This document shows, piece by piece, positions 1-64,000 of a stretch of 64,000 nucleotides of DNA. The DNA lies in the NCBI GenBank assembly GCA_965240325.2, contig OZ251231.1, positions 2,170,001-2,234,000 on the forward strand, read 5' to 3'. How positions within the stretch are numbered: the stretch's first letter is position 1; each line of letters begins with the position of its first letter. The notes beneath the pieces are model-generated. The model worked only from the letters and a program-made list of their open reading frames with translations, searched no databases and was not told where the DNA came from. The stretch is from Rebecca billardiae RCC1528 (taxonomy: Eukaryota; Protista; Haptophyta). The translations under genes were made by a program, and so were the position numbers.

Positions 1-1115
1 GTGCCGCGGCCGCGGCTGCCAGCCGTGCGGTGGCGTGGGGCGTGGAGGCCGTGCGCACGATGAGCGCGTGGGCGCTGATCGACTGGGCGAGCCAGCTGCT
101 CGTGCTCGCGTGCGCGCTGACGGCGCTCTGGCTGTCCGGGGGCGCGCGCGGGTCGCCGCCGCCGCGCGCGCTGCTGCACGCGCTCGCGTTCGCGTCGCTC
201 GGGCTGCTGGCGCGCGCGCTCCAGGCGATGCGCGGCTTCGAGCGGCTCGCGCACTTTGTGGACGTGCTCGCGCAGTCGTTCCGCGACATGGCACCGCTGC
301 TCTTCATCTGCGTCGCGCTCGTCTTCTTTTTCGCGCTCGCGTTCGCCGTGCAGTTCGAGCCCGTCGCGTTCGACGCGGACGACCCGTTTGCCGACGGCAT
401 GGCGGCGCTGCTCACTCGGCCGCAGTGGTTCCTGCTCGGCGCGTTCAACATGGGCATGCTCGGCGACTTCTCGGTGAGCGCGTTCGAGGAGGCGGCGTCG
501 CCAACCCTGACGACGCTGCTGTTCGTCGTGCAGATGGTCGTCCTGATGGTCGTCGCGCTCAACGCGCTGATCGCGCTGCTCGGCGACACGTACGACCGCG
601 TGACCGAGCTGCAGGACGCGTCGCGCAACAAGCAGCGCGCGCGGCTCATCCTAGAGTACTACGACCTGCTGCCGGACGCGTGGGTAGAGCACATCGAGGT
701 GGCGACGATGTGGGTGCACCGGCTCGCGCCGGTCGCGCTCATGGGCGAGGGTGACGAGGACGAGGCGCCGAGCGAGGACGAGACGTGGCGCGGCAGGCTC
801 GCCGCCATCTCGCAGCGGCTGGAGGGCAGCCTCGACAAGAAGCAGCGGGCTCTCAGCAAGCAGCTCGAGCAGACTCAACAGAGCCAGCAGAAGCTGGAGC
901 AGAAGCTGGAGCAGAGCCAGCAGAAGCTGCAGCAGGAGCTGCAGCAGAGCCACAGCAAGCTCGAGCACAAGCTCGATGCGGTGAGCGAGGCCGTCCAGGC
1001 GCTCACGAGGCACCTCGCAGCTCCGCCGGCGAGCGAGCTGTCGTCCACAAACGGTGCACGTGCTGCTGCCAAGGCGGATGATGATTCATCTGATCGCGAA
1101 GTATATGACGTATAG
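1..1115 (+). CDS. TRP/polycystin-like cation channel, C-terminal part (5' end outside the window)
   Basis: Several TM helices, a pore-like segment (MLGDF), an S6/TRP-box-like stretch ALNALIALLGDTYDRV...RARLILE, and a Gln/Leu coiled-coil tail. The frame is open from the window edge. Confidence 0.75.
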   Translation, partial: AAAAAASRAVAWGVEAVRTMSAWALIDWASQLLVLACALTALWLSGGARGSPPPRALLHALAFASLGLLARALQAMRGFERLAHFVDVLAQSFRDMAPLLFICVALVFFFALAFAVQFEPVAFDADDPFADGMAALLTRPQWFLLGAFNMGMLGDFSVSAFEEAASPTLTTLLFVVQMVVLMVVALNALIALLGDTYDRVTELQDASRNKQRARLILEYYDLLPDAWVEHIEVATMWVHRLAPVALMGEGDEDEAPSEDETWRGRLAAISQRLEGSLDKKQRALSKQLEQTQQSQQKLEQKLEQSQQKLQQELQQSHSKLEHKLDAVSEAVQALTRHLAAPPASELSSTNGARAAAKADDDSSDREVYDV

Positions 1116-1845
1116 TCTGAGGTCGTGTTGTCCAGCTGATGTCGACGCGACAATATTATTATAATATATATATTATAATAAAATAATTCATTAACTACGA
1201 TTACGCGACACATTATTTATATATATAATTAATTGTCGCATTCTTAGCTGTGATGAATAATTCAGCTGGCAGCTGGCAGCTGAATTATTCATGCATCTGC
1301 AAATGCGACCATATAATGTCGCATTCGCAGCATGGCATACCCCCGCCCCGTTTACGTTTCCGAAACCGATCGAGTACTTAAGGTTTCGGCTGGCGGAGAC
1401 TGGCGGCCGAAGCCTCCAGCCCTACCTACCCTTGGCCAGCCCCCAACCAGTGACCACCACCCCCACCCAACCTCAAACCACTGACCGAGACACCTAGTGC
1501 CCTGACACCCCTCCACTGTGGACAGCCCGCCTCCAGAGGGGGCGGGGGTATGCCATTGCCAACAGCATACAAGCCCAACACTGCTGTGGCCTGACCACGG
1601 CCCTTGGCCTGACGGTGACCATCACCAAGGGCTACCGGAAGGTGCTGCCACTGGTGAGCGAGCACCCTTGCCGGAGTTGCCGGTTTGGTGAGCACATGCA
1701 GGTTCAAGGCCTCCTGTTACGACAGCATGCACTTTTGTATATCCCAATTCTAGTGCGTGCTATTCGTAGTCGAAGCTTTGCGTCCGCTGACGAAAGAGGG
1801 CGCCGCCGCGCGCCTGTCGACGACACGGGAAATCGCGCAGATCCC

Positions 1846-3711
1846 ATGCTTGGCGCGGCGCTCTGCGCAGCGCTGTTTCTGGCGGCGCAGGCCGAGGCGG
1901 GCGGTGATCGAACGCAAGGGATCGACCAAGCAAGCGCTTGGCTCGCCCAAGCAGGCACGACGTGGCTCAGCCAGCTGCCAGTCGAGACCAGCGCGCACTT
2001 TGGCATTCGGGCGCCGTCGGCGCCTGACGGCGTGCTCGTCCTGGCAATCGTGGAGCGCAAGCGCACGACGCGTTCAGCGTTTGTCGCGCGCGCGTTGAAC
2101 GCGTCGGCGCACGTCTCCGCCATCGAGTTCGTCGACCCCGTGCATGCCGATGATCTCGACCAGCCCTCGTGGCGCACGGCGATGGGCGATTTCACGTTTG
2201 ACGAAAGGATCAAGTGCGACGAATGGCGCGGGGTCGCCCTCGATCAAGTGGCAGGTTGGGCGACGCTGATGCGAGCGCTGGCCCAAGCATTCGCGCACAA
2301 CCGCCCGGTGGTGCTGGTGGAGCAGGACGTGCAGTTTGCGCCCGGGCACTTTCACGAGCACATCTTGAAGGGCGTTGCTGTCGTGCAGGCCTGCGCCCGC
2401 CTGCCTGCTCTGGTGGATCTCCTCTTCCTCGGCGCATGCACCGATCAGGCCACTGCACGCGCGGACGGGCCGTGCGTCGCCTCGTTGGGATCGCCGCCGC
2501 TGCAGCTCTTGAAGCACGACAAGCCGCTGTGCGCACCCAGCCGGCTCATCACCCCCCTGGGCGCAGCGCGAGTGGCCTGGGTCGCCTCCAGCTTCCTCGA
2601 GCTCTACCACGCCACGATCGCGCGCGAGGGCTTCCGCCAACCGAAACAGTGCGCCGGTCAGGACGAGTCGGAGTTCGCAACCTCATGGGAAGCATTGCGC
2701 ATGGGCGCGGACAGCCTGGTGATGGACTCCGTGCACAGCGGGCAGCTTCTGGGACTGCATGCATCGCCAGAGCTCGTGCTGCAGCCCAAGCGGCAGCACT
2801 ACAAGTCGGCGGCTGCAGCCCACGTGCGCTCGCGCGAGTGCAACGTGAACACCCCGCCATCGAGTCGGCTCCGGCAGGGGCATCTGCTCACATGCCCTGT
2901 CATGGCATCCGACCTATTCGATCGCCACCGTGCTGAGGGCCCTGGCAGCAACTTGACCTCGCTCACGCCTGTGCCGTCGAATGTGCTTGACGCACATGTC
3001 AGGGCAGTGAAGCAGTCAAAGCTCCCACCGGTCATGACGGACGGTGACCTGCGCGCATTTGTGCTCGTCGTGCTGCAGGTGCTCTCGCGGCCGGGCGCAA
3101 CCTACGTGGAGTGGGGCTCTGGTGGGAGCACCCGACTCGTGCTCAGCTTGTCCAGGGCGACTGTGTACTCCGTGGACTCCGCTGCTATTTGGCTCAGCAA
3201 GATTGGCGAGTCGCTGCCGCTGCCGCTGCTTGGGCGCTACCACCCGGCTCCGGCTGACATCGGCCAGATTGGGCCTTGGGGCAGGCCAATCACAGTGCCA
3301 GTGCCTCCGCACAAGCTGGTGAGCTACATCGGAGGGCATGGGAAGCACCTGGCAGAGGCCGACCTCGTGTTCATCGACGGCCGCTTCCGTGTGCGCTGTG
3401 CACTCGAGGCCTTCTCTGCCGCCAAGCATGGGGCCATCATCATGATGCACGACTTCTTCCTCAGGTCCGGTTACAACCTTGCGTACGCTCTGTTCACGCG
3501 GCTTGTACCAGTGCTCGACGAGCATGGGCGCATGACACTCAAGGTCATCACGCACGCCGGCATGGCCACTCCTGCACATGATCAGCTCGCCATCTTTGTG
3601 CACAAGAACCTGACTAACCTTGGTACAGCTGACTTGGCAAAAGACGTGCTCCCACTGCTCAAGACTTTCTTCGACCAGAAGGTTGACCGTCGCATCCGGC
3701 GGCTGCGCTGA
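1846..3711 (+). CDS. Secreted or membrane-anchored GT25-like glycosyltransferase fused to a class I SAM methyltransferase (Methyltransf_24-like)
   Basis: Signal-like N-terminus MLGAALCAALFLAAQA. GT25-like motifs (VVLVEQDV, DLLFLG, RLITPLGAARV). MTase motifs YVEWGSGGST, VYSVDS, DLVFIDGRFR, IMMHDF. Confidence 0.6.
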   Translation: MLGAALCAALFLAAQAEAGGDRTQGIDQASAWLAQAGTTWLSQLPVETSAHFGIRAPSAPDGVLVLAIVERKRTTRSAFVARALNASAHVSAIEFVDPVHADDLDQPSWRTAMGDFTFDERIKCDEWRGVALDQVAGWATLMRALAQAFAHNRPVVLVEQDVQFAPGHFHEHILKGVAVVQACARLPALVDLLFLGACTDQATARADGPCVASLGSPPLQLLKHDKPLCAPSRLITPLGAARVAWVASSFLELYHATIAREGFRQPKQCAGQDESEFATSWEALRMGADSLVMDSVHSGQLLGLHASPELVLQPKRQHYKSAAAAHVRSRECNVNTPPSSRLRQGHLLTCPVMASDLFDRHRAEGPGSNLTSLTPVPSNVLDAHVRAVKQSKLPPVMTDGDLRAFVLVVLQVLSRPGATYVEWGSGGSTRLVLSLSRATVYSVDSAAIWLSKIGESLPLPLLGRYHPAPADIGQIGPWGRPITVPVPPHKLVSYIGGHGKHLAEADLVFIDGRFRVRCALEAFSAAKHGAIIMMHDFFLRSGYNLAYALFTRLVPVLDEHGRMTLKVITHAGMATPAHDQLAIFVHKNLTNLGTADLAKDVLPLLKTFFDQKVDRRIRRLR

Positions 3712-3789
3712 AGAACCGCCCGTCCAAAGGCATCGGCCTGGTCCTGGTGCAATCCGTGGTGCGGGCGTCAATCTCGCCTGCCTGAGCTG

Positions 3790-3811
3790 TGTGCGTCTCT
3801 TATTCTTAGTA
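3790..3811 (+). repeat. 22-bp dispersed motif TGTGCGTCTCTTATTCTTAGTA, copy 1
   Basis: Exact match to 60661-60682. Confidence 0.8.
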
Positions 3812-5069
3812 AACTGTAGCAGCATCGCCCGTCAGCATCGCAGCCCGGACTGAGAATCTTATCATTAGCGCCACTGGCAGTGGCTCAGCCCGCGGGAGCC
3901 GCTGCGTTGAGCATACAGTAACAGTATTACTATAGCGGCGCGAAGTGCCGCGAACGGGGTATCAAAACAATTCCAGCGCATCCCCACTGGGCGGAAGTGC
4001 GGACGGGTTACGGTAACGCCGAAAATCGATTTCTTTACTGTGATGTATATATATATATATATGTATATATATAATTCTATGAACTTTAAAGACACAGGCA
4101 CGATCGCGGGCACGGCTCTCCTGATTCGTCTGTCGAAGTACTGATTGGAGACGGGGGATGTGAGCGCGTTGGCCGCGGGTGAGGTAGTCGTCGCCGACGC
4201 TGATCACACGCGGAGGCAGTAGGTGCCCAGGGATGCCGCTGTAGCCTATTTGCAGTCGTCGCCGGCCTTGGTCATCATGTAGTTGCACACGTCGACGGTC
4301 CGAGGCCGTGTTCGAGTAGTGATGCGCCGTGGTGCAGTTAGTGGATGGGGTCGCCCTGGCCGGTGTGCGCGGCCTTGGTCTTGCCGAGTTGCGAAAGTAG
4401 TCGCCCTTGCCGTTGAGGAAATCGTCGCCCTGGCCGTTGCTAAGGAAGTCGTCGCCCTGGCCGGCTGAGGGTGCCTGCGCTGCCCAACCGGGCGCGTCTG
4501 GCGCGCCAGCGCCGCGCGCGGCTCTACGCCAGCGACGGCGGCACGGCGGCAGCCAGATCACGGGGGGGGGGTCGCCGGGGGGCGTGGACTAGTAATAGTA
4601 CGACTGAAAATCACTGCGGCGCGAGCTGGGCATGCGCTGCCTGCGTGGCCAGGCCAAGATGCTCATCGCCCGCGCGCGCATGGCGCACGTGCGCCCGGGG
4701 GCACGCGCCCGCGGGGGCGCTGCATACGACGACTACTTCGAGACGACGGCTGACGACGCGTGGCACCGTGACCACCGCGGTGGCGCGTGCGCGTCGACGC
4801 CAGACGGTGCGTCGAGCTTCCGCTCGGCGATGGAGTGATGGGCGACTACGAGGGGGGGGGGACGACGGCGAGGAGCGCTGATCCTGGTGTTTGTCTCTGC
4901 TGCTCGATCTGATGCTGCTACAGCTTGCTGACTTTGACGCCTGCCCGTTGCATACCACGTCGTTAATATAGTTACTCCAAATCGTGCAGGCGCCTGCGAT
5001 TGATGCTAAAATTGAAACTCTGGTCGACGATTTACTGATGATGATTTTTGGATCGATCATTTTGCGCTG

Positions 5070-6069
5070 ATGCGCCGTGGTGTGGTCGTTGCGACCGCAC
5101 TGCTCACGATGGCCGTCGCCCTCACCGGCGATGACGACGCGCGAGCACTTGCGCAGCTCTCGAAGGAGATCTCTCGTCTGATCGACTCGGAAGAGTGGCA
5201 ATCGCTCACGACAGGGTTCGCGCACATGCTCACCAAGTTCGAGATGATCGAGGCCGTGGGTGCACCGCCGCTCGTCGTGCTGCCGCTCGGCACGCTCGCG
5301 CGCCTCGGCCGCATCCCACACTCTGCCGAGCGGCTCACGGTGCCTGCCGCCGAAATCTTTCGGAGGCACCGCGAGGCGGGTGAGAAATTCACCACCTTCA
5401 TCTTCAGCCACCGCTGGCTCAGGCCAGCCGAGGGCAAGCCCGACGACGAGGAAAACACGAAGGCGCATGCGCTCGCCGCCTTTGCCAGCTGGTACAAGCA
5501 GCAGTCACAGCTCGCAGAGGTGTACCTGTGGTGCGCACGCGCGCGCTCAGCCTCCGCCGCGAGCAGGCCGCCGCGTCGCCTCATCTCACCCGGCTCGGCG
5601 CGGCGCCCGCCCGCCTGCCCGCCCGCCCCGCAGGGTGGACTACTGCTCGATGGACCAGTCCAACCCGGGCCCTGGCGTGATGAGTCTGCCCCTGTACGTC
5701 GCCACCTGCCGGTACACTGTGTGCTTCGAGACGCCGGACTACGAGCGGCGGGCATGGTGCATGGTGGAGCGGCTGGTAGCATACGCCTTCCAGACTGGCG
5801 GGGCCTCGCCCTTCGTGATTGACGGCGCCTTCGACGACAGCGGCCGAGGCGCGCGCCCTGCGTACGTCGCGCGGCTGCTGCGAGACCCGTCACGTGGCGA
5901 GCTCACGGTCGAGGCAGACCGCGCGGCCATCGACGCGCTTGTGGCCATCGTGAGGGGTTCGAGGGCGTGGCGCTCGGGCTCGCGGGCCATTGACTTTGGG
6001 CGCACGCAGCTGCAGGTGCAGTCGTTCAGTAAGGGCGCCAAAGGCCAAGCGGCATTGGACTCGTCGTAA
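5070..6069 (+). CDS. HET/TIR-like domain protein (one intron, 5531-5633)
   Basis: The spliced product reads FIFSHRW...PDD...YLWVDYCSMDQ...SLPLYVATC...YERRAWCMVE, the HET (PF06985-like)/TIR-like motif series. The GT..CAG intron restores the frame. Confidence 0.65.
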
Positions 6070-6627
6070 GTGTGTGCCGTCACGCCCTCGGGCTCGGCGG
6101 CGTCACAGCTAGCAGTGATCGCAGTGCCGGCGCGCCCGCCAGCGCCGTACTTCCGTAGCGTAAGCGGTGCCAGCACAGTCGTCGCACGGCGGCGGCGCGG
6201 CGGCACGCACAGCTTAGCAGTTGTCATCGTAGTTTATATATTAATATTCATCAATATATATATATATATAATTTAACTGCATTTGAACCGCGCAGTCGGC
6301 AGTAGTCGCTATTAATAGCTTATGATTAAATTCGGACGACCTCGCGCCGTCGGGCCCGTCGGCTGATGACTGATGAGCGGTAACACATGACGAGTATCAT
6401 CGCGTCATGGTGTGAGACCGCGACTGCGCTTTGGAGGCAAGACTGAGACGACGGCCCTGCACATTCGCAGCGGCCCGGACCACTCAGCGGCTGCTGCGGC
6501 ACGCCGGCCAGCACCGCCTGTTTCTCGAGGTCTGATTCACGCAATCGTCGCCCTGCGCATACTACGCGTCAAGTCGGCGCTGGCCAGGAAGCGTGGGAGG
6601 CGCGAGCCGCGGGCTGCCGCCGGCCCG

Positions 6628-7068
6628 TCACTGCGGGATCGGTCCGGCCGAGTCCGGGTCAACGAAGCCGCCGAGCAGCGGGAAGAAGGCGACCGCGAGG
6701 CACGCGACCAGGATGAGCGGGAACAGCAGGTTGAGCGTGAGCTCGAAGCCGTCGAGCTTGCCCGGGACGAGGCCACCGAGGGTGGCCGCCTTCTGCTCCT
6801 CCTCCGTCGCCTCCCAGCTCTTCATCTTCTCCTCAAGGCTAGGGGGGCCGGGCTGTGGCGCATCGGCTGGGCCGGCGCCCGCCGGCTCGTCGTCCGCGTC
6901 ACCGGCCAGCCGCAGCGCGGGCGGGAGGCCGCGCGCCGCGCGCAGGCCCACCAGCGGGCGCCCCCAAGCGCCTGCGAGCGGCGCCCCGTGCCACGCGCCG
7001 CATGGCCCGGCGAGGAGCGCGGCGACGGCGAGGAGAACTCGCGCCAAGCCGACCGCCATCGCTCTCAA
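6628..7068 (-). CDS. Small membrane protein with signal/bipartite targeting peptide, probably plastid, function unknown
   Basis: 146-aa ORF with a hydrophobic N-terminus, an Ala/Arg-rich transit-like region, the segment SLEEKMKSWEATEEE and a C-terminal TM helix. Confidence 0.6.
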   Translation of the reverse strand: MRAMAVGLARVLLAVAALLAGPCGAWHGAPLAGAWGRPLVGLRAARGLPPALRLAGDADDEPAGAGPADAPQPGPPSLEEKMKSWEATEEEQKAATLGGLVPGKLDGFELTLNLLFPLILVACLAVAFFPLLGGFVDPDSAGPIPQ

Positions 7069-7089
7069 TGATTGATGCTGAGCGGTGGT

Positions 7090-7266
7090 CCGTCACTGCG
7101 GGAAGACGCTAGCAGCGGGAAGAAGGCGACCGCGCTGGTGGCGAGGCTAAGGCGCGACCAGGATGAGCGGGAACAGCAGGTTGAGCGTGAGCTCGAAGCC
7201 GTCGAGCTTGCCCGGGACGAGGCCACCGAGGGTGGCCGCCTTCTGCTCCTCCTCCGTCGCCTCCAG
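7090..7266 (-). repeat. Degenerate partial duplicate of the 3' half of the 6628-7068 gene
   Basis: Near-identical to about 6625-6817, apart from a deletion and small insertions. Confidence 0.9.
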
Positions 7267-7685
7267 ACCCGCGCCCGGATGGCGCGATCGGCGATGGCCG
7301 ATGCGGGGCGCCGATGGCAGGTTTTGTCAGGGGCGCGCCGTGTGACGGTCACGGAGCCCGCCGGCCTGGGCCTCGGCCGCAACCCGCCAGCAGCGGCCTC
7401 CCAGACCCAGCCTGAGTCCCACCCGTGGCGCACGCCGCGCACGGCAGCCAGCCGCACCGCGCCTGTGCCCGGCCGAGGCGCGGCGGCGCCGAGCCGACCG
7501 GCGACCGGCCGCAGCCGGCGCACGCGCCGAGCCGCATTGTGCGTTGTCATCACGGCTCATCGCCACCGATGCGGCGGCCGAGTAGCTCGGAGCAGCTCCG
7601 ACTGCTCGGAGCTGCTCCGACTGCGCTCGGTGCTGCTGCGAGTGCTACCGGGACAGACGACTCGTCATCATTCTCTTTACAGAGT

Positions 7686-10600
7686 TCAGTCATACAGCTG
7701 GCGGTACGAGCGCGCGCCGCCACCGGCGCGGCCTGGCCCGGACGGCGAGGGCGCGAACGCACCGATCGTGTCGCGCGCCGCCTGGCACGCGGCCCCGACG
7801 GGCGGCACCTTCATCAGCTGGCGCTCGCCGATCTCGCGGTCGAGGCGGCGGCGCACGAGCTCGTCCGAGTTGGTCACGGGCGGCGGCGAGCGCAGGTAGG
7901 GCACGGCAGACGGCTCGCTCATCACGAGCTCGAGCAGCGAGGGGCGGCCATGGGCGGAGGCGCGGCCCGCGCTCTCGGACGGCAGCGCGCAGCGCGGCGG
8001 CGGCGCGTGCGCGCGCAGCCGCGCCGCGTGCGCGCTCTGTCGCTCCGCGCCGACGGCCGAGGCGACGGCCGCCGCGAGCTCGGCGTCGGCGTCGGCGGCG
8101 TCGGTGGTGCGAGCGCGGCGCACGCCCGGCGGCGGCGCCGTCGCGCGCTCGGCGCGCGTCACGCCCGCCAGCGCCGCCTTGGCCGCGCTCGAGCTCGGCG
8201 GCGCGCCGGCGTCGACAGCCGAGCAGCTGTGGAGGCAGCGCCGCTGCTGCTCGCGCGACGGCGCCGCACCGCCGCCCTCGGCGAAGCCGTTGAGCTGCCG
8301 CTGGGTGTCCGCGCAGCAGAGCGAGGCCGCGCGCGCGCGATCAGGGGACCCGGTGCCCGCTCTGTGCCCGCCGCTCTGAGCGCGCCCCGCGGGCGGCGGC
8401 GGCAGCGGGGACGACAGCCGGCGGTGCTGCGGCGGCGGCGCTGCTGCCGCGCGCGCAGCCGCGGCGGCGGACGAGGAGGAGGAGAAGGAGGAGGCGCGCA
8501 CGGGCGACTGCACGCGCCGCGCCGCGTCTGCGGTGCGCACCGCGTCGCGCGCGACGAGCGGAGCTGCGTCCGCGCGCCCGCAGCTGCGTAGCGCGAGCGG
8601 CGCGCCGTCCGCGGCCGTGCCCTCGCCCGCGTCCTCCGAGTCTGTCGCCACGCGCTCCCAGCCCTCGGTCTGCAGGTCGTACTGCCACGCGTCGTGCAGC
8701 CACTTGGCGCGCGCGCCGTAGCCGCCGTACAGCAGCAGCCGCGCGCCGACGAGCGTGCACACGTGGTGCGCGCGCGGCGGCGGCCACGGCGCGCCCGGCT
8801 CGCTCCGCGCCTTGAGGTCGAGCCACGTGCCCGAGTCGGTGCCGAAGAGGTGGAACGCGTCGGTCGGCGCGGACACGCCGCCCGCGCCCTCCGCCATCCC
8901 GCCGAAGACGAAGAGCTTGTACCCGACGGCGGTGACGGACTGCCCCGGCCGAGAGACGACGTCGCGGTGCACCGAGCTCACGGTCGAGAGCCGGCGGCGC
9001 AGCTTCTGCCGGAGTGCCTTCTTCCACGCGCGCTGCAGGTAGCGCACCGCCGTCTGCCGCGTGGACGCCTGCATGCCGCGCCGGTCGCGCTGCACCGTGT
9101 TGAGCCAGCGGCGCGTGAGCCGCACGCGCGCGGCCGCGGGGCCCTCGGCCGCGCCCTCGGCCGCGCCGCGCGCCGCGCCGCCGGCGCGCGCCGGCGCGCA
9201 CGGCGCGCCCGGCGTGACGGTGAAGTTCCGAAGCATCGACGCGCCGGAGGACTCCGACTCGTCGGCCGGCACAGCGCAGCCGTGCCACCCGCCGGCGCCG
9301 CCGGCGCCGCCGGCCACGCCGCCGCCCCCCGCTTGCTCGTCCGCCGCCAGCAGCTCGTACCCGCCCAGGGCGGCCTTGTACAGCGCCTCTGCCTCCGCCT
9401 GCGCGCCCTGCCTGTGCTCGAGCGCAGCGAGCTTGCACCGCACGTTGCACAGCCTCGAGAGCAGCTGCCGCTCCACCGGCCGGAGGCGCGCGCCGCCGCT
9501 CGCCGCCGCCGCCGCCGCCGCCACCGCCGCCTCCGGGATGGTCTGCGGCAGCGCGCCGCGCAGCGCGCCGCCGCCCGCGCGCTCGGCCTCGGCGAGCGCG
9601 GAGATGGCCAGCTCGTACATGCGCACCGCGTGCCTATAGCTGAACGCCGCGAGCGCGCGCGCGCTCACGTCGCCGCGCGGCAGCGCGTCGATCATCCGCG
9701 TGTCGCCGAACACCTCGGTCAGCTCGGCGAGCGCGGTCGCGAGGCGGTGGTCGCAGCGCGGCGGCTCGGCGGCGGCGCTCGCCTCGTGCTCGAGCGAGAG
9801 CAGCACGGCGCGCACGAGCTTGGCCGGCGGCATGATCTGGCCGCGCGTCGGGTCGCTCGCCGCCGCGGCCGGGGGCACGCTCAGCTCGTCGCCCGCGGGC
9901 ATCGCGCCGATGCCGCCGTCCGCGCCCACGCGCACGCGCAGATCCCAGCTGAGCGCGAGCCGCTTCAGCTTGGCCAGGCTGCCGAGCGCCTGCGTCACGA
10001 GGAAGTTGCGCTTCATCGAGCCGAGCTCGAGCGGCGCGATCGTGCGCACAAACCCGCGCGCCGCCTTCTCGTAGAGCGCCGCCGCCTCGTAAGCGCTCAG
10101 CGCCGCGCGCTGCGCGACGTGCGCGCGCGCGGCCGAGTGCAGGTGGCGCGCGCAGCTCGGGGCTGCGCACTGCTCGGCGGGCGGCGCGCCGCCCGGCCCG
10201 CAGCCCGCGCTCGCCGAGCGCTCGATCGCGGTGGGCGCGAAGCTCACGCTCTGCGAGGCCGCGCCCGGGCGGTCACCGCCGGACGCGCGCCCGGCCGAGC
10301 GCCTGCCGCTCCGGCCTGAGGCGTCCGCCGCGCCCGGCGACGGCGGCGGCGTGGCGCGCGCGGCGGCGGCGCGCGCGGCGGCGGCGCTCGCGGCCGCGGC
10401 CGCGCCGCTCAGCTGCAGCGCCGCGCTCGCGAGCGCGATCAGCCGCTCGGCCTCCTCCGCCGCGCGGTCGGCGAGCACGTCGGCCGCCGCCGCATACAGC
10501 CCGAGGTCGCGCGCCTCGTGTGCGTGCCGGATCGCGCGGCGCAGCGTGGCCGAGTCCGCCTCCTGCAGCAGCCGCGCGGCGGAGATGCTCTGGACGCTCG

Positions 10601-13600
10601 GCGTGCGCACGCTCGGCCGGCCGCCGCCCGAGCCGGCCGGCGAGGGCGAGCGCCGCAGCCGCTCCTGCGCGGCGAGCCAGCCGATCAGGTCGCAGTGCTG
10701 CGCGGCGGCGGGCAGCACGGACGCCTGGCCGTGCTCGATCGCGGAGAGCTCCGTCGCGGCCACCATCGTCATCGCCGCCGCCTTCTTGCCCGCCGCCGCC
10801 GCGGCCTCGGCGAACAGCGCGTCATCCGTCTTCTCGTGGCGGCTCGCCGCCTCCGAGCGGCCCACCACGCCCTCGACGGCGCGGATGTGCTTGGCGTGCA
10901 GCTCGCGCTCGACCGCGCAGTCCGGCATCTCGACGCCGCCCGACAGCCGGTGCAGCAGCGCGAGCAGCACGTCGGAGTAGTGCACCCAGCCCGGCATGTC
11001 GGGCGGCGCCTCCTTGCCGAGGCCGAGCGCGGACGCGCCGCCGCCCGCGCCGTGCCCGGGCGAGCAGAGGGCGGCGATGCGCCCGGCGCTCGGCGCGTCG
11101 GAGGCGGCGGCGGCGCCGCCGAGCGCGGGCAGCAGGTGCGCCCACGCCGCCTCCTCCTCGTGGTCCGGCACCTCGATCGTCGCGCTGCCCACCTCCACGT
11201 CGGCAGAGTCCACGATCCGGTACTCGTACTGAGAGCCGCGCTCGGCGCTGCCGTCCGTCCACGCGTACGAGCCGCCCGCCGGCCCCTTGGAGCGGAGCGG
11301 GTAGAGCGGCGCGCGCGCGTCGGGCGCGGGCTGAGCCGAGCGGCTCGCCACGCGCGCGAGCAGCACGCTCGTCGACGTCGTCGAGTCGGTCGACTCGGCG
11401 CGCGCGGTGGGCGGCGGGCGCGCGCCCTCGCCCTCGGCGTCGGCGCGCCCACCAGCGGCGCCGCGGCCGTCGGCCGGTCCGGCCGGCGGCTCCACCGCCG
11501 TCTCCCAGTCTGCGATGGGCACGAACGCGCCCGCCTGCTCCTCCTCCAGGCGCTCGCGCTCGGCGGCGAGCTGGGCGGCGCGCTCGGCGGCGAGCGCGTC
11601 CGAGACGAGCGAGCCCATCGTCGCCGTCTTCTGCAGCGCGCCGCGCTTGGCGGCGCGCCAGCCGAGTGGGCGCGCGCTGCCGCGGCGCGGCGCGGGCGAG
11701 CGCGCCGCCTGCGACACGCGCACCGCCGCCACCACCTTCCCGCCGGCCGCCCGGAGGCGCGTGGCGCCGCGCGGCGTCGTGGGCGCGAGCGAGCCGCGGC
11801 GCGAGAGCGGCGAGCCCGGCCCCGACGGCGCGAGCCACGCTATCGACGACGCGCGCGAGACCGCCGGCGGCTCTCGGCCGCCGCCGCCGCCGTCGTCGGC
11901 GGCCGAGTGCACCAGCCGCCTCTCCACGCAGAAGCCGAGGTTTCCCTCGGGCTCCGCGCGCAGGAAGAAGGAGAGGGCGACAGCGGTCACGCGCCCGTCG
12001 GCGTCGCGCGCCGGCCGCGCGCGCACCGTCGCGCCGCTCGGGTGGTACACCGGCGTGCGCAGCTCCTGCACGAAGCGCAGCCCCGCCGCGTGCCCCGCGC
12101 CCGCCGGCAGGCCGAGCGGGGGCCCCAGCTCGCGCAGCACGGCCTCGAGCTTGTCCGCGCGCACGCGCTTGGCTCCGTTGCGGTCGAAGCGCGCCCAGAC
12201 GCGCTTGAAGCGCTCGATGTGCGCGTCGCGCTCGCGCTCGTGCCGCTGCTCCTCGAAGTGCTCGAGCACCACCGCCACGCAGATGTTGAGCACGACCATC
12301 GAGACGAGCAGCTGGAAGCTCAGCCAGTAGAGCACCGCCTGCCCCGGGCTGCCGCACTCGCGCGCGGCCGCTGAGCACGGCTCCTCGTAGTCCGAGTCCG
12401 GGAGCTGCATGAGCTCGTGCATGATGGCGTTCCACGACTCGCCGGTCGCGGAGGTGAAGAGCGTGAGGTACGCGCTCGAGAAGGTGCGGAAGCTCGAGCC
12501 GCCCTCGCCGAGGAACTCCTGCGGCTTCACCCGCCAGAACAGGACCGCCCCCATCGCCGCGTACACATACAGGATGATGCCGAGCACGCCCAGCACGTTG
12601 CTCACCATCGGCAGCGCGGAGGTGAGCTTGAAGAGCATGCGCGACATGGTGGTGAGCGAGAGCAGGCGCAGCACGCGCAGCCCCCGGCCGAAGCGCAGCA
12701 CGGTGATCAGCACGTCCTTCTGCGCCATCGGGATGCCCGCGTCGAACCAGTGCAGCAGCAGGTCGAAGCAGCACACCGCGGTGAGCGCGCAGTCGAAGCG
12801 GTTCCACGCCGAGCGCAGGAACACGCCCACGCCGCGCAGGCCGGCGACCTTGACGAGCGCGTCGAGCGCGAAGAGCCCGGTCAGCCAGTCCTGCAGCAGG
12901 TCGATCGTGCGCTCGAACTCGGCGTCGAGCGGCCCGCCGTCCGTGCGCAGCCCGTGCAGCGCGCACGTGACCGCCGTGCAGCACGCGAGCACGACCGGCG
13001 CGTAAAAGTTGCCCGCGGCCGAGGTGGCCCACCAGTGGGCCTTGGCGCGGACGAGGCCGGGCGGGCGCGGCGGCGCGGGCTCGGGCACGTCGACCAGCGC
13101 GCGCTGCCGCGCCTGCACCCACGCCTTCTGCTCCGGCGTCATCAGCCACTCGCCCGACTGCTGCGCCTTGAGCTTGTTGAACGTGTCGACCACCGCGCCC
13201 ACCAGAGACTCGAGCACGTAGAAGCCGCCCATGATGACCCACGAGATGGTGAAGAGCGCGTACGACGGGTGCGCGTCGCGCTCGGGCGCGTGGTCCACCG
13301 CGCGCGCGTCCATCGTCAGCGTCAGCATGTCCGGCCACCCCTCCTGCCGCCCCACCTCGAACACCGCCAGCAGCGCGCGCGGGAACGTGTCGAAGGAGCC
13401 GACGTTTGACTGCGCCCATACATGTCCTGCGGCCTCGCACGCGGCGCGCGTGTCGTACGCGCGCTCGACGCACGACGAGGTGCGCCCGCCGAAGAGCTGC
13501 ATCCCCGCCACCGCGTACACCGCCATGAACACCGTCGAGACCGCGAGCACGTTGGCGACCGAAGGCACCGACTTGATCAACGTGTCGACCACGACGCGCA

Positions 13601-16600
13601 TCCCGCGGAAGCGCTTGAGCAGCCGCAGCGGCCGGAGCGCGCGCAGCGCGCGCAGGCCGTGCAGGTACTGCGAGGAGGTGGAGAAGAGCGAGCACGCCGC
13701 CGCGAGCACCACAAGCATGTCCACCAGCTCCCACGCGCGCAGCTCCCACCGCCCGCGCTCGGACGCGTCCGCGAGGCGCTCGGCGCGCTGCCGCTCAAGC
13801 GCCCTGGCCGCCCGCGCACCCGCCGCCGCCCTCGCCGCCGCCGGGTCGGCGCCGAGCGCGGAGGCGGGCGCGCCCGGCTCCCCCTCGTCCTCGGCCCCGT
13901 CCGACTCGGCCCCGTCCGACTCGGCCCCCTCCTCCGCCGCGGCCGGCGCGAGCGCGGGCACGACGGCGGAGGGGTGCGCGGGCGCGAGCAGCAGCGCGTC
14001 CGCGCTCGAGCCCGCCACGTACACCGTGAGGTACGACGAGCCGTGCGAACACCAGAACGTCTGGGCGAGGCCTCGGAGGAGGAGCTCGAGGATGAAGACG
14101 CAGGTGAGCGTGCGGTTGAGCAGCTCGAGGAACACCTGCGACACCGACGCGGCCTCGCCGCGCATCAGCGCCGCCTGCTCCGCCGGGTCCTCGAGCGCGA
14201 GAGTCGCGGCCGCAAACAGGATCAGCGCCTTCACGACGATCTCGAACACCGGCTCGGCGGAGTGCAGCTGGGTCTCCTCGGCGAGCAGCCGGTTGGCCGA
14301 GCCCGCGCGGTACGGCGTGTGCGGCCCGGGCACGCCGAGCAGCGCGCGCAGCGCGTTGCGCACCCCCGAGTGCGGCGGCAGCACGAAGAATGCGTAGTCT
14401 GCGCGCGCGGCGGCGACGGTGCGCGGCAGCACGAGCGCGCGCCGCACCAGCAGGTTGAGCGCGCCGCGGCTGAGCCGGCCGAGAGCGCGCGTGAGCATGG
14501 CGTCGTCGAGGTCGGCGCGCGGCGGCGCGGGCGTCGCGGCCTCGCCGCGCCCGCCGCCGCTCGCGCCCCCCGCCGCCGCGGCCGGCGCGGCGGCGTTGGC
14601 GCTGTGCTCTGCGTCTCTGCGCGCGCGCGCGGCCGCGCCGCTCTTGCGCATGCGCTCCGCGGCGACGACGGTGTCGGAGGTGCGCTTCCAGCCGCGCCGC
14701 GCGTCGGCGCGCGGCGCGTCGGCGCCCTCGGCCTCGCCCTTCTTCCCACCGCCGGCCTCGCCCACGCTCTCCTCGGCGGCGGCGGCGGCGACGACGCGCG
14801 CCGGCCTGCCCGCGTCCGCGTCCGCCGCCGCCGCCTCCTCCTCCTCCTCCTCGTCCTCCCCGGAGTCGAAGTTGTCGAGCAGGATGGCGAGGAAGAGGTT
14901 GAGGATGATGAAGTTGCCGATGAGCACGAGCGAGCAGAAGTACACCACCGCCACGCGCTGCTTGAGCAGCGTCGGCGCCGCCACCACGAACGCCTCCATC
15001 ACGTCGTTCCAGTTCTCGCCCGAGATGACGACAAAGACAGTGATCAGCCCCATGTGGAAGGACTCGAAGTGGAGCCGCGGCTTCTCGTCGGGCTCGGGGC
15101 CGGGCGCGGCGTCGGCCGCGCCGCCCAGCGTCGCGTTCGCCAGCGCCGCGAGCGCTCGCGCCGCGCCGCCGCCGCCGCCGCCGCCGTCCGCGTCTTCTGG
15201 CGGCAGCCACTCGGCGCCGTCGCCCGCGGCCGTGCCGAGGAACGCGCCCCCAAGGATCTGCATGCCGACGGTGGCGTACATGAACATCATGATGGCGAGG
15301 AGGACGAGGAGCCACTGGATGTCGTCGAGCGAGCGGCTCATCGTCTCGAAGATCCCCGCGAGCCCCTTCCAGTTCTTGGCGAGCTTGAAGATGCGCATCA
15401 GCCGCAGCGTGCGCAGGAAGGAGAGCTGCGGAGGCAGGTCGATGCCCAGAGCCGAGTGCAGCAGCGCGTCGAGCGAGCGCTCGGCGAGGGACATGAGCAC
15501 GACGAAGAGGTCGAAGCACGCGTACTTGTCCCACCGCCGCGTCTCCGCGTCGCGCACGTACTGCGCCGGCCCGAGCGCCGCCATCTTGAGCAGCACCTCG
15601 ACGGTGAAGAGCAGCGTGAAGCCGAGGTCGGACGCGTCGAGAAGGTTCTCAAACCATTCCGAGATGCCGTACTCGCGGCGGGTCATGAGGACGAGGTTGG
15701 CGATCACCGCGCACATCACGAAGATCTCGATCGCCGGCCGCGCGCGCCACCGCTCCGCCGCCTCCTCGTCCTCCGCCGCCGCCGAGAGCAGCAGCAGCAC
15801 GTCGTCCGCGTCCGCGCCCGCGCGCGCGTCGTCGTCGGCCGCCGCCTGCGCGCTCTGCAGCAGCTCGCCGCCGGCCGGCCCGCCGTCGAGCTCGCGCGAC
15901 ATCTCGGTGTCGACGAGGCCGCGGTACTGCGCCTGCGCCTGCTGCAGCAGCAGCCGCTCGCGCCTCGGCGTGCGGCACACGTACAGCAGCCGGAACAGCC
16001 GCATGCGCCAGCCCGCGCCCGAGGCGGGCGGCACGAACGAGCGCGTCGCGGGCGCGCCGCCGCGCGCGCGCGCGTCGCCGCCGCCCTCCTCGTCCTCGTC
16101 GGCGCTGGACGAGCAGAACGCGTCGTGGATCACGCCGAGGAAGAGCTGCACGATCAGGAACCCGCCGATCAGGTTGAGCGGCACGAAGTACAGGCACGCG
16201 AGCCACGAGGTGCCGTCCATCAGCTCGTACATCACGTCGGACCAGCCCTCCATCGTGATGCACGTGAACACAGTCACGGTCGACCAGAAGTACGAGTCGA
16301 ACGAGTTGAGGCCGATGTAACGGCCCTCGCCCTCGGTCGCGCGGACGCACGGGCCCGTGCCCGCCGCGCACGCCTCGCCGCCCACGCCCAGCGCCGCGTC
16401 CGCCAGCGCGCACGCCTCCCCGCTCTCGAGGCAGGCGCTCGGCTTCTTGTCGCAGAAGAGCTGAAGCCCGATGATGGCAAACGCGTTGATCACAAACACG
16501 GTCAGCAGGAGCACGGTGGACATCTGTGGCACCGCCGCCCACAGCCGCTCGATCAGCCGGTTCAGACCGGGCGAGAGCTGCGCGCCGGACGCGGCGGCGG

Positions 16601-17430
16601 CGCGCGCGGAGGCGCAGCGACGGCCGAGGCCCGCGCACGCAAGAACGGGTCAGCGCGCGCGCTCGCGCGGCCGCGCGGCCGCAGGCCCGCGGGGGGGCGC
16701 GCGGGGCGTGTGGGGCGGGAGCTCGGCGCGCAGCGGCGCGGCGCGGGCGCACCCGTGCGAACTTGAGCACGCGCACCGCGCGAATGGCGCGCAGCACGCC
16801 CGCGTTCGACGCCCTGCGCACGCGCGCGCGCAGAGGCGGAGAAGCGCGACTCTGAGCGGCGCGGCACCGCCGGCGCACGGCACGGCGCGGCACGCGGTTG
16901 GGGTGGGGGCGGGGCGGGGGGTCGCGCGCCACTCACGCGTGCGAGAAGTAGGGGAGCCAGCCACCGATCACGATGGTCAGGTCCAGCCAGCCCCAGAGAT
17001 CGTTCAGCACCGCGTCTCGCGGCACGATCAGTCCGCACGCGATCACGTACAGCACGAGCTCGACCGTGAACACCACGTTGAAGAGCAGCTCGAGCACGGA
17101 CTGCGGGTCGTACGGCGCCGCGGGGTTGTACGAGGCGAGGTGTACGGCGTTGAGGCCGATGCAGACCATGATCGCGTACTCAAAGTACGACGGCAGGTCC
17201 GGGTCGGACGAGCCGTAGTCGATCATCTCGATCACGGCGCGCCGCAGCGGGTTGGTCGGATCGAGCAGGACGCACGAGTGGCCGTAGTACTTGATGCCCC
17301 GCTTGCTCCGGTAGACGTTGACATCTGCGCTCCCGTCGTCCTCCTCCTCCGACTCGTCGTCCCCCACCGGCCACGCACCCGGCGCGTGCCTTTTCTCCGG
17401 CATGCGCACGTACGCAGGCGGAGACGCCAT
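7686..17430 (-). CDS. Four-domain voltage-gated Ca2+ channel alpha subunit (EEEE filter) with a long C-terminal TPR/IQ/Kelch extension; exons 17430-16937, 16813-16753, 16577-7686 (about 3148 aa)
   Basis: Four S4 segments (e.g. LRAIRAVRVLK, LRTLRLMRIFK, LRALRALRPLRLLKR). Pore loops TMEGW, SGENW, RQEGW, TGESW. EF-hand/GPHH region RFKRVWARFD...LGPPLG. Canonical splice sites join all exons in frame. Confidence 0.92.
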
Positions 17431-17648
17431 CGTTCAAGTTTTCGGCGGCGCGATCGTTCAGTCGTCCACCGGCAAGTCGAACCAGCACCCTGACCCGGAC
17501 TCGTGTCACGTGTGCTGGCGGGATTGGGAGAGACGAAGAGACGATATCGACGACGTCTGCGGAGCGTCACAATATTAATGCGACGACAGCTATGTGGCCG
17601 GATACAACCAGCGGCTCCTAGTCAGGCTGTCCCGCCCAGCCCTCTCGC

Positions 17649-18656
17649 TCAGACGCCAGCCGCCAGCCGCACGGCCGCGCGCCCGAGCGCCGCGAGCGCG
17701 GCGAGCGCAACGGCGGCAAAGAGGGCGGCGCGCTGAGGTTCGTTGCGTACGAGGTGGAGCGCGTAGTTGCGGTGCACGACGGTGGAGACGTTGAGCCCGA
17801 CCGCGCGCAGCTGCTTGCGCATGTCCTGCCCGCCGACCGCGTGCAGCACGCACGGCGTGGCCCCCGTGCGCGCGCACGCCCAGCGGCCGTCCGCGGTCAG
17901 CCTCAGACCGAGCGCCGTGCCCGGCCGCAGCGTCCGCCCCGCGTTGTAGAAGAGCTCGCCGCGCGTGTCGAGCGCGACGCCGGGCGCGGTGGAGAAGAAG
18001 CCCGTCTCGCAGCAGATCCGCGTGAACGCGAGCTGGTCGTCGCGCTCGTGCGCGTACGCCGTCGAGTAGAGCTCGAGCAGCTCGAGCAGCGCGCCCGCTG
18101 CGCCCATGTACCCGCCCGCGTTGAGGTTCTCGCCGCAGCAGCGGCCGTACCACACGCCGAGGGCGGGCCTGTCGATGCGCGCGCGCTCGGCCACGCCGAA
18201 GACGATCGGCGCGCCGAACGCCGCGAAGCGCTCGCGCAGCGTGCGCGCGTCCGCAAGCAGCGCCACGTCGAACGCGTCCACGACGACGACGAGCTCGTCG
18301 GCAGCGAGCGTGCGCAGGTGCGCGGCGAGCGTCTGCGCGCGCCATGCCCAGCCGCCCCATCGCGCGCCGTAGCCGAGCACGCTGAGCTCGACGCCGCCCC
18401 GCGAGCAGCTCTCGCGCAGCACGTCGAGGTATCCCGCCGAGTGCGTCGCGACTGTGCACACCGACAGGCGCGGCTCGGGAGGGATCGCCGAGACTGTGCG
18501 CGCGCGGAGGCGACGGGCTGGACGGCGCACGTGCGCCGCAATGAGTGGGTGCCCCACCTGCGGCCGAATGGCTCCGGCATGCGCACGGCCCAACACGCCA
18601 CTCGCCATGGCAAGTGTGGCCGCCACGAGCGCGAGCGCGGATCGCATCGCCGCCAT
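17649..18656 (-). CDS. PLOD-type (procollagen galactosyltransferase/LH3 GT domain-like) glycosyltransferase
   Basis: Motifs TVATH, VLGYGARWGG, VVVVDAFDV, PIVFGVAER, LNAGGYMG, DDQLAF, LDTRGELF, PCVLHA; N-terminal signal and C-terminal TM. Confidence 0.8.
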   Translation of the reverse strand: MAAMRSALALVAATLAMASGVLGRAHAGAIRPQVGHPLIAAHVRRPARRLRARTVSAIPPEPRLSVCTVATHSAGYLDVLRESCSRGGVELSVLGYGARWGGWAWRAQTLAAHLRTLAADELVVVVDAFDVALLADARTLRERFAAFGAPIVFGVAERARIDRPALGVWYGRCCGENLNAGGYMGAAGALLELLELYSTAYAHERDDQLAFTRICCETGFFSTAPGVALDTRGELFYNAGRTLRPGTALGLRLTADGRWACARTGATPCVLHAVGGQDMRKQLRAVGLNVSTVVHRNYALHLVRNEPQRAALFAAVALAALAALGRAAVRLAAGV

Positions 18657-18848
18657 CGTGTTCGTGACCGGCCGGTGAAGGCTGAAGGCCGTGACGCCCT
18701 TCGTTCGTGCGTGGCCTCGTCGGGACTTGACATTCGCGGAGGTGCAGCGGGGGCGAAGACAGCCGCGGCCGCTTCTGTCACGCCGCGGCAGCCAGCCCGC
18801 TCCCTTCCACTCGAGCAGGCGGCCCTGTGCCCGCCGTGGCCGCCCCGG

Positions 18849-20624
18849 ATGAAGGCGGAGCGGTTGACAGCGCTCGCGGCCGCGGCCGGAGCGTTTGCAC
18901 TCCTCACGTTTGTGGGCGCGCTGCTCTTCAGGCAGTACCTCCGTCCGCCGCCGGCCGTGCCGCAGCTGCGGCACCTCACGCTGCTCTGGGCGAGTGACAT
19001 GCACGTCTCGCCCTTCTACAACGCCAGCCTCGGCCCGCCGTGCATGTGCATGGACTACCGGCCGTACGGCTGCGAGCACGGCGCGGACGACGGGCTCTTC
19101 CCGTACCCGTTCGACCGCGGCGCGTGCGCGGCGGCGTCCGCCGGCGGCGCGTGGGGCCAGCCCAGCTGCGACCCCCCCGCCGCGCTCGCGTACGACGCGA
19201 TGCGCGACATGGCGCGTGCGTTCCCCGACGCGCACGCGGTGCTTGTGACGGGCGACTGGGTCGGGCATGAGGTGTGTCTCATGCCCACGGACGAGCCGGT
19301 GGGCGAGGCGCTGCGCGTGCTCGGCGCGCTGAGCGGGCGGCTGGCGAAGACGCTCGGCGGCGCGCGCGTCGTGCACGCCCACCCGCTCCTCGCCTCGCAC
19401 GCGCTGGGCAACGAGGACGTCGTCCCGGACTACTTTGAACCCGGCGTGAGCGACGGGCCGCGCGCGCGGCCGCTGCCCTATTTGGAGGCGGTGGCGAGCG
19501 TGCTGCAGCCCGCGCTGCCGGAGGCGGAGCGCGCGCGCTTCGTGCGCGGCGGCGGCGTGCGGTACGAGCTGCTCCCTGGCCGCGGTGGCCTCGAGCTCCT
19601 CGCCCTGAACACGCTGATCTACTCGCCCGAGCACCAGAGCAGGTTTCAAAGCGGCGCGGCGGAGGGTGCCGCCGCGCCCGCGCCCGCCGACCCGTTCGGC
19701 CAGCTGGCGTGGCTGGACGCGGAGCTTGGGCGCATCGGGCGCGAGGGGAAGACGGCGCTCGTGTGCGGGCACATCCCGCCCGCCGTCGACCACTGGTCCT
19801 TCCGCCTCGAGTGGGAGCCCGCGTACGCGGAGCGGTACCTGCGCGTGCTCGCGCGGCACGGCAGCACGGTGGGCGCGCAGCTGTTTGGCCACGTGCACCA
19901 GGGCTTGTACAGGGGGTGGCCGCGCGCGCCGCCCGGCGCGGGCGGCGAAGGGGCGGAGGCGTGGCCGTCGGACGGCCCGCCGATGCTCGTCACCGGCGCG
20001 CTCTCGCCCGGCTTTGGCAACAGGCCCGTCTACCGCGCGCTCAGCCTGGAGGAGGCACCGCCGGCCGAGTCGGGCGGGGCCGAGCCGGCCGAGCCGGCCG
20101 AGTGGCGGCCGCGCTGGCGGCCGAGCGACTTCCGGGTGCGCGCCGCGACGCTCCAGCCGGAGGTGGGGCCGGCGTGGCGCGAGCTGTACGCCGCGCAGCA
20201 ACGGTACGCGCCGTTCGACGTGCTGACGAGCGCGGGCCTGCGCCGCTTCGCCGCCGCGCTGCTCTCCAACGAGACGCTGTGGCGCATGTACAGCGTCGAC
20301 CGGTTTGGCGGCGTCGTCCCGAAGCCGCCGGGCCGCAGCAGGCCGCCGGGCACGAGCGAGCCGGACTTTCGCGTGAGGGTGGCGTGCGGCGTCACCGACG
20401 GCATGAGTACGGCGGCCTTCGATGCGTGCATCGCGCGGCACGCGGCAGAAGCGGATGAGGCCAAGGCACGCTCTACGCCACCCGCCGCTGCGCCAGCTGG
20501 TGCGGCAGCAGCCGACGATGCTGCTACAGCATCAGCCCCGTTGCCACCGGCAGCCATCGGCGGCATGCCTGTGCCGCGCGCGGGCTCGCGCCCGATCGGC
20601 CGGACATGGCACTGGTCCAAGTGA
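18849..20624 (+). CDS. Acid sphingomyelinase-like (SMPDL3-type) metallophosphoesterase
   Basis: Motifs SDMH, WGQPSCDPP, VLVTGDWVGH, LGNED, DPFGQLAWL, GHIPP, FGHVH, ALSPGFGNRPVYR; N-terminal TM anchor. Confidence 0.85.
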   Translation: MKAERLTALAAAAGAFALLTFVGALLFRQYLRPPPAVPQLRHLTLLWASDMHVSPFYNASLGPPCMCMDYRPYGCEHGADDGLFPYPFDRGACAAASAGGAWGQPSCDPPAALAYDAMRDMARAFPDAHAVLVTGDWVGHEVCLMPTDEPVGEALRVLGALSGRLAKTLGGARVVHAHPLLASHALGNEDVVPDYFEPGVSDGPRARPLPYLEAVASVLQPALPEAERARFVRGGGVRYELLPGRGGLELLALNTLIYSPEHQSRFQSGAAEGAAAPAPADPFGQLAWLDAELGRIGREGKTALVCGHIPPAVDHWSFRLEWEPAYAERYLRVLARHGSTVGAQLFGHVHQGLYRGWPRAPPGAGGEGAEAWPSDGPPMLVTGALSPGFGNRPVYRALSLEEAPPAESGGAEPAEPAEWRPRWRPSDFRVRAATLQPEVGPAWRELYAAQQRYAPFDVLTSAGLRRFAAALLSNETLWRMYSVDRFGGVVPKPPGRSRPPGTSEPDFRVRVACGVTDGMSTAAFDACIARHAAEADEAKARSTPPAAAPAGAAAADDAATASAPLPPAAIGGMPVPRAGSRPIGRTWHWSK

Positions 20625-21332
20625 CGACGGCGGCGCATCATCACACAGCAGGCAGTCTATGTTAAGTAGTACTACAGCCGTACGACCGTGTCACCGTGCG
20701 ACTAGCGCTGCGCTGCTACTGTCACTGACAATGCGTTATGATGTACGGCGCGGCAGAAGTGGCGCGGTCGTGACCGCTCGGGACGTGTCATACTACGTCT
20801 GTAAATATAACGCGCGTCGTCTATATCGTCATCCGAACTACGCCAATACGATCGATTACGGTCGCTCAGCACTCGCTGTGTTCAACGTCATCGTACTACG
20901 ACGTCGTTATTTAGTATATTTACTCATCACGCTCGTAGTCTGATCTTCAGCAGTCGATCGTCGTCATCGTAGTCTGATAGTGATAGTGATGCGATACTGC
21001 TCATGCGGACTCACGAGACCGAGTCACGAGTGACACGACGACGACGCTCATCAGTCATCAGATCACGATTCGAATCATCACGATTATATACGATTAGCAG
21101 CTGCTCAGTCAGCACATGAGCACGTCGTCCGTACGACTCATCAGTCACTCAGTCAGACTCATCGTCACTCGAGTCAGTGGACTGACATATATAGCAGTTA
21201 GGTGACGGACAATTCCGACTAAGCTGTAGCAGTCTGCAGTCTGAGTAGTCATCATCATCAGATCAGAGATCTCGAGTGTCGTCACGCGCGCCGTTTATAC
21301 GATGACTGGCCACTGGCACTGCGGCACTGCGC

Positions 21333-22354
21333 TACTGTGTGACTTCCGTTACCAGTGCAGCATGTCCTGTCCTAAGGCCGGGCGACCGCCCGCTGTCCGA
21401 AGTCCGGAGGGGACTCTGGTCCCGTGATGCGCGCCGACTACTACTGAAATAATGACTGATGAAGCACCAGCGGGGCCGCCCGCCTGCCCACGCCGAGCAT
21501 CGGCACTGGCATTGACCATTGGATCCGGCGGCCTCGTCCGTCACTGTGACTGAGTGTCTGAGTCGTCGAGGCTCGATCTGCTGCCGTCCCGGACCGACTA
21601 TTGTCGCGTAGTATCTGCTGTAGTGATCACTCGATCGCTCGGCCGGCTCGGCTCGTGCTGCTAGAACTGTACTGAGCGATCATCAACTCTAGATCTAAGT
21701 ATTAGGCAGAAGTATGCCCCGCGGCCGCGGTGCCGGTGTCCAACGGTGCCTACGCCCGACGGGCGGCGGTGACCCGCGCGGTGGTACTGTGTGACTTCCG
21801 TATAACCAGTGCAGCATGTCCTGTCCTAAGGCTGGGCGACCGCCCGCTGTCCGAAGTCCGGGCGTCAGGGGACTCTGGTCCCGTGAATCGTGATGCGCGC
21901 CGACTACTACTGAAATAATATGACTGATGAAGCACCAGCGGGGCCGCCCGCCTGCCCACGCCGAGCATCGGCACGCACTGGCATTGACCATTGGATCCGG
22001 CGGCCTCGTCCGTCACTGCATGACTGAGTGTCTGAGTCGTCGAGGCTCGATCTGCTCACTGCGTCTGCTGCCGTCCTGTCTTATAGGAGATTAGAGTTAG
22101 GCGAGTGTGTACCTGAGCAGATCAGCATCAGTATAGTCGCGTAGCTAGTATATATATTTATAATCTGCATGCTGTACAGTGACGAGGATCAAGCTCGATC
22201 GCTCGTCGGCCGGCTCGGCTCGTGCTGCTAGAACTGTACTGAGCTCTCATCAGCTGTAGTAGATCTAAGTATTAAGCAGAAGTATGCCCCGCGGCCGCGG
22301 TGCCGGTGTCCGACGGTGCCTACGCCCGACGGGCGGCGGTGACCCGCGCGGTGG
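21333..22354. repeat. Imperfect tandem duplication (units 21333-21784 and 21785-22354) covering the last codons and 3' flank of ALG12
   Basis: The two copies align along their length and differ mostly by short insertions in the second unit. Confidence 0.9.
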
Positions 22355-23900
22355 CACGGTCGTGCTGCCCGCGCCACTGCACATTCTCGTGCGCGTACAC
22401 GTGCGGCGCGGTGCGCAGGCGCGGCGGCCACGGGCGCAGCTGCACGCCGTCGAAGCCATGCTCGGCGTGCAGCTGCGCAAAGCCCGGCACCGCCGGCTTG
22501 GCGGTGAGCAGGTGCGTGAACGCGCGCAGCTCGGTCGGTGTGCGGACGGACTCATCCTTGGAGTAGTTGAAGCCGGGCGCGTCCTGCAGGAAGAGGCTCA
22601 CGCCGGTCATGGCCGCGGCGGCGTCGATGTGCACGCGGCAGCACGCCACGGGCCGCGCCAGGCCCACCGAGCGGCGTGCGGCGGGGCGTGCGTGCGCGTG
22701 CAGCGCGTGCAGCGCGCCCGCCGCCGGGTAGTTGAGCCGCGCGGCGCCGAGCAGCGCGGCGCACGCGCACACGCTCGCCGCGCCGAGGCCGAGGAGGGCG
22801 AGGGTCGGGAGCGCCGCGCAGCGCCGCCCGATCGCCCAGCGCGCGCGGCGGCGCGCCGTGCCGCTCGCGCGCAGCAGCGCCACCGCGCCGTGCGCCGCGC
22901 TCAGGTTGAACCACGGCAGAGCGTACAGCACGAAGCGCAGCTCCTTGTGCCCCAGCACGGAGTACACGCACACAAACGCCGACGCGACCAGCAGCGTCGG
23001 CCGCGCGCGCGGCTCGAGGAGCGCGCCGAGCGGCGCGAGCACGTACGCGCCGAGCAGCGCGCGCGGAAGCGCCGACGTCCAGTACCAGTGCCACGGCGCC
23101 ACGCCGTACTCGGCCGATCTCCCGAGCACGAGATTGAAGTAGAGCACCTCGCCCTCCGCCCACATCGCCGGCCGCCAGAAGAGGGAGTCGACGGCGACGC
23201 TCGCGAGCAGGGTGGCGAGGCCGAGGCGCACGCCGCGCGCCGCGCACTCGAGGAGGCGCACGCGCCGCTGCGCGAGCAGCGCCAGCCCGAGCGGCGCGAG
23301 CAGCAGCACCAGCTCCGCGCGCAGCGCCACGATCGGCGGCACGAGCGCGAGAGCGGCGAGCGCGCCGTCCGCGCGCCGCTTGGCGGTTGCCATGTCCTGC
23401 TCGAGCCAGAGCGCGAGGGCCAGGTTGGTGAAGCCCAGCGCGAACGAGTTGGGTAGCGTGCGGCTCGCGTAGAAGGGCAGGTGGAACTGGCACGCGCACA
23501 CGAGCGCGAAGAGGCCGCCGAACGCGCGGCCGCGCGTGGAGTCGACAGCGCTCTGCACGCGCCGCAGCGCCGCGCCGTTCGCCGCGCCGAGGCACAGCCG
23601 CGCGGCGAGCTGCACCCAGAACTTCCGCGCGCCGAGCGCCCACTGCAACGCGGCGAAGGGCGCGGTCACGGCCGCGAGCGCGGCGGGCGCGAGGAAGGTG
23701 CGCGGCACCACGCCCGGGAATTCGAGATGGTCGTACGCGCCAATGTTGGCGCGGTGGTACAGGAGGTCGTGCGTCGCCTGCAGGTTGAACGACTCCTCCA
23801 CCTTGGTGAATGGGCACAGCAGGGTGTACGCGACGATCACGCCGAGCGGCAGTGCGCGCACCCACCGGCTCTCGAGCCGTGGCCACGAGTTGGCCGACAT
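22320..23900 (-). CDS. ALG12: Dol-P-Man:Man7GlcNAc2-PP-Dol alpha-1,6-mannosyltransferase
   Basis: Signature [16 protein letters not shown]...[14 protein letters not shown], plus [41 protein letters not shown]. Confidence 0.93.
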
Positions 23901-24012
23901 TCGCCTGTCGCCGACCGAGCGGGAGGGTTGGCCGACGACACTTGCGAGCGGCGGGTCGGGGACGCCGACCGCTGCGTCGCGACGCGCGGGATCGGCACCG
24001 CAAGAATGCACG

Positions 24013-25199
24013 ATGGCCGCCGCCAATCGGCGCGTGCTGACGACCATCGCCCTCGCCGCGCTCTCGGCGAGCGGCGATCTGGTGCCGCCGATTCCTGGTC
24101 TGCTGACAGACCCCACCGAGCGCCCACCACGCCTCCCGGGAGAGCGCGAGTGCTGCGTGTGCGAGCGCACGCGTGATCGCCACTGCGCTTGCATCCCGCG
24201 CGGCACCAGCATTGTGTTTGTCGGCGACTCGATCACGCGCTATCAGTACACGGACCTGGTGCGGCTGCGAGCGCGCGAGCGCGGCGCATCCCGCCGTCGC
24301 GCATATTCATGCCCGCGCGCTCGCGCCGCGCGCAGGCGTACTCGCTCAAGCACGGCTCGAACGGCTCGTGGGCGCACCGCGCGCGCAACCACCCGCTCAT
24401 CTACCACTCGTGGGAGCTCACGCCCGCCGAGCGCGCGCAGACGAGCGCGAAGCTCACGTACGCGCGGGCGCTGCACATGTTCGGTACGAGCGCCGAGCTC
24501 TCCCCCGAGGAGGAGTGCGACTGCCACCCGGCGGACGGCATGTCCAAGAACCGTGGCAACCACCTGATCGACAACCACTACTACCACGAGCCCCGGTGCG
24601 GCCTCAACCTCACCTACTTCTCGACGCGCGGGCACTGGAAGGTCGAGGGGCATCGGCGGGGGGAGTACGGCAGCGAGCCGCCGGGCGTGGCGTTCCGCAG
24701 CATCCTGGGCCGGCTGGGGCAGTCATGGGAGCTGCGATGGCGCTGGGTGCTCCCGCCCGCCGAGTGCATCGAGCGCATCGTCGCGCCGCTGCACGCGCAC
24801 GCGCTTGTCTTCAACGACGGCCTGTGGCGCGCGCTCGGGGCTCAGGCCGTCGACCTGCGCGCCGTGCGCAACGCGTCGGCGCACGCGGCGCCCTGCGTCG
24901 TGTGGAAGACCACGACCAAGCCGCGCGCCGCCGAGCGCGCGCCGCCGGACGCGGAGGGGCGCGAGGCGTTCGCGCGCGACGTGATCTTCGAGGCAGGCCG
25001 GATGACGGAGCGGCTGGCGCCCACCGCCGCAGACTACGTGGACAAGATGCACTTCCGCCCCGAGATCTACAACGCGCTCAACGTCGAGATGCTGCGCGGC
25101 CTGTTTGGGGCACCGGAGAGGCCGCCGGGCGTGCCTCGCACGGTGGGCAGCTGGAGATGCCCGAAGCCGGGAACGCACTTCCCCTCGCCCGAGAGATGA
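24013..25199 (+). CDS. SGNH/PC-esterase-like (TBL/PCMD-type) acyltransferase or esterase (intron 24259-24335)
   Basis: Signal peptide, [13 protein letters not shown] (GDS motif), FNDGLW, VVWKTTT and the DxxH motif DKMHF. Confidence 0.7.
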
Positions 25200-25637
25200 C
25201 GACTGCTGATCGGTTGTTTTTTAAAATGTTTAGGCGGCTTTCCCCGTCCGGGAGGCCAGGGCCCAAGCGACTACCGGTCCGGGTGCGTCCAGCAGGCGCC
25301 GGCCGTGCAAGGTTCCTCGCTTCCAGGAAACGTCAAGCTTGAAATGGGAAGCCCTCGCGGAAAGTCTCATAGGCGCGCGCGCACATTCGAGCAACGGCCG
25401 GTGGAACGCGCGCTGATCTTTGGTCGTGAACTCGTGATCCCAACGAGAGCTGCTTCCGGCCACACAACCCCAAAGGTGCGTCGCTCGCGGAGCCGCGCCG
25501 CGCGCGACCTGCGCGACTACGCGCAGCCCACGCGCGTCCGCACCCTCGCGAGCTCACACGCGAGCTCTCCGCCTGCCTGTGTATCCCACCTGCGCCGCAG
25601 CTCCTCGCTTCCCTCACCCGCTCCCAGCTCGCTCGTC

Positions 25638-27084
25638 ATGTCGTCGTCCACGTCATCGTCGGTCCTCCCGCTCGCCATCGGCGTCGGTGCTGCTGCCGTC
25701 GGCGTCCTCGCCGTCACGCACCTGCGCAAGGCATCGTCGAAGAAGACCAAGAAGAACGGCGCGCGCCCCAAGCAGGTCGACTTCTCCACCCAGCCCATCG
25801 TCTCCGTGGCTCCCCCACAGAGCATCTCCAAGCTCGCGTCGATGAGCGCCGCAGACTTGTGCGCGCACGGCCCGCGAGCTCGCGCCCACCTGGATGCAAG
25901 CGCGCTCGCAGGCGCGCGGCCGAGCGTGTGCTCACCATGTGCGCTATGTCTGCGCTATTCCGCCCACCGCCGCCCGCAGGACCGTCAAGAACCTGCCGCC
26001 GAGCGAGAAGGGCTTTGTGGGCATCTGCATCGCCGGCACCGGCCGCATCGCCGAGGTGCACGTGCGCGCCATCCTGGGCAACCGGCGCGCGCGGCTGGTG
26101 CACGTGGTCGACGTGATGGGCGAGCGGGCCAAGGCGTTTGGCGCCAAGTATGGCTGCGCGACGTACTCCACGGACATCGCGCAGGCGTGCCAGGACCCTG
26201 CGGTGGACGCGGTGATGGTGTGCACGCCCACGCAGTTCCACGCGGCCGTGTGCAAGGTGGCCGCAGAGTACGGCAAGCCGATCTTCTGCGAGAAGCCCGT
26301 GGCCGCCGTGACGGACGACCTGATCAAGGTGTACCAGCACGCGGCTGCGTGCGACGTGCCGCTACTCTGCGGCTTCCACCGCTCGTACGACCCCAACTTT
26401 GCGGAGGTGGTCGAGCTCGTGCAGTCGGGCGCGCTGAACGGCGTCTCGGTGCTCAAGTCGACGTCGCGCGACCACCCGCTGCCCTCGTTCGACTTCCTCA
26501 AGAAGGGCGGCGGCGAGCTGCTGTACGACTTCACCGTGCATGACTTTGACCAGCTGCTCTGGCTCACGGGCGATGGCGCCGACATGCCCGTCGCCGTCTT
26601 TGCCGCGGTCGGCACGTGCCTCGAGGAGCTGAAGGGCTCGGGCGTGGACGACACGTGCCTCGTGGTCGTCAAGTTCGCGTCGGGCGCGCTCGCGACCATC
26701 GACAACAGCCGGTTTGCGCCGTACGGCTACGACGCGCGCTGCGAGGTCTTTGGCCGCGGCGGGCAGGTGGCGATGAACAACCCGTCCACCTCCGCCGTCG
26801 TGCTGCAGTCCAACCGGCAGGGCGCGGTGGGCGGCGCCGTCGACGAGTCGTTCCCGCAGCGGTACGCGCAGGCGTACGCCAACCAGATGGACCACTTCCT
26901 CGACATCTGCATGTTCGGCGCGGCGGAGAAGGTGGGCTTCAAGCACGCCCTGCTGGTCAACTTGCTCGCGGACGCCGCTGTCGAGTCGAAGCAGACTGGC
27001 GCGTTCGTAAACTTTGCCAAGTTCGCCGGGGCGAAGTTGGCAGCGGCCGGCTTTGCGCTCGACAGCTCGGCCGCTGCCGCCTGA
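25638..27084 (+). CDS. Gfo/Idh/MocA oxidoreductase, myo-inositol 2-dehydrogenase-like, with an N-terminal membrane anchor (intron 25859-25979)
   Basis: Motifs GTGRIA, DAVMVCTPTQFH, IFCEKP, GFHRSYDPNF, TSRDHP, DFTVHDFD, SRFAPYGYDARCEVFG. Confidence 0.88.
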
Positions 27085-27772
27085 ATGGCCTAGCTGGGGG
27101 CGCCTGTCAGCACATTAATCAGGAGCACGCGCGTCAGCACATCATGCCGCCAATATGTCGTCACCGTCTGCAGTGGCAGCGCCAGCATATATATGCCATA
27201 TCAGACGACTCGGCGCAGTGTGACAGCACACTGAATCAGACATCGGCGCAGCAGTGTGACTACAGCACATCACTGACACATCAGTACGAGTGAACATTCA
27301 TACTTGCAGCACGCATTGTCACTGCTATGATATGCTGGATTTTATAGCAGCAGTGTCAGTGAGACGACACAGCTGATGACGAGTACTAACATCCGTTCCA
27401 TCGGATGACGATGATGATTGTTATTGATTACGGAGCCGGCGGTCGACGACCGGCAGTCGATCTAATTATTTATTGACGCGATCGATGTGGCGATGATGCA
27501 TGTGTGCGCCCGCCACTGTCGTGTGGCATGATGATGATCATCGTCAGCATTATATATCGTAGTAGTCAAAATATGTTCGTCTCGGACATCAAAGTTCTCC
27601 TCGGCCGTCTCGGCGCACGCACTCTCCGCGCGGGCGGACTCCGCGCCGTCCGCGCCGGCGGGAATCACAAGTCGCATGCAGCACTCGTTCACCGCGCGGC
27701 ACTGCAGTCGTCATATAAGCACGGCAGAGACCGGCGGCGCTGCGTTCCGCCAGTGGCGTGACCGCACCTGGC

Positions 27773-28519
27773 TCAACGGACTCCCCCCTCTGCACCAGAG
27801 GCTGCTGAGGTGGGACCATCCGACGCTGACGTGCCGCCTGCCTCAGTGACGTCGACATACACCTCGTTCGTCCGCAGCCAGGGAAGAGTCCAGGGTGGGT
27901 TGAAGCCTCCGAAGTAGTGAGGCTTTGGATCTACAGAGACCAGCGCGAGCTTTCCATCCGCGCGCACCGCGTCCAGGAGTTGTGCGCCCTTGGCATCAAT
28001 CAGCTCCTGCCGCATGGAGCCAGAGAAGGAGAGCGCGGCACACAGCCGCGGTGGCTCCTCCACGATCTTGACGCGGTCGTTGGTTGGCGTTGGCGCAGTG
28101 GCAAGCGTGAGCTCGGACGGTAGCACAAACTGCATCACCTGCATTCGCGGCTGCTGCTGCTGGCCGTGGGCAACGCTTGGCGCAGCCATGGCGCCTTTCT
28201 CCCGCGAGCCCATGATCACTGGGGCTGTCATCTGGATCTTCGAAGGGGCTGGGGAGGACGACGGGCCGTCCGCACGCGAGCCCATGACCACGGGGGCGGT
28301 CATCTTTACAGCCGTCGAGCCTGTGTTCTCGGGCTGGCCAACAACGCCAATGTACTTGGCCAGCGTCATGAAGGGCGAGCCGGTGTCAGCGTCTGGCATG
28401 TACTCGACCTGTGCGACGAGCCGGGCGCGGTAGGCACGCAGCTCGGCGCCATGTGCGAGAGCTCGGATGACGTCGTATTTTGGCGTCTCCTCGGTGATGA
28501 TGCCGAGCACGGAGCCCAT
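27773..28519 (-). CDS. SOUL family heme-binding protein
   Basis: Motifs ETPKYDV, FMTLAKYIG, two MTAPV, MQFVLPS, FNPPWTLPWLRTNEV; an MG N-terminus that could be myristoylated. Confidence 0.92.
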   Translation of the reverse strand: MGSVLGIITEETPKYDVIRALAHGAELRAYRARLVAQVEYMPDADTGSPFMTLAKYIGVVGQPENTGSTAVKMTAPVVMGSRADGPSSSPAPSKIQMTAPVIMGSREKGAMAAPSVAHGQQQQPRMQVMQFVLPSELTLATAPTPTNDRVKIVEEPPRLCAALSFSGSMRQELIDAKGAQLLDAVRADGKLALVSVDPKPHYFGGFNPPWTLPWLRTNEVYVDVTEAGGTSASDGPTSAASGAEGGVR

Positions 28520-28712
28520 GGTTTCACGAGCGCCTGTGCGTCACTTGCTGCGCCGACGGCGTTGGCAGCTCGGTGCTTGCGTCCAAGTCGACTCGGCGGC
28601 AGCCGCCGTTCCGTGCATCGTCGGCGGCGAGAGGCCGAGAGCCGAGAGAACGCCGTGGAATCCGGTCATCGTCGCGAGAACTTTCAACGTCGTCATTCGA
28701 TCAAAATACTTA

Positions 28713-29045
28713 CACTAATCAGGCATCTGGGTCAACCAGGTCCCCTGACTGAGTCAGCTGCGCTGCCCATCTCAAATGGGCCTCAACGGCGCCGCTGACG
28801 TGGCTGTCAGCCAATCAACCATATCACTTATCCAACTGCTGATGATCAGCATATGGAATAGAGATGAGCAGACCCTATGCCTTGCCTGCCGCCTTAAGCG
28901 GAGGCTTGCATGGGATTAGAGGGATGAGGCATTGCCAGGAACGGACGGCCCCTCCGCCCGCATTCATCCTGCCGACCGGCGCTGCGCTGTCGGCAGCAGC
29001 CGCGCCGGCCGGGTGTGAGTGCGGGCGTGTGGCCGCCCTAGCCCC
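28713..29045. repeat. Split direct repeat A1
   Basis: Matches 32447-32779 with no difference seen by eye. Confidence 0.95.
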
Positions 29046-29351
29046 TCCCCTGTCGCCCGCCCTCGGGCGGGCGACCTCGGTGCCGCAGCCCTCAACAGGC
29101 CCAGCACCGCTGCCAGCAGCCCTGCGGACGGCCGCCGACAGGAGGGAGCTGAGCTCACGTCCTGCCGGATCCTATCCGCTGACGGCGTGCCCGGCCAGGC
29201 CGGGCACGCCGCGGGCCGCCAGCCCTGCCCTGCCCTGACACCTGCCCGCCTGGCGTTGATGCCGGCTGCCAGGTGACAGGGCGAGGGCCTGCAGCACGCT
29301 GCAGCGTCCCCGACACCAGCGTGGCTGGACCATGTACTTGCCCATAGTCGA

Positions 29352-31090
29352 CCAGACCTCACAGCGCAAAGCAGCTGCCAAGGCCCAGAACGAGTGCACA
29401 ATGTGGGCCGAGTCGCGCACACCAGAGTAGCCAGTGAGCAGACCTGCCAAGGCACTCGTGTTGACAAGCCTGTGCTTTCGGAAGCCGAAGACCAGGGGGC
29501 GCAGGGCCCCCAGCATGACGGCCATGAATAGGAGAGAGGCCATAGATTGGCGAGAGTCCATCACTGCCCCCGACTAGTGCTGGAAGTGATCCTTCCCAGA
29601 GAGAGCCCTGCTGAACAGAGGCTGCAGGGCGGCCCTGCAGAAGCGGTAAGAAGCCCACTGCAGCTTGCCCAGAAGGCTGCCCATGTCCGACTGTTTGGCA
29701 ATGCAACCTGCTGCAAGGATGGATTCGATGGTATCCACCAGCAAAGAGATCCTGTCAGCATGCACGCTGCACCTGAGCTCGCCGCTGCGAGCAAAAGCAG
29801 AGAAGTCGTGTATGACCCTTAGGAAGGTTTTCACCAGACTTGGCCTGGTTGAACTGGAAGCCCATAAGGAGGCCCAGGTCCACCAGCAGCCCCTGCCCTC
29901 CTTTCGCAAAGGTGGGCTCACACACAGCAAAGTCCTACTCAAAGTAGTGCCCCACACAGATGGGAAGCGCCAGCACTGCGACCCTGGTGACGAACTCAGC
30001 CAGGCGATTGAATTGGATGACCGCGCTCTTCAGGCCAGAGTTGACCCCTGGAGGCGAAAGAACACCACACGTCAGCGGAATGGGTCCCAGTGCGCGAGCA
30101 ACGTGAATCGTGGCTGAGAGCACTGGATCAGGCGATACCCTGCTTCCATGTCATCGATGCCCAGCATCATAGACCATCCAGAGTGGCCCAGCTGTCCCAG
30201 CACGTCGCTGAACAGGGCAGCCGCCCCTGCCGGGAAATCGCCCAAGGTGCACCGAAGCCGTTCGTGCAACGTTGTACACGAGTTGTGCAAGGAGGCCTTG
30301 GCGTTGTCACATGGGCTGACCCTGCCGCCTTGTGGCACCCCGCGGCGGATTATGGGCACGCCACTTGTGCCTGCCGAAGAGGCGATCGACGTCTGGCGAC
30401 GAGCCGATCTCCGCCGCCCATCAGTCCTGCACCTCCTGCTGGGCGTGGGCCCACAGTGCTTCAAGGACGTCTGCGTGAGCGGCGCCGGCAGCCTGGGATT
30501 GGAGTTGCTCCTCCACCGCCGCATCCCACCCGGCGTGATCCAGGTCCGCCATGCGGAGGCAGGCGTGCTGCGCATCTGCTCGGAAGACTCCGCTGTCCGC
30601 GCAATTGCCCACGCACTGGACACCGCAGAAGAAATGAAAGCCACATGGGGCTTGCCGACGGTCTTACCATTCCGCGTTCCGAAGACCCGCTCGGGTCGGC
30701 GGATGGAACCCGGTCCGAGCTGACGCAGTTCAGCCGACCAGCCAGACAGGCTGTCCGCCACCTCTCACGGTGTGGAACCAAGCCAGTCGGGCGTCGTGGA
30801 CCGAGGTGCCTCTTGGTGCACAGATCCACGAGGCCGCCGCGCGCATGTCGAGTGCCAGGCCGAGCACAGGCGCGTTGAAGGGGTGCTCCATCTGGCACGC
30901 GGCCTCGATCCTGGGAGTGCCACTGCTGCTGCTTGAGCGTCGGCCGCTGGTATGCGGTGGCCACCACCAGGCCTGGGATGACCGACGTCGCCGCCTGGTG
31001 GACGGGCGGCCGGCGCATAACGTCGCGTTGCGCGCGCACCGCCTCCCGGCGCTGTGCGTCCGCTGCGACGCCGAACTCACCGGCCGCCAT
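29352..31090 (-). pseudogene. Frameshifted DIRS-type reverse transcriptase plus a truncated RNase H
   Basis: Fragments across frames: EHPF, KPHVAF, LWAHAQQEV, QGGRVSPCDNAKASLHN, DDMEAGYRLI, GLKSAVIQFNR, GHYFE*DF (broken YxDD at about 29929-29950), SLLGKLQWA, and RNase H C-half NTSALAGLLTGYS...FWALAAAL..EVW (29352-29465). Confidence 0.85.
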
Positions 31091-31208
31091 GCCGCATGTG
31101 CGGACGGCCGATCCGGGACCGAAAGACCCCGGGTGTCCGGGGTGCGCAGGGTCACCGTGCGGCCGGGGCCGCGGGCGGGAAATCAGCCGCCGCGCAACGA
31201 GCGCCCCG

Positions 31209-32177
31209 ATGGCAGCCGTCCCCAACCCCGCCGACGCGCCGCTGGCGCCCGACGAATTGGCGGCCGCAGTGGCGCGCGCTCGCGCGAACGCGGTGGTGGC
31301 GGTGAAACTCGCCTTGGACGCCACCGGCGCCGAGCCGGCGCCGGGTGCGTCGCGCACGCGCGGCCCGCCGCGCTGCTGCCGTCAGGGGCTGCGGGCACGC
31401 GGCCTGCCGCCTGCTGCAGCTGCTCGGGGTCGCCGGCGCCGAGAGCGACCGCGGCCTGACGAACCAGGTGATCGAGACGCTGAGGACGGCGCCCGCCCCG
31501 GGCGACGGCCCGTGGGCGGACGCCTTCGAGAGCGCGACGCTGGCCGCCCGCAACGGCCAAGTCGAAGTGACGATCAGCCGATCGGTCGGCGGAGCAGCGG
31601 GAGATGTCAACGATCACCGCCGCCGCCATGCCGACGTTGGCGCCCGCAACACTGCCGCCGCCGCGTGACGAGGCGCCTCGGCTCCGGCGGGAGCCATCGC
31701 GGCCCACGAAGGACGAGAAGCCCCAGCAGCTGCTGACCAAAGGCTGCGTGTGGCAGGAGGCCCACCTTGTCAACGACCAGACCGTCTCGATCGTCCTGCT
31801 GCCCGGGCCGCTCAACGCCTCGAAGAAGCTCCCCGGGCACTCGGAGAGATCTCCGGCGGCCAAGTGCCGCCGTTCCCGCAGTTCTCGGACGTCCTCGCCG
31901 CCGGGGCATCCGTGCCATCGCCGGAGGGGCGTGAGCAGTGCGCGTGCCCTGCTCCCTGAGCACATGGTGCTGGACGAGGTGAACGACACGGCCCTCGTGC
32001 CAGCGCTCCGAGACGACCAGTCACGGGCGTGTGCCACTCGTTCCAGCGGAGCGGCAGCTGCCCCAAGGTGGGGTGCCGCTTCCTCCATGTGCAGCAGAAG
32101 CAAAGCCGAAGGCTGGCGACGGCCGCGGGAAGCGCAAGGCAGGGTCAGACTCAGGTGGGGATCACACGTCCAATGAT
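31209..32177 (+). pseudogene. Frameshifted gag-like ORF ending in a CCCH zinc finger
   Basis: Coding-like segments from ATG 31209 across several frames, ending in CHSFQRSGSCPKVGCRFLH (32032-32088). CCCH fingers are known from ORF1 of some YR retroelements. Confidence 0.6.
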
Positions 32178-32232
32178 GAGTAGACGATATGACTGCACTG
32201 CAGCTTCCTTGTGTAGGGTGGGTTGGGTGGGA

Positions 32233-32448
32233 CGCGATGCAGCTGCGACTCGGAGCCGCCTGCTGATGCGCTTTCCCTTGCGGCGGCGAGTGCCGCCTCA
32301 CCCGGAAGAACATCCGGTCCACTGTGAGTCTGTGCACTGCCGGACCGCGCACGGTCCGGGCACGATGCATGGTGTGCTGTGACCTCTGGTTGTTTGAGCC
32401 ATCTTCTGATTAGTAAGCTGCCACCAGCCTTCGGTGTTTATCGCACCA
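32233..32448. repeat. Split direct repeat B1, abutting A2 (internal copy of the circle junction)
   Basis: Matches 36851-37066 and contains the hairpin CCGGACCG-CGCA-CGGTCCGG. Confidence 0.95.
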
Positions 32449-32779
32449 CTAATCAGGCATCTGGGTCAACCAGGTCCCCTGACTGAGTCAGCTGCGCTGC
32501 CCATCTCAAATGGGCCTCAACGGCGCCGCTGACGTGGCTGTCAGCCAATCAACCATATCACTTATCCAACTGCTGATGATCAGCATATGGAATAGAGATG
32601 AGCAGACCCTATGCCTTGCCTGCCGCCTTAAGCGGAGGCTTGCATGGGATTAGAGGGATGAGGCATTGCCAGGAACGGACGGCCCCTCCGCCCGCATTCA
32701 TCCTGCCGACCGGCGCTGCGCTGTCGGCAGCAGCCGCGCCGGCCGGGTGTGAGTGCGGGCGTGTGGCCGCCCTAGCCCC
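32447..32779. repeat. Split direct repeat A2
   Basis: Matches 28713-29045. Confidence 0.95.
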
Positions 32780-33169
32780 ATTGATTGCCCTCCTGGCCAC
32801 TGCGGTTGCCCGCACCCGGCGTCATCCCTTCCCATCGCTGCCTCAGATGGCGCACAGGGAGACTGCAGAGGTCTGCTCGGCCACTTCTGGCCTGCTCGCT
32901 GCATAGTATGTATGATGCAGCACAGTGCCGCATGCATCAGTGGAGCATGCGCACCTGATGGCCATCACCGGCCAGATAGCACCATCAGGTGCTATCTGCG
33001 CTGCCAGTGCCACTGCTGGCACTGGCTGCGGCAGCGGGGGCAGTCCCTTGTTCGAGTAGTCCTGCCTCCCCGCTGGCGAGTCGGTCCATTGACCGCCGGT
33101 GTGCTCAATGGCATGCCCCACCGCTAGTGCGCACGAGTCAGTCCAGCGCACGCGAACTGCTCGAGCCTT

Positions 33170-36100
33170 GATGCAGGCACCCCTCACCGACTCACGAAGA
33201 GCCGAGTGAGGTAGGCCCGAGCACCAGCTGGCCATCGAGCCACGAGGGCTGAAACCTATCTCCATGAGGAGATAACTGCCCAGAGGGCGCACACGCCCAC
33301 TAGGACCGGACCCGCGCCCGCTGCAGCCCAGCTTCAGTATGCAGCGTGAGCCAGTCCTGGTTGCAGGCTGCACTCGGCCAGCCTCACCGACTCCTGGAGG
33401 GCCTACTGAGGGAGGCCAGAGCACCAGCTGGCCATCGAGCCATGAGGGCTGGGCCCTGTCTCCATGAGACAACGCAGCTGCCACGAGGGCACACTCATCG
33501 GCCCAGACCGTAAGCTGCAGCCACCGCTGCATGCTGCAGTGATGCTGCGCGAGCTTTTCAGCTGCAAGTCGCAGGCATGCAACCCTCACAGACGCACGAA
33601 GGGTCGAATGAGGTAAAGGCTGCAGGCAACCCTCACCGACGACTCACGAAGAGCCGACTGAGGGAGGCCCGAGCACCAGCAGCGGGCCATCAAGCCAAGA
33701 TGACTGGACCCTGTCTCCATGAGACATGATGGCCGGTGGCCACCAGGGCGCACACGCCCAGACCGTCCGCGCGCCGAACAGCACCGCGCAATGTGCTGCG
33801 TGTCAGCGTGAGCTTCCAGGGGTTGCAGGCGGTTGCAGGCAACGCCCTCACCGACTCACGAAGAGCCCGGGACTGAGGTAGGCCCAAGCATCTGCGGGCC
33901 ATCGAGCCACGCGGGCTGGACCCTGTCCAGTTCATAGCAGTTACTTGTCATCATAATGAGACAACTGCGGCGGCCACGAGGGCACACACATACAGACCGT
34001 CTGCGCCTCAGCACCGCCTTGCGCGTTGTGCTGCGTGAGCTTCCAGGTTGCAGGCGGTTGCAGGCAACCCTCACCGACTTACGAAGAGCCCGGGACTGAG
34101 GTAGGCCCGAGCATCAGCGGGCCATCGAGCCACACGGGCCTGCCGGGACCGCCCGCGTGTCTCAGCATGAGACTGAACGGCGCCGGCGGCCACCAGGGCA
34201 CACACGCCCAGACCGTCCGCCGCGCCTCAGCACCGCAATGTAATGCTGCGTGAGCTTCCAGGTTGCAGGCGGTCGCAGGCAACCCTCACCGACTCACGAA
34301 GAGCCCGGGACTGAGGCAGGCCAGAGCACCAGCTGGCCATCGAGCCACGAGGGCTGGACCCTGTCTCCATGAGACAACGGCTGCGGCCACAAGGGCATAC
34401 ACACCCAAACCGGCCGCTGCAGCACAGCTGTACGCTGCGTGAGCTTCCCGGTTGCAGGTGCAGGCAACCCTCACCGACTCCCGAAGGACCGACTGAGGTA
34501 GGCCAGAGCACCAGCGGGCCATCGAGCCACGAGGGCTGGACCCTGTCTCCATGAGACGACGGCGGCGGCCACGAGGGCGCACACGCCCAGACCGTCCGCT
34601 GCAGCACCGCGATATGCGGCGTGAGCTTCCCGGTTGCAGGTTGCAGGCAACCCTCACCGACTCACGAAGAGCCGACTGAGGCAGGCCAGAGCACCAGCGG
34701 GCCATCGAGCCACGAGGGCTGGACCCTGTCTCCATGAGACAACGGCGGCGGCCACAAGGGCATACACACCCAAACCGGCCGCTGCAGCACAGCTGTACGC
34801 TGCGTGAGCTTCCCGGTTGCAGGTTGCAGGCAACCCTCACCGACTCACGAAGAGCCGACTGAGGCAGGCCAGAGCACCAGCGGGCCATCGAGCCACGAGG
34901 GCTGGACCCTGTCTCCATGAGACGACGGCGGCGGCCACGAGGGCGCACACGCCCAGACCGTCCGCTGCAGCACCGCGATATGCGGCGTGAGCTTCCCGGT
35001 TGCAGGTTGCAGGCAACCCTCACCGACTCACGAAGAGCCGACTGAGGCAGGCCAGAGCACCAGCGGGCCATCGAGCCACGAGGGCTGGACCCTGTCTCCA
35101 TGAGACAACGGCGGCGGCCACAAGGGCGCACACGCCCAAACCGTCCGCTGCAGCACCGCGATATGCGGCGTGAGCTTCCCGGTTGCAGGTTGCAGGCAAC
35201 CCTCACCGACTCACGAAGAGCCGACTGAGGTAGGCCAGAGCACCAGCGAGCCATCGAGCCACGAGGGCTGGACCCTGTCTCCATGAGACAACGGTGGCGG
35301 CCACAAGGGCACACACACCCAAACCGGCCGCTGCAGCACCGCGATATGCGGCGTGAGCTTCCCGGTTGCAGGTGCAGGCAACCCTCACCGACTCCCGAAG
35401 GACCGACTGAGGCAGGCCAGAGCACCAGCGGGCCATCGAGCCACGAGGGCTGGACCCTGTCTCCATGAGACAACGGCTGCGGCCACAAGGGCGCACACGC
35501 CCAGACCGTCCGCTGCAGCACCGCGATATGCGGCGTGAGCTTCCCGGTTGCAGGTTGCAGGCAACCCTCACCGACTCACGAAGAGCCGACTGAGGCAGGC
35601 CAGAGCACCAGCGGGCCATCGAGCCACGAGGGCTGGACCCTGTCTCCATGAGACAACGGCGGCGGCCACAAGGGCGCACACGCCCAGACCGTCCGCTGCA
35701 GCACCGCGATATGCGGCGTGAGCTTCCCGGTTGCAGGTTACAGGCAACCCTCACCGACTCACGAAGAGCCGACTGAGGTAGGCCAGAGCACCAGCGAGCC
35801 ATCGAGCCACGAGGGCTGGACCCTGTCTCCATGAGACGACGGCGGCGGCCACGAGGGCGCACACGCCCAGACCGTCCGCTGCAGCACCGCGATATGCGGC
35901 GTGAGCTTCCCGGTTGCAGGTTACAGGCAACCCTCACCGACTCACGAAGAGCCGACTGAGGTAGGCCAGAGCACCAGCGAGCCATCGAGCCACGAGGGCT
36001 GGACCCTGTCTCCATGAGACGACGGCGGCGGCCACGAGGGCGCACACGCCCAGACCGTCCGCTGCAGCACCGCGATATGCGGCGTGAGCTTCCCGGTTGC

Positions 36101-36750
36101 AGGTTGCAGGCAACCCTCACCGACTCACGAAGAGCCGACTGAGGCAGGCCAGAGCACCAGCGGGCCATCGAGCCACGAGGGCTGGACCCTGTCTCCATGA
36201 GACGACGGCGGCGGCCACAAGGGCGCACACGCCCAGACCGTCCGCTGCAGCACCGCGATATGCGGCGTGAGCTTCCCGGTTGCAGGTTGCAGGCAACCCT
36301 CACCGACTCACGAAGAGCCGACTGAGGCAGGCCAGAGCACCAGCGGGCCATCGAGCCACGAGGGCTGGACCCTGTCTCCATGAGACAACGGCGGCGGCCA
36401 CAAGGGCGCACACGCCCAAACCGTCCGCTGCAGCACCGCGATATGCGGCGTGAGCTTCCCGGTTGCAGGTTGCAGGCAACCCTCACAGACTCCCGAAGGG
36501 CCGACTGAGGTAGGCCAGAGCGCCAGCGGGCCATCGAGCCACGAGGGCTGGACCCTGTCTCCATGAGACACCGACGGCGGCCCCGAGGGCACGCTCGCCC
36601 CGACCGTCTGCGGCAGCGCCGCGGAATGCAACGAGCGCTTCTCGGTTGCAGGGCTGCAGGTTGTTGGCAACCCTCGCCGACCCGTGAAGAGCCGGCGGTC
36701 GGGGGAGGCCCTATCCCCGCGGGCCATCGCGCCACGAGGACTGGGCCATG
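33170..36750. repeat. Tandem array of a 183-bp unit (about 13 homogeneous and 6 degenerate copies)
   Basis: The CCCTCAC anchor recurs at 34283, 34468, 34651, 34834, 35017, 35200, 35382, 35565, 35748, 35931, 36114, 36297 and 36480, with diverged copies at about 33181-34067 and 36671. Confidence 0.97.
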
Positions 36751-36850
36751 TCGCTGTGCGAGCCCAGCTGCGGCCCCAAGGGCACGCTCGCCGAGGCCGT
36801 CGCCGCGCCCCCGGGGGGCAACGTAACGCGATGCAGCTGCGACTCGGAGC

Positions 36851-37066
36851 CGCGATGCAGCTGCGACTCGGAGCCGCCTGCTGATGCGCTTTCCCTTGCG
36901 GCGGCGAGTGCCGCCTCACCCGGAAGAACATCCGGTCCACTGTGAGTCTGTGCACTGCCGGACCGCGCACGGTCCGGGCACGATGCATGGTGTGCTGTGA
37001 CCTCTGGTTGTTTGAGCCATCTTCTGATTAGTAAGCTGCCACCAGCCTTCGGTGTTTATCGCACCA
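36851..37066. repeat. Split direct repeat B2 (right terminus), preceded by a 24-bp duplication of its first bases
   Basis: Matches 32233-32448; CGCGATGCAGCTGCGACTCGGAGC occurs twice at 36827-36874. Confidence 0.95.
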
Positions 37067-37526
37067 AACAAGACGGCGTCGTGGTGCGTGATGTTCACTG
37101 TCACGCACCGTAGTGTACAGTTTCAAGTTTACTATGTTTTAACGTGCACACTTGGTTAAGGCGTGATCGACGCCATCCAACACTGCACAAAGACACCGCC
37201 ACAAAACAGACCGGCGCAGGCAGGTGAGGGGCGCGTTGCCGCACCTCATCGAGGCGGCCATTGCAGCAAGCGGCCGCCCCGCGCTCGGAGGCACGCGCTC
37301 GAGAGCGCGCTCTGACACCACACGGGGAGGGTGCTGCACCTGGATGTAGCTTATCACTCGGCTGCGACTCGCCGCCTGGGACTGCAGCTCAGGCGCCTGG
37401 GCCCGGCCGCCACCGGCACGGGCGGCAGCCGAGTGAGCCGACTCAATGGGCGCGATCGCGGTGCCAGCAGCTGTGTCAGAGATGACCCGGGATCGCGTCG
37501 ATGATCGGCGCAGTGCACGCGGATGA

Positions 37527-39260
37527 TCAGCGCAGCGTGCCCGCCGCGCGCATCTCGTCGAGCAGCGCAAGGTGCGCCCGCACCGGCGCGATCGAATTGG
37601 CGACGCCCATGCCCGAGCCCGCCACGGCGGGCACGCCGATGCCGGGGAATGTGGAGGCGCCGCAGCACCAGAGGCCATCGAGGGGCGTGCGCGCGCCGGG
37701 AAATGCGTCGGCACCCGCCGCGAGCGCGGGCCCGTACGAGCCGCGGTGCGTCGAGAGGAAGCGCTCGTGCGTGAGCGGCGAGCCGACGCACGAGCACACC
37801 GCGCGCTCGCGCGCGTCCGGGATGAACGCCTCCACCGCCTCCCACAGCGCGGCGGAGCGCTTCTCCTTGAGCGCGCGGTACTCGGCGGAGCTGCGCGAGA
37901 GGCCCGCCCAGCGCTCGTACGGCTCGGTGGCGGGCAGGTACGCGTGCAGCGCGTGGTGGCCCGGGGGCGCGGCGTGCGGGTCGAGGGCGGAGGGCAGCGA
38001 GACGAACACCGCGTTGTCCTCCGCGTCGATCGGCTCCTCCCACGAGCGCACGCGGATGTGGTGCACGCCGCCCAGCTCGGCCGCGGACGGCAGCCCGTCC
38101 GCGCGCAGCCCGACGTGCAGGTGCATGAACGAGGGCGTGGCGGGCGTGCTGGCGTCGAGCGCGCTGCCGCGGAGGGGCAGCCGCGCGGCGACCTCGGGCG
38201 GCAGCAGCGACGCCGCGTTCCACACGGGCGCGTTGCACACCACGGCGAGCCGCGCGCGCAGCTCCGAGCCGTCGGCGAGCCGCGCGCCCACGCAGCGGCC
38301 GCCCTCGACCAGCAGCTGAGACACGCGCGCGCTGCACTGCACGCGCCCGCCGCGCGCCTCGATCGCGCGGACGAGCGCGTCGGCGATGGCCTGCGAGCCG
38401 CCCACGGGGTAGTCCATCACCGCGCCCGGCTCGAACAGCTCCTTGATCATGAAGGACACCGCCGCCGCCGAGGTCGCGTCCGCCGGCAGCCCGGAGAGCG
38501 CGAACGCCAGAAAGTCGAAGAAGCGGTACACGAGCGAGGAGCGGGGCACGGCCGCCGCGCGCAGGACGGCGCTGAACGGGCCGGAGGGCGGGGTGCTCAT
38601 GAGCGCGCGCGCCGCGCCGAGCGGGTCCATCGACGGCGCGTACGGCAGCCCCGCCGTGAGCGCGGCGCCGGCGTCGGCGCGCAGCGCGATCGGCGGGATC
38701 GCTCCGATCAGCGAGGAGAGCGGCGTGTTGGCCGCCTGCAGCCGCACCCAGTCGGCGGCGGCCGAGGGGCCGCCGAGGCGCGCGAACGCGCGCTCGAGCG
38801 CCGACGCGTCGCCGGAGACCACGTCGAGCAGCCCCTCGGGCAGGTACATGCGCCAGCTGTCGTACTGCCGCCACTCGAGCCGGCCGTCATTGCCGCCAGT
38901 CGCGTCCAGCACCTGCCGCAGCGGGTTGGACGAGGGCTTCGAGCAGCCCGAGAAGAGCGAGGGCCCGGAGTCGAAGTTGAACGTGCCCGCGGCCGTCCGG
39001 CGCGAGAAGCCGTGTGCGGCGCCCCCGGGGCGGTCGTGCGCCTCGAGCACGTGCACGCTGTACCCGTACCGAGCGAGCATCGCCGCTGCGCTCAGCCCGC
39101 CGATGCCCGCGCCGACGACGACCACGTCCGACGTGTCGCCGCGCGCGCTGGCGGAGGCCCTGATGATCGCGCTGCCGGCAGGCACCGCGCGCTGAAGCGG
39201 GCGCGCGGCTTGCGGCACGCGCGACGCGCACACGAGCGCCGCGAAGACGACGGCCGTCAT
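37527..39260 (-). CDS. Carotenoid isomerase-like (CRTISO family) FAD oxidoreductase, probably plastid-targeted
   Basis: Motifs VVVVGAGIGGLSAA, LEAHDRPGGAAH, FDSGPSLFSG, NPLRQVL, DYPVGGS, GSPLTHERFL, GSYGP, CGASTFPGIGVPAVA. Confidence 0.88.
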   Translation of the reverse strand: MTAVVFAALVCASRVPQAARPLQRAVPAGSAIIRASASARGDTSDVVVVGAGIGGLSAAAMLARYGYSVHVLEAHDRPGGAAHGFSRRTAAGTFNFDSGPSLFSGCSKPSSNPLRQVLDATGGNDGRLEWRQYDSWRMYLPEGLLDVVSGDASALERAFARLGGPSAAADWVRLQAANTPLSSLIGAIPPIALRADAGAALTAGLPYAPSMDPLGAARALMSTPPSGPFSAVLRAAAVPRSSLVYRFFDFLAFALSGLPADATSAAAVSFMIKELFEPGAVMDYPVGGSQAIADALVRAIEARGGRVQCSARVSQLLVEGGRCVGARLADGSELRARLAVVCNAPVWNAASLLPPEVAARLPLRGSALDASTPATPSFMHLHVGLRADGLPSAAELGGVHHIRVRSWEEPIDAEDNAVFVSLPSALDPHAAPPGHHALHAYLPATEPYERWAGLSRSSAEYRALKEKRSAALWEAVEAFIPDARERAVCSCVGSPLTHERFLSTHRGSYGPALAAGADAFPGARTPLDGLWCCGASTFPGIGVPAVAGSGMGVANSIAPVRAHLALLDEMRAAGTLR

Positions 39261-39371
39261 CGTGCTGAGGAAAGCTGCGCGAGCGTTGCTGGCGGCTGAT
39301 TTCATTTCCCAGGGCACTGCTGAAAAAAGCCGCACCCCGAATCCCCGATAAGCAATTAATAGATGGATTCA

Positions 39372-40727
39372 TCATCCGCACCGTGTTGGTGCCACGCTGT
39401 CACAACCGCGCGCCCGTGCCTCCAGCTCGCTCAGATACCGCAGCGCGGCGCGGCGCTCCGAAGCACACGCCGTAATGCCCCAGTGCGTCCCGCCACCTCG
39501 CGCCGCAGCCGCGGGCGGCACTTCCATCACGAGGCGCAGCACGCGCAAGCGCGACGGGTCGGCCGCCTGCTCGACCAGCCGCAACCGCGAGCTCGTCCGC
39601 TCGAGCTCGGCACGCATCTGCTCGCGTGCTTCGCGCTCCACAGCTAGCTCGGCGATGGCAGCGGGCGGCGGCGCGCTTGCGGGCTCGACGAGCTGAGCCA
39701 GCAGCGGGGCGTGCTCCTCCTGCCCTGTCCCGTCCTCGGTCTCCTCTGTTGGTGCCTCCTCGCGGGCGCGCTTGCCGCCCGCCTTGCCGCCGCGCGCGAC
39801 GAGCGCGGCTGCGGCCTGAGCGGCGGTCTCGTCCGGCCGCGGGAAGTTGAGCAGCCGCTCCGCCACCAGCGCGTGCCTTCGCACGAGCGCATCGTACGCG
39901 AGTGCCGCCTCCTCCTCGTCGGCCAGCATTCTGGAGCCAATGAGGATCCCGCGGTGGCTGAAGCGCGCGTACCACTTCCTGCCACCGGTTGAGGGGTCGG
40001 CCCTGTGGTAGACGGCGATGAAGCGGCTGTGCGTGCCACGAGGCGTGGTGCTCGGCCTCGCATCCGCCGCACGCGTGGCCGAGGGCGTGGCTGCGCTCGC
40101 CTCCTGCCGTGCCGCTGCGGCGGGTGGCTCTGGCTCGGCGCGCGAGCTGATGCCGGGCTCTGAGGGCATGGGATCTGAGGACGAGGTCCCGCGATGTCGA
40201 GGAGGAGGCGGAGCTGCAGCCTGCGCGGCGGCCTCCTCCGGGCGGGGGAAGTTGAGCCGCCGTCGACCGACGAGGCCGTGTTGGCGCACGAGCACATCGT
40301 ACGCTCGCGCCGCCTCCTCCTCCGTCGCGTGGGTCGATTGGAACTTTCTCGAATCCACGCCCAGATCGCACAGCCACCTGGTGTGCGTGTGCGTCCTTGC
40401 GCGGGACACGCCGACGTAGCGGCTGGTAAGGGCACGGTCATGCACCATCGCCGCCTGCGCCGCGGCCTCCTGCGGCCGTGGAAAGTTGAGCGGCCGCTTG
40501 CCCACCAAGTGGTGCTTGCGCACCAGGTTGTCGTTCGCTTCTGCAGCCTTCTCTGCCGTGTCAAGACCGCTCGACCTGCTGAACGTGCACCCATCGAAAC
40601 TGATCTGTGCGCGCCACCCCCCGCGGCGGCCCTTGTACACGCCGAAGTAGCGTTTGGCCGCGGGCTGGTGGGAGGCCGGCAGCGACGCTCCCGAGGAGCC
40701 GGGGTCGCCCGCGCCTGCGAACACCAT
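39372..40727 (-). CDS. Protein with three AP2-like DNA-binding domains
   Basis: Three repeats of (R)Y/FxGV...W.A....EEAA.AYD...LNFP, followed by a coiled-coil tail. Confidence 0.8.
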   Translation of the reverse strand: MVFAGAGDPGSSGASLPASHQPAAKRYFGVYKGRRGGWRAQISFDGCTFSRSSGLDTAEKAAEANDNLVRKHHLVGKRPLNFPRPQEAAAQAAMVHDRALTSRYVGVSRARTHTHTRWLCDLGVDSRKFQSTHATEEEAARAYDVLVRQHGLVGRRRLNFPRPEEAAAQAAAPPPPRHRGTSSSDPMPSEPGISSRAEPEPPAAAARQEASAATPSATRAADARPSTTPRGTHSRFIAVYHRADPSTGGRKWYARFSHRGILIGSRMLADEEEAALAYDALVRRHALVAERLLNFPRPDETAAQAAAALVARGGKAGGKRAREEAPTEETEDGTGQEEHAPLLAQLVEPASAPPPAAIAELAVEREAREQMRAELERTSSRLRLVEQAADPSRLRVLRLVMEVPPAAAARGGGTHWGITACASERRAALRYLSELEARARGCDSVAPTRCG

Positions 40728-41074
40728 CTCCTCGGCCGCAAGCCCGAAGCAGCCGCCAGGTGACTCCGGCTGCCCAGTGTCCGGTCGGACACCGGTCGCT
40801 CGCCCAGCCGACGCTGCCGAGCGGCAGTTGGTCGGGAGCCGCTCGGCGCTCGCTCACTCCCTTCGGGCCGCAGGACGCTTCGCTCGTGGCGGCGGCGGAC
40901 GCTTCCGCGGCGGTCGGGCTCCTCCAGCGCAAGTCGGGGCGCGGCGACGCGCGCGCGACGTTCCTTTTGGTGCAGCGGGCTGAGGATGGCGACGGCATCG
41001 CACAGGACGGCGCGGGTCAGCCCGTGGACCTTGATGAGAAACAGCGCGCCTACCGTTTGGCTGCAGCGCGTGAC

Positions 41075-41386
41075 ATGGAGGAGCGTGACGTTGGAGGAGG
41101 GCGCGCGGCTGCTGCGCCGTGGGCAAGAGTTCGAACCAGACCTCATCGGAGATATGGCGTGCGATGCGCTGGCCTGCGGCAGCTGAAGTGCGTGAGGTGG
41201 TCTCGCAGTGCTGCATTAGTCATCACCTGCGAACGCACGGGTTGTGGTCTGAAGAAGTGCGAGCGGTGCCACATGGCTGTCTTCTGCTCGCGTGAGAACC
41301 TGCGCACCTCGTGGAAGGCGCACAAGCCCCACTGCAACACATCAGGTCGTGCGCAGAGGGCGAGGCGGCAGGCCGTCGAAGCCTAG
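41075..41386 (+). other. Degenerate MYND zinc-finger ORF, possibly a gene fragment; start uncertain
   Basis: CERTGCGLKKCERCHMAVFCSRENLRTSWKAHKPHC fits MYND spacing with one Cys replaced by Asn. Confidence 0.5.
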
Positions 41387-41828
41387 CAGCTAACTAGCAG
41401 ATGAGAGGCGTAGATCTATGCTCAATGCTGCGCCCCGCGGCTGTTCGATTGACGTGTAGAGTTCTGACGGTTCGTCGTCTGTTGTCTGTTGCCGTCAGAA
41501 CATTGAGCCCCATGATCTGCTGCACTGCCATTATAGCATCAATCATATTATTATTCGAGATAATCGTCGGCGTCGGAAATCATCAATGGCCGATGCCGGG
41601 CGATGGCGGCGGCAGCAGTCTTGCAGTCTGAGCCTGATGCGCCGCCGGAGTGCCAGTATGACATATATATGCACGACTCTGACATCTGGCGCCCGCGTCG
41701 CCCGCGCTGCTGAGTCGCAATAGTCAGCCAAGCAGGCTCGTCTGTTAATTAAAGTCATCGCGCCTTTAATTCAGAATGCGACGCCATGTCGGCTGCTGTC
41801 CGACAGGCGACATCGTCGTCGCTTACGG

Positions 41829-42551
41829 TCACGTCGCATCACCGACCATCGCGGCGGCCGCCGGCGTTATGGCCACGTGCGCGACTCCAGGCACGCCCAC
41901 GAGCGCCGAGGCCATGCTGTCACCGCTCTGGCCCGTCCGCTCGACGTTGAGCAGGTGCCAGCGCGCACGACCACCTGCAGCCTGCGTGAGCTCCAGCTCC
42001 TGCAAGGCGGTCGCGCCGCCCCCAATCGCGAGCACGAGGGGTGCCTGCGTCGCGAGCAGGGCGACGGCCCCTAAGCGCTCGTACCGCCCGCCCTCGGCGA
42101 GGCTATCGTCGAGGAGGTACACGGTCGTGGCTGCGGCCGCGCAGGAGCTCCACGCACCATGGAAGCCACGCGGGTTGCCGTAGCGCTCGTGCCTATCCTT
42201 GTGCATGAGGAACGCCACAAAGTTGACGTGCGGCAGCGCTTTCATGAGCGGCGGCAGCAGGCAGGTGAACGAGTCCGCAGCGAAGTCGTCGCCGTCCCAC
42301 ACGATCGTGCTCACTTCCCTCGCGCGGAGCCAGGCGACCAGCACGGTGGCATGCTGAGCGACGTCCTCGCCAAGACCGGAGGCGAACCCCTTGATGTGGC
42401 ACACCACGCCTCCGCCGTCGGCAAGAAAGTGCAGGTGCTGCCGGGCGGCCTCCACGCGCGCGCCATCGAGTGCGTCTCCGCTGAGGCGCCCGAGCTGCTC
42501 CTCTGTGACGCGTGCGTCGACGTATCGCAGGAGCCCGTCTTCGTCGGACAT
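41829..42551 (-). CDS. Hypothetical protein, possibly SLOG-like fold
   Basis: 240-aa ORF with host codon style, an alpha/beta pattern and the motifs HIKGF, IVWDGDD and VLAIGGGATALQE. Confidence 0.55.
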   Translation of the reverse strand: MSDEDGLLRYVDARVTEEQLGRLSGDALDGARVEAARQHLHFLADGGGVVCHIKGFASGLGEDVAQHATVLVAWLRAREVSTIVWDGDDFAADSFTCLLPPLMKALPHVNFVAFLMHKDRHERYGNPRGFHGAWSSCAAAATTVYLLDDSLAEGGRYERLGAVALLATQAPLVLAIGGGATALQELELTQAAGGRARWHLLNVERTGQSGDSMASALVGVPGVAHVAITPAAAAMVGDAT

Positions 42552-42738
42552 CTTCACGACGGCCGGCCAAACCCCGCGCAGCCCGCGCGGAGAGCAAAAG
42601 TCAGCAGCACGATATTTTTCCGGCCAGTCTTTGCGTGGGCGATTTTTCCATTTTCCTGTCTTCTCCACGGCACGCTGCGGCGGCGGCCTCAGTGACTTCA
42701 GTTTATTCACGGCTGTCACGCGACGTCGATCGGCGTCA

Positions 42739-44724
42739 TCATGCGGCGGCGGTGCGCGTGACCATCCGCTGCGAGAAGGCCTGCAGCACCTCTGGGTGCG
42801 TGTCCGAGTACGCCTTGAACTCGGCCCACTCGATGCGCCCGTCGTGGTTCACGTCGACGTCCTCGAAGAGCTGCATCGCGCGCGTGTCCGACAGCGAGTG
42901 CTCGTTGCCCGGGAGCACGAGGAGGCGGCGCACCTGCTCGCGGCCGAGCGTCGCCTCGAGCGAGCCGGCGAGTGCCAGCCACGCGAAGCGCAGCGCGTCC
43001 TCCCGGTGCCGCCCGCCCGCCACGCCCGCGTTCATCAGCAGCGTGCCGAGCAGGTACTCCCTGAAGTCGAGCGTGCCCGTCTCGTCCACGTCCAGCAGTC
43101 TGAACACGCTCTCGAGCTCGGCGCGTGCGCTCGAGGGCGGCGGCGTGGCGGCGCCGCCGGGCGTGTCGGCAGCGGCGACGGCGGCGACCCACTGGTCCAG
43201 CGTGAGCTCGCCGCGCCCCTCGTGGTCGAGCGAGGCGAAGCTCGCGAGCACCTTCTTGACCGCGGCGCGGTCCGCCTCGAAGAGCGCGCCGAGCGTGTCC
43301 ATCTCCACGACCGCCGCCTGCGGCGGGAGCCGCAGCTGGCGCGCCTCGCGCTGCAGGGCGACGTCGTCGAGCGTGTGCCCCGTGCACTCGACGCCGAGCG
43401 CGGAGGCCATCACGCGGCGCACGTTGTCCCCGAAGAGCCGCGCGTCCTTCCGCTCGTCCGCCGAGGGCGCGTACGGCGGCAGGAACGTGAGCTCGAGATG
43501 GTTGACCGGCTGGCACAGGATGGCGCGCACGAGCGCACCGAGCGGCAGCCCCGCCTCCACCCACGACGGGTCGCAGTGCACGTGCGGGTAGCGCACGGCG
43601 ACGGGCTGCACGGGCACGCCCGGCGCGAACGCGCCTGCGCGCGGGGCCGCGCAGCGCGGCGGTCACGCGCACGCCACGCGCATTGGCGCCGCGCCGCGGC
43701 GCGGCGCCCCCCCCCCCCCTGCTACGCCGCGCGCGCCGCGCGCTGTGCGCGCACCGAGCTTGAAGTGGATCATGCACGTGCCGTTGGTGGTGGTGCCCTC
43801 GGGGAAGAGGCAGACCGCCGGGCCGTGCGCCCACGCCGGATCCGTCGCGCGCGCGCGGATCTCCGCGGCCACGTCCGTCCGGCTGCTCGGCGACGTGCGA
43901 TCCACCGCGATCGTCATGAGCGCGCGCGCGACCGTGCAGACGAGCGGTGTGCGCTGCACGTACTCCGCCTCGGCCACAAAGCAGCCGTCGACGAGCCACG
44001 CGAGCGCGAGCGGCTCGATGAAGGTGACGTGGTTGCACACGACCACGGGCGCGCGCGCGCGCCTCGCCGGCCGGCCGCGCACGCGGATGTAGTAGAAGCC
44101 CATCACGAACAGCATCGCGCGCAGCAGCGGCCGGATCGGCCGCGCGAGCGCGCGGCGCACGCGCGAGAGCGGGCGCGCGGCCGGCTGGCCCGGCGGCGTG
44201 TCGCGCGCGCCGAGCAGCGCGAGGCTCGCGCAGAGCCACGCCAGACCCGCGAGCACCACCAGCCCGAGCACGCGCACGGGCAGCAGCGTGTACGTGCCCA
44301 CCAGCAGCTTGGCGCGCTCGTAGCGCGACGGCCGCTTGCCAAACGTGCTCGCTATGAACGGGTTGCTCTTCGCGTGCTCGAGGGCGAGGGTGAGGCAGCT
44401 CGGCCGCCGAGGCTGCTGCAGCATCTTCTTGCGCCGATTCGCGTTCTCCTCCGCGTAGTACGCGAGGGTCGAGCGCGAGAGGAACAGCTCGGGCCGCGTG
44501 TTGACATGGATGCGCGCGCCGATGGCGAGGAACGCGCAGCTCGCTGCAACGCACGCGAGCACACGGCCGAGAGCCGACGTCGCGATGCCCGCGCAGATGG
44601 CTCGGCAGCCTTGGACGACGCTCGCCCACGCAACGGACGGCGGTGGCGGCGCGGGCATCGACGCCCGATCGGGCACGATCCGAGGCACCAGCCGACCAAT
44701 CAGCTTGAGGATGGCCGGCGCCAT
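42739..44724 (-). CDS. Lysophospholipid acyltransferase (LPEAT2/LPCAT-like) with C-terminal EF-hands (intron 43754-43635)
   Basis: Motifs VVCNHVTFIEP, FPEGTTTNG and the spliced FKLGAFAPGVPVQPV; EF-hands DVDETGTLDFRE and DVNHDGRIEWAE. N-terminus uncertain. Confidence 0.88.
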
Positions 44725-45493
44725 CCCGCCTGCGCGGTAGACGACTGATGCATGTATTTATTTGTAGGTTGTACTGACTCCCAGACTGCTGAGTGCTGAT
44801 TGATGAGTGATGACGCGTCCTGCGTGGCCGTGGCCGCGTGGCCCTCGTGGACATTCTGTATGATTCCACCGACTGGGAATCAGAGTGGTTAACAACACAT
44901 CGTCACCAATTAACTGTATATATGCTTAGTAATAAGTCTGTCGACTGTCGTACGGCAGAGCGGACTGAGACCCGTGTCAACAGCCGCGACCACCGCGGAC
45001 CGCACTCGGCACGGAGTGCACGGACCACACGGCAGCATGCGCCATGTGCCCGTGGCCACGCCGATGTGACGCACTCAAAGGCAGCAGCGCGCCAAGCATT
45101 TTGCTCGTGCGGACTGACACGACATGCGCCACCTGAAATGCGCACAGTGGCGAGCAAAATTGCCGATGGCTTCGATTTCTGGGCACCATGTGCACACAGC
45201 GGCCGGCCAGCCAGGGTCAAATAAATGATGATGATGATGATGGTGACGATGATGATGGCAGCTGCGATGGATGAGCCAAGCACGTCGGGACCCCAGCGGC
45301 GACGGGCCCTGCGAGCCTGCTCGGGAACTCATTGAGCAGAAGGACGCTTGCGTTAGTCCCACTCCCATCGATCCAGCAAGCGCTCGGTCCTCGCGTGCAG
45401 CGCGAGCACGCACTCGAAGGCAGCCGTGCGGAGAGGCTCGTGCGGCTGGCTGCCGGCCGACGGGCAGCCGAGGCGCCGAGCGGCTCGCGCTGC

Positions 45494-47199
45494 TCAGTAG
45501 ATGAACGGCACGATCTTGTACTTGACGATCTTCATGTACTGCTCGTAGTACTCGCCGTACTTCTTCTTGCACTTGTCCTCGTCGCGCTTCGCGCGGTCGA
45601 TGAGCAGGATGGTGAGGAAGATCGCGTAGAAGAGCGGCAGCGGGCCGTTGTGCACGCCCATGCCGAGCAGGCCCCACGACCACGCGGCCGTCAGCTCGAA
45701 GAGGTACTGGAAGTGGCGCGCGACGCCCCACCAGCCCGAGGCGAGGAGCAGCGAGGTGTGCGTGTCGACCTCGCCCGTCTCCGAGTTGAGCGCCTGGTAC
45801 TTGGCGCGGATGAACACCGGGTCCTTGCCCCAGATCTTGCACTTGCCCTGCTTCTCGCGGAAGATCATGCGCTGCGAGTCCGCCCAGAAGTTGAGGAACA
45901 CGCCTGCGACGCCCACGCCGAAGATGAGCAGCGCGACGGGCCAGGACAGGCCCGAGGGCGAGCGCACGAGGATGCGCGTGTGCAGCGTGTAGACCGTCGG
46001 CACCCACACGATGCAGCCCCATGTCTCGTAGAAGCCCGCCTGCGGCGGGCGCACGGGTGTGGGCTCGCACCTCGGCGCGTGAGCGGCCGCGCGCGCGCGG
46101 CGCGGCACTCCGCCGTGCAGCGGCCACGCACCCTGTCCACGATGATGTCGATCGAGCGCATGTACCCCATCTCCCAGATGAAGAACTTGAAGAGGTACAC
46201 CAGCTGTGAGACTGCCGAGAGCACGATCGCAGGGTCGACGTAGCCGTGCATCGTGTACGAGCTGGCGCGCGCGCGGGTCGTGGCCGGGGGCGCAGCGCAC
46301 GCGGGCGAGTCAGCACGGCCGCGCCGGGCGCGCGCACACGCGGCAGGACGCACGCGCCGCACCCGGCGCGCGCGGCGCCGTGCAGCCGCCCGCGGCGATG
46401 CTCGCGCGCGCGCCGCGCACCGGTACGCGAAGGAGACGCCGGCGAGCATCCAGAACGACATGCTGAAGCGGCAGTTGACGAACTTCTTCACGTCCACGCC
46501 GCCCAGTCGCGGGTACAGCTCGCCGCCCCAGTAGTAGTCGAAGATGAAGCCGTGGCCGGACGGGCCCGAGTCCGCGGTCGACGGGAAGTACATGCCCTTC
46601 ACGTACAGGAAGAGGCAGAACACCAGCCCGAAGAAGTTGAGCGCGCCGACCGTGGGCGCGAAGCAGTCGTAGATGATGCCCAGGTCGTACCAGCCCAGGT
46701 ACGCGCCCAGCAGGAACATGAACGTGAACAGGAAGAAGTGCGCGACGCCGTTGTCCTCGTACTCAGGCGTGTGGCCCGTCGGCGTGATCGGCCCGCACTT
46801 CACCGGTCCGGGCCACCAGTACACCAGCAGCGCGGCGAAGTTGAAGACGAAGAGGAAGGCCCATGCGACGTTATCGCCGATCCCCGCGTAGACAAACGAG
46901 TCGGCAAGCAGGCCGGTCACGCCGTGTTTGAGGCTGTACGCGTACATGCCACCGAGCGTTGGCGACTGGACCGCAGGCGAGCACGTGACGAAGGAGAGCA
47001 CCATGCACAGGGGCGGGCAGGGCAGCAGCAGCAGCAGCGGGCCGAAGCGCGTATACAGCTTCTGCCCCATTGTCAAGTCGTCAGCCTCGAGCTCGGCGAC
47101 CTTGGGCTTGTCCCCGGACTTCTTCGCGCTCACCGGGGGCGGCTTGGCGCCTGGGCGCGCTGGGCTCGGCGAGCGGCCGCGACGCTTCAGCTCCGACAT
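45494..47199 (-). CDS. DHCR7: 7-dehydrocholesterol (sterol delta-7) reductase, DWF5/DHCR7-like (introns 46420-46262 and 46131-46040)
   Basis: Motifs DYYWGGELYPR, DVKKFVNCRF, WEMGYMRSIDIIVDRAGFYETWGC, LLASGWWGVARHFQY, DRAKRDEDKCKKKYG. Confidence 0.92.
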
Positions 47200-47488
47200 G
47201 CTGCGAGATGCGCCGGCGCGCTGATGCGCGACTAGATGAGCTCGATCGATCGAAGCCTCGGCTGCGTTCGCGGTGTTTTTGTTCGGTGTCCGGTGCAGCA
47301 GCGTTGGCGACTCCAGCAGTTCGTAGATTCGTCAGCGCCGCCATTCTGATCATTCTTCGTGGCCGGAGGAAAAGGAGGCAGACGACGACACCCTGGCGGG
47401 CGCTGGGGTCGCCGTCGCCCAGGGCCTCTGCGGCGAGGACGGAGTGTGCCCGCTCGGGGGCTGCGGCACGCACTCGCCGTTCGCCGCC

Positions 47489-48526
47489 ATGTCCGTTCCG
47501 CCACCCAAGCCGTGGGAGCGCGCAGGCGCGTCTCTGCTCAACGGTGCGGGGTACGGCGCGGCCGTCACGGCGCGCACGCCGGCCGCGACGGGCATTGGCA
47601 GTGCGCACTCAGCTGGCCACTCGGCGGCGAACGCGTCACACAGTCCGCTCGGCGCAGCAGCGTCTTCCGCAGGCGGCCATGTGGGGGCCTCCTCCGCGCT
47701 GCATGGGCCGGCTGCCATCGGTGCAGCCGCGCCGGGCGGGCACAGCGCGTACACGCCGCCCAGCACGTACGGCGGCGGGTACGGCGGTGGGTTCGGCGGG
47801 TACGGCGGTTACGGGAGTGGGTACGGCGGCGCGTACGGGAGTGGGTATGGCGGCACGTACGGCGGGTACGGCGGCGGCGCGTACGGCGGGTACGGCGGCG
47901 GGTACGGCAGGCCCAACTTCCTGGGTGGCCTCAGCCCGGCTGGCGGCTTCCTCGGCCAGCCGCCGCCGGGCGAGATCAGCGGCCTGCTGCCGGACTCGCT
48001 CGGCGGCGGGCTGCGCTCGATAGAGCAGGCGATGGTACGGCGCGCGCCGCACTCGCGCCCGCGCCCGACTGTCGGCCGCCGCATGGCCGTGCCCTGGCCG
48101 TGCTGCGCGCCTGCTCACGTGCCTCTCGCGCCGCGCGTGCCGTGCCCGCGGCCCACGCCGTGCGGCCGCGCGCAGTTTACGTTTGGCCGGCTCACGCAGC
48201 TGCTCGAGATGAACTTCGAGACGCTGCACCACTTCCTCGGCGCGCTCGGCGCGTTCGCCGAGCGCGTGCGCGCCGTCTCCGGCGAGTTCTCCTCGCTCGG
48301 CGTGAGCGTGCGCCGCCAGTCCATCGAGTTTGGCGAGGCGAGCGTCGCTCGGCTGCACCAGCTGCGAGGCCGGCCGCGCCGGCTGGCGGCGGTGCTGCTG
48401 CTCGTGCTCGCGCTCGTCCTGCGCGCCGTGCTGCGCGCGCGCGGCTCGAGGGGCGCGCCCCGAGGGCGGACGACGCGCCGGCTGCGCCTCGAGAGTGCGT
48501 GGGAAGCGCCGCGAAGTCACAGCTGA
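47489..48526 (+). CDS. PEX13: Peroxin 13-like (plant-type, no SH3 visible; probable in-frame intron 48035-48175)
   Basis: N-terminal PPPKPWER, a YGG-rich tract, FGRLTQLLEMNFETLH and a TM segment. Confidence 0.75.
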   Translation: MSVPPPKPWERAGASLLNGAGYGAAVTARTPAATGIGSAHSAGHSAANASHSPLGAAASSAGGHVGASSALHGPAAIGAAAPGGHSAYTPPSTYGGGYGGGFGGYGGYGSGYGGAYGSGYGGTYGGYGGGAYGGYGGGYGRPNFLGGLSPAGGFLGQPPPGEISGLLPDSLGGGLRSIEQAMVRRAPHSRPRPTVGRRMAVPWPCCAPAHVPLAPRVPCPRPTPCGRAQFTFGRLTQLLEMNFETLHHFLGALGAFAERVRAVSGEFSSLGVSVRRQSIEFGEASVARLHQLRGRPRRLAAVLLLVLALVLRAVLRARGSRGAPRGRTTRRLRLESAWEAPRSHS

Positions 48527-49214
48527 CGCAACCAGTCCGGCGACGATCGGCGGGCGTCCGTGGCGTCTGCCTGACGAGTGATCACGCAGCGGTCTCTCGT
48601 GACTCACTCCTGAGCTACGGCGCCATCGGCTCACGCGCGGTACGGCTCTGCCTCGGCTTCCTGTGCGACACCGTCGCCGTCGACCAGGCACTTCACGGCC
48701 GCGCGAGCGGCGGTGGGATGCCGCGGGGATGCCGCGGCCACAGACTGCCCGGAATCATACGACGCCGTGCCCGTGAACCGTCAGTACCCGAAAGCCGTGC
48801 GGTACTACGCTGAAGTGCCTTGCCGTTGGAAGCCGCAGCAGTGCTCAGGCACACGCGCCGATCACTCCCGGCGGCAGTGACTCAGTACCGCCTTCAGGCT
48901 TCAGCCACTAACAGCCACCGCCCACCGGCGGGAGTCACAGTCACGCCGCCGACACTGACGCACAGGCGGCTACAGCTACAAGCACTCGAGCACTTCGACC
49001 GCCATCGTGCATTCACGCCATCCAGCGGAACTCACGACAAGCCAGGCTTGCACCAAGGCCGGCACGCTTGCCGCGACTCGTCGTCGTCGTCTCCGCCGCT
49101 CGCTCCAGGCGACGGTCCGGGCGGACGGCAGCCACGCGCTCGCGGGCGCGGGCTGGCAAGACGCACCCGCTGGGGAGCGCGCCCTGAGCCAAGCTCGAGC
49201 CGCCACCCTGCGCC

Positions 49215-51364
49215 ATGGCCGAGCCTGCCGCCGAGCAAATGCCCAACGGGCACGCGGCCGGTGCGGCGGCGAGCGCCAAGTCAAAGGCGGAGCTGGCGCG
49301 CATGGAGCGCAACCGGAAGAAGAAGCAGCACCGCAAGCAGGCCAAGCGGCAGCAGAAGAGCGCGGGTGCCGACGGCGCAGACGCGGGTGCCGACGCGCGT
49401 GATGCCGCGGGCGCCCCAGCGGCCGCGGCCGACGTGGCCGACACGAGCGCCGTCGCCGTGGAGTACGTGTCGAAGCGAGACGAGGTGGCGTCAGACCCGG
49501 CGTTCGAGGAGTTCTCGAAGGTGTTCGAGCGCTTCTCGACCGCCGAAGAGCTGCTCGGCGCCAAGCCCGCGGCGGACGACGAGCGCGAGGATGGCGACGG
49601 TGCGGACGAGGCGGGCGGCCGCGCCGAGCACGAGGGCGCGGACGGCGACGGGGCCGACGGCGAGGCCGCGCCGTCGAAGCGCAAGCTGCGGAAGGAGCTC
49701 CGGCTCACCGTCGCCGAGCTGAAGCGCTCCGTCGCGCGCCCCGAGGTCATCGAGCAGTGGGACATCTCCGCACCGGACCCCCTGCTGCTCGCGCACCTCA
49801 AGGCGTATCGCAACGTGGTGCCTGTGCCGCGGCACTGGTCGCAGAAGCGGGCGTACCTGCAGGGCAAGCGCGGCGTGGAGAAGAAGCCGTTCCAGCTGCC
49901 CGGTGCGCGCGCCGCGGCGGGCGGCGCGCCCGGGGCTCCGTCGGCGGCGTGTGCGCGCGTGCGCTCGCTCCCGCGCCCGGCCCTGACCACCCGCTCCGCG
50001 CCCGGCGCCGTCCTGTCCCGCGCGCGCAGAGTTCATCGCCGCCACTGGGATCGAGAAGATCCGGCAGGCAGTCGCCGAGAAGGATGACGCGAAGAAGCTC
50101 AAGCAGAAGGCGCGCGAGTCGATGCGGCCCAAGATGTCCCGCGTCGACCTCGACTACCAGGTGCGCGCGCGGCGCGCGCACGGCCGGCCCCGCCCGCGCT
50201 CGCTCGCGCGCGCGCTCGCGCCGTGCGCCGTTTTGCGCTGAGGCCACGCCCTGCCCACAAACCCCGCGCTGCCGCTGCCGCCGCCGCCGCGCGCGCCCCG
50301 GCGCCCCCTGCGCGCGCGCGCGCGCGTGCCGTGCGCAGGTGCTGCACGACGCCTTCTTCAAGTACCAGACCAAGCCCAAGATGAGCGGGCACGGAGACCT
50401 GTACTACGAGGGCAAGGAGTCGGAGACGCACCTGCGCGAGCTGCGGCCAGGCAAGCTGTCGGCGGACGCGCGGCAGGCGCTGGGGATGGGCGACGACCCG
50501 CTCACGCCCACGCCGTGGCTGGTGAACATGCAGCGGTACGGGCCGCCGCCCTCCTTCCCCAACCTGCGCATCCCGGGGCTCAACGCGCCGCTGCCCGAGG
50601 GCGCCTCGTATGGGCACCACCCGGGCGGCTGGGGCAAGCCGCCCGTCGACGAGAACGGCGCGCCGCTGTACGGCGACCCGTTCGGGGCGCCCACGCCGCT
50701 GCCCGCGCACGGCGGGATGAACGGCGCGCCGCCGCCGCCCGCGTTGGGCGTCGGCGCCGGGCTCGTCGACGCGGACGGGCTGTGGGGCGAGCCCGACGCA
50801 GACGACTCCGACTCTGAGGACGAGTCAGACGCCGAGCTCGACGGCGCCAACGGCGCGGCCTCGCTCTCGGACGCGGAGGTGGCGCGCGGCATCTCGTCGA
50901 CCGTCACCACCGACACGGGCGTGGCCACGCCCGCCTCGATCCACCTGCGCAAGGAGCGGCAGGCGGGCATCGACACGCCCGGCTCGGGCGCGGACACGCC
51001 CGCGCACGGCGCCGCGGCGCTCGGCGCGCCGGACGCGCCCCCGCGCGCGCTGTACACCGTGCTCGAGCAGCAGGCCACGAGCGTCGGCGCCGCCACGTTT
51101 GGCTCGACGCACACGTACGCGCTGCCGCCCGCGGGCGGCGCGGCCGGCCGCGCGAAGCAGCCGGCGGGGGCGCGCGGCGGAGACGTGCAGGTGGCGCTCG
51201 ACCCGAGCGAGCTCGAGCACCTGGACGAGGCGACGCTCAAGGCGCGGTACGACGCGACACTCGCTGCCGCCAAGCGCGAGCGCGAGGCGGGCCGCGAGGA
51301 CCTGAGCGGCATGGTCGAGGAGCACGAGGCGCGCAAGCGGCGCAAGCAGCAGGCGCAGGGGCAG
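49215..51364 (+). CDS. SF3B2: Splicing factor 3B subunit 2 (introns 49903-50029 and 50161-50338; 3' end after 51364 unresolved)
   Basis: Motifs LTVAELK, VPVPRHWSQKRAYLQGKRG, LHDAFFKYQTKP, PWLVNMQRYGPPPSFPNLRIPGLNAP, GGWGKPPVDE. Confidence 0.93.
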
Positions 51365-52522
51365 GTGCGCGCGCGCGCGCTGCGGACGCATGTCAGCCTC
51401 TGCGCCCGCTCCCGCCGCTCGCACGCGCGCGCGCTCGCGCGCTCACGCCGCGTGCCCATCCCGCGCGTGCAACGATGCACCACCATGTATCTGCCACACC
51501 CGTGGTTTAACGTCACTACGATGACGATCGATCATCGACGCCGTTGCGACGTGCCACGCAACATGGACGCGCTGCATCCGGCGCGTCGGCATCCCCACCG
51601 GCACCTTCGACCGTGCCGTCTGCTGTGACCACCGCGCGCGTACCACTACCAGAGCGGAGGCGATGGCAGGAAGTAGCGGCTTGCGCATGCATTTTTTTCT
51701 CATCATACAACTATGCAAGTGCTGACGATGGCCGACTACACAGTAGCTAGTATACATCATGCAAGCTCGTCTAACTAGTACTATATACGACGCGCGTATA
51801 TATATATACTACTTTAATAAAAATAATTTAATTCAGTTTAAAAAGACATACTACAGCGCATTGGCACTCGCCGTCAGTCAGTGATGCTTCTAAGACCGAG
51901 ACCGCGTGACTCAACGCGCAGTAGTGCCGCCGGTATACGCCTATACGGATCGACGCGACGACAGCAGCGAGCCTGCTGTGTGAGTCAGTCATCAGTGTCT
52001 AATAAGTGACGTCTGACGGCACTGAGCTGCTGTGAGTGTGACTGACCGACTCAGTCCGTGATCACAGACGACACAGTCCGGTGAATCAGACTCGGTGCTG
52101 GTAACTCGCACGACTTATTATTCGTCGCAGCAGTATTATATTATTATTGCATGACAAGAGTCAAGCAGACGACGTCGACTCGTCACGGCCAGTCGTATTA
52201 TAATATATATAATAAGTAGTCCAGTTAATTTAACCGGACGTGACTTCTGGCGCCGCGGCGCCTGCACTCGCCCACGGCCACTGGCACTCCACGACCAAGC
52301 AGCCACCGGCATCAAGTTTGGCCGACGGTAATATTGATGCCACTACGAGTAGGACTAGCTACTCTGCGCCCTCCGCGGACTGCGGCGCACCTCACGCCGA
52401 GGACTCAGCGCCTGCTCTCATCAGTCTTCACCGCGTCACGGCCACACTCCGTGCCGCGCGCACATGCGCGGCGGCCGCTCCTCCTGCTCGTGAGTCGTGT
52501 CGTCGTCAAGTCGAGTATCGAC

Positions 52523-53386
52523 TCAGCCAGATGCGCCCGAGCGCATGAAGGAGGGCAGCCACGTATTCGTGCCTGCCCCCTGCGCGGGAGTCGCCGCTGC
52601 GTCCGACGTGGCGGCGCTGCTGCCACCATCGCCTTCCTGGAGGGGGCCGCCTCCCTTGGACGCACTCTCGGCGGCAGCCTCCGCCGCCGCGGGGGCTGCC
52701 TCCGCCACCGCCGCCACCTGGATCGCTTCGGGCGCATTCTCCAGGTTGACGATGAGCACGGCTGAGAAGCCGAGGAACGAGAAGACGATCTTGACCCTCT
52801 TTTCGCGTGCGTGGCGGCCGACAAAGCCAGCGGCGCCTGCGGTGAGCCCGAGCGTTGCCTGACCAGAGGCGCCGACCATTCGGAAGCCATCCGTGTTCTC
52901 CCAGCCCAGCGCAAGCTTTGCGCTCGTCCCGATGCCGATGATACCTGCGCTAACCTCTAGCGTGATGTCCGCCGTCTTGCTCTCAAGCGCGGGCTTGAGC
53001 TGCAGGCCGCATTGGCGTGCGATCAGCCGCAGCAGGTCTGCCTGGTTGGTCACGACGAATTTGGTCAGCTCGGCGACGAACTCGCCGAGCTTGGGCACGT
53101 CACTGTCCATCTCGAGGTTCTTGATGGCCTCCCTGAAGTTGCGGCCGTGACTGCGCCCGCGCACGCTCGCGCCAGCACCCATGTGCACGTCAAGGCCGTT
53201 GCGCACGTCGCCGATCCCGATGCCCGCGTTCAGATTGCGCGACTCGACGCCGAATTGCATCTGGGGCTTGATAGACGCGCCATTCGACGTGATGTCCACG
53301 AACCCGAGGCTGACCTTCCATCCCTCCTTCTTGCTCGCCGGCTGGCTACTCGCCGGCGCGGCAGCGGTCGGAGCGGCGGACGTCAT
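52523..53386 (-). CDS. Hypothetical protein, beta-rich and Gly-rich
   Basis: About 287-aa ORF with balanced composition and host codon usage; no family recognised. Confidence 0.65.
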   Translation of the reverse strand: MTSAAPTAAAPASSQPASKKEGWKVSLGFVDITSNGASIKPQMQFGVESRNLNAGIGIGDVRNGLDVHMGAGASVRGRSHGRNFREAIKNLEMDSDVPKLGEFVAELTKFVVTNQADLLRLIARQCGLQLKPALESKTADITLEVSAGIIGIGTSAKLALGWENTDGFRMVGASGQATLGLTAGAAGFVGRHAREKRVKIVFSFLGFSAVLIVNLENAPEAIQVAAVAEAAPAAAEAAAESASKGGGPLQEGDGGSSAATSDAAATPAQGAGTNTWLPSFMRSGASG

Positions 53387-53537
53387 GCTCACGGAAGGCG
53401 GAAAGGGCGGAAATGAAGGAAATGACGATGACGCTTATAATGTGACATCATCCACCGCCGCCGCCGCAGCACCCTCGGTCGGTAGGAATCGACCAACCGT
53501 CGACCGTCGTCGCGCTCGGCGGACTCGCGCCCACGTG

Positions 53538-55451
53538 ATGGCGGCAGTGTCGGCCACGCGATATTTAAAGCTATGCGATGACGTCGTCGACCAGTGCGGG
53601 AGTGCTGACCGCACGGTGCGCGCGGCTGCCTGCGCCTCGGCGGCTGTGGCTGCATCGTCGCCGCCAGCCTCGCCCAGATGGGTGCGCTTTTCGCCCGCGC
53701 CGCCGGCGTGGCTCCCCGCTCTGAGCGCCGAGCCCGACGCCAACCTGCGATTCGCGCGCTCGCCGGCCGAGATCGCGCGCTTCTCGTCCACCGCGCGCGA
53801 GCGGTGGACGTCTGAAGCGACGTTCATTCTCGCGGCGGTGGGCTGCTCGATTGGCTTCGGCAACGTGTGGCGCTTCCCCATGCTGGCGTACGAGTACGGC
53901 GGCGGCGCCTTCCTCGTGCCGTACACGCTGGCGCTGTTTGTGCTCACCATCCCGATGGTGGTCCTCGAGTTTGGGCTCGGCCAGATGCACCAGGCGTCGC
54001 ACCCGGGCATGGTCTCGCGCCTCGCGCCGGGGGCCGGCGCCTTGGGCTGGGCGACGACGGTCGGCGTCTACCTCGTCACAATGTGGTTCCAGGCTCTGCT
54101 CGCGTACTGCGCGGTGTACGCGTGCGCGTGCGCGCTCACGCCGCTGCCGTGGAGCGGGGCTGAGGGCGCGGCCGGCTTCTACGCGCGCGTGATCGACGCG
54201 TCGGGCTCGGGCTTCGAGCTGGGCGCGCTGGTGCCCTGGCTTGTCGGCGCGTACGCGCTGGTGTGGGCGTGCGTGTTTGCGGGCGCGCGCGGGCTCGCCT
54301 CCAGCCTCGGCCGGCTGTGCGAGCTGCTCGTGCCGCTGCCGCTGCTCGTGCTCGGCGCGCTGCTCGTGCGCGGCCTGACGCTCGAGGGCGCCGCGCACGG
54401 CGTGCGCGAGCTCTTCACGCCGCGGTGGTCGGTCCTGCTCGAGCGCCCCGACATCTGGCCCATCGCGATCTCGCAGAGCTTCTTCTCGACCGGCGCGGGC
54501 AGCAGCTCGCTCACCACGTACGCGTCCTACAACTCGCGCTCCAGCCGCGTGCTCAGGCCGGCGCTGGTCGTGCCGATCGCAAACGCGTGCTTCTCGCTGG
54601 TGGCCGCGACGGTCGTGTTCGCCTTCCTCGGCCACCTCTCGCACACCACCGGCGTGCCGCTCGCCCAGGTCGCCGTGGGCGGCTCGTCGCTCGCGTTCGA
54701 GGTGTTCCCGCAGGTGCTCGCGCTGATGCCGTGGCCGCGCGCGTGGTCGGTGGCCTTCTTCCTCATGCTGCTCAACATCGGGCTCACCTCGGCCGCGGCG
54801 CAGACGTCGCCCCTCTGCGTCGCGCTCATCGAGCTGGGCAAGCGGCGGGGCGGCTGGCTCGCCAGCGAGAAGCTCGTGCCAGTGCTCGTGCACGCCGTCG
54901 GCTTCGGGCTCGGCCTGGTGTACGTGACGCGCGCGGGCCCGTTCTGGATCGACATTGGCAACCACTACCTGCCGCTGCTGAACAACACGCTCGCCGCGCT
55001 GTACGAGGCGCTGCTGGTGGGCGCCGTGTACGGCGCGCCTCGGCTGCTGCGCGAGCTCAGCGAGGCCACGGGCGAGCGCACGCCGCGCGTGCACCACGCC
55101 CTCGCGTTCATCTGGCAGTGGGTGCTCCCGCCTTCGATCGGGGCCGTCCTGCTGATCGCGCTGCGCGCAGAGGGCGTGCAGCCGTACGGCGGGTACAGCA
55201 GCGGCTTCCGCGCGGTTGGGTGGGCGCTCGGTGCCGGTCCGATGGCCGCTGCGTCGATGGCCGCCGTCGCCATGGCGGCCGCGCGCTCGTCGCGATGCAG
55301 TGCCGTGGGTGCTGCAGCCCGCCGCCAAGGCGACGCGCAGAAGCGAGCCAGCGACTGCTGCGAGTGCGACGGCCTGTCGGACGCAGCCGGCTCGGCCGTT
55401 TGGTTTGACGCCGAGCAGGCGGCTGTCGTCACTGCCACCGGCGATGAGTGA
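53538..55451 (+). CDS. Sodium:neurotransmitter symporter (SLC6/NSS) family transporter
   Basis: RERW...FILAAVGCSIGFGNVWRFP...GGGAFLVPY, QSFFSTG, YASYN, LAFEVFP; about 12 TM helices. Confidence 0.92.
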   Translation: MAAVSATRYLKLCDDVVDQCGSADRTVRAAACASAAVAASSPPASPRWVRFSPAPPAWLPALSAEPDANLRFARSPAEIARFSSTARERWTSEATFILAAVGCSIGFGNVWRFPMLAYEYGGGAFLVPYTLALFVLTIPMVVLEFGLGQMHQASHPGMVSRLAPGAGALGWATTVGVYLVTMWFQALLAYCAVYACACALTPLPWSGAEGAAGFYARVIDASGSGFELGALVPWLVGAYALVWACVFAGARGLASSLGRLCELLVPLPLLVLGALLVRGLTLEGAAHGVRELFTPRWSVLLERPDIWPIAISQSFFSTGAGSSSLTTYASYNSRSSRVLRPALVVPIANACFSLVAATVVFAFLGHLSHTTGVPLAQVAVGGSSLAFEVFPQVLALMPWPRAWSVAFFLMLLNIGLTSAAAQTSPLCVALIELGKRRGGWLASEKLVPVLVHAVGFGLGLVYVTRAGPFWIDIGNHYLPLLNNTLAALYEALLVGAVYGAPRLLRELSEATGERTPRVHHALAFIWQWVLPPSIGAVLLIALRAEGVQPYGGYSSGFRAVGWALGAGPMAAASMAAVAMAAARSSRCSAVGAAARRQGDAQKRASDCCECDGLSDAAGSAVWFDAEQAAVVTATGDE

Positions 55452-55812
55452 AGACGAGTCTGCGCGGGCCAGTTCAGATTCGCGCGGTCCTAACGGTAAC
55501 GTAAGGCCTGTATGTGCATCTCCGGACTCCGTCGCCGATCTCCAGATCCCATCTGGCCATCTCCACAATCACATTTCTCCACTCTCCAGATCGGACTTGT
55601 TCATCATCGGTCCTTCTCCTCCTTCGCTGAAGTCCGGCTCGCCAAGGGTGGCAGTGGCGCGCGCAGCAGGGCTGTCCGGACTAGTACTCGCGTGGCGATT
55701 AGGGCGCCGCCGACCGAAACAGAAAGTGTCGCCTTCCTGTTCGGATCGGCGATTCGCGGGCGTTGAAACTGGACCGACCTGAGGACGGCCGACGGCGTCG
55801 GCGCCAGGACTA

Positions 55813-58134
55813 ATGCTCCGCCGCAAGCAGCGCTCCGCCAGCGTGCATGCCGTCGTCCCGAAGCCTATGCCGACGTCTGAGCCGCCTTCCACCAGCACTT
55901 CCCGGCGCAACTCGATCGTCGACATGCTGCACCAACGCCGCATGTCGCTGCGGCGCACGTCGTCCATCCAGTCGTCCACGTCGTCGTCCTCGGGCGAGGA
56001 GCCCGAGCCCGAGAGCTCTTTCACGGGCAAGGCGCTGCAGCGCGCGCTACCAGGCAAGATCTTGACGGAGGCGCTGCGCCACAGCATGCCCCACTACCAG
56101 GCGTCGTCGCAGCCCGAGTTCCCGCCCGACATTGTGCTGCAGGAGTGCGGCTCCGCGCGGCGCACGGCGCTCGAGAGCGCCGCGAGGAGCATGCCCAAGA
56201 CGGCCGAGCTCGACGCGTTCACGGTCTCGCTGTACGCCTTCACGCTCCGCCACATGACCCCCGACGTGTACGTCGCGCACAACTACGTCCGCGCGCTCGC
56301 GCGCCGCGCGCGTCCGCTCAAGAAGGACACGGTGCTCGGCTTCCGCATCCCCGCGTACGTCGAGGAGACGGACGTGCCCGCGTCGGTGCGCGTGGCGATG
56401 ACGACGCAGGCGCCGCTGGTGAAGGCGATCCTCGGCGACTTCGCCCCCGTGTACGAGGCGCAGCGGCTCATGTTCGCCTCCAAGGAGGAGGCCGCCGTCT
56501 ACTTTGACCTCACGCTCCGGCCGCACCTGCCGATGTGCGGCGCTTACGTGGGCGCGACCGACCGCGCCAAGCACGTCGACGGCGACTTCGTGGCGCACTG
56601 CTTCTACGGGCTCGGCGCGTACTACATGGTCGCGATCGCGCCGGGTGCCGACGCCGAGCCGCCCAGCTGGCCCAAGCGCGAGGCCTCCACCACGTGCGTG
56701 CCGCCGGCCGGCGCGGTCGCCGTGGTCGATCTCTCCGCCATCTCGCGCCACCCGGTGCGCGACGAGGAGCACTTTGTGCGGTACGGGGCCGCGGCCTTCT
56801 TCGACGTGGCGCGGCAGCCGCTGGGGATCTGGCTCGAGGCGGATCTGCAGATGATGCGCCCGGGTGATCCGGACTGGGAGTGGGCCGTGTGGCGCTTCAA
56901 GTGCACGCTCATCTGTGCGCCGCGGCGCGCGCGGCGCGCGCGGGCAACTGCGCGCGCTCGCGCCGGGCGCGGCCAGGCGCGGCGCCGTCTCGCGCGCTCA
57001 CCGAGCGCGCCGCCGCCCCACCCCCTCCCGCCGCCGGCGCTCCGCGCTCCGGCGTGCGCGCTGCGTGCAGACCAGTCGTTCACGCTGGAGCACCTCGTGC
57101 GCTGCCACTGGATCGTCTCGAACACGCTCACCATCGCGCTGCGCGAGGGGCTGCACGGCTGCCACCCGATCCGGCTGCTGATGCGGCCGCACACGTTTGC
57201 GTCCATCACCATCAACCAGGCGGCCGTGGTCAAGCTCGCCTCGCGGCACACGGGCACGTTCCGGATCGGCGCGCACACGCAGGAGGCGATCGAGGCGGGG
57301 ATCGGCGAGATGACCGACAAGTTCGAGTACCGCACCTTCCACGAGCACCTCGCCGCCAAGGGCGCCTTCCCCGCCGAGTTTGGGTTTGAGCGGCTGCCGT
57401 ACGCGCAGGACGGGCGCGCGCTCTGGGACGCGACCGCGACGTTCCACAAGCGGTACGTGCAGCACTTCTACCCGAGCGAGGCGGTGCTGCGGGGGGACGC
57501 GCAGCTGGTGCGCTTCTGGGAGCTCGCCGACACGGGCGCGATGGAGCGCCGCCGCTTCGGCCTGCCCGCCGAGCTCACGCGCTCGAATCTGTGCGACTTC
57601 CTCACCTTCTGCGCGTTTGAGGCGACGGCGGTGCACGAGCTGCTCGGTGCGCGCGCGCGCGCGCGCGCGGCGGCCTCGCGCGCCCGCTCGCGCGCTCATG
57701 GCGTGCTCGCTTGTGCGCGCGCGTCCGTCCGCGCGTGGGCAGGCTCGCAGCTGCTCGACGTCTCGCTGCCCACCACCTTCAACGGGCGCATCCACGCGCG
57801 CAGCTACTTCCGCCAGCCGGACGGCTCCGAGCGGTTCCAGTGCTCGGTGCAGGACTGGTACCGGATCGCGATGGCGACGGCGGCGACGACGACCTTGCCC
57901 GTGCCCCATCTTATCCCCGAGATGCGGCACTTTGCGCGGCTGTGGGAGGACCGCAAGCACCCGCTGCCGGGCCACAGCCCGTCGTACGTCGTGTCCGCGC
58001 TCTACAAGGACTACGCGCACGCGCTGCAGCGGCTGGCGGAGACCATCGACGAGGAGAACCGCACGCTGGCTACGCGGAGCAGCGCGTTCGGCGCGTTCAA
58101 CCCGCGCGTGCTCGAGACCTCGGTCAGCCTGTAG
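55813..58134 (+). CDS. Lipoxygenase-like protein (probable in-frame introns 56915-57070 and 57647-57742)
   Basis: HLVRCH (HxxxxH), HPIRLLMRPH, INQAA, PYAQDGRALWDA, TAVHE and C-terminal ETSVSL. Confidence 0.8.
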   Translation: MLRRKQRSASVHAVVPKPMPTSEPPSTSTSRRNSIVDMLHQRRMSLRRTSSIQSSTSSSSGEEPEPESSFTGKALQRALPGKILTEALRHSMPHYQASSQPEFPPDIVLQECGSARRTALESAARSMPKTAELDAFTVSLYAFTLRHMTPDVYVAHNYVRALARRARPLKKDTVLGFRIPAYVEETDVPASVRVAMTTQAPLVKAILGDFAPVYEAQRLMFASKEEAAVYFDLTLRPHLPMCGAYVGATDRAKHVDGDFVAHCFYGLGAYYMVAIAPGADAEPPSWPKREASTTCVPPAGAVAVVDLSAISRHPVRDEEHFVRYGAAAFFDVARQPLGIWLEADLQMMRPGDPDWEWAVWRFKCTLICAPRRARRARATARARAGRGQARRRLARSPSAPPPHPLPPPALRAPACALRADQSFTLEHLVRCHWIVSNTLTIALREGLHGCHPIRLLMRPHTFASITINQAAVVKLASRHTGTFRIGAHTQEAIEAGIGEMTDKFEYRTFHEHLAAKGAFPAEFGFERLPYAQDGRALWDATATFHKRYVQHFYPSEAVLRGDAQLVRFWELADTGAMERRRFGLPAELTRSNLCDFLTFCAFEATAVHELLGARARARAAASRARSRAHGVLACARASVRAWAGSQLLDVSLPTTFNGRIHARSYFRQPDGSERFQCSVQDWYRIAMATAATTTLPVPHLIPEMRHFARLWEDRKHPLPGHSPSYVVSALYKDYAHALQRLAETIDEENRTLATRSSAFGAFNPRVLETSVSL

Positions 58135-58662
58135 TCGTGCCGATGGCCGCCGCTCTAAAGCGGTGAACGTGGTGCCGGGGGGGGGGCCGCGTGTGGGGAG
58201 GACCATGTAACGTTATCCCTTTGTTGAATACGCCAGTATTATACCCTTTCGGGTATCATCTGATGGCGTTCGGGAAAAGGTATCAGACTATGACGCAGTA
58301 CGCTACTAGTACTTAGTACTTACCGAATAAGATCGTGTGCGTTTCGTCAGGCCGCTCATCATAGTGTGGTCAAGGAGTCTTTAAAAACCCCTTGGTGTGG
58401 TGACGTTTGGTTTAAAAGTAGGGTGATGAATAAGAGGGTAAACCGGGTTTTCATAGGCGAGTTGGGAATCGCGATCTCAAGGCGCGCGAGGCGCGCACGA
58501 GATCGCCTTTCACCCCCGAGCTTTCACCACCAAACTACCGCCCTTGACCAAACCCCGCGAGATTGTGGGTCGTTGGGCGGTTTGCGATCGCCAACTGCAC
58601 CCACCGGAGCCGTCTGCCGATCCTCACCGCCGAGCCCACGCACAACGCACCCGCAGGCTGCG

Positions 58663-60582
58663 ATGAAGGGCTTGCTGAAGAGGCTCAAGCCGCGCGAGTC
58701 GTCGTCCGCAAGCGAGAGCGGCGAAACGGCGAGCATCTGGGGCACCAAGAACGCGCCCATCCACTCGCAGGGTTACATCAAGCCGTTGCGCTCGTCGCGC
58801 ATCTCCCCGTCGCTCGGCCGCGGCAGCGCGGCCGACCCGTCCGCGATCGAGGCGGAGTACGTGAACGAGATCGAGCGGCTGAGGCAGGAGGTGCAGTCGC
58901 TCCAGGCGCGTCTCGGCGAGGCGGGCGCCTCCCAGAAGTTCCCCGTCCACACGCTCCACAACGCGCCCCCCGTTCGCGTCTCGCTCCCGACGGAGCGGAG
59001 GACGGGCGACGAGGTCACCGTCCTCGCGGGGGCGGTCGCCGTCGCGCTGGACCGCGCGGACGCGCTGCCGACGACGCGCCCGCAGCCCAACCCGGCACTC
59101 GCGACGCCGTCGGGCGCGCCCCTGCAGCTCCTCCTCCCGCCCGGCCGCAGCGCGCGCGAGAGCGCGTCCAAGGTGATGTCGGTGGGGAACGTCGAGCTGA
59201 GCGAGCAGCGGCGGCGGCACCTCGCGCAGCTGATGGCGGTGCCGATCGACGTGGTGGACGCGACGGAGGCGGATCGCGCGATGAGCACGCCGAACTCGCC
59301 GCGCGAGGGCCAGCGCCTCCGCCGTGAGCGCCAGCGCCGCCGCCAGCTGATTGACAAGGCGCCCGAGTCGCCGGGCGGCACGCCGACGCGCGCCGCCGCG
59401 GCGAAGCGTCCCAAGTTCCACTTCTCGCCCGCCAAGACCGCGCCGGTCGGCGGCAGCCTCGCGCAGCCGCGCTCCGCGCTGCCCCCCACGCGCATCGACA
59501 CGTCCGCGCCCGAGCGCGCCGTGCAGCTCTCCGAGCTCGTGATGCTGCGCCCGCTCGGCACGGGCGGGTACGGCGCGGTCGGGCTCGCGCGGCTGCCGCG
59601 CACCGAGGTCGTGTACGCGGTCAAGGCGGTGAGCAAGGCGCACGTCACCTCGGCGCCGAGCGGCGGGCCCGCCGCCGTGATGCGGCTGCGCCGCGAGCGC
59701 GACGCGCTCTTCGCGCTGCAGGGCCACCCGTGCGTGCTCCGGCTGGACTCGACGCACGCGGACGCGGGCCACGTCTACTTGGTGACCGAGGCGTGCATGG
59801 GCGGCGAGCTGCTGCGCCTGCTGCGCGCCAGCCTGCTCTCGGCGGAGGACGCGGCGTTCTACGCGGCGGGCGTGGTGCTCGCGCTGCAGGCGGCGCACGC
59901 GCGCGGCATCGCGCACCGGGACATCAAGCCCGAGAACGTGCTGATCGACGCGTCGGGCTTTGTGCGCCTCGCCGACTGGGGCGCGGCCGTGTTCGTGGGC
60001 ACGCCCGACAGCCCGGGCGACGCAAAGTCGGGCGGGCGCACGCTCACGCGCTTTGGCACGCTCGAGTACATGTCGCCGGAGGTGGCGCGCGGCAAGGGCG
60101 TGGGCGGCGACGGGCACACCCTCGAGACCGACTGGTGGTCGCTCGGCGCGCTCATCTTCGAGATGCTCGTCGGCCGCACGCCGTGCGTCGGCGCGGCGCA
60201 GGACACGGACCAGGACGTGCTCAAGCGCATCGCGCGCGGCGAGGTGATCTGGCCGCGCGAGGGCGAGCAGAAGCTCACGCCCGTCGCCGCCGACCTGCTG
60301 GCTGGCCTGCTCCGCCGCGACGAGACGAAGCGGCTCGGCGCGCGCGGCACGGGCGGCGCGGAGGCGGTGCGCAAGCACCCCTTCTTTGCGAACATCTCGT
60401 TCAGCGCCATCGCCAACCGCTCGGGCATCCAGCCGCCGTGGCGGCCCGAGCTGGGCGCGTCGGACGACAACTCGTTCTCGCCCGGCGCGACCAACCCCGG
60501 CCGCTTCGTCGAGATGCTCAACAGCGCGCTCGGCGCGCAGTACGACGCGGAGGAGTGGGATCCGCACTTTGCCGACTTCTAA
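58663..60582 (+). CDS. AGC-group (PKA/PKG-like) Ser/Thr kinase with an N-terminal extension
   Basis: GTGGYG, YAVK, HRDIKPEN, DWG, GTLEYMSPE, DWWSLG, RLG...HPFF and a C-terminal FADF hydrophobic motif. Confidence 0.9.
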   Translation: MKGLLKRLKPRESSSASESGETASIWGTKNAPIHSQGYIKPLRSSRISPSLGRGSAADPSAIEAEYVNEIERLRQEVQSLQARLGEAGASQKFPVHTLHNAPPVRVSLPTERRTGDEVTVLAGAVAVALDRADALPTTRPQPNPALATPSGAPLQLLLPPGRSARESASKVMSVGNVELSEQRRRHLAQLMAVPIDVVDATEADRAMSTPNSPREGQRLRRERQRRRQLIDKAPESPGGTPTRAAAAKRPKFHFSPAKTAPVGGSLAQPRSALPPTRIDTSAPERAVQLSELVMLRPLGTGGYGAVGLARLPRTEVVYAVKAVSKAHVTSAPSGGPAAVMRLRRERDALFALQGHPCVLRLDSTHADAGHVYLVTEACMGGELLRLLRASLLSAEDAAFYAAGVVLALQAAHARGIAHRDIKPENVLIDASGFVRLADWGAAVFVGTPDSPGDAKSGGRTLTRFGTLEYMSPEVARGKGVGGDGHTLETDWWSLGALIFEMLVGRTPCVGAAQDTDQDVLKRIARGEVIWPREGEQKLTPVAADLLAGLLRRDETKRLGARGTGGAEAVRKHPFFANISFSAIANRSGIQPPWRPELGASDDNSFSPGATNPGRFVEMLNSALGAQYDAEEWDPHFADF

Positions 60583-60660
60583 GAGTCAGAGCTTACTGTC
60601 ATACTAGCCACCGTGACCGTACAAGCCACAAGGACTCACTTCGCCTGCCGCTGCTGTACA

Positions 60661-60682
60661 TGTGCGTCTCTTATTCTTAGTA
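60661..60682 (+). repeat. 22-bp dispersed motif TGTGCGTCTCTTATTCTTAGTA, copy 2
   Basis: Exact match to 3790-3811. Confidence 0.8.
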
Positions 60683-61136
60683 GTTCTTAGTAGGTCAGTA
60701 AACTACATGCATGTATGATACACCTTCTTGAGCGGTATCGTGATTGAGTGGGGGTACTGTGCTTGGCGGGTCTTTGTGTCTACATACAATCATGAGACTT
60801 TTTGGGTGGCCTGACCTCTCGTGCACTGCATATCCGCCGAATATGGTGAGGCCCACTTTCGACTTTGTAGTCCAGCACACCCTGATCTGATGAAGACGAC
60901 CCGCATTACCGTTCACGACATAAAGCGCTACCGCGGAAGCTACCGCGGAAATTGAGGCGCGGGTACCTCTGTATCTCTGACGCACACGCACATGTTCAAA
61001 CTTGATGCTCCTCCCGACTCTTCCATAGGCGAATTTAACCCCGCCGCGACTTCCCATGAACGGGAAATACCGCCGTCCTCCCCGGAGTCCCGCCGCGACA
61101 GGGCTCGGCGCAGCCGCCCATCAACGGGACGTGCTG

Positions 61137-63053
61137 ATGTCGACCCCGAAGCCGGCGCAGGCTGCAGTGGCCGCCCTGCGAACGGCTGTCGAGACGGCGC
61201 GAACCCTCTCGCGCCCACTCGCCACTGTCAACGACCGCACGCATGTCCGCGAGCTCATCTCCGAGCTCGAAAGCCTCCTGCTGGGAGGAACGGCAGCGTC
61301 GGGGTGTGTGGGCGCCGGCGGATCGCGGCGCGTCGCGGAGAGCGCTGGCCCACCGCGTGCGCTTCATTTGCTTGATCTGCCGGCTCCTCTCATCGTCCGC
61401 ATCCTCTCCATGCTCGATGACCCGGCCGATCTCGCGCGCGCTCGCCGGCTGTGCCGGCGGTTTGGTGCGCCGCGCAGGCCGGAATCTCTCGTCGAGCACG
61501 CGCTCGTTGCTCGCGCCCGTGGCCGCGGCGAGTTCGTGCCGAAGACGACGCTCAAAGCTAGCGCATCGGCGCGCACGGCTGCACTGCTCGACGCCGGGCG
61601 CCGCATACGCGCCGCCGGCGGTCACCGCCCTGTGGTGAGCCTGGGCGGCGAGACCGCCGCGTTCATCGATGTCGACGGGCAGCTGCTCACGACGGGGGCG
61701 TATCGCGGGGTGGAGAGCATGGAGGACGAGTTGAACGACACGGCATCGGACGATGGCCAAGACGACGAAGACGCGGCCGTGCGCGAGGACGCGCTGGCGG
61801 CCCTCGGCCAGGGCCACCTGTACGTGGGCGGCTCTCGTCTGGGGACGTGCACGCCCCAGCCCGCACTCACCGCAGTGCGCGTCGTCGCCGTCTCCGTCGG
61901 CTTCGCGCACACGCTCGCGATCGCCGAGGGCGGCAGCGTGCTCTCGTTCGGTGCGGGCAAGAATGGGCGCCTCGGCCACGGAGACGAGCAGAACCGTTAC
62001 AAGCCGACGCCGGTTGGCGGCCTGCTCGGCGCGCGCACGGCCATCGGCGTCGCCGCGGGCTACTACTGCTCGCACGTCGTCAGCTCGGACGGCGAGCTCT
62101 TCTCGTTCGGCGCGGGCAGCCTCGGCCGGCTCGGGCTGGGCGACGAGGCGGACCGGCATCTGCCCACGCGCGTGGAGGCGCTCGTCGAGGAGCGCGTGGT
62201 AAGTGCCTCCGCTGGCGCGACCCACGGCTTTGCCACCACCCTCGACGGCAAGGCCTGGGCGTTTGGCAACGGCGCGTACGGCCGGCTCGGGCTCGGCGAC
62301 GAGCAGTCGCACCTTGTGCCGACGTGCGTCAAGGCGCTGTCGGCCGAGCACGTGGTGAGCGTGTCGGCGGGGCTGGACCACTCGCTTTTCGTCACCGCCT
62401 CGGGCGCGGCGTACTCGTGCGGCGGCGGCTGGTTCGGCCGGCTCGGCCACGGCGATCTCGCAGACGAGCTCACGCCGAGGCGCATCGGCGGCAGGCTGCT
62501 TGGCAAGCGCGTCGTGGCGGCCGCGGCCGCGTGCCTGCACTCGCTCGTCGTCACGGCAGACGGCGAGCTGTACGCGTTCGGACGTGGCGACCACGGACGC
62601 CTCGGCACGGGCAACACCTCGCTCCACCCTGCCACGCCCGAGCGCGTCCTGGGAGGCATTGAGCACGAGCGTGTCGTCGGCGCGTGCGCCGCGCTCAACT
62701 CGTCCTCCGTCACGACGGCGTCGGGTGGCGTGTACACCTTCGGCTCGGGCGTGGGCGGGCTCCTGGGCCACGGCGACGGGCTGCGCCGATTGCGCCCGAC
62801 GCGCATCGCCGAGCTGCGGGTTGGCGTGCACGCCGAGCAGGCCGAGGTCTGCCGGGCGCGCTCCAACACGACTGCGCCTGACCCGGCCGACGGCCGAAGC
62901 AACGCACGTGCTTGCGCAGGCAACGAGTCGGGGCCGAGCGCAGGCGTGGCTGGCGGCTCCACCAACGCGCTGGACTTCATTCCACCACCCCAGCATGTCC
63001 CGTCATGCCGCCTGTCTTTTCACTCGCTCACCGATCTACATGAGTCCTGGTGA
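61137..63053 (+). CDS. F-box-like plus RCC1-repeat (UVR8/HERC-like propeller) protein
   Basis: An F-box-like LLDLPAPLIVRILSML...CRRF segment, then about 6-7 repeats of G.(V/L)..FG.G..GRLG.GD....P..V. Confidence 0.88.
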   Translation: MSTPKPAQAAVAALRTAVETARTLSRPLATVNDRTHVRELISELESLLLGGTAASGCVGAGGSRRVAESAGPPRALHLLDLPAPLIVRILSMLDDPADLARARRLCRRFGAPRRPESLVEHALVARARGRGEFVPKTTLKASASARTAALLDAGRRIRAAGGHRPVVSLGGETAAFIDVDGQLLTTGAYRGVESMEDELNDTASDDGQDDEDAAVREDALAALGQGHLYVGGSRLGTCTPQPALTAVRVVAVSVGFAHTLAIAEGGSVLSFGAGKNGRLGHGDEQNRYKPTPVGGLLGARTAIGVAAGYYCSHVVSSDGELFSFGAGSLGRLGLGDEADRHLPTRVEALVEERVVSASAGATHGFATTLDGKAWAFGNGAYGRLGLGDEQSHLVPTCVKALSAEHVVSVSAGLDHSLFVTASGAAYSCGGGWFGRLGHGDLADELTPRRIGGRLLGKRVVAAAAACLHSLVVTADGELYAFGRGDHGRLGTGNTSLHPATPERVLGGIEHERVVGACAALNSSSVTTASGGVYTFGSGVGGLLGHGDGLRRLRPTRIAELRVGVHAEQAEVCRARSNTTAPDPADGRSNARACAGNESGPSAGVAGGSTNALDFIPPPQHVPSCRLSFHSLTDLHESW

Positions 63054-63211
63054 CTTGGCGTCATCGCGCCCTTCGGAATGCACGCCGATCCGGATTCGGT
63101 TGCAGACTCAGCGGTCCGCGCGCGGTGGGCTGATAGCCTTACACGTACTGCTGCTGACAGTAGTCATCTAGCAGCTGACTATAGCTGATTCGAGGTTCCC
63201 TATCTGTATCA

Positions 63212-64000
63212 TCATCGCACGGTGGGTGCTGCCATTGTGACCGTGCTGCTGCTCTCCTGCTCGCGGAAGGCCGCGCAGCGCCGAAGCGCCACAGGATCTC
63301 CGCAGGGACGCTTGGACCCTGCAGTGCCGCGGAAGACCATGCTGTACGACGACTCCACGCCGCGCACCTCTGGAACAGTGTCGGTCGACACCATGCCAAA
63401 CGGGCAGCCCGGCGAGATCGCGCGAAAGAAGCGCGCGCGCCGCGTGCCGCCGCTCAGCTCGTGGTCGTCGTCGTCATCCTCATCGTCGAGTGCGTCGCCA
63501 AGGAGGCTCGCGTCGTGAGGGCTGCTAGCCACCCCCACGCCATCAGCGTTGGCGCTTGGGGAAGGCAGCGCGCCAACGCCGTGCGGCGTACAAGCCGCGT
63601 CCATCTCGTGCGCGAGCTGCCAGCCGTGCAGGTCGCTCGCAAGCCGCTCGGCCATGTCCACGCTGTCGCCGGGCGCAGTGGTCGCGCAGCTGCGCGTCTC
63701 CTCGTCCGCGCACAGCCACTCGGAGCGAAGCACGGAGTCCAGACTGGCGCGCTTGCACGGCTCGGCGACGAGCATCGAGTTGACAAGGGAAACGAGCGGC
63801 GCGGACCACGAGCACTCGCGAGAGTAGAACGAGTGGATCACGTGCACCGCCGACTTGCCGCAGCGCATCTCGTACTTGAGCCGCGCGAAGCGCCAGTCGC
63901 GCTGCGTCGCCTCGTCCAGCGGGAAGAAGCCCGCGCACATCGCGAAGAGGCAGATGCCGAGCGACCACACGTCGGCGGCGAAGCAGCCGTATCCCGCGTT
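63212..64000 (-). CDS. Ser/Thr protein kinase (CAMK-like), C-terminal part (5' end outside the window)
   Basis: AADVWSLGICLFAM..GFFP (subdomain IX) and ML..EP.KR.S...VL...WL (subdomain XI). Confidence 0.85.
   Translation of the reverse strand, partial: NAGYGCFAADVWSLGICLFAMCAGFFPLDEATQRDWRFARLKYEMRCGKSAVHVIHSFYSRECSWSAPLVSLVNSMLVAEPCKRASLDSVLRSEWLCADEETRSCATTAPGDSVDMAERLASDLHGWQLAHEMDAACTPHGVGALPSPSANADGVGVASSPHDASLLGDALDDEDDDDDHELSGGTRRARFFRAISPGCPFGMVSTDTVPEVRGVESSYSMVFRGTAGSKRPCGDPVALRRCAAFREQESSSTVTMAAPTVR

Follow-up and report, generated by a model that had tools for sequence, protein, structure and literature searches.

A split-repeat retrotransposon family of the haptophyte Rebecca billardiae that appears to have multiplied after its own genes died

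We analysed a 64,000-nucleotide stretch of Rebecca billardiae RCC1528 DNA (hereafter the window; GCA_965240325.2, contig OZ251231.1, positions 2,170,001 to 2,234,000) and identified an element that is likely a non-autonomous tyrosine-recombinase (DIRS-order) retrotransposon with split direct repeats, its sense on the minus strand. Judging by sequence comparison, the family to which it belongs appears to have multiplied after its own genes died, and to have done so very recently. Enzymes of the family's own lineage are absent from the assembly, so the family is probably stranded in this strain. The features of the element, in window positions, are as follows.

28713..29045, minus strand: A1, 333 bp, the 3' terminal repeat in the sense direction, identical to A2
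29349..31011, minus strand: reverse transcriptase (RT)/RNase H (RH) pseudogene, its profile pieces in alternating frames
29929..29946, minus strand: ruined catalytic motif YFE*DF (consensus of the lineage alignment, YFDD)
31960..32232, plus strand: ORF fragment running antisense to the RT; C-x8-C-x4-C-x3-H motif at 32032-32088
32233..32448, minus strand: B1, 216 bp, the internal B copy
32447..32779, minus strand: A2, 333 bp, the internal A copy
33053..33160, minus strand: weak putative remnant of a tyrosine recombinase C-terminal tail, profile positions 531-562 of 571, 13.7 bits
33165..34183, no strand: older degenerate array units, 62-90% identical to the young units
34184..36660, no strand: 183-bp tandem array, 13.5 units, 93% identity
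36827..36877, no strand: start of B duplicated in tandem (24 bp) at the inner border of B2
36851..37066, minus strand: B2, 216 bp, the 5' terminal repeat in the sense direction, identical to B1

The original prediction of an A...BA...B layout with matching repeats proved correct. Pairwise comparison found no mismatch between A1 and A2 over 333 bp or between B1 and B2 over 216 bp, and the layout is present in all nine copies of the family. Split direct repeats of the form A1...B1A2...B2, with A1 equal to A2 and B1 to B2, are characteristic of the DIRS order. At the internal junction, B1 and A2 overlap by a 2-bp CA (32447-32448), and on the plus strand the element starts with CACTAATCAGG at the A1 edge and ends with ...CGCACCA at the B2 edge. 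The left-to-right orientation first given to the element was wrong: the RT/RH remnant sits on the minus strand, so the sense of the element runs the opposite way, in the order B'-array-A'B'-pseudoRT/RH-A'. The 24-bp duplication at the inner border of B2 has shorter variants in other copies. An LTR retrotransposon would have a complete LTR (TG...CA) at each end, the two identical, together with an rve integrase and a target duplication of 4-6 bp; this class was rejected because the end halves differ (A versus B), the target duplication is missing and no integrase match was found.

Searching the assembly (72 Mb, 41 contigs), we found nine full copies on seven contigs (three on C31 and one each on C14, C26, C1, C16, C3 and C36), all with the same termini and with unrelated flanks. 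The presence of A and B at nine full-length loci plus small A.B forms rules out a local duplication, the alternative that would have confined the repeats to this locus. No target duplication was seen at the nine full and three small insertions, as read from the occupied sites, which is likewise a DIRS-order trait. Within elements, the repeat pairs of seven copies differ by 0-1 base, and indels within the A pairs occur in C31c (3 bp) and C36 (7 bp); between copies, A differs by up to 5 bases. The copies form two subfamilies with internal divergence of 0-0.5% and 0.2-1.3%, separated by about 2% outside one segment, 31113-31900, that is replaced from one subfamily to the other. The closest copies are C26 and C36 (0.00%) and C26 and C31b (0.05%). 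This closeness might be deceptive if the insertions were old and the identity of A1 with A2, of B1 with B2 and of whole copies had been kept by gene conversion, given that homogenisation is possible between repeats lying 4-5 kb or less apart and that one copy (C31c) has stood long enough to acquire a nested 1.84-kb insertion. However, 4-kb segments that are 0.00-0.05% apart lie on different contigs and have different array lengths and flanks, and for conversion to cover unlinked loci over their full length and break off precisely at the termini is much less probable than transposition. We consider gene conversion very unlikely as the source of the identity, and favor recent transposition.

The coding capacity of the element is lost, in the manner predicted: the RT is broken by frameshifts into pieces in alternating frames, its catalytic motif is ruined (CVGHYFE*DFAVCEP, read at 29958->29905) and the N-terminal half of RNase H is gone. 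The RT/RH profile positions retained are 38-117, 171-355, 366-402, 404-437, 438-524 and 650-687; the stretch at about 525-650, which corresponds to the N-half of RNase H, and everything past 687 are absent. A 230-aa piece of the RT has 131 protein matches in a library of 1.84 billion (best E 3e-24), and the alignment of these homologues contains RT motifs, YFDD and RNase H motifs; an intact relative matches the element in tblastn at E 1e-29. The RT assignment rests on these alignment motifs, on one weak RVT_1 match and on an E of 0.009 for another relative. Run on ten ORF pieces of the element, Pfam detected neither an RT nor an RNase H nor a recombinase; it is blind to the RT pieces and to most of the intact relatives, and whole-genome searches with RVT_1 and Phage_integrase returned nothing inside the element. 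An RT with RNase H is present in the form of a pseudogene.

No tyrosine recombinase had been visible in the element, and neither Pfam nor a lineage-specific profile found one beyond the putative tail remnant, a weak match (13.7 bits) of 32 residues that all nine copies have on the sense strand, at the position where it would be expected. The genome's own recombinase and RT ORFs gave nothing significant against the element in tblastn, and the 459-aa and 755-aa ORFs of metagenomic relatives gave no match to it. The reading of the plus-strand antisense ORF is split into at least three pieces.

Intact relatives of the RT were found only in metagenomes, in the order repeat, tyrosine-recombinase ORF, internal repeat, antisense ORF plus RT/RH, repeat, with a 362-bp repeat between an ORF of 699-755 aa and the antisense ORF plus RT; the termini of these relatives are uncertain, as their contigs may be chimeric or collapsed. 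In the 699-755-aa ORF, the C-terminal 400 aa take a tyrosine recombinase fold. Nearly all of the best 50 Foldseek matches are tyrosine recombinases. The match to Cre has Z 11.1 and rmsd 10.3 over 261 residues, and matches to catalytic domains have rmsd 3.8-4.1. The structural matches indicate that the intact relatives of the RT/RH adjoin a tyrosine recombinase inside split repeats. Because such a Cre-like recombinase accompanies the intact relatives and the element has none, we class the element as a non-autonomous derivative. The 755-aa ORF does not match this genome's recombinase ORFs, the 459-aa antisense ORF has no PDB sequence match, and the CCCH motif was not found in the antisense ORF of the metagenomic relatives. 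The methyltransferase-like domain of DIRS and PAT elements in the strict sense is also lacking: the intact relatives of 770-800 aa stop some 60 residues past the RNase H motifs, with no Pfam match downstream of RNase H.

The frame pattern, the stops and the loss of the RNase H N-half are common to all nine copies and both subfamilies, so the family was copied while already non-autonomous. RT substitutions are spread evenly across codon positions, as expected under neutrality. Together with the near-identical copies dispersed through the genome, the shared lesions point to mobilisation in trans. This part of the original prediction, a non-autonomous family recently copied in trans, is supported, with copies as close as 0.00-0.05%; the further claim of a partner in this alga is not.

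The ancestor would have comprised a terminal repeat, a recombinase ORF, an internal repeat junction, an antisense ORF plus an RT/RNase H ORF, and a terminal repeat. In the present family, the 183-bp array would have taken the place of the recombinase ORF while the RT/RH ORF decayed to a pseudogene. On the accepted model for such elements, a minus-strand transcript running from B2 to A1 would be copied by an RT supplied in trans, the internal A'B' junction providing the template from which the joined ends are restored. A recombinase, likewise supplied in trans, would then insert the joined form with no target duplication, using CA as the junction core, and insertion at this core would regenerate identical A and B pairs in each cycle. 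Alternatively, the element could be a head-to-tail pair of two elements (A-RT-B plus A-array-B), or could move as DNA through a recombinase with no reverse transcription, since A..B followed by A..B is formally a dimer and small A.B forms exist at 3-4 loci. Against this, the genome holds no monomer of the RT part alone or of the array part alone, the intact metagenomic relatives share the two-interval design with genes in both intervals, and the lineage encodes an RT. We regard either version as very unlikely, and a single retrotransposon copied in trans as the better account.

A cognate autonomous partner that shares the A and B ends and is still copying the family in this alga would be the natural expectation, since a recombinase is as a rule specific to its own junction, and it would explain both the near-identical copies at different loci and the identical repeat pairs. 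Genome searches with A, B, and RT and recombinase profiles nevertheless failed to recover the intact RT-RH-YR helper that had been predicted. In the assembly, A and B occur on no intact element; they are confined to the nine dead copies, the small A.B forms and a handful of old fragments. The lineage RT profile returned only the dead copies, whose pieces score up to 124 bits and would be far outscored by an intact RT of the lineage, and a second dead family; the lineage recombinase profile returned nothing across the 72 Mb in 41 contigs. A cognate partner in this alga is therefore distinctly improbable, and the helper may be absent, polymorphic in the population, or unassembled.

Another possibility is that the family borrows its RT and recombinase from unrelated intact split-repeat families (L021, L022 or L016-L018 types). 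The genome does contain A1-ORFs-B1A2-B2 families with open ORFs, at about 7-8 copies each, whose RVT_1 matches lie in open frames of 575-585 aa (L021 and L022 types), as well as another family with an open recombinase ORF of 963-1317 aa, and the junctions of these intact families likewise share a few bases. Yet their termini and junctions are unrelated to those of the element, their proteins have no significant similarity to its remnants, and their RTs score only about 34 bits on the lineage profile. Such borrowing is unlikely, and we rank it as less likely than stranding of the family. A broader and equally doubtful proposal is that the RT and recombinase represent an undescribed, Pfam-invisible clade of tyrosine-recombinase retroelements, with a recombinase interval, a junction and an antisense ORF head to head with RT/RH, found in marine metagenomes and in this alga. 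Its dead families (this one and L028-L030) would still be moving without cognate enzymes, by borrowing from unrelated split-repeat families.

The element is of a known kind, comparable to TOC1 and VIPER/SIRE, and its layout is a variant. TOC1 of Chlamydomonas reinhardtii is a non-autonomous DIRS-order element (PMC9940879, PMC4157794), a non-coding green-algal member of the tyrosine-recombinase group with split repeats and enzymes supplied in trans, and our comparison with it is by description. The predicted analogy to TOC1 holds in that this family is multi-copy (copies 0.00-0.5% apart) with no functional ORFs and with regenerated repeats, and fails in that no partner with matching ends was found in the genome. 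Unlike TOC1, the element retains an RT/RH pseudogene that can still be recognised, along with a long 183-bp array of its own; a methyltransferase-like domain is missing from the intact relatives of its RT lineage, and the assembly contains no helper.

Similar to VIPER, the intact relatives of the RT carry the recombinase ORF upstream of the RT/RH ORF, and the lack of a methyltransferase-like domain and the split direct repeats are shared with VIPER/TATE (PMC6681497). The internal repeats of VIPER are at its 3' end (A1-ORFs-B1A2B2; PMC6681497), whereas here the internal junction separates the recombinase interval from the RT interval, and an extra antisense ORF faces the RT head to head. In Pat1 (nematode form) and kangaroo (Volvox), the repeats are also arranged as A1...B1A2...B2, with mid-element internal repeats that separate recombinase from RT, and kangaroo also has one inverted ORF (PMC4157794). 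Their order differs, with the RT module first, the recombinase second and a methyltransferase-like domain, and the inverted ORF of kangaroo is the recombinase, while here it is a third ORF (PMC4157794).

The small A.B forms, in which A ends at three different points within its last 36 bases and the start of B is constant, resemble SIRE, a short VIPER derivative of trypanosomatids that corresponds to the A2 plus B2 region (PMC6681497), but they are few (3-4 loci) and not high-copy. Ngaro elements of Cafeteria burkhardae also have split direct repeats, no rve integrase and scattered isolated AB units (PMC8547959). In Ngaro, A2 abuts B2, so that a solo AB is left when A1 recombines with A2 (PMC8547959), whereas 4 kb lie between A2 and B2 here; this distance and the variable A ends mean that the A.B forms need another origin. 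Splicing was rejected as that origin, the borders being without GT/AG.

For genome annotation, this is an otherwise ordinary transposon family. It is a clean case of a retroelement family multiplying after the death of its own genes, with the same lesions in nine copies and two subfamilies, and some copies still identical. As the genome holds no enzyme of its lineage, the source of mobilisation for non-autonomous tyrosine-recombinase elements, and the specificity of that help, become directly testable in an alga. Since standard domain libraries miss this RT/recombinase lineage, elements of this kind are probably under-annotated.

The array, young and degenerate units together (from about 33165), occupies the A2-B2 interval, and its length varies between near-identical copies. 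Its minus-strand reading is open; a protein-coding repeat was rejected, as the changes have no third-codon-position bias, and so was an independent satellite, as the array is confined to the nine family copies in the assembly. The longer C31 copy (interval 5038 bp) was rejected as an autonomous candidate because its extra 1840 bp are a nested insertion, flanked by a 5-bp duplication, ATGAC. In public reads (one sample, low-depth contigs only), where neither RNA nor an empty site nor cDNA in circular or linear form turned up, both family sequences and the B-to-A junction are present.

Direct comparison of the repeats bore out the original prediction of an A...BA...B layout with identical copies of A and of B. 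The repeats and the other features of the element lie at these window positions:

28713-29045: repeat A1, 333 bp, the same as A2 throughout
32032-32088, plus strand: C-x8-C-x4-C-x3-H motif in one plus-strand ORF fragment
32233-32448: repeat B1, 216 bp, the same as B2 throughout
32447-32779: repeat A2, 333 bp, the same as A1 throughout
33160-33053, minus (sense) strand: weak recombinase-profile match downstream of the array, present in nine of nine copies
34184-36660: tandem array of 183-bp units in the A2-B2 interval, 13.5 units, 93% identity
36851-37066: repeat B2, 216 bp, the same as B1 throughout

Identity within each pair ends sharply at these borders, and two bases, CA, are common to the end of B1 and the start of A2. 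Decayed older array units reach back to about 33165, and a tandem duplication of B's first 24 bases stands ahead of B2. Read in the sense direction, the element comprises B' (216 bp), the array, the A'B' junction, about 1.2 kb, a reverse transcriptase/RNase H (RT/RH) pseudogene, and A' (333 bp). The PAT, Ngaro, and VIPER groups are defined by A1...B1A2...B2 repeats (PMC4157794, PMC8547959, PMC6681497), and TOC1 is the known algal non-autonomous case (PMC9940879).

We searched the 72-Mb assembly (41 contigs), in which the window is C14:2170001-2234000, and found nine loci where A and B share this layout, on contigs C14 (the window copy), C31 (three copies, C31a-c), C26, C1, C16, C3, and C36. 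All nine start with CACTAATCAGG, C36 without the first C, and eight end in CGCACCA, with C31c missing the last 9 bases of B2. Because these ends are common to the copies, the flanks are unrelated, and no target duplication is present at any of the nine, they are insertions and not segmental duplications; the copy count proposed with the original prediction thus gives dispersed loci instead of a local duplication. Within elements, seven of the nine copies show a difference of 0-1 base in the A pair and in the B pair. The A pair has a 3-bp indel in C31c and a 7-bp indel in C36, and the duplicated inner edge of B2 shows short variations among copies. Between copies, A differs at no more than 5 bases. 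This is how repeats regenerated in every copying round should look.

When compared from A1 to A2, the copies sort into two subfamilies, one (the window copy, C31a, C31b, C31c, C26, and C36) with members 0-0.54% apart and the other (C1, C16, and C3) with members 0.2-1.3% apart. No difference separates C26 from C36, and C31b is 0.05% away from C26; despite this near-identity, the array intervals of the three measure 2907, 3458, and 3487 bp. The array is confined to the nine family copies in this genome. The subfamilies are about 2% apart from each other when a replaced segment, 31113-31900, which is unalignable between them, is left out. At about 480-1150 bp inside the RT interval, next to B1, copies of the second subfamily (loci L004, L005, and L006, from C1, C16, and C3) have the first 40 bp of B and roughly 690 bp taken up by the 183-bp array, which take the place of the sequence equivalent to 31113-31900.

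The RT-like pieces of the element lie on the minus strand and have no Pfam match, and for this reason we scored a 230-aa piece (30764-30075) against 1.84 billion proteins. It returned 131 matches (best E 3e-24), all of them unnamed proteins from metagenomes, with lengths of about 770-800 aa in many cases. Pfam is blind to most of these relatives too, one giving a weak RVT_1 hit right behind the matched part. Extra domains were noted in some relatives (P0017 and P0048 among those concerned): several have a C-terminal DUF4326 behind the RT/RH part, another has a SET domain, and one has a piece of a bicarbonate transporter; these are probably gene-model fusions. An alignment of 27 of the 131 relatives contains RT blocks of the usual kind, an invariant YFDD, and RNase H blocks up to ADLPSR, and from it an RT/RH profile was made. 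Pieces of the element in alternating frames match profile positions 38-117, 171-355, 366-402, 404-437, 438-524, and 650-687. By this profile, the N-half of RNase H (about 525-650) is absent from the element, and no remnant lies beyond position 687. At the catalytic motif (29946-29929), the element has YFE*DF. Given this layout and motif, the original prediction was right about the frames, the motif, and the lost RNase H N-half but wrong about the strand, which is minus, not plus. The plus strand carries ORF fragments head to head with the RT, in a reading broken into at least three separate pieces.

The family's genes were already dead when it multiplied. Open-frame lengths of the two longest RT pieces agree across all full copies, and nine of nine copies, in both subfamilies, share one arrangement of profile pieces and frames, except that C36 lacks the 3' part. 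Substitutions between the subfamilies are spread evenly over codon positions 1, 2, and 3 (6, 7, and 9 in the RT remnant; 2, 7, and 2 in the RNase H remnant). That the element is coding-dead yet copied, as predicted, is upheld by lesions common to nine copies and two subfamilies. We rejected the longer C31 copy as an autonomous form, its extra 1840 bp being a nested insertion with a 5-bp duplication. This unrelated sequence (C31:896274-898113, locus L009) has the target duplication ATGAC and lies 42 bp from B1 in C31c.

Intact relatives were found on contigs from marine and other metagenomes. A recurring 362-bp unit in L023-L026 separates a 699-755-aa ORF from a two-ORF module, in which the 777-aa RT/RH ORF is accompanied by a 459-aa ORF on the other strand; partial copies of the unit lie at the outer ends. 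The design is of the split-repeat type, both intervals containing genes; its exact termini are uncertain because the contigs are metagenomic assemblies. Telomere-like TTAGGG/GTAGGG repeats stand at one contig end (L023:1-110), about 800 bp from the relative. The 699-aa ORF has no Pfam match. Its C-terminal 400 residues, folded with 23 homologues (pLDDT 75.7), matched almost only tyrosine recombinases in Foldseek, including the top 47 matches, with Cre, XerH, lambda Int, IntI, Flp, XerA, and Tn1549 Int among them. A second aligner gave Z 11.1 against Cre (261 residues, rmsd 10.3), the two domains being differently placed relative to each other, and Z 7-7.5 (rmsd 3.8-4.1) for the catalytic domain alone. 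These matches of the predicted fold make the lineage of the element's RT that of a tyrosine-recombinase retroelement.

The recombinase interval of the relatives corresponds to the array-holding interval of the element. A recombinase profile gave one weak match there (13.7 bits, positions 531-562 of 571), and the array's open frame runs on into it; this may be the tail of a lost recombinase gene, a reading to which we give low weight. The arrangement resembles VIPER/TATE in placing the recombinase ahead of RT/RH and in lacking a methyltransferase-like domain, and nematode-form Pat1 and kangaroo in having the internal repeat mid-element. None of the published descriptions consulted mentions an ORF antisense to the RT and head to head with it. 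We file the element as a non-autonomous derivative with a variant layout within a known kind.

The autonomous partner predicted in this alga did not emerge from the 72-Mb assembly. The RT/RH profile found the nine dead copies and a second dead family, other matches being weaker and to unrelated RTs; the recombinase profile had no match in the genome, and A and B occur on nothing besides the family. Since an intact RT/RH copy would score far above the dead copies' 124 bits, its absence counts as a genuine finding, as far as the assembly reaches. Other families considered were:

C18:1935000-1944999 (L028:4562-9063), C3:3419500-3429499 (L029), and C31:880000-889999 (L030): second dead family, same RT lineage
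C16:600000-607999 (L021:750-4711) and C1:3344000-3351999 (L022:850-7519): two split-repeat families, A1-ORFs-B1A2-B2
C33:124000-133999 (L016:3145-8799), C18:1300500-1310499 (L017:921-7445), and C23:1217800-1227799 (L018:2089-7469): split-repeat family

The second dead family has lost the RT core and joins an N-terminal domain straight to the RNase H part; direct repeats of about 170-210 bp lie on either side, and a tandem array with a period of about 230-465 bp comes after. One copy lies 6 kb from C31c. Each of the L021 and L022 types is present in about 7-8 genomic copies, with open RVT_1 ORFs 575-585 aa long and with 3-4 bases in common at the junction. The L016-L018 type (A1-ORF-B1A2-short spacer-B2) has an open recombinase ORF of 963-1317 aa with a weak Phage_integrase match at its end and without a YxDD motif; one part is similar to what follows the RT core in the L021 ORF (E 8e-5), and the copies seen all lie inside AT/AC/GT dinucleotide tracts. 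The ends and proteins of these three intact types are unrelated to the element's. Our conclusion is that mobilisation of the family in trans took place very recently and that it is probably now without its helper in this strain. Less likely, it borrowed the enzymes of an unrelated split-repeat family, for which the intact L021 and L022 families are possible heterologous helpers, although their ends do not resemble those of the element.

Small forms in which A is followed directly by B occur on C10, C21 (two loci), and C5 (much diverged). Their A ends at position 316, 297, or 328, and the B start is constant, with an A base before it. They are like SIRE of VIPER (PMC6681497) and the solo AB repeats of Ngaro (PMC8547959). 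Simple A1/A2 recombination was rejected as their origin because 4 kb separate A2 from B2, and splicing is excluded by the border sequences; our guess is that they might arise by template switching in reverse transcription. The C10 form (L010:671-2003, C10:2203670-2205002), together with 269 bp of right flank, is a tandem duplication with an 801-bp period.
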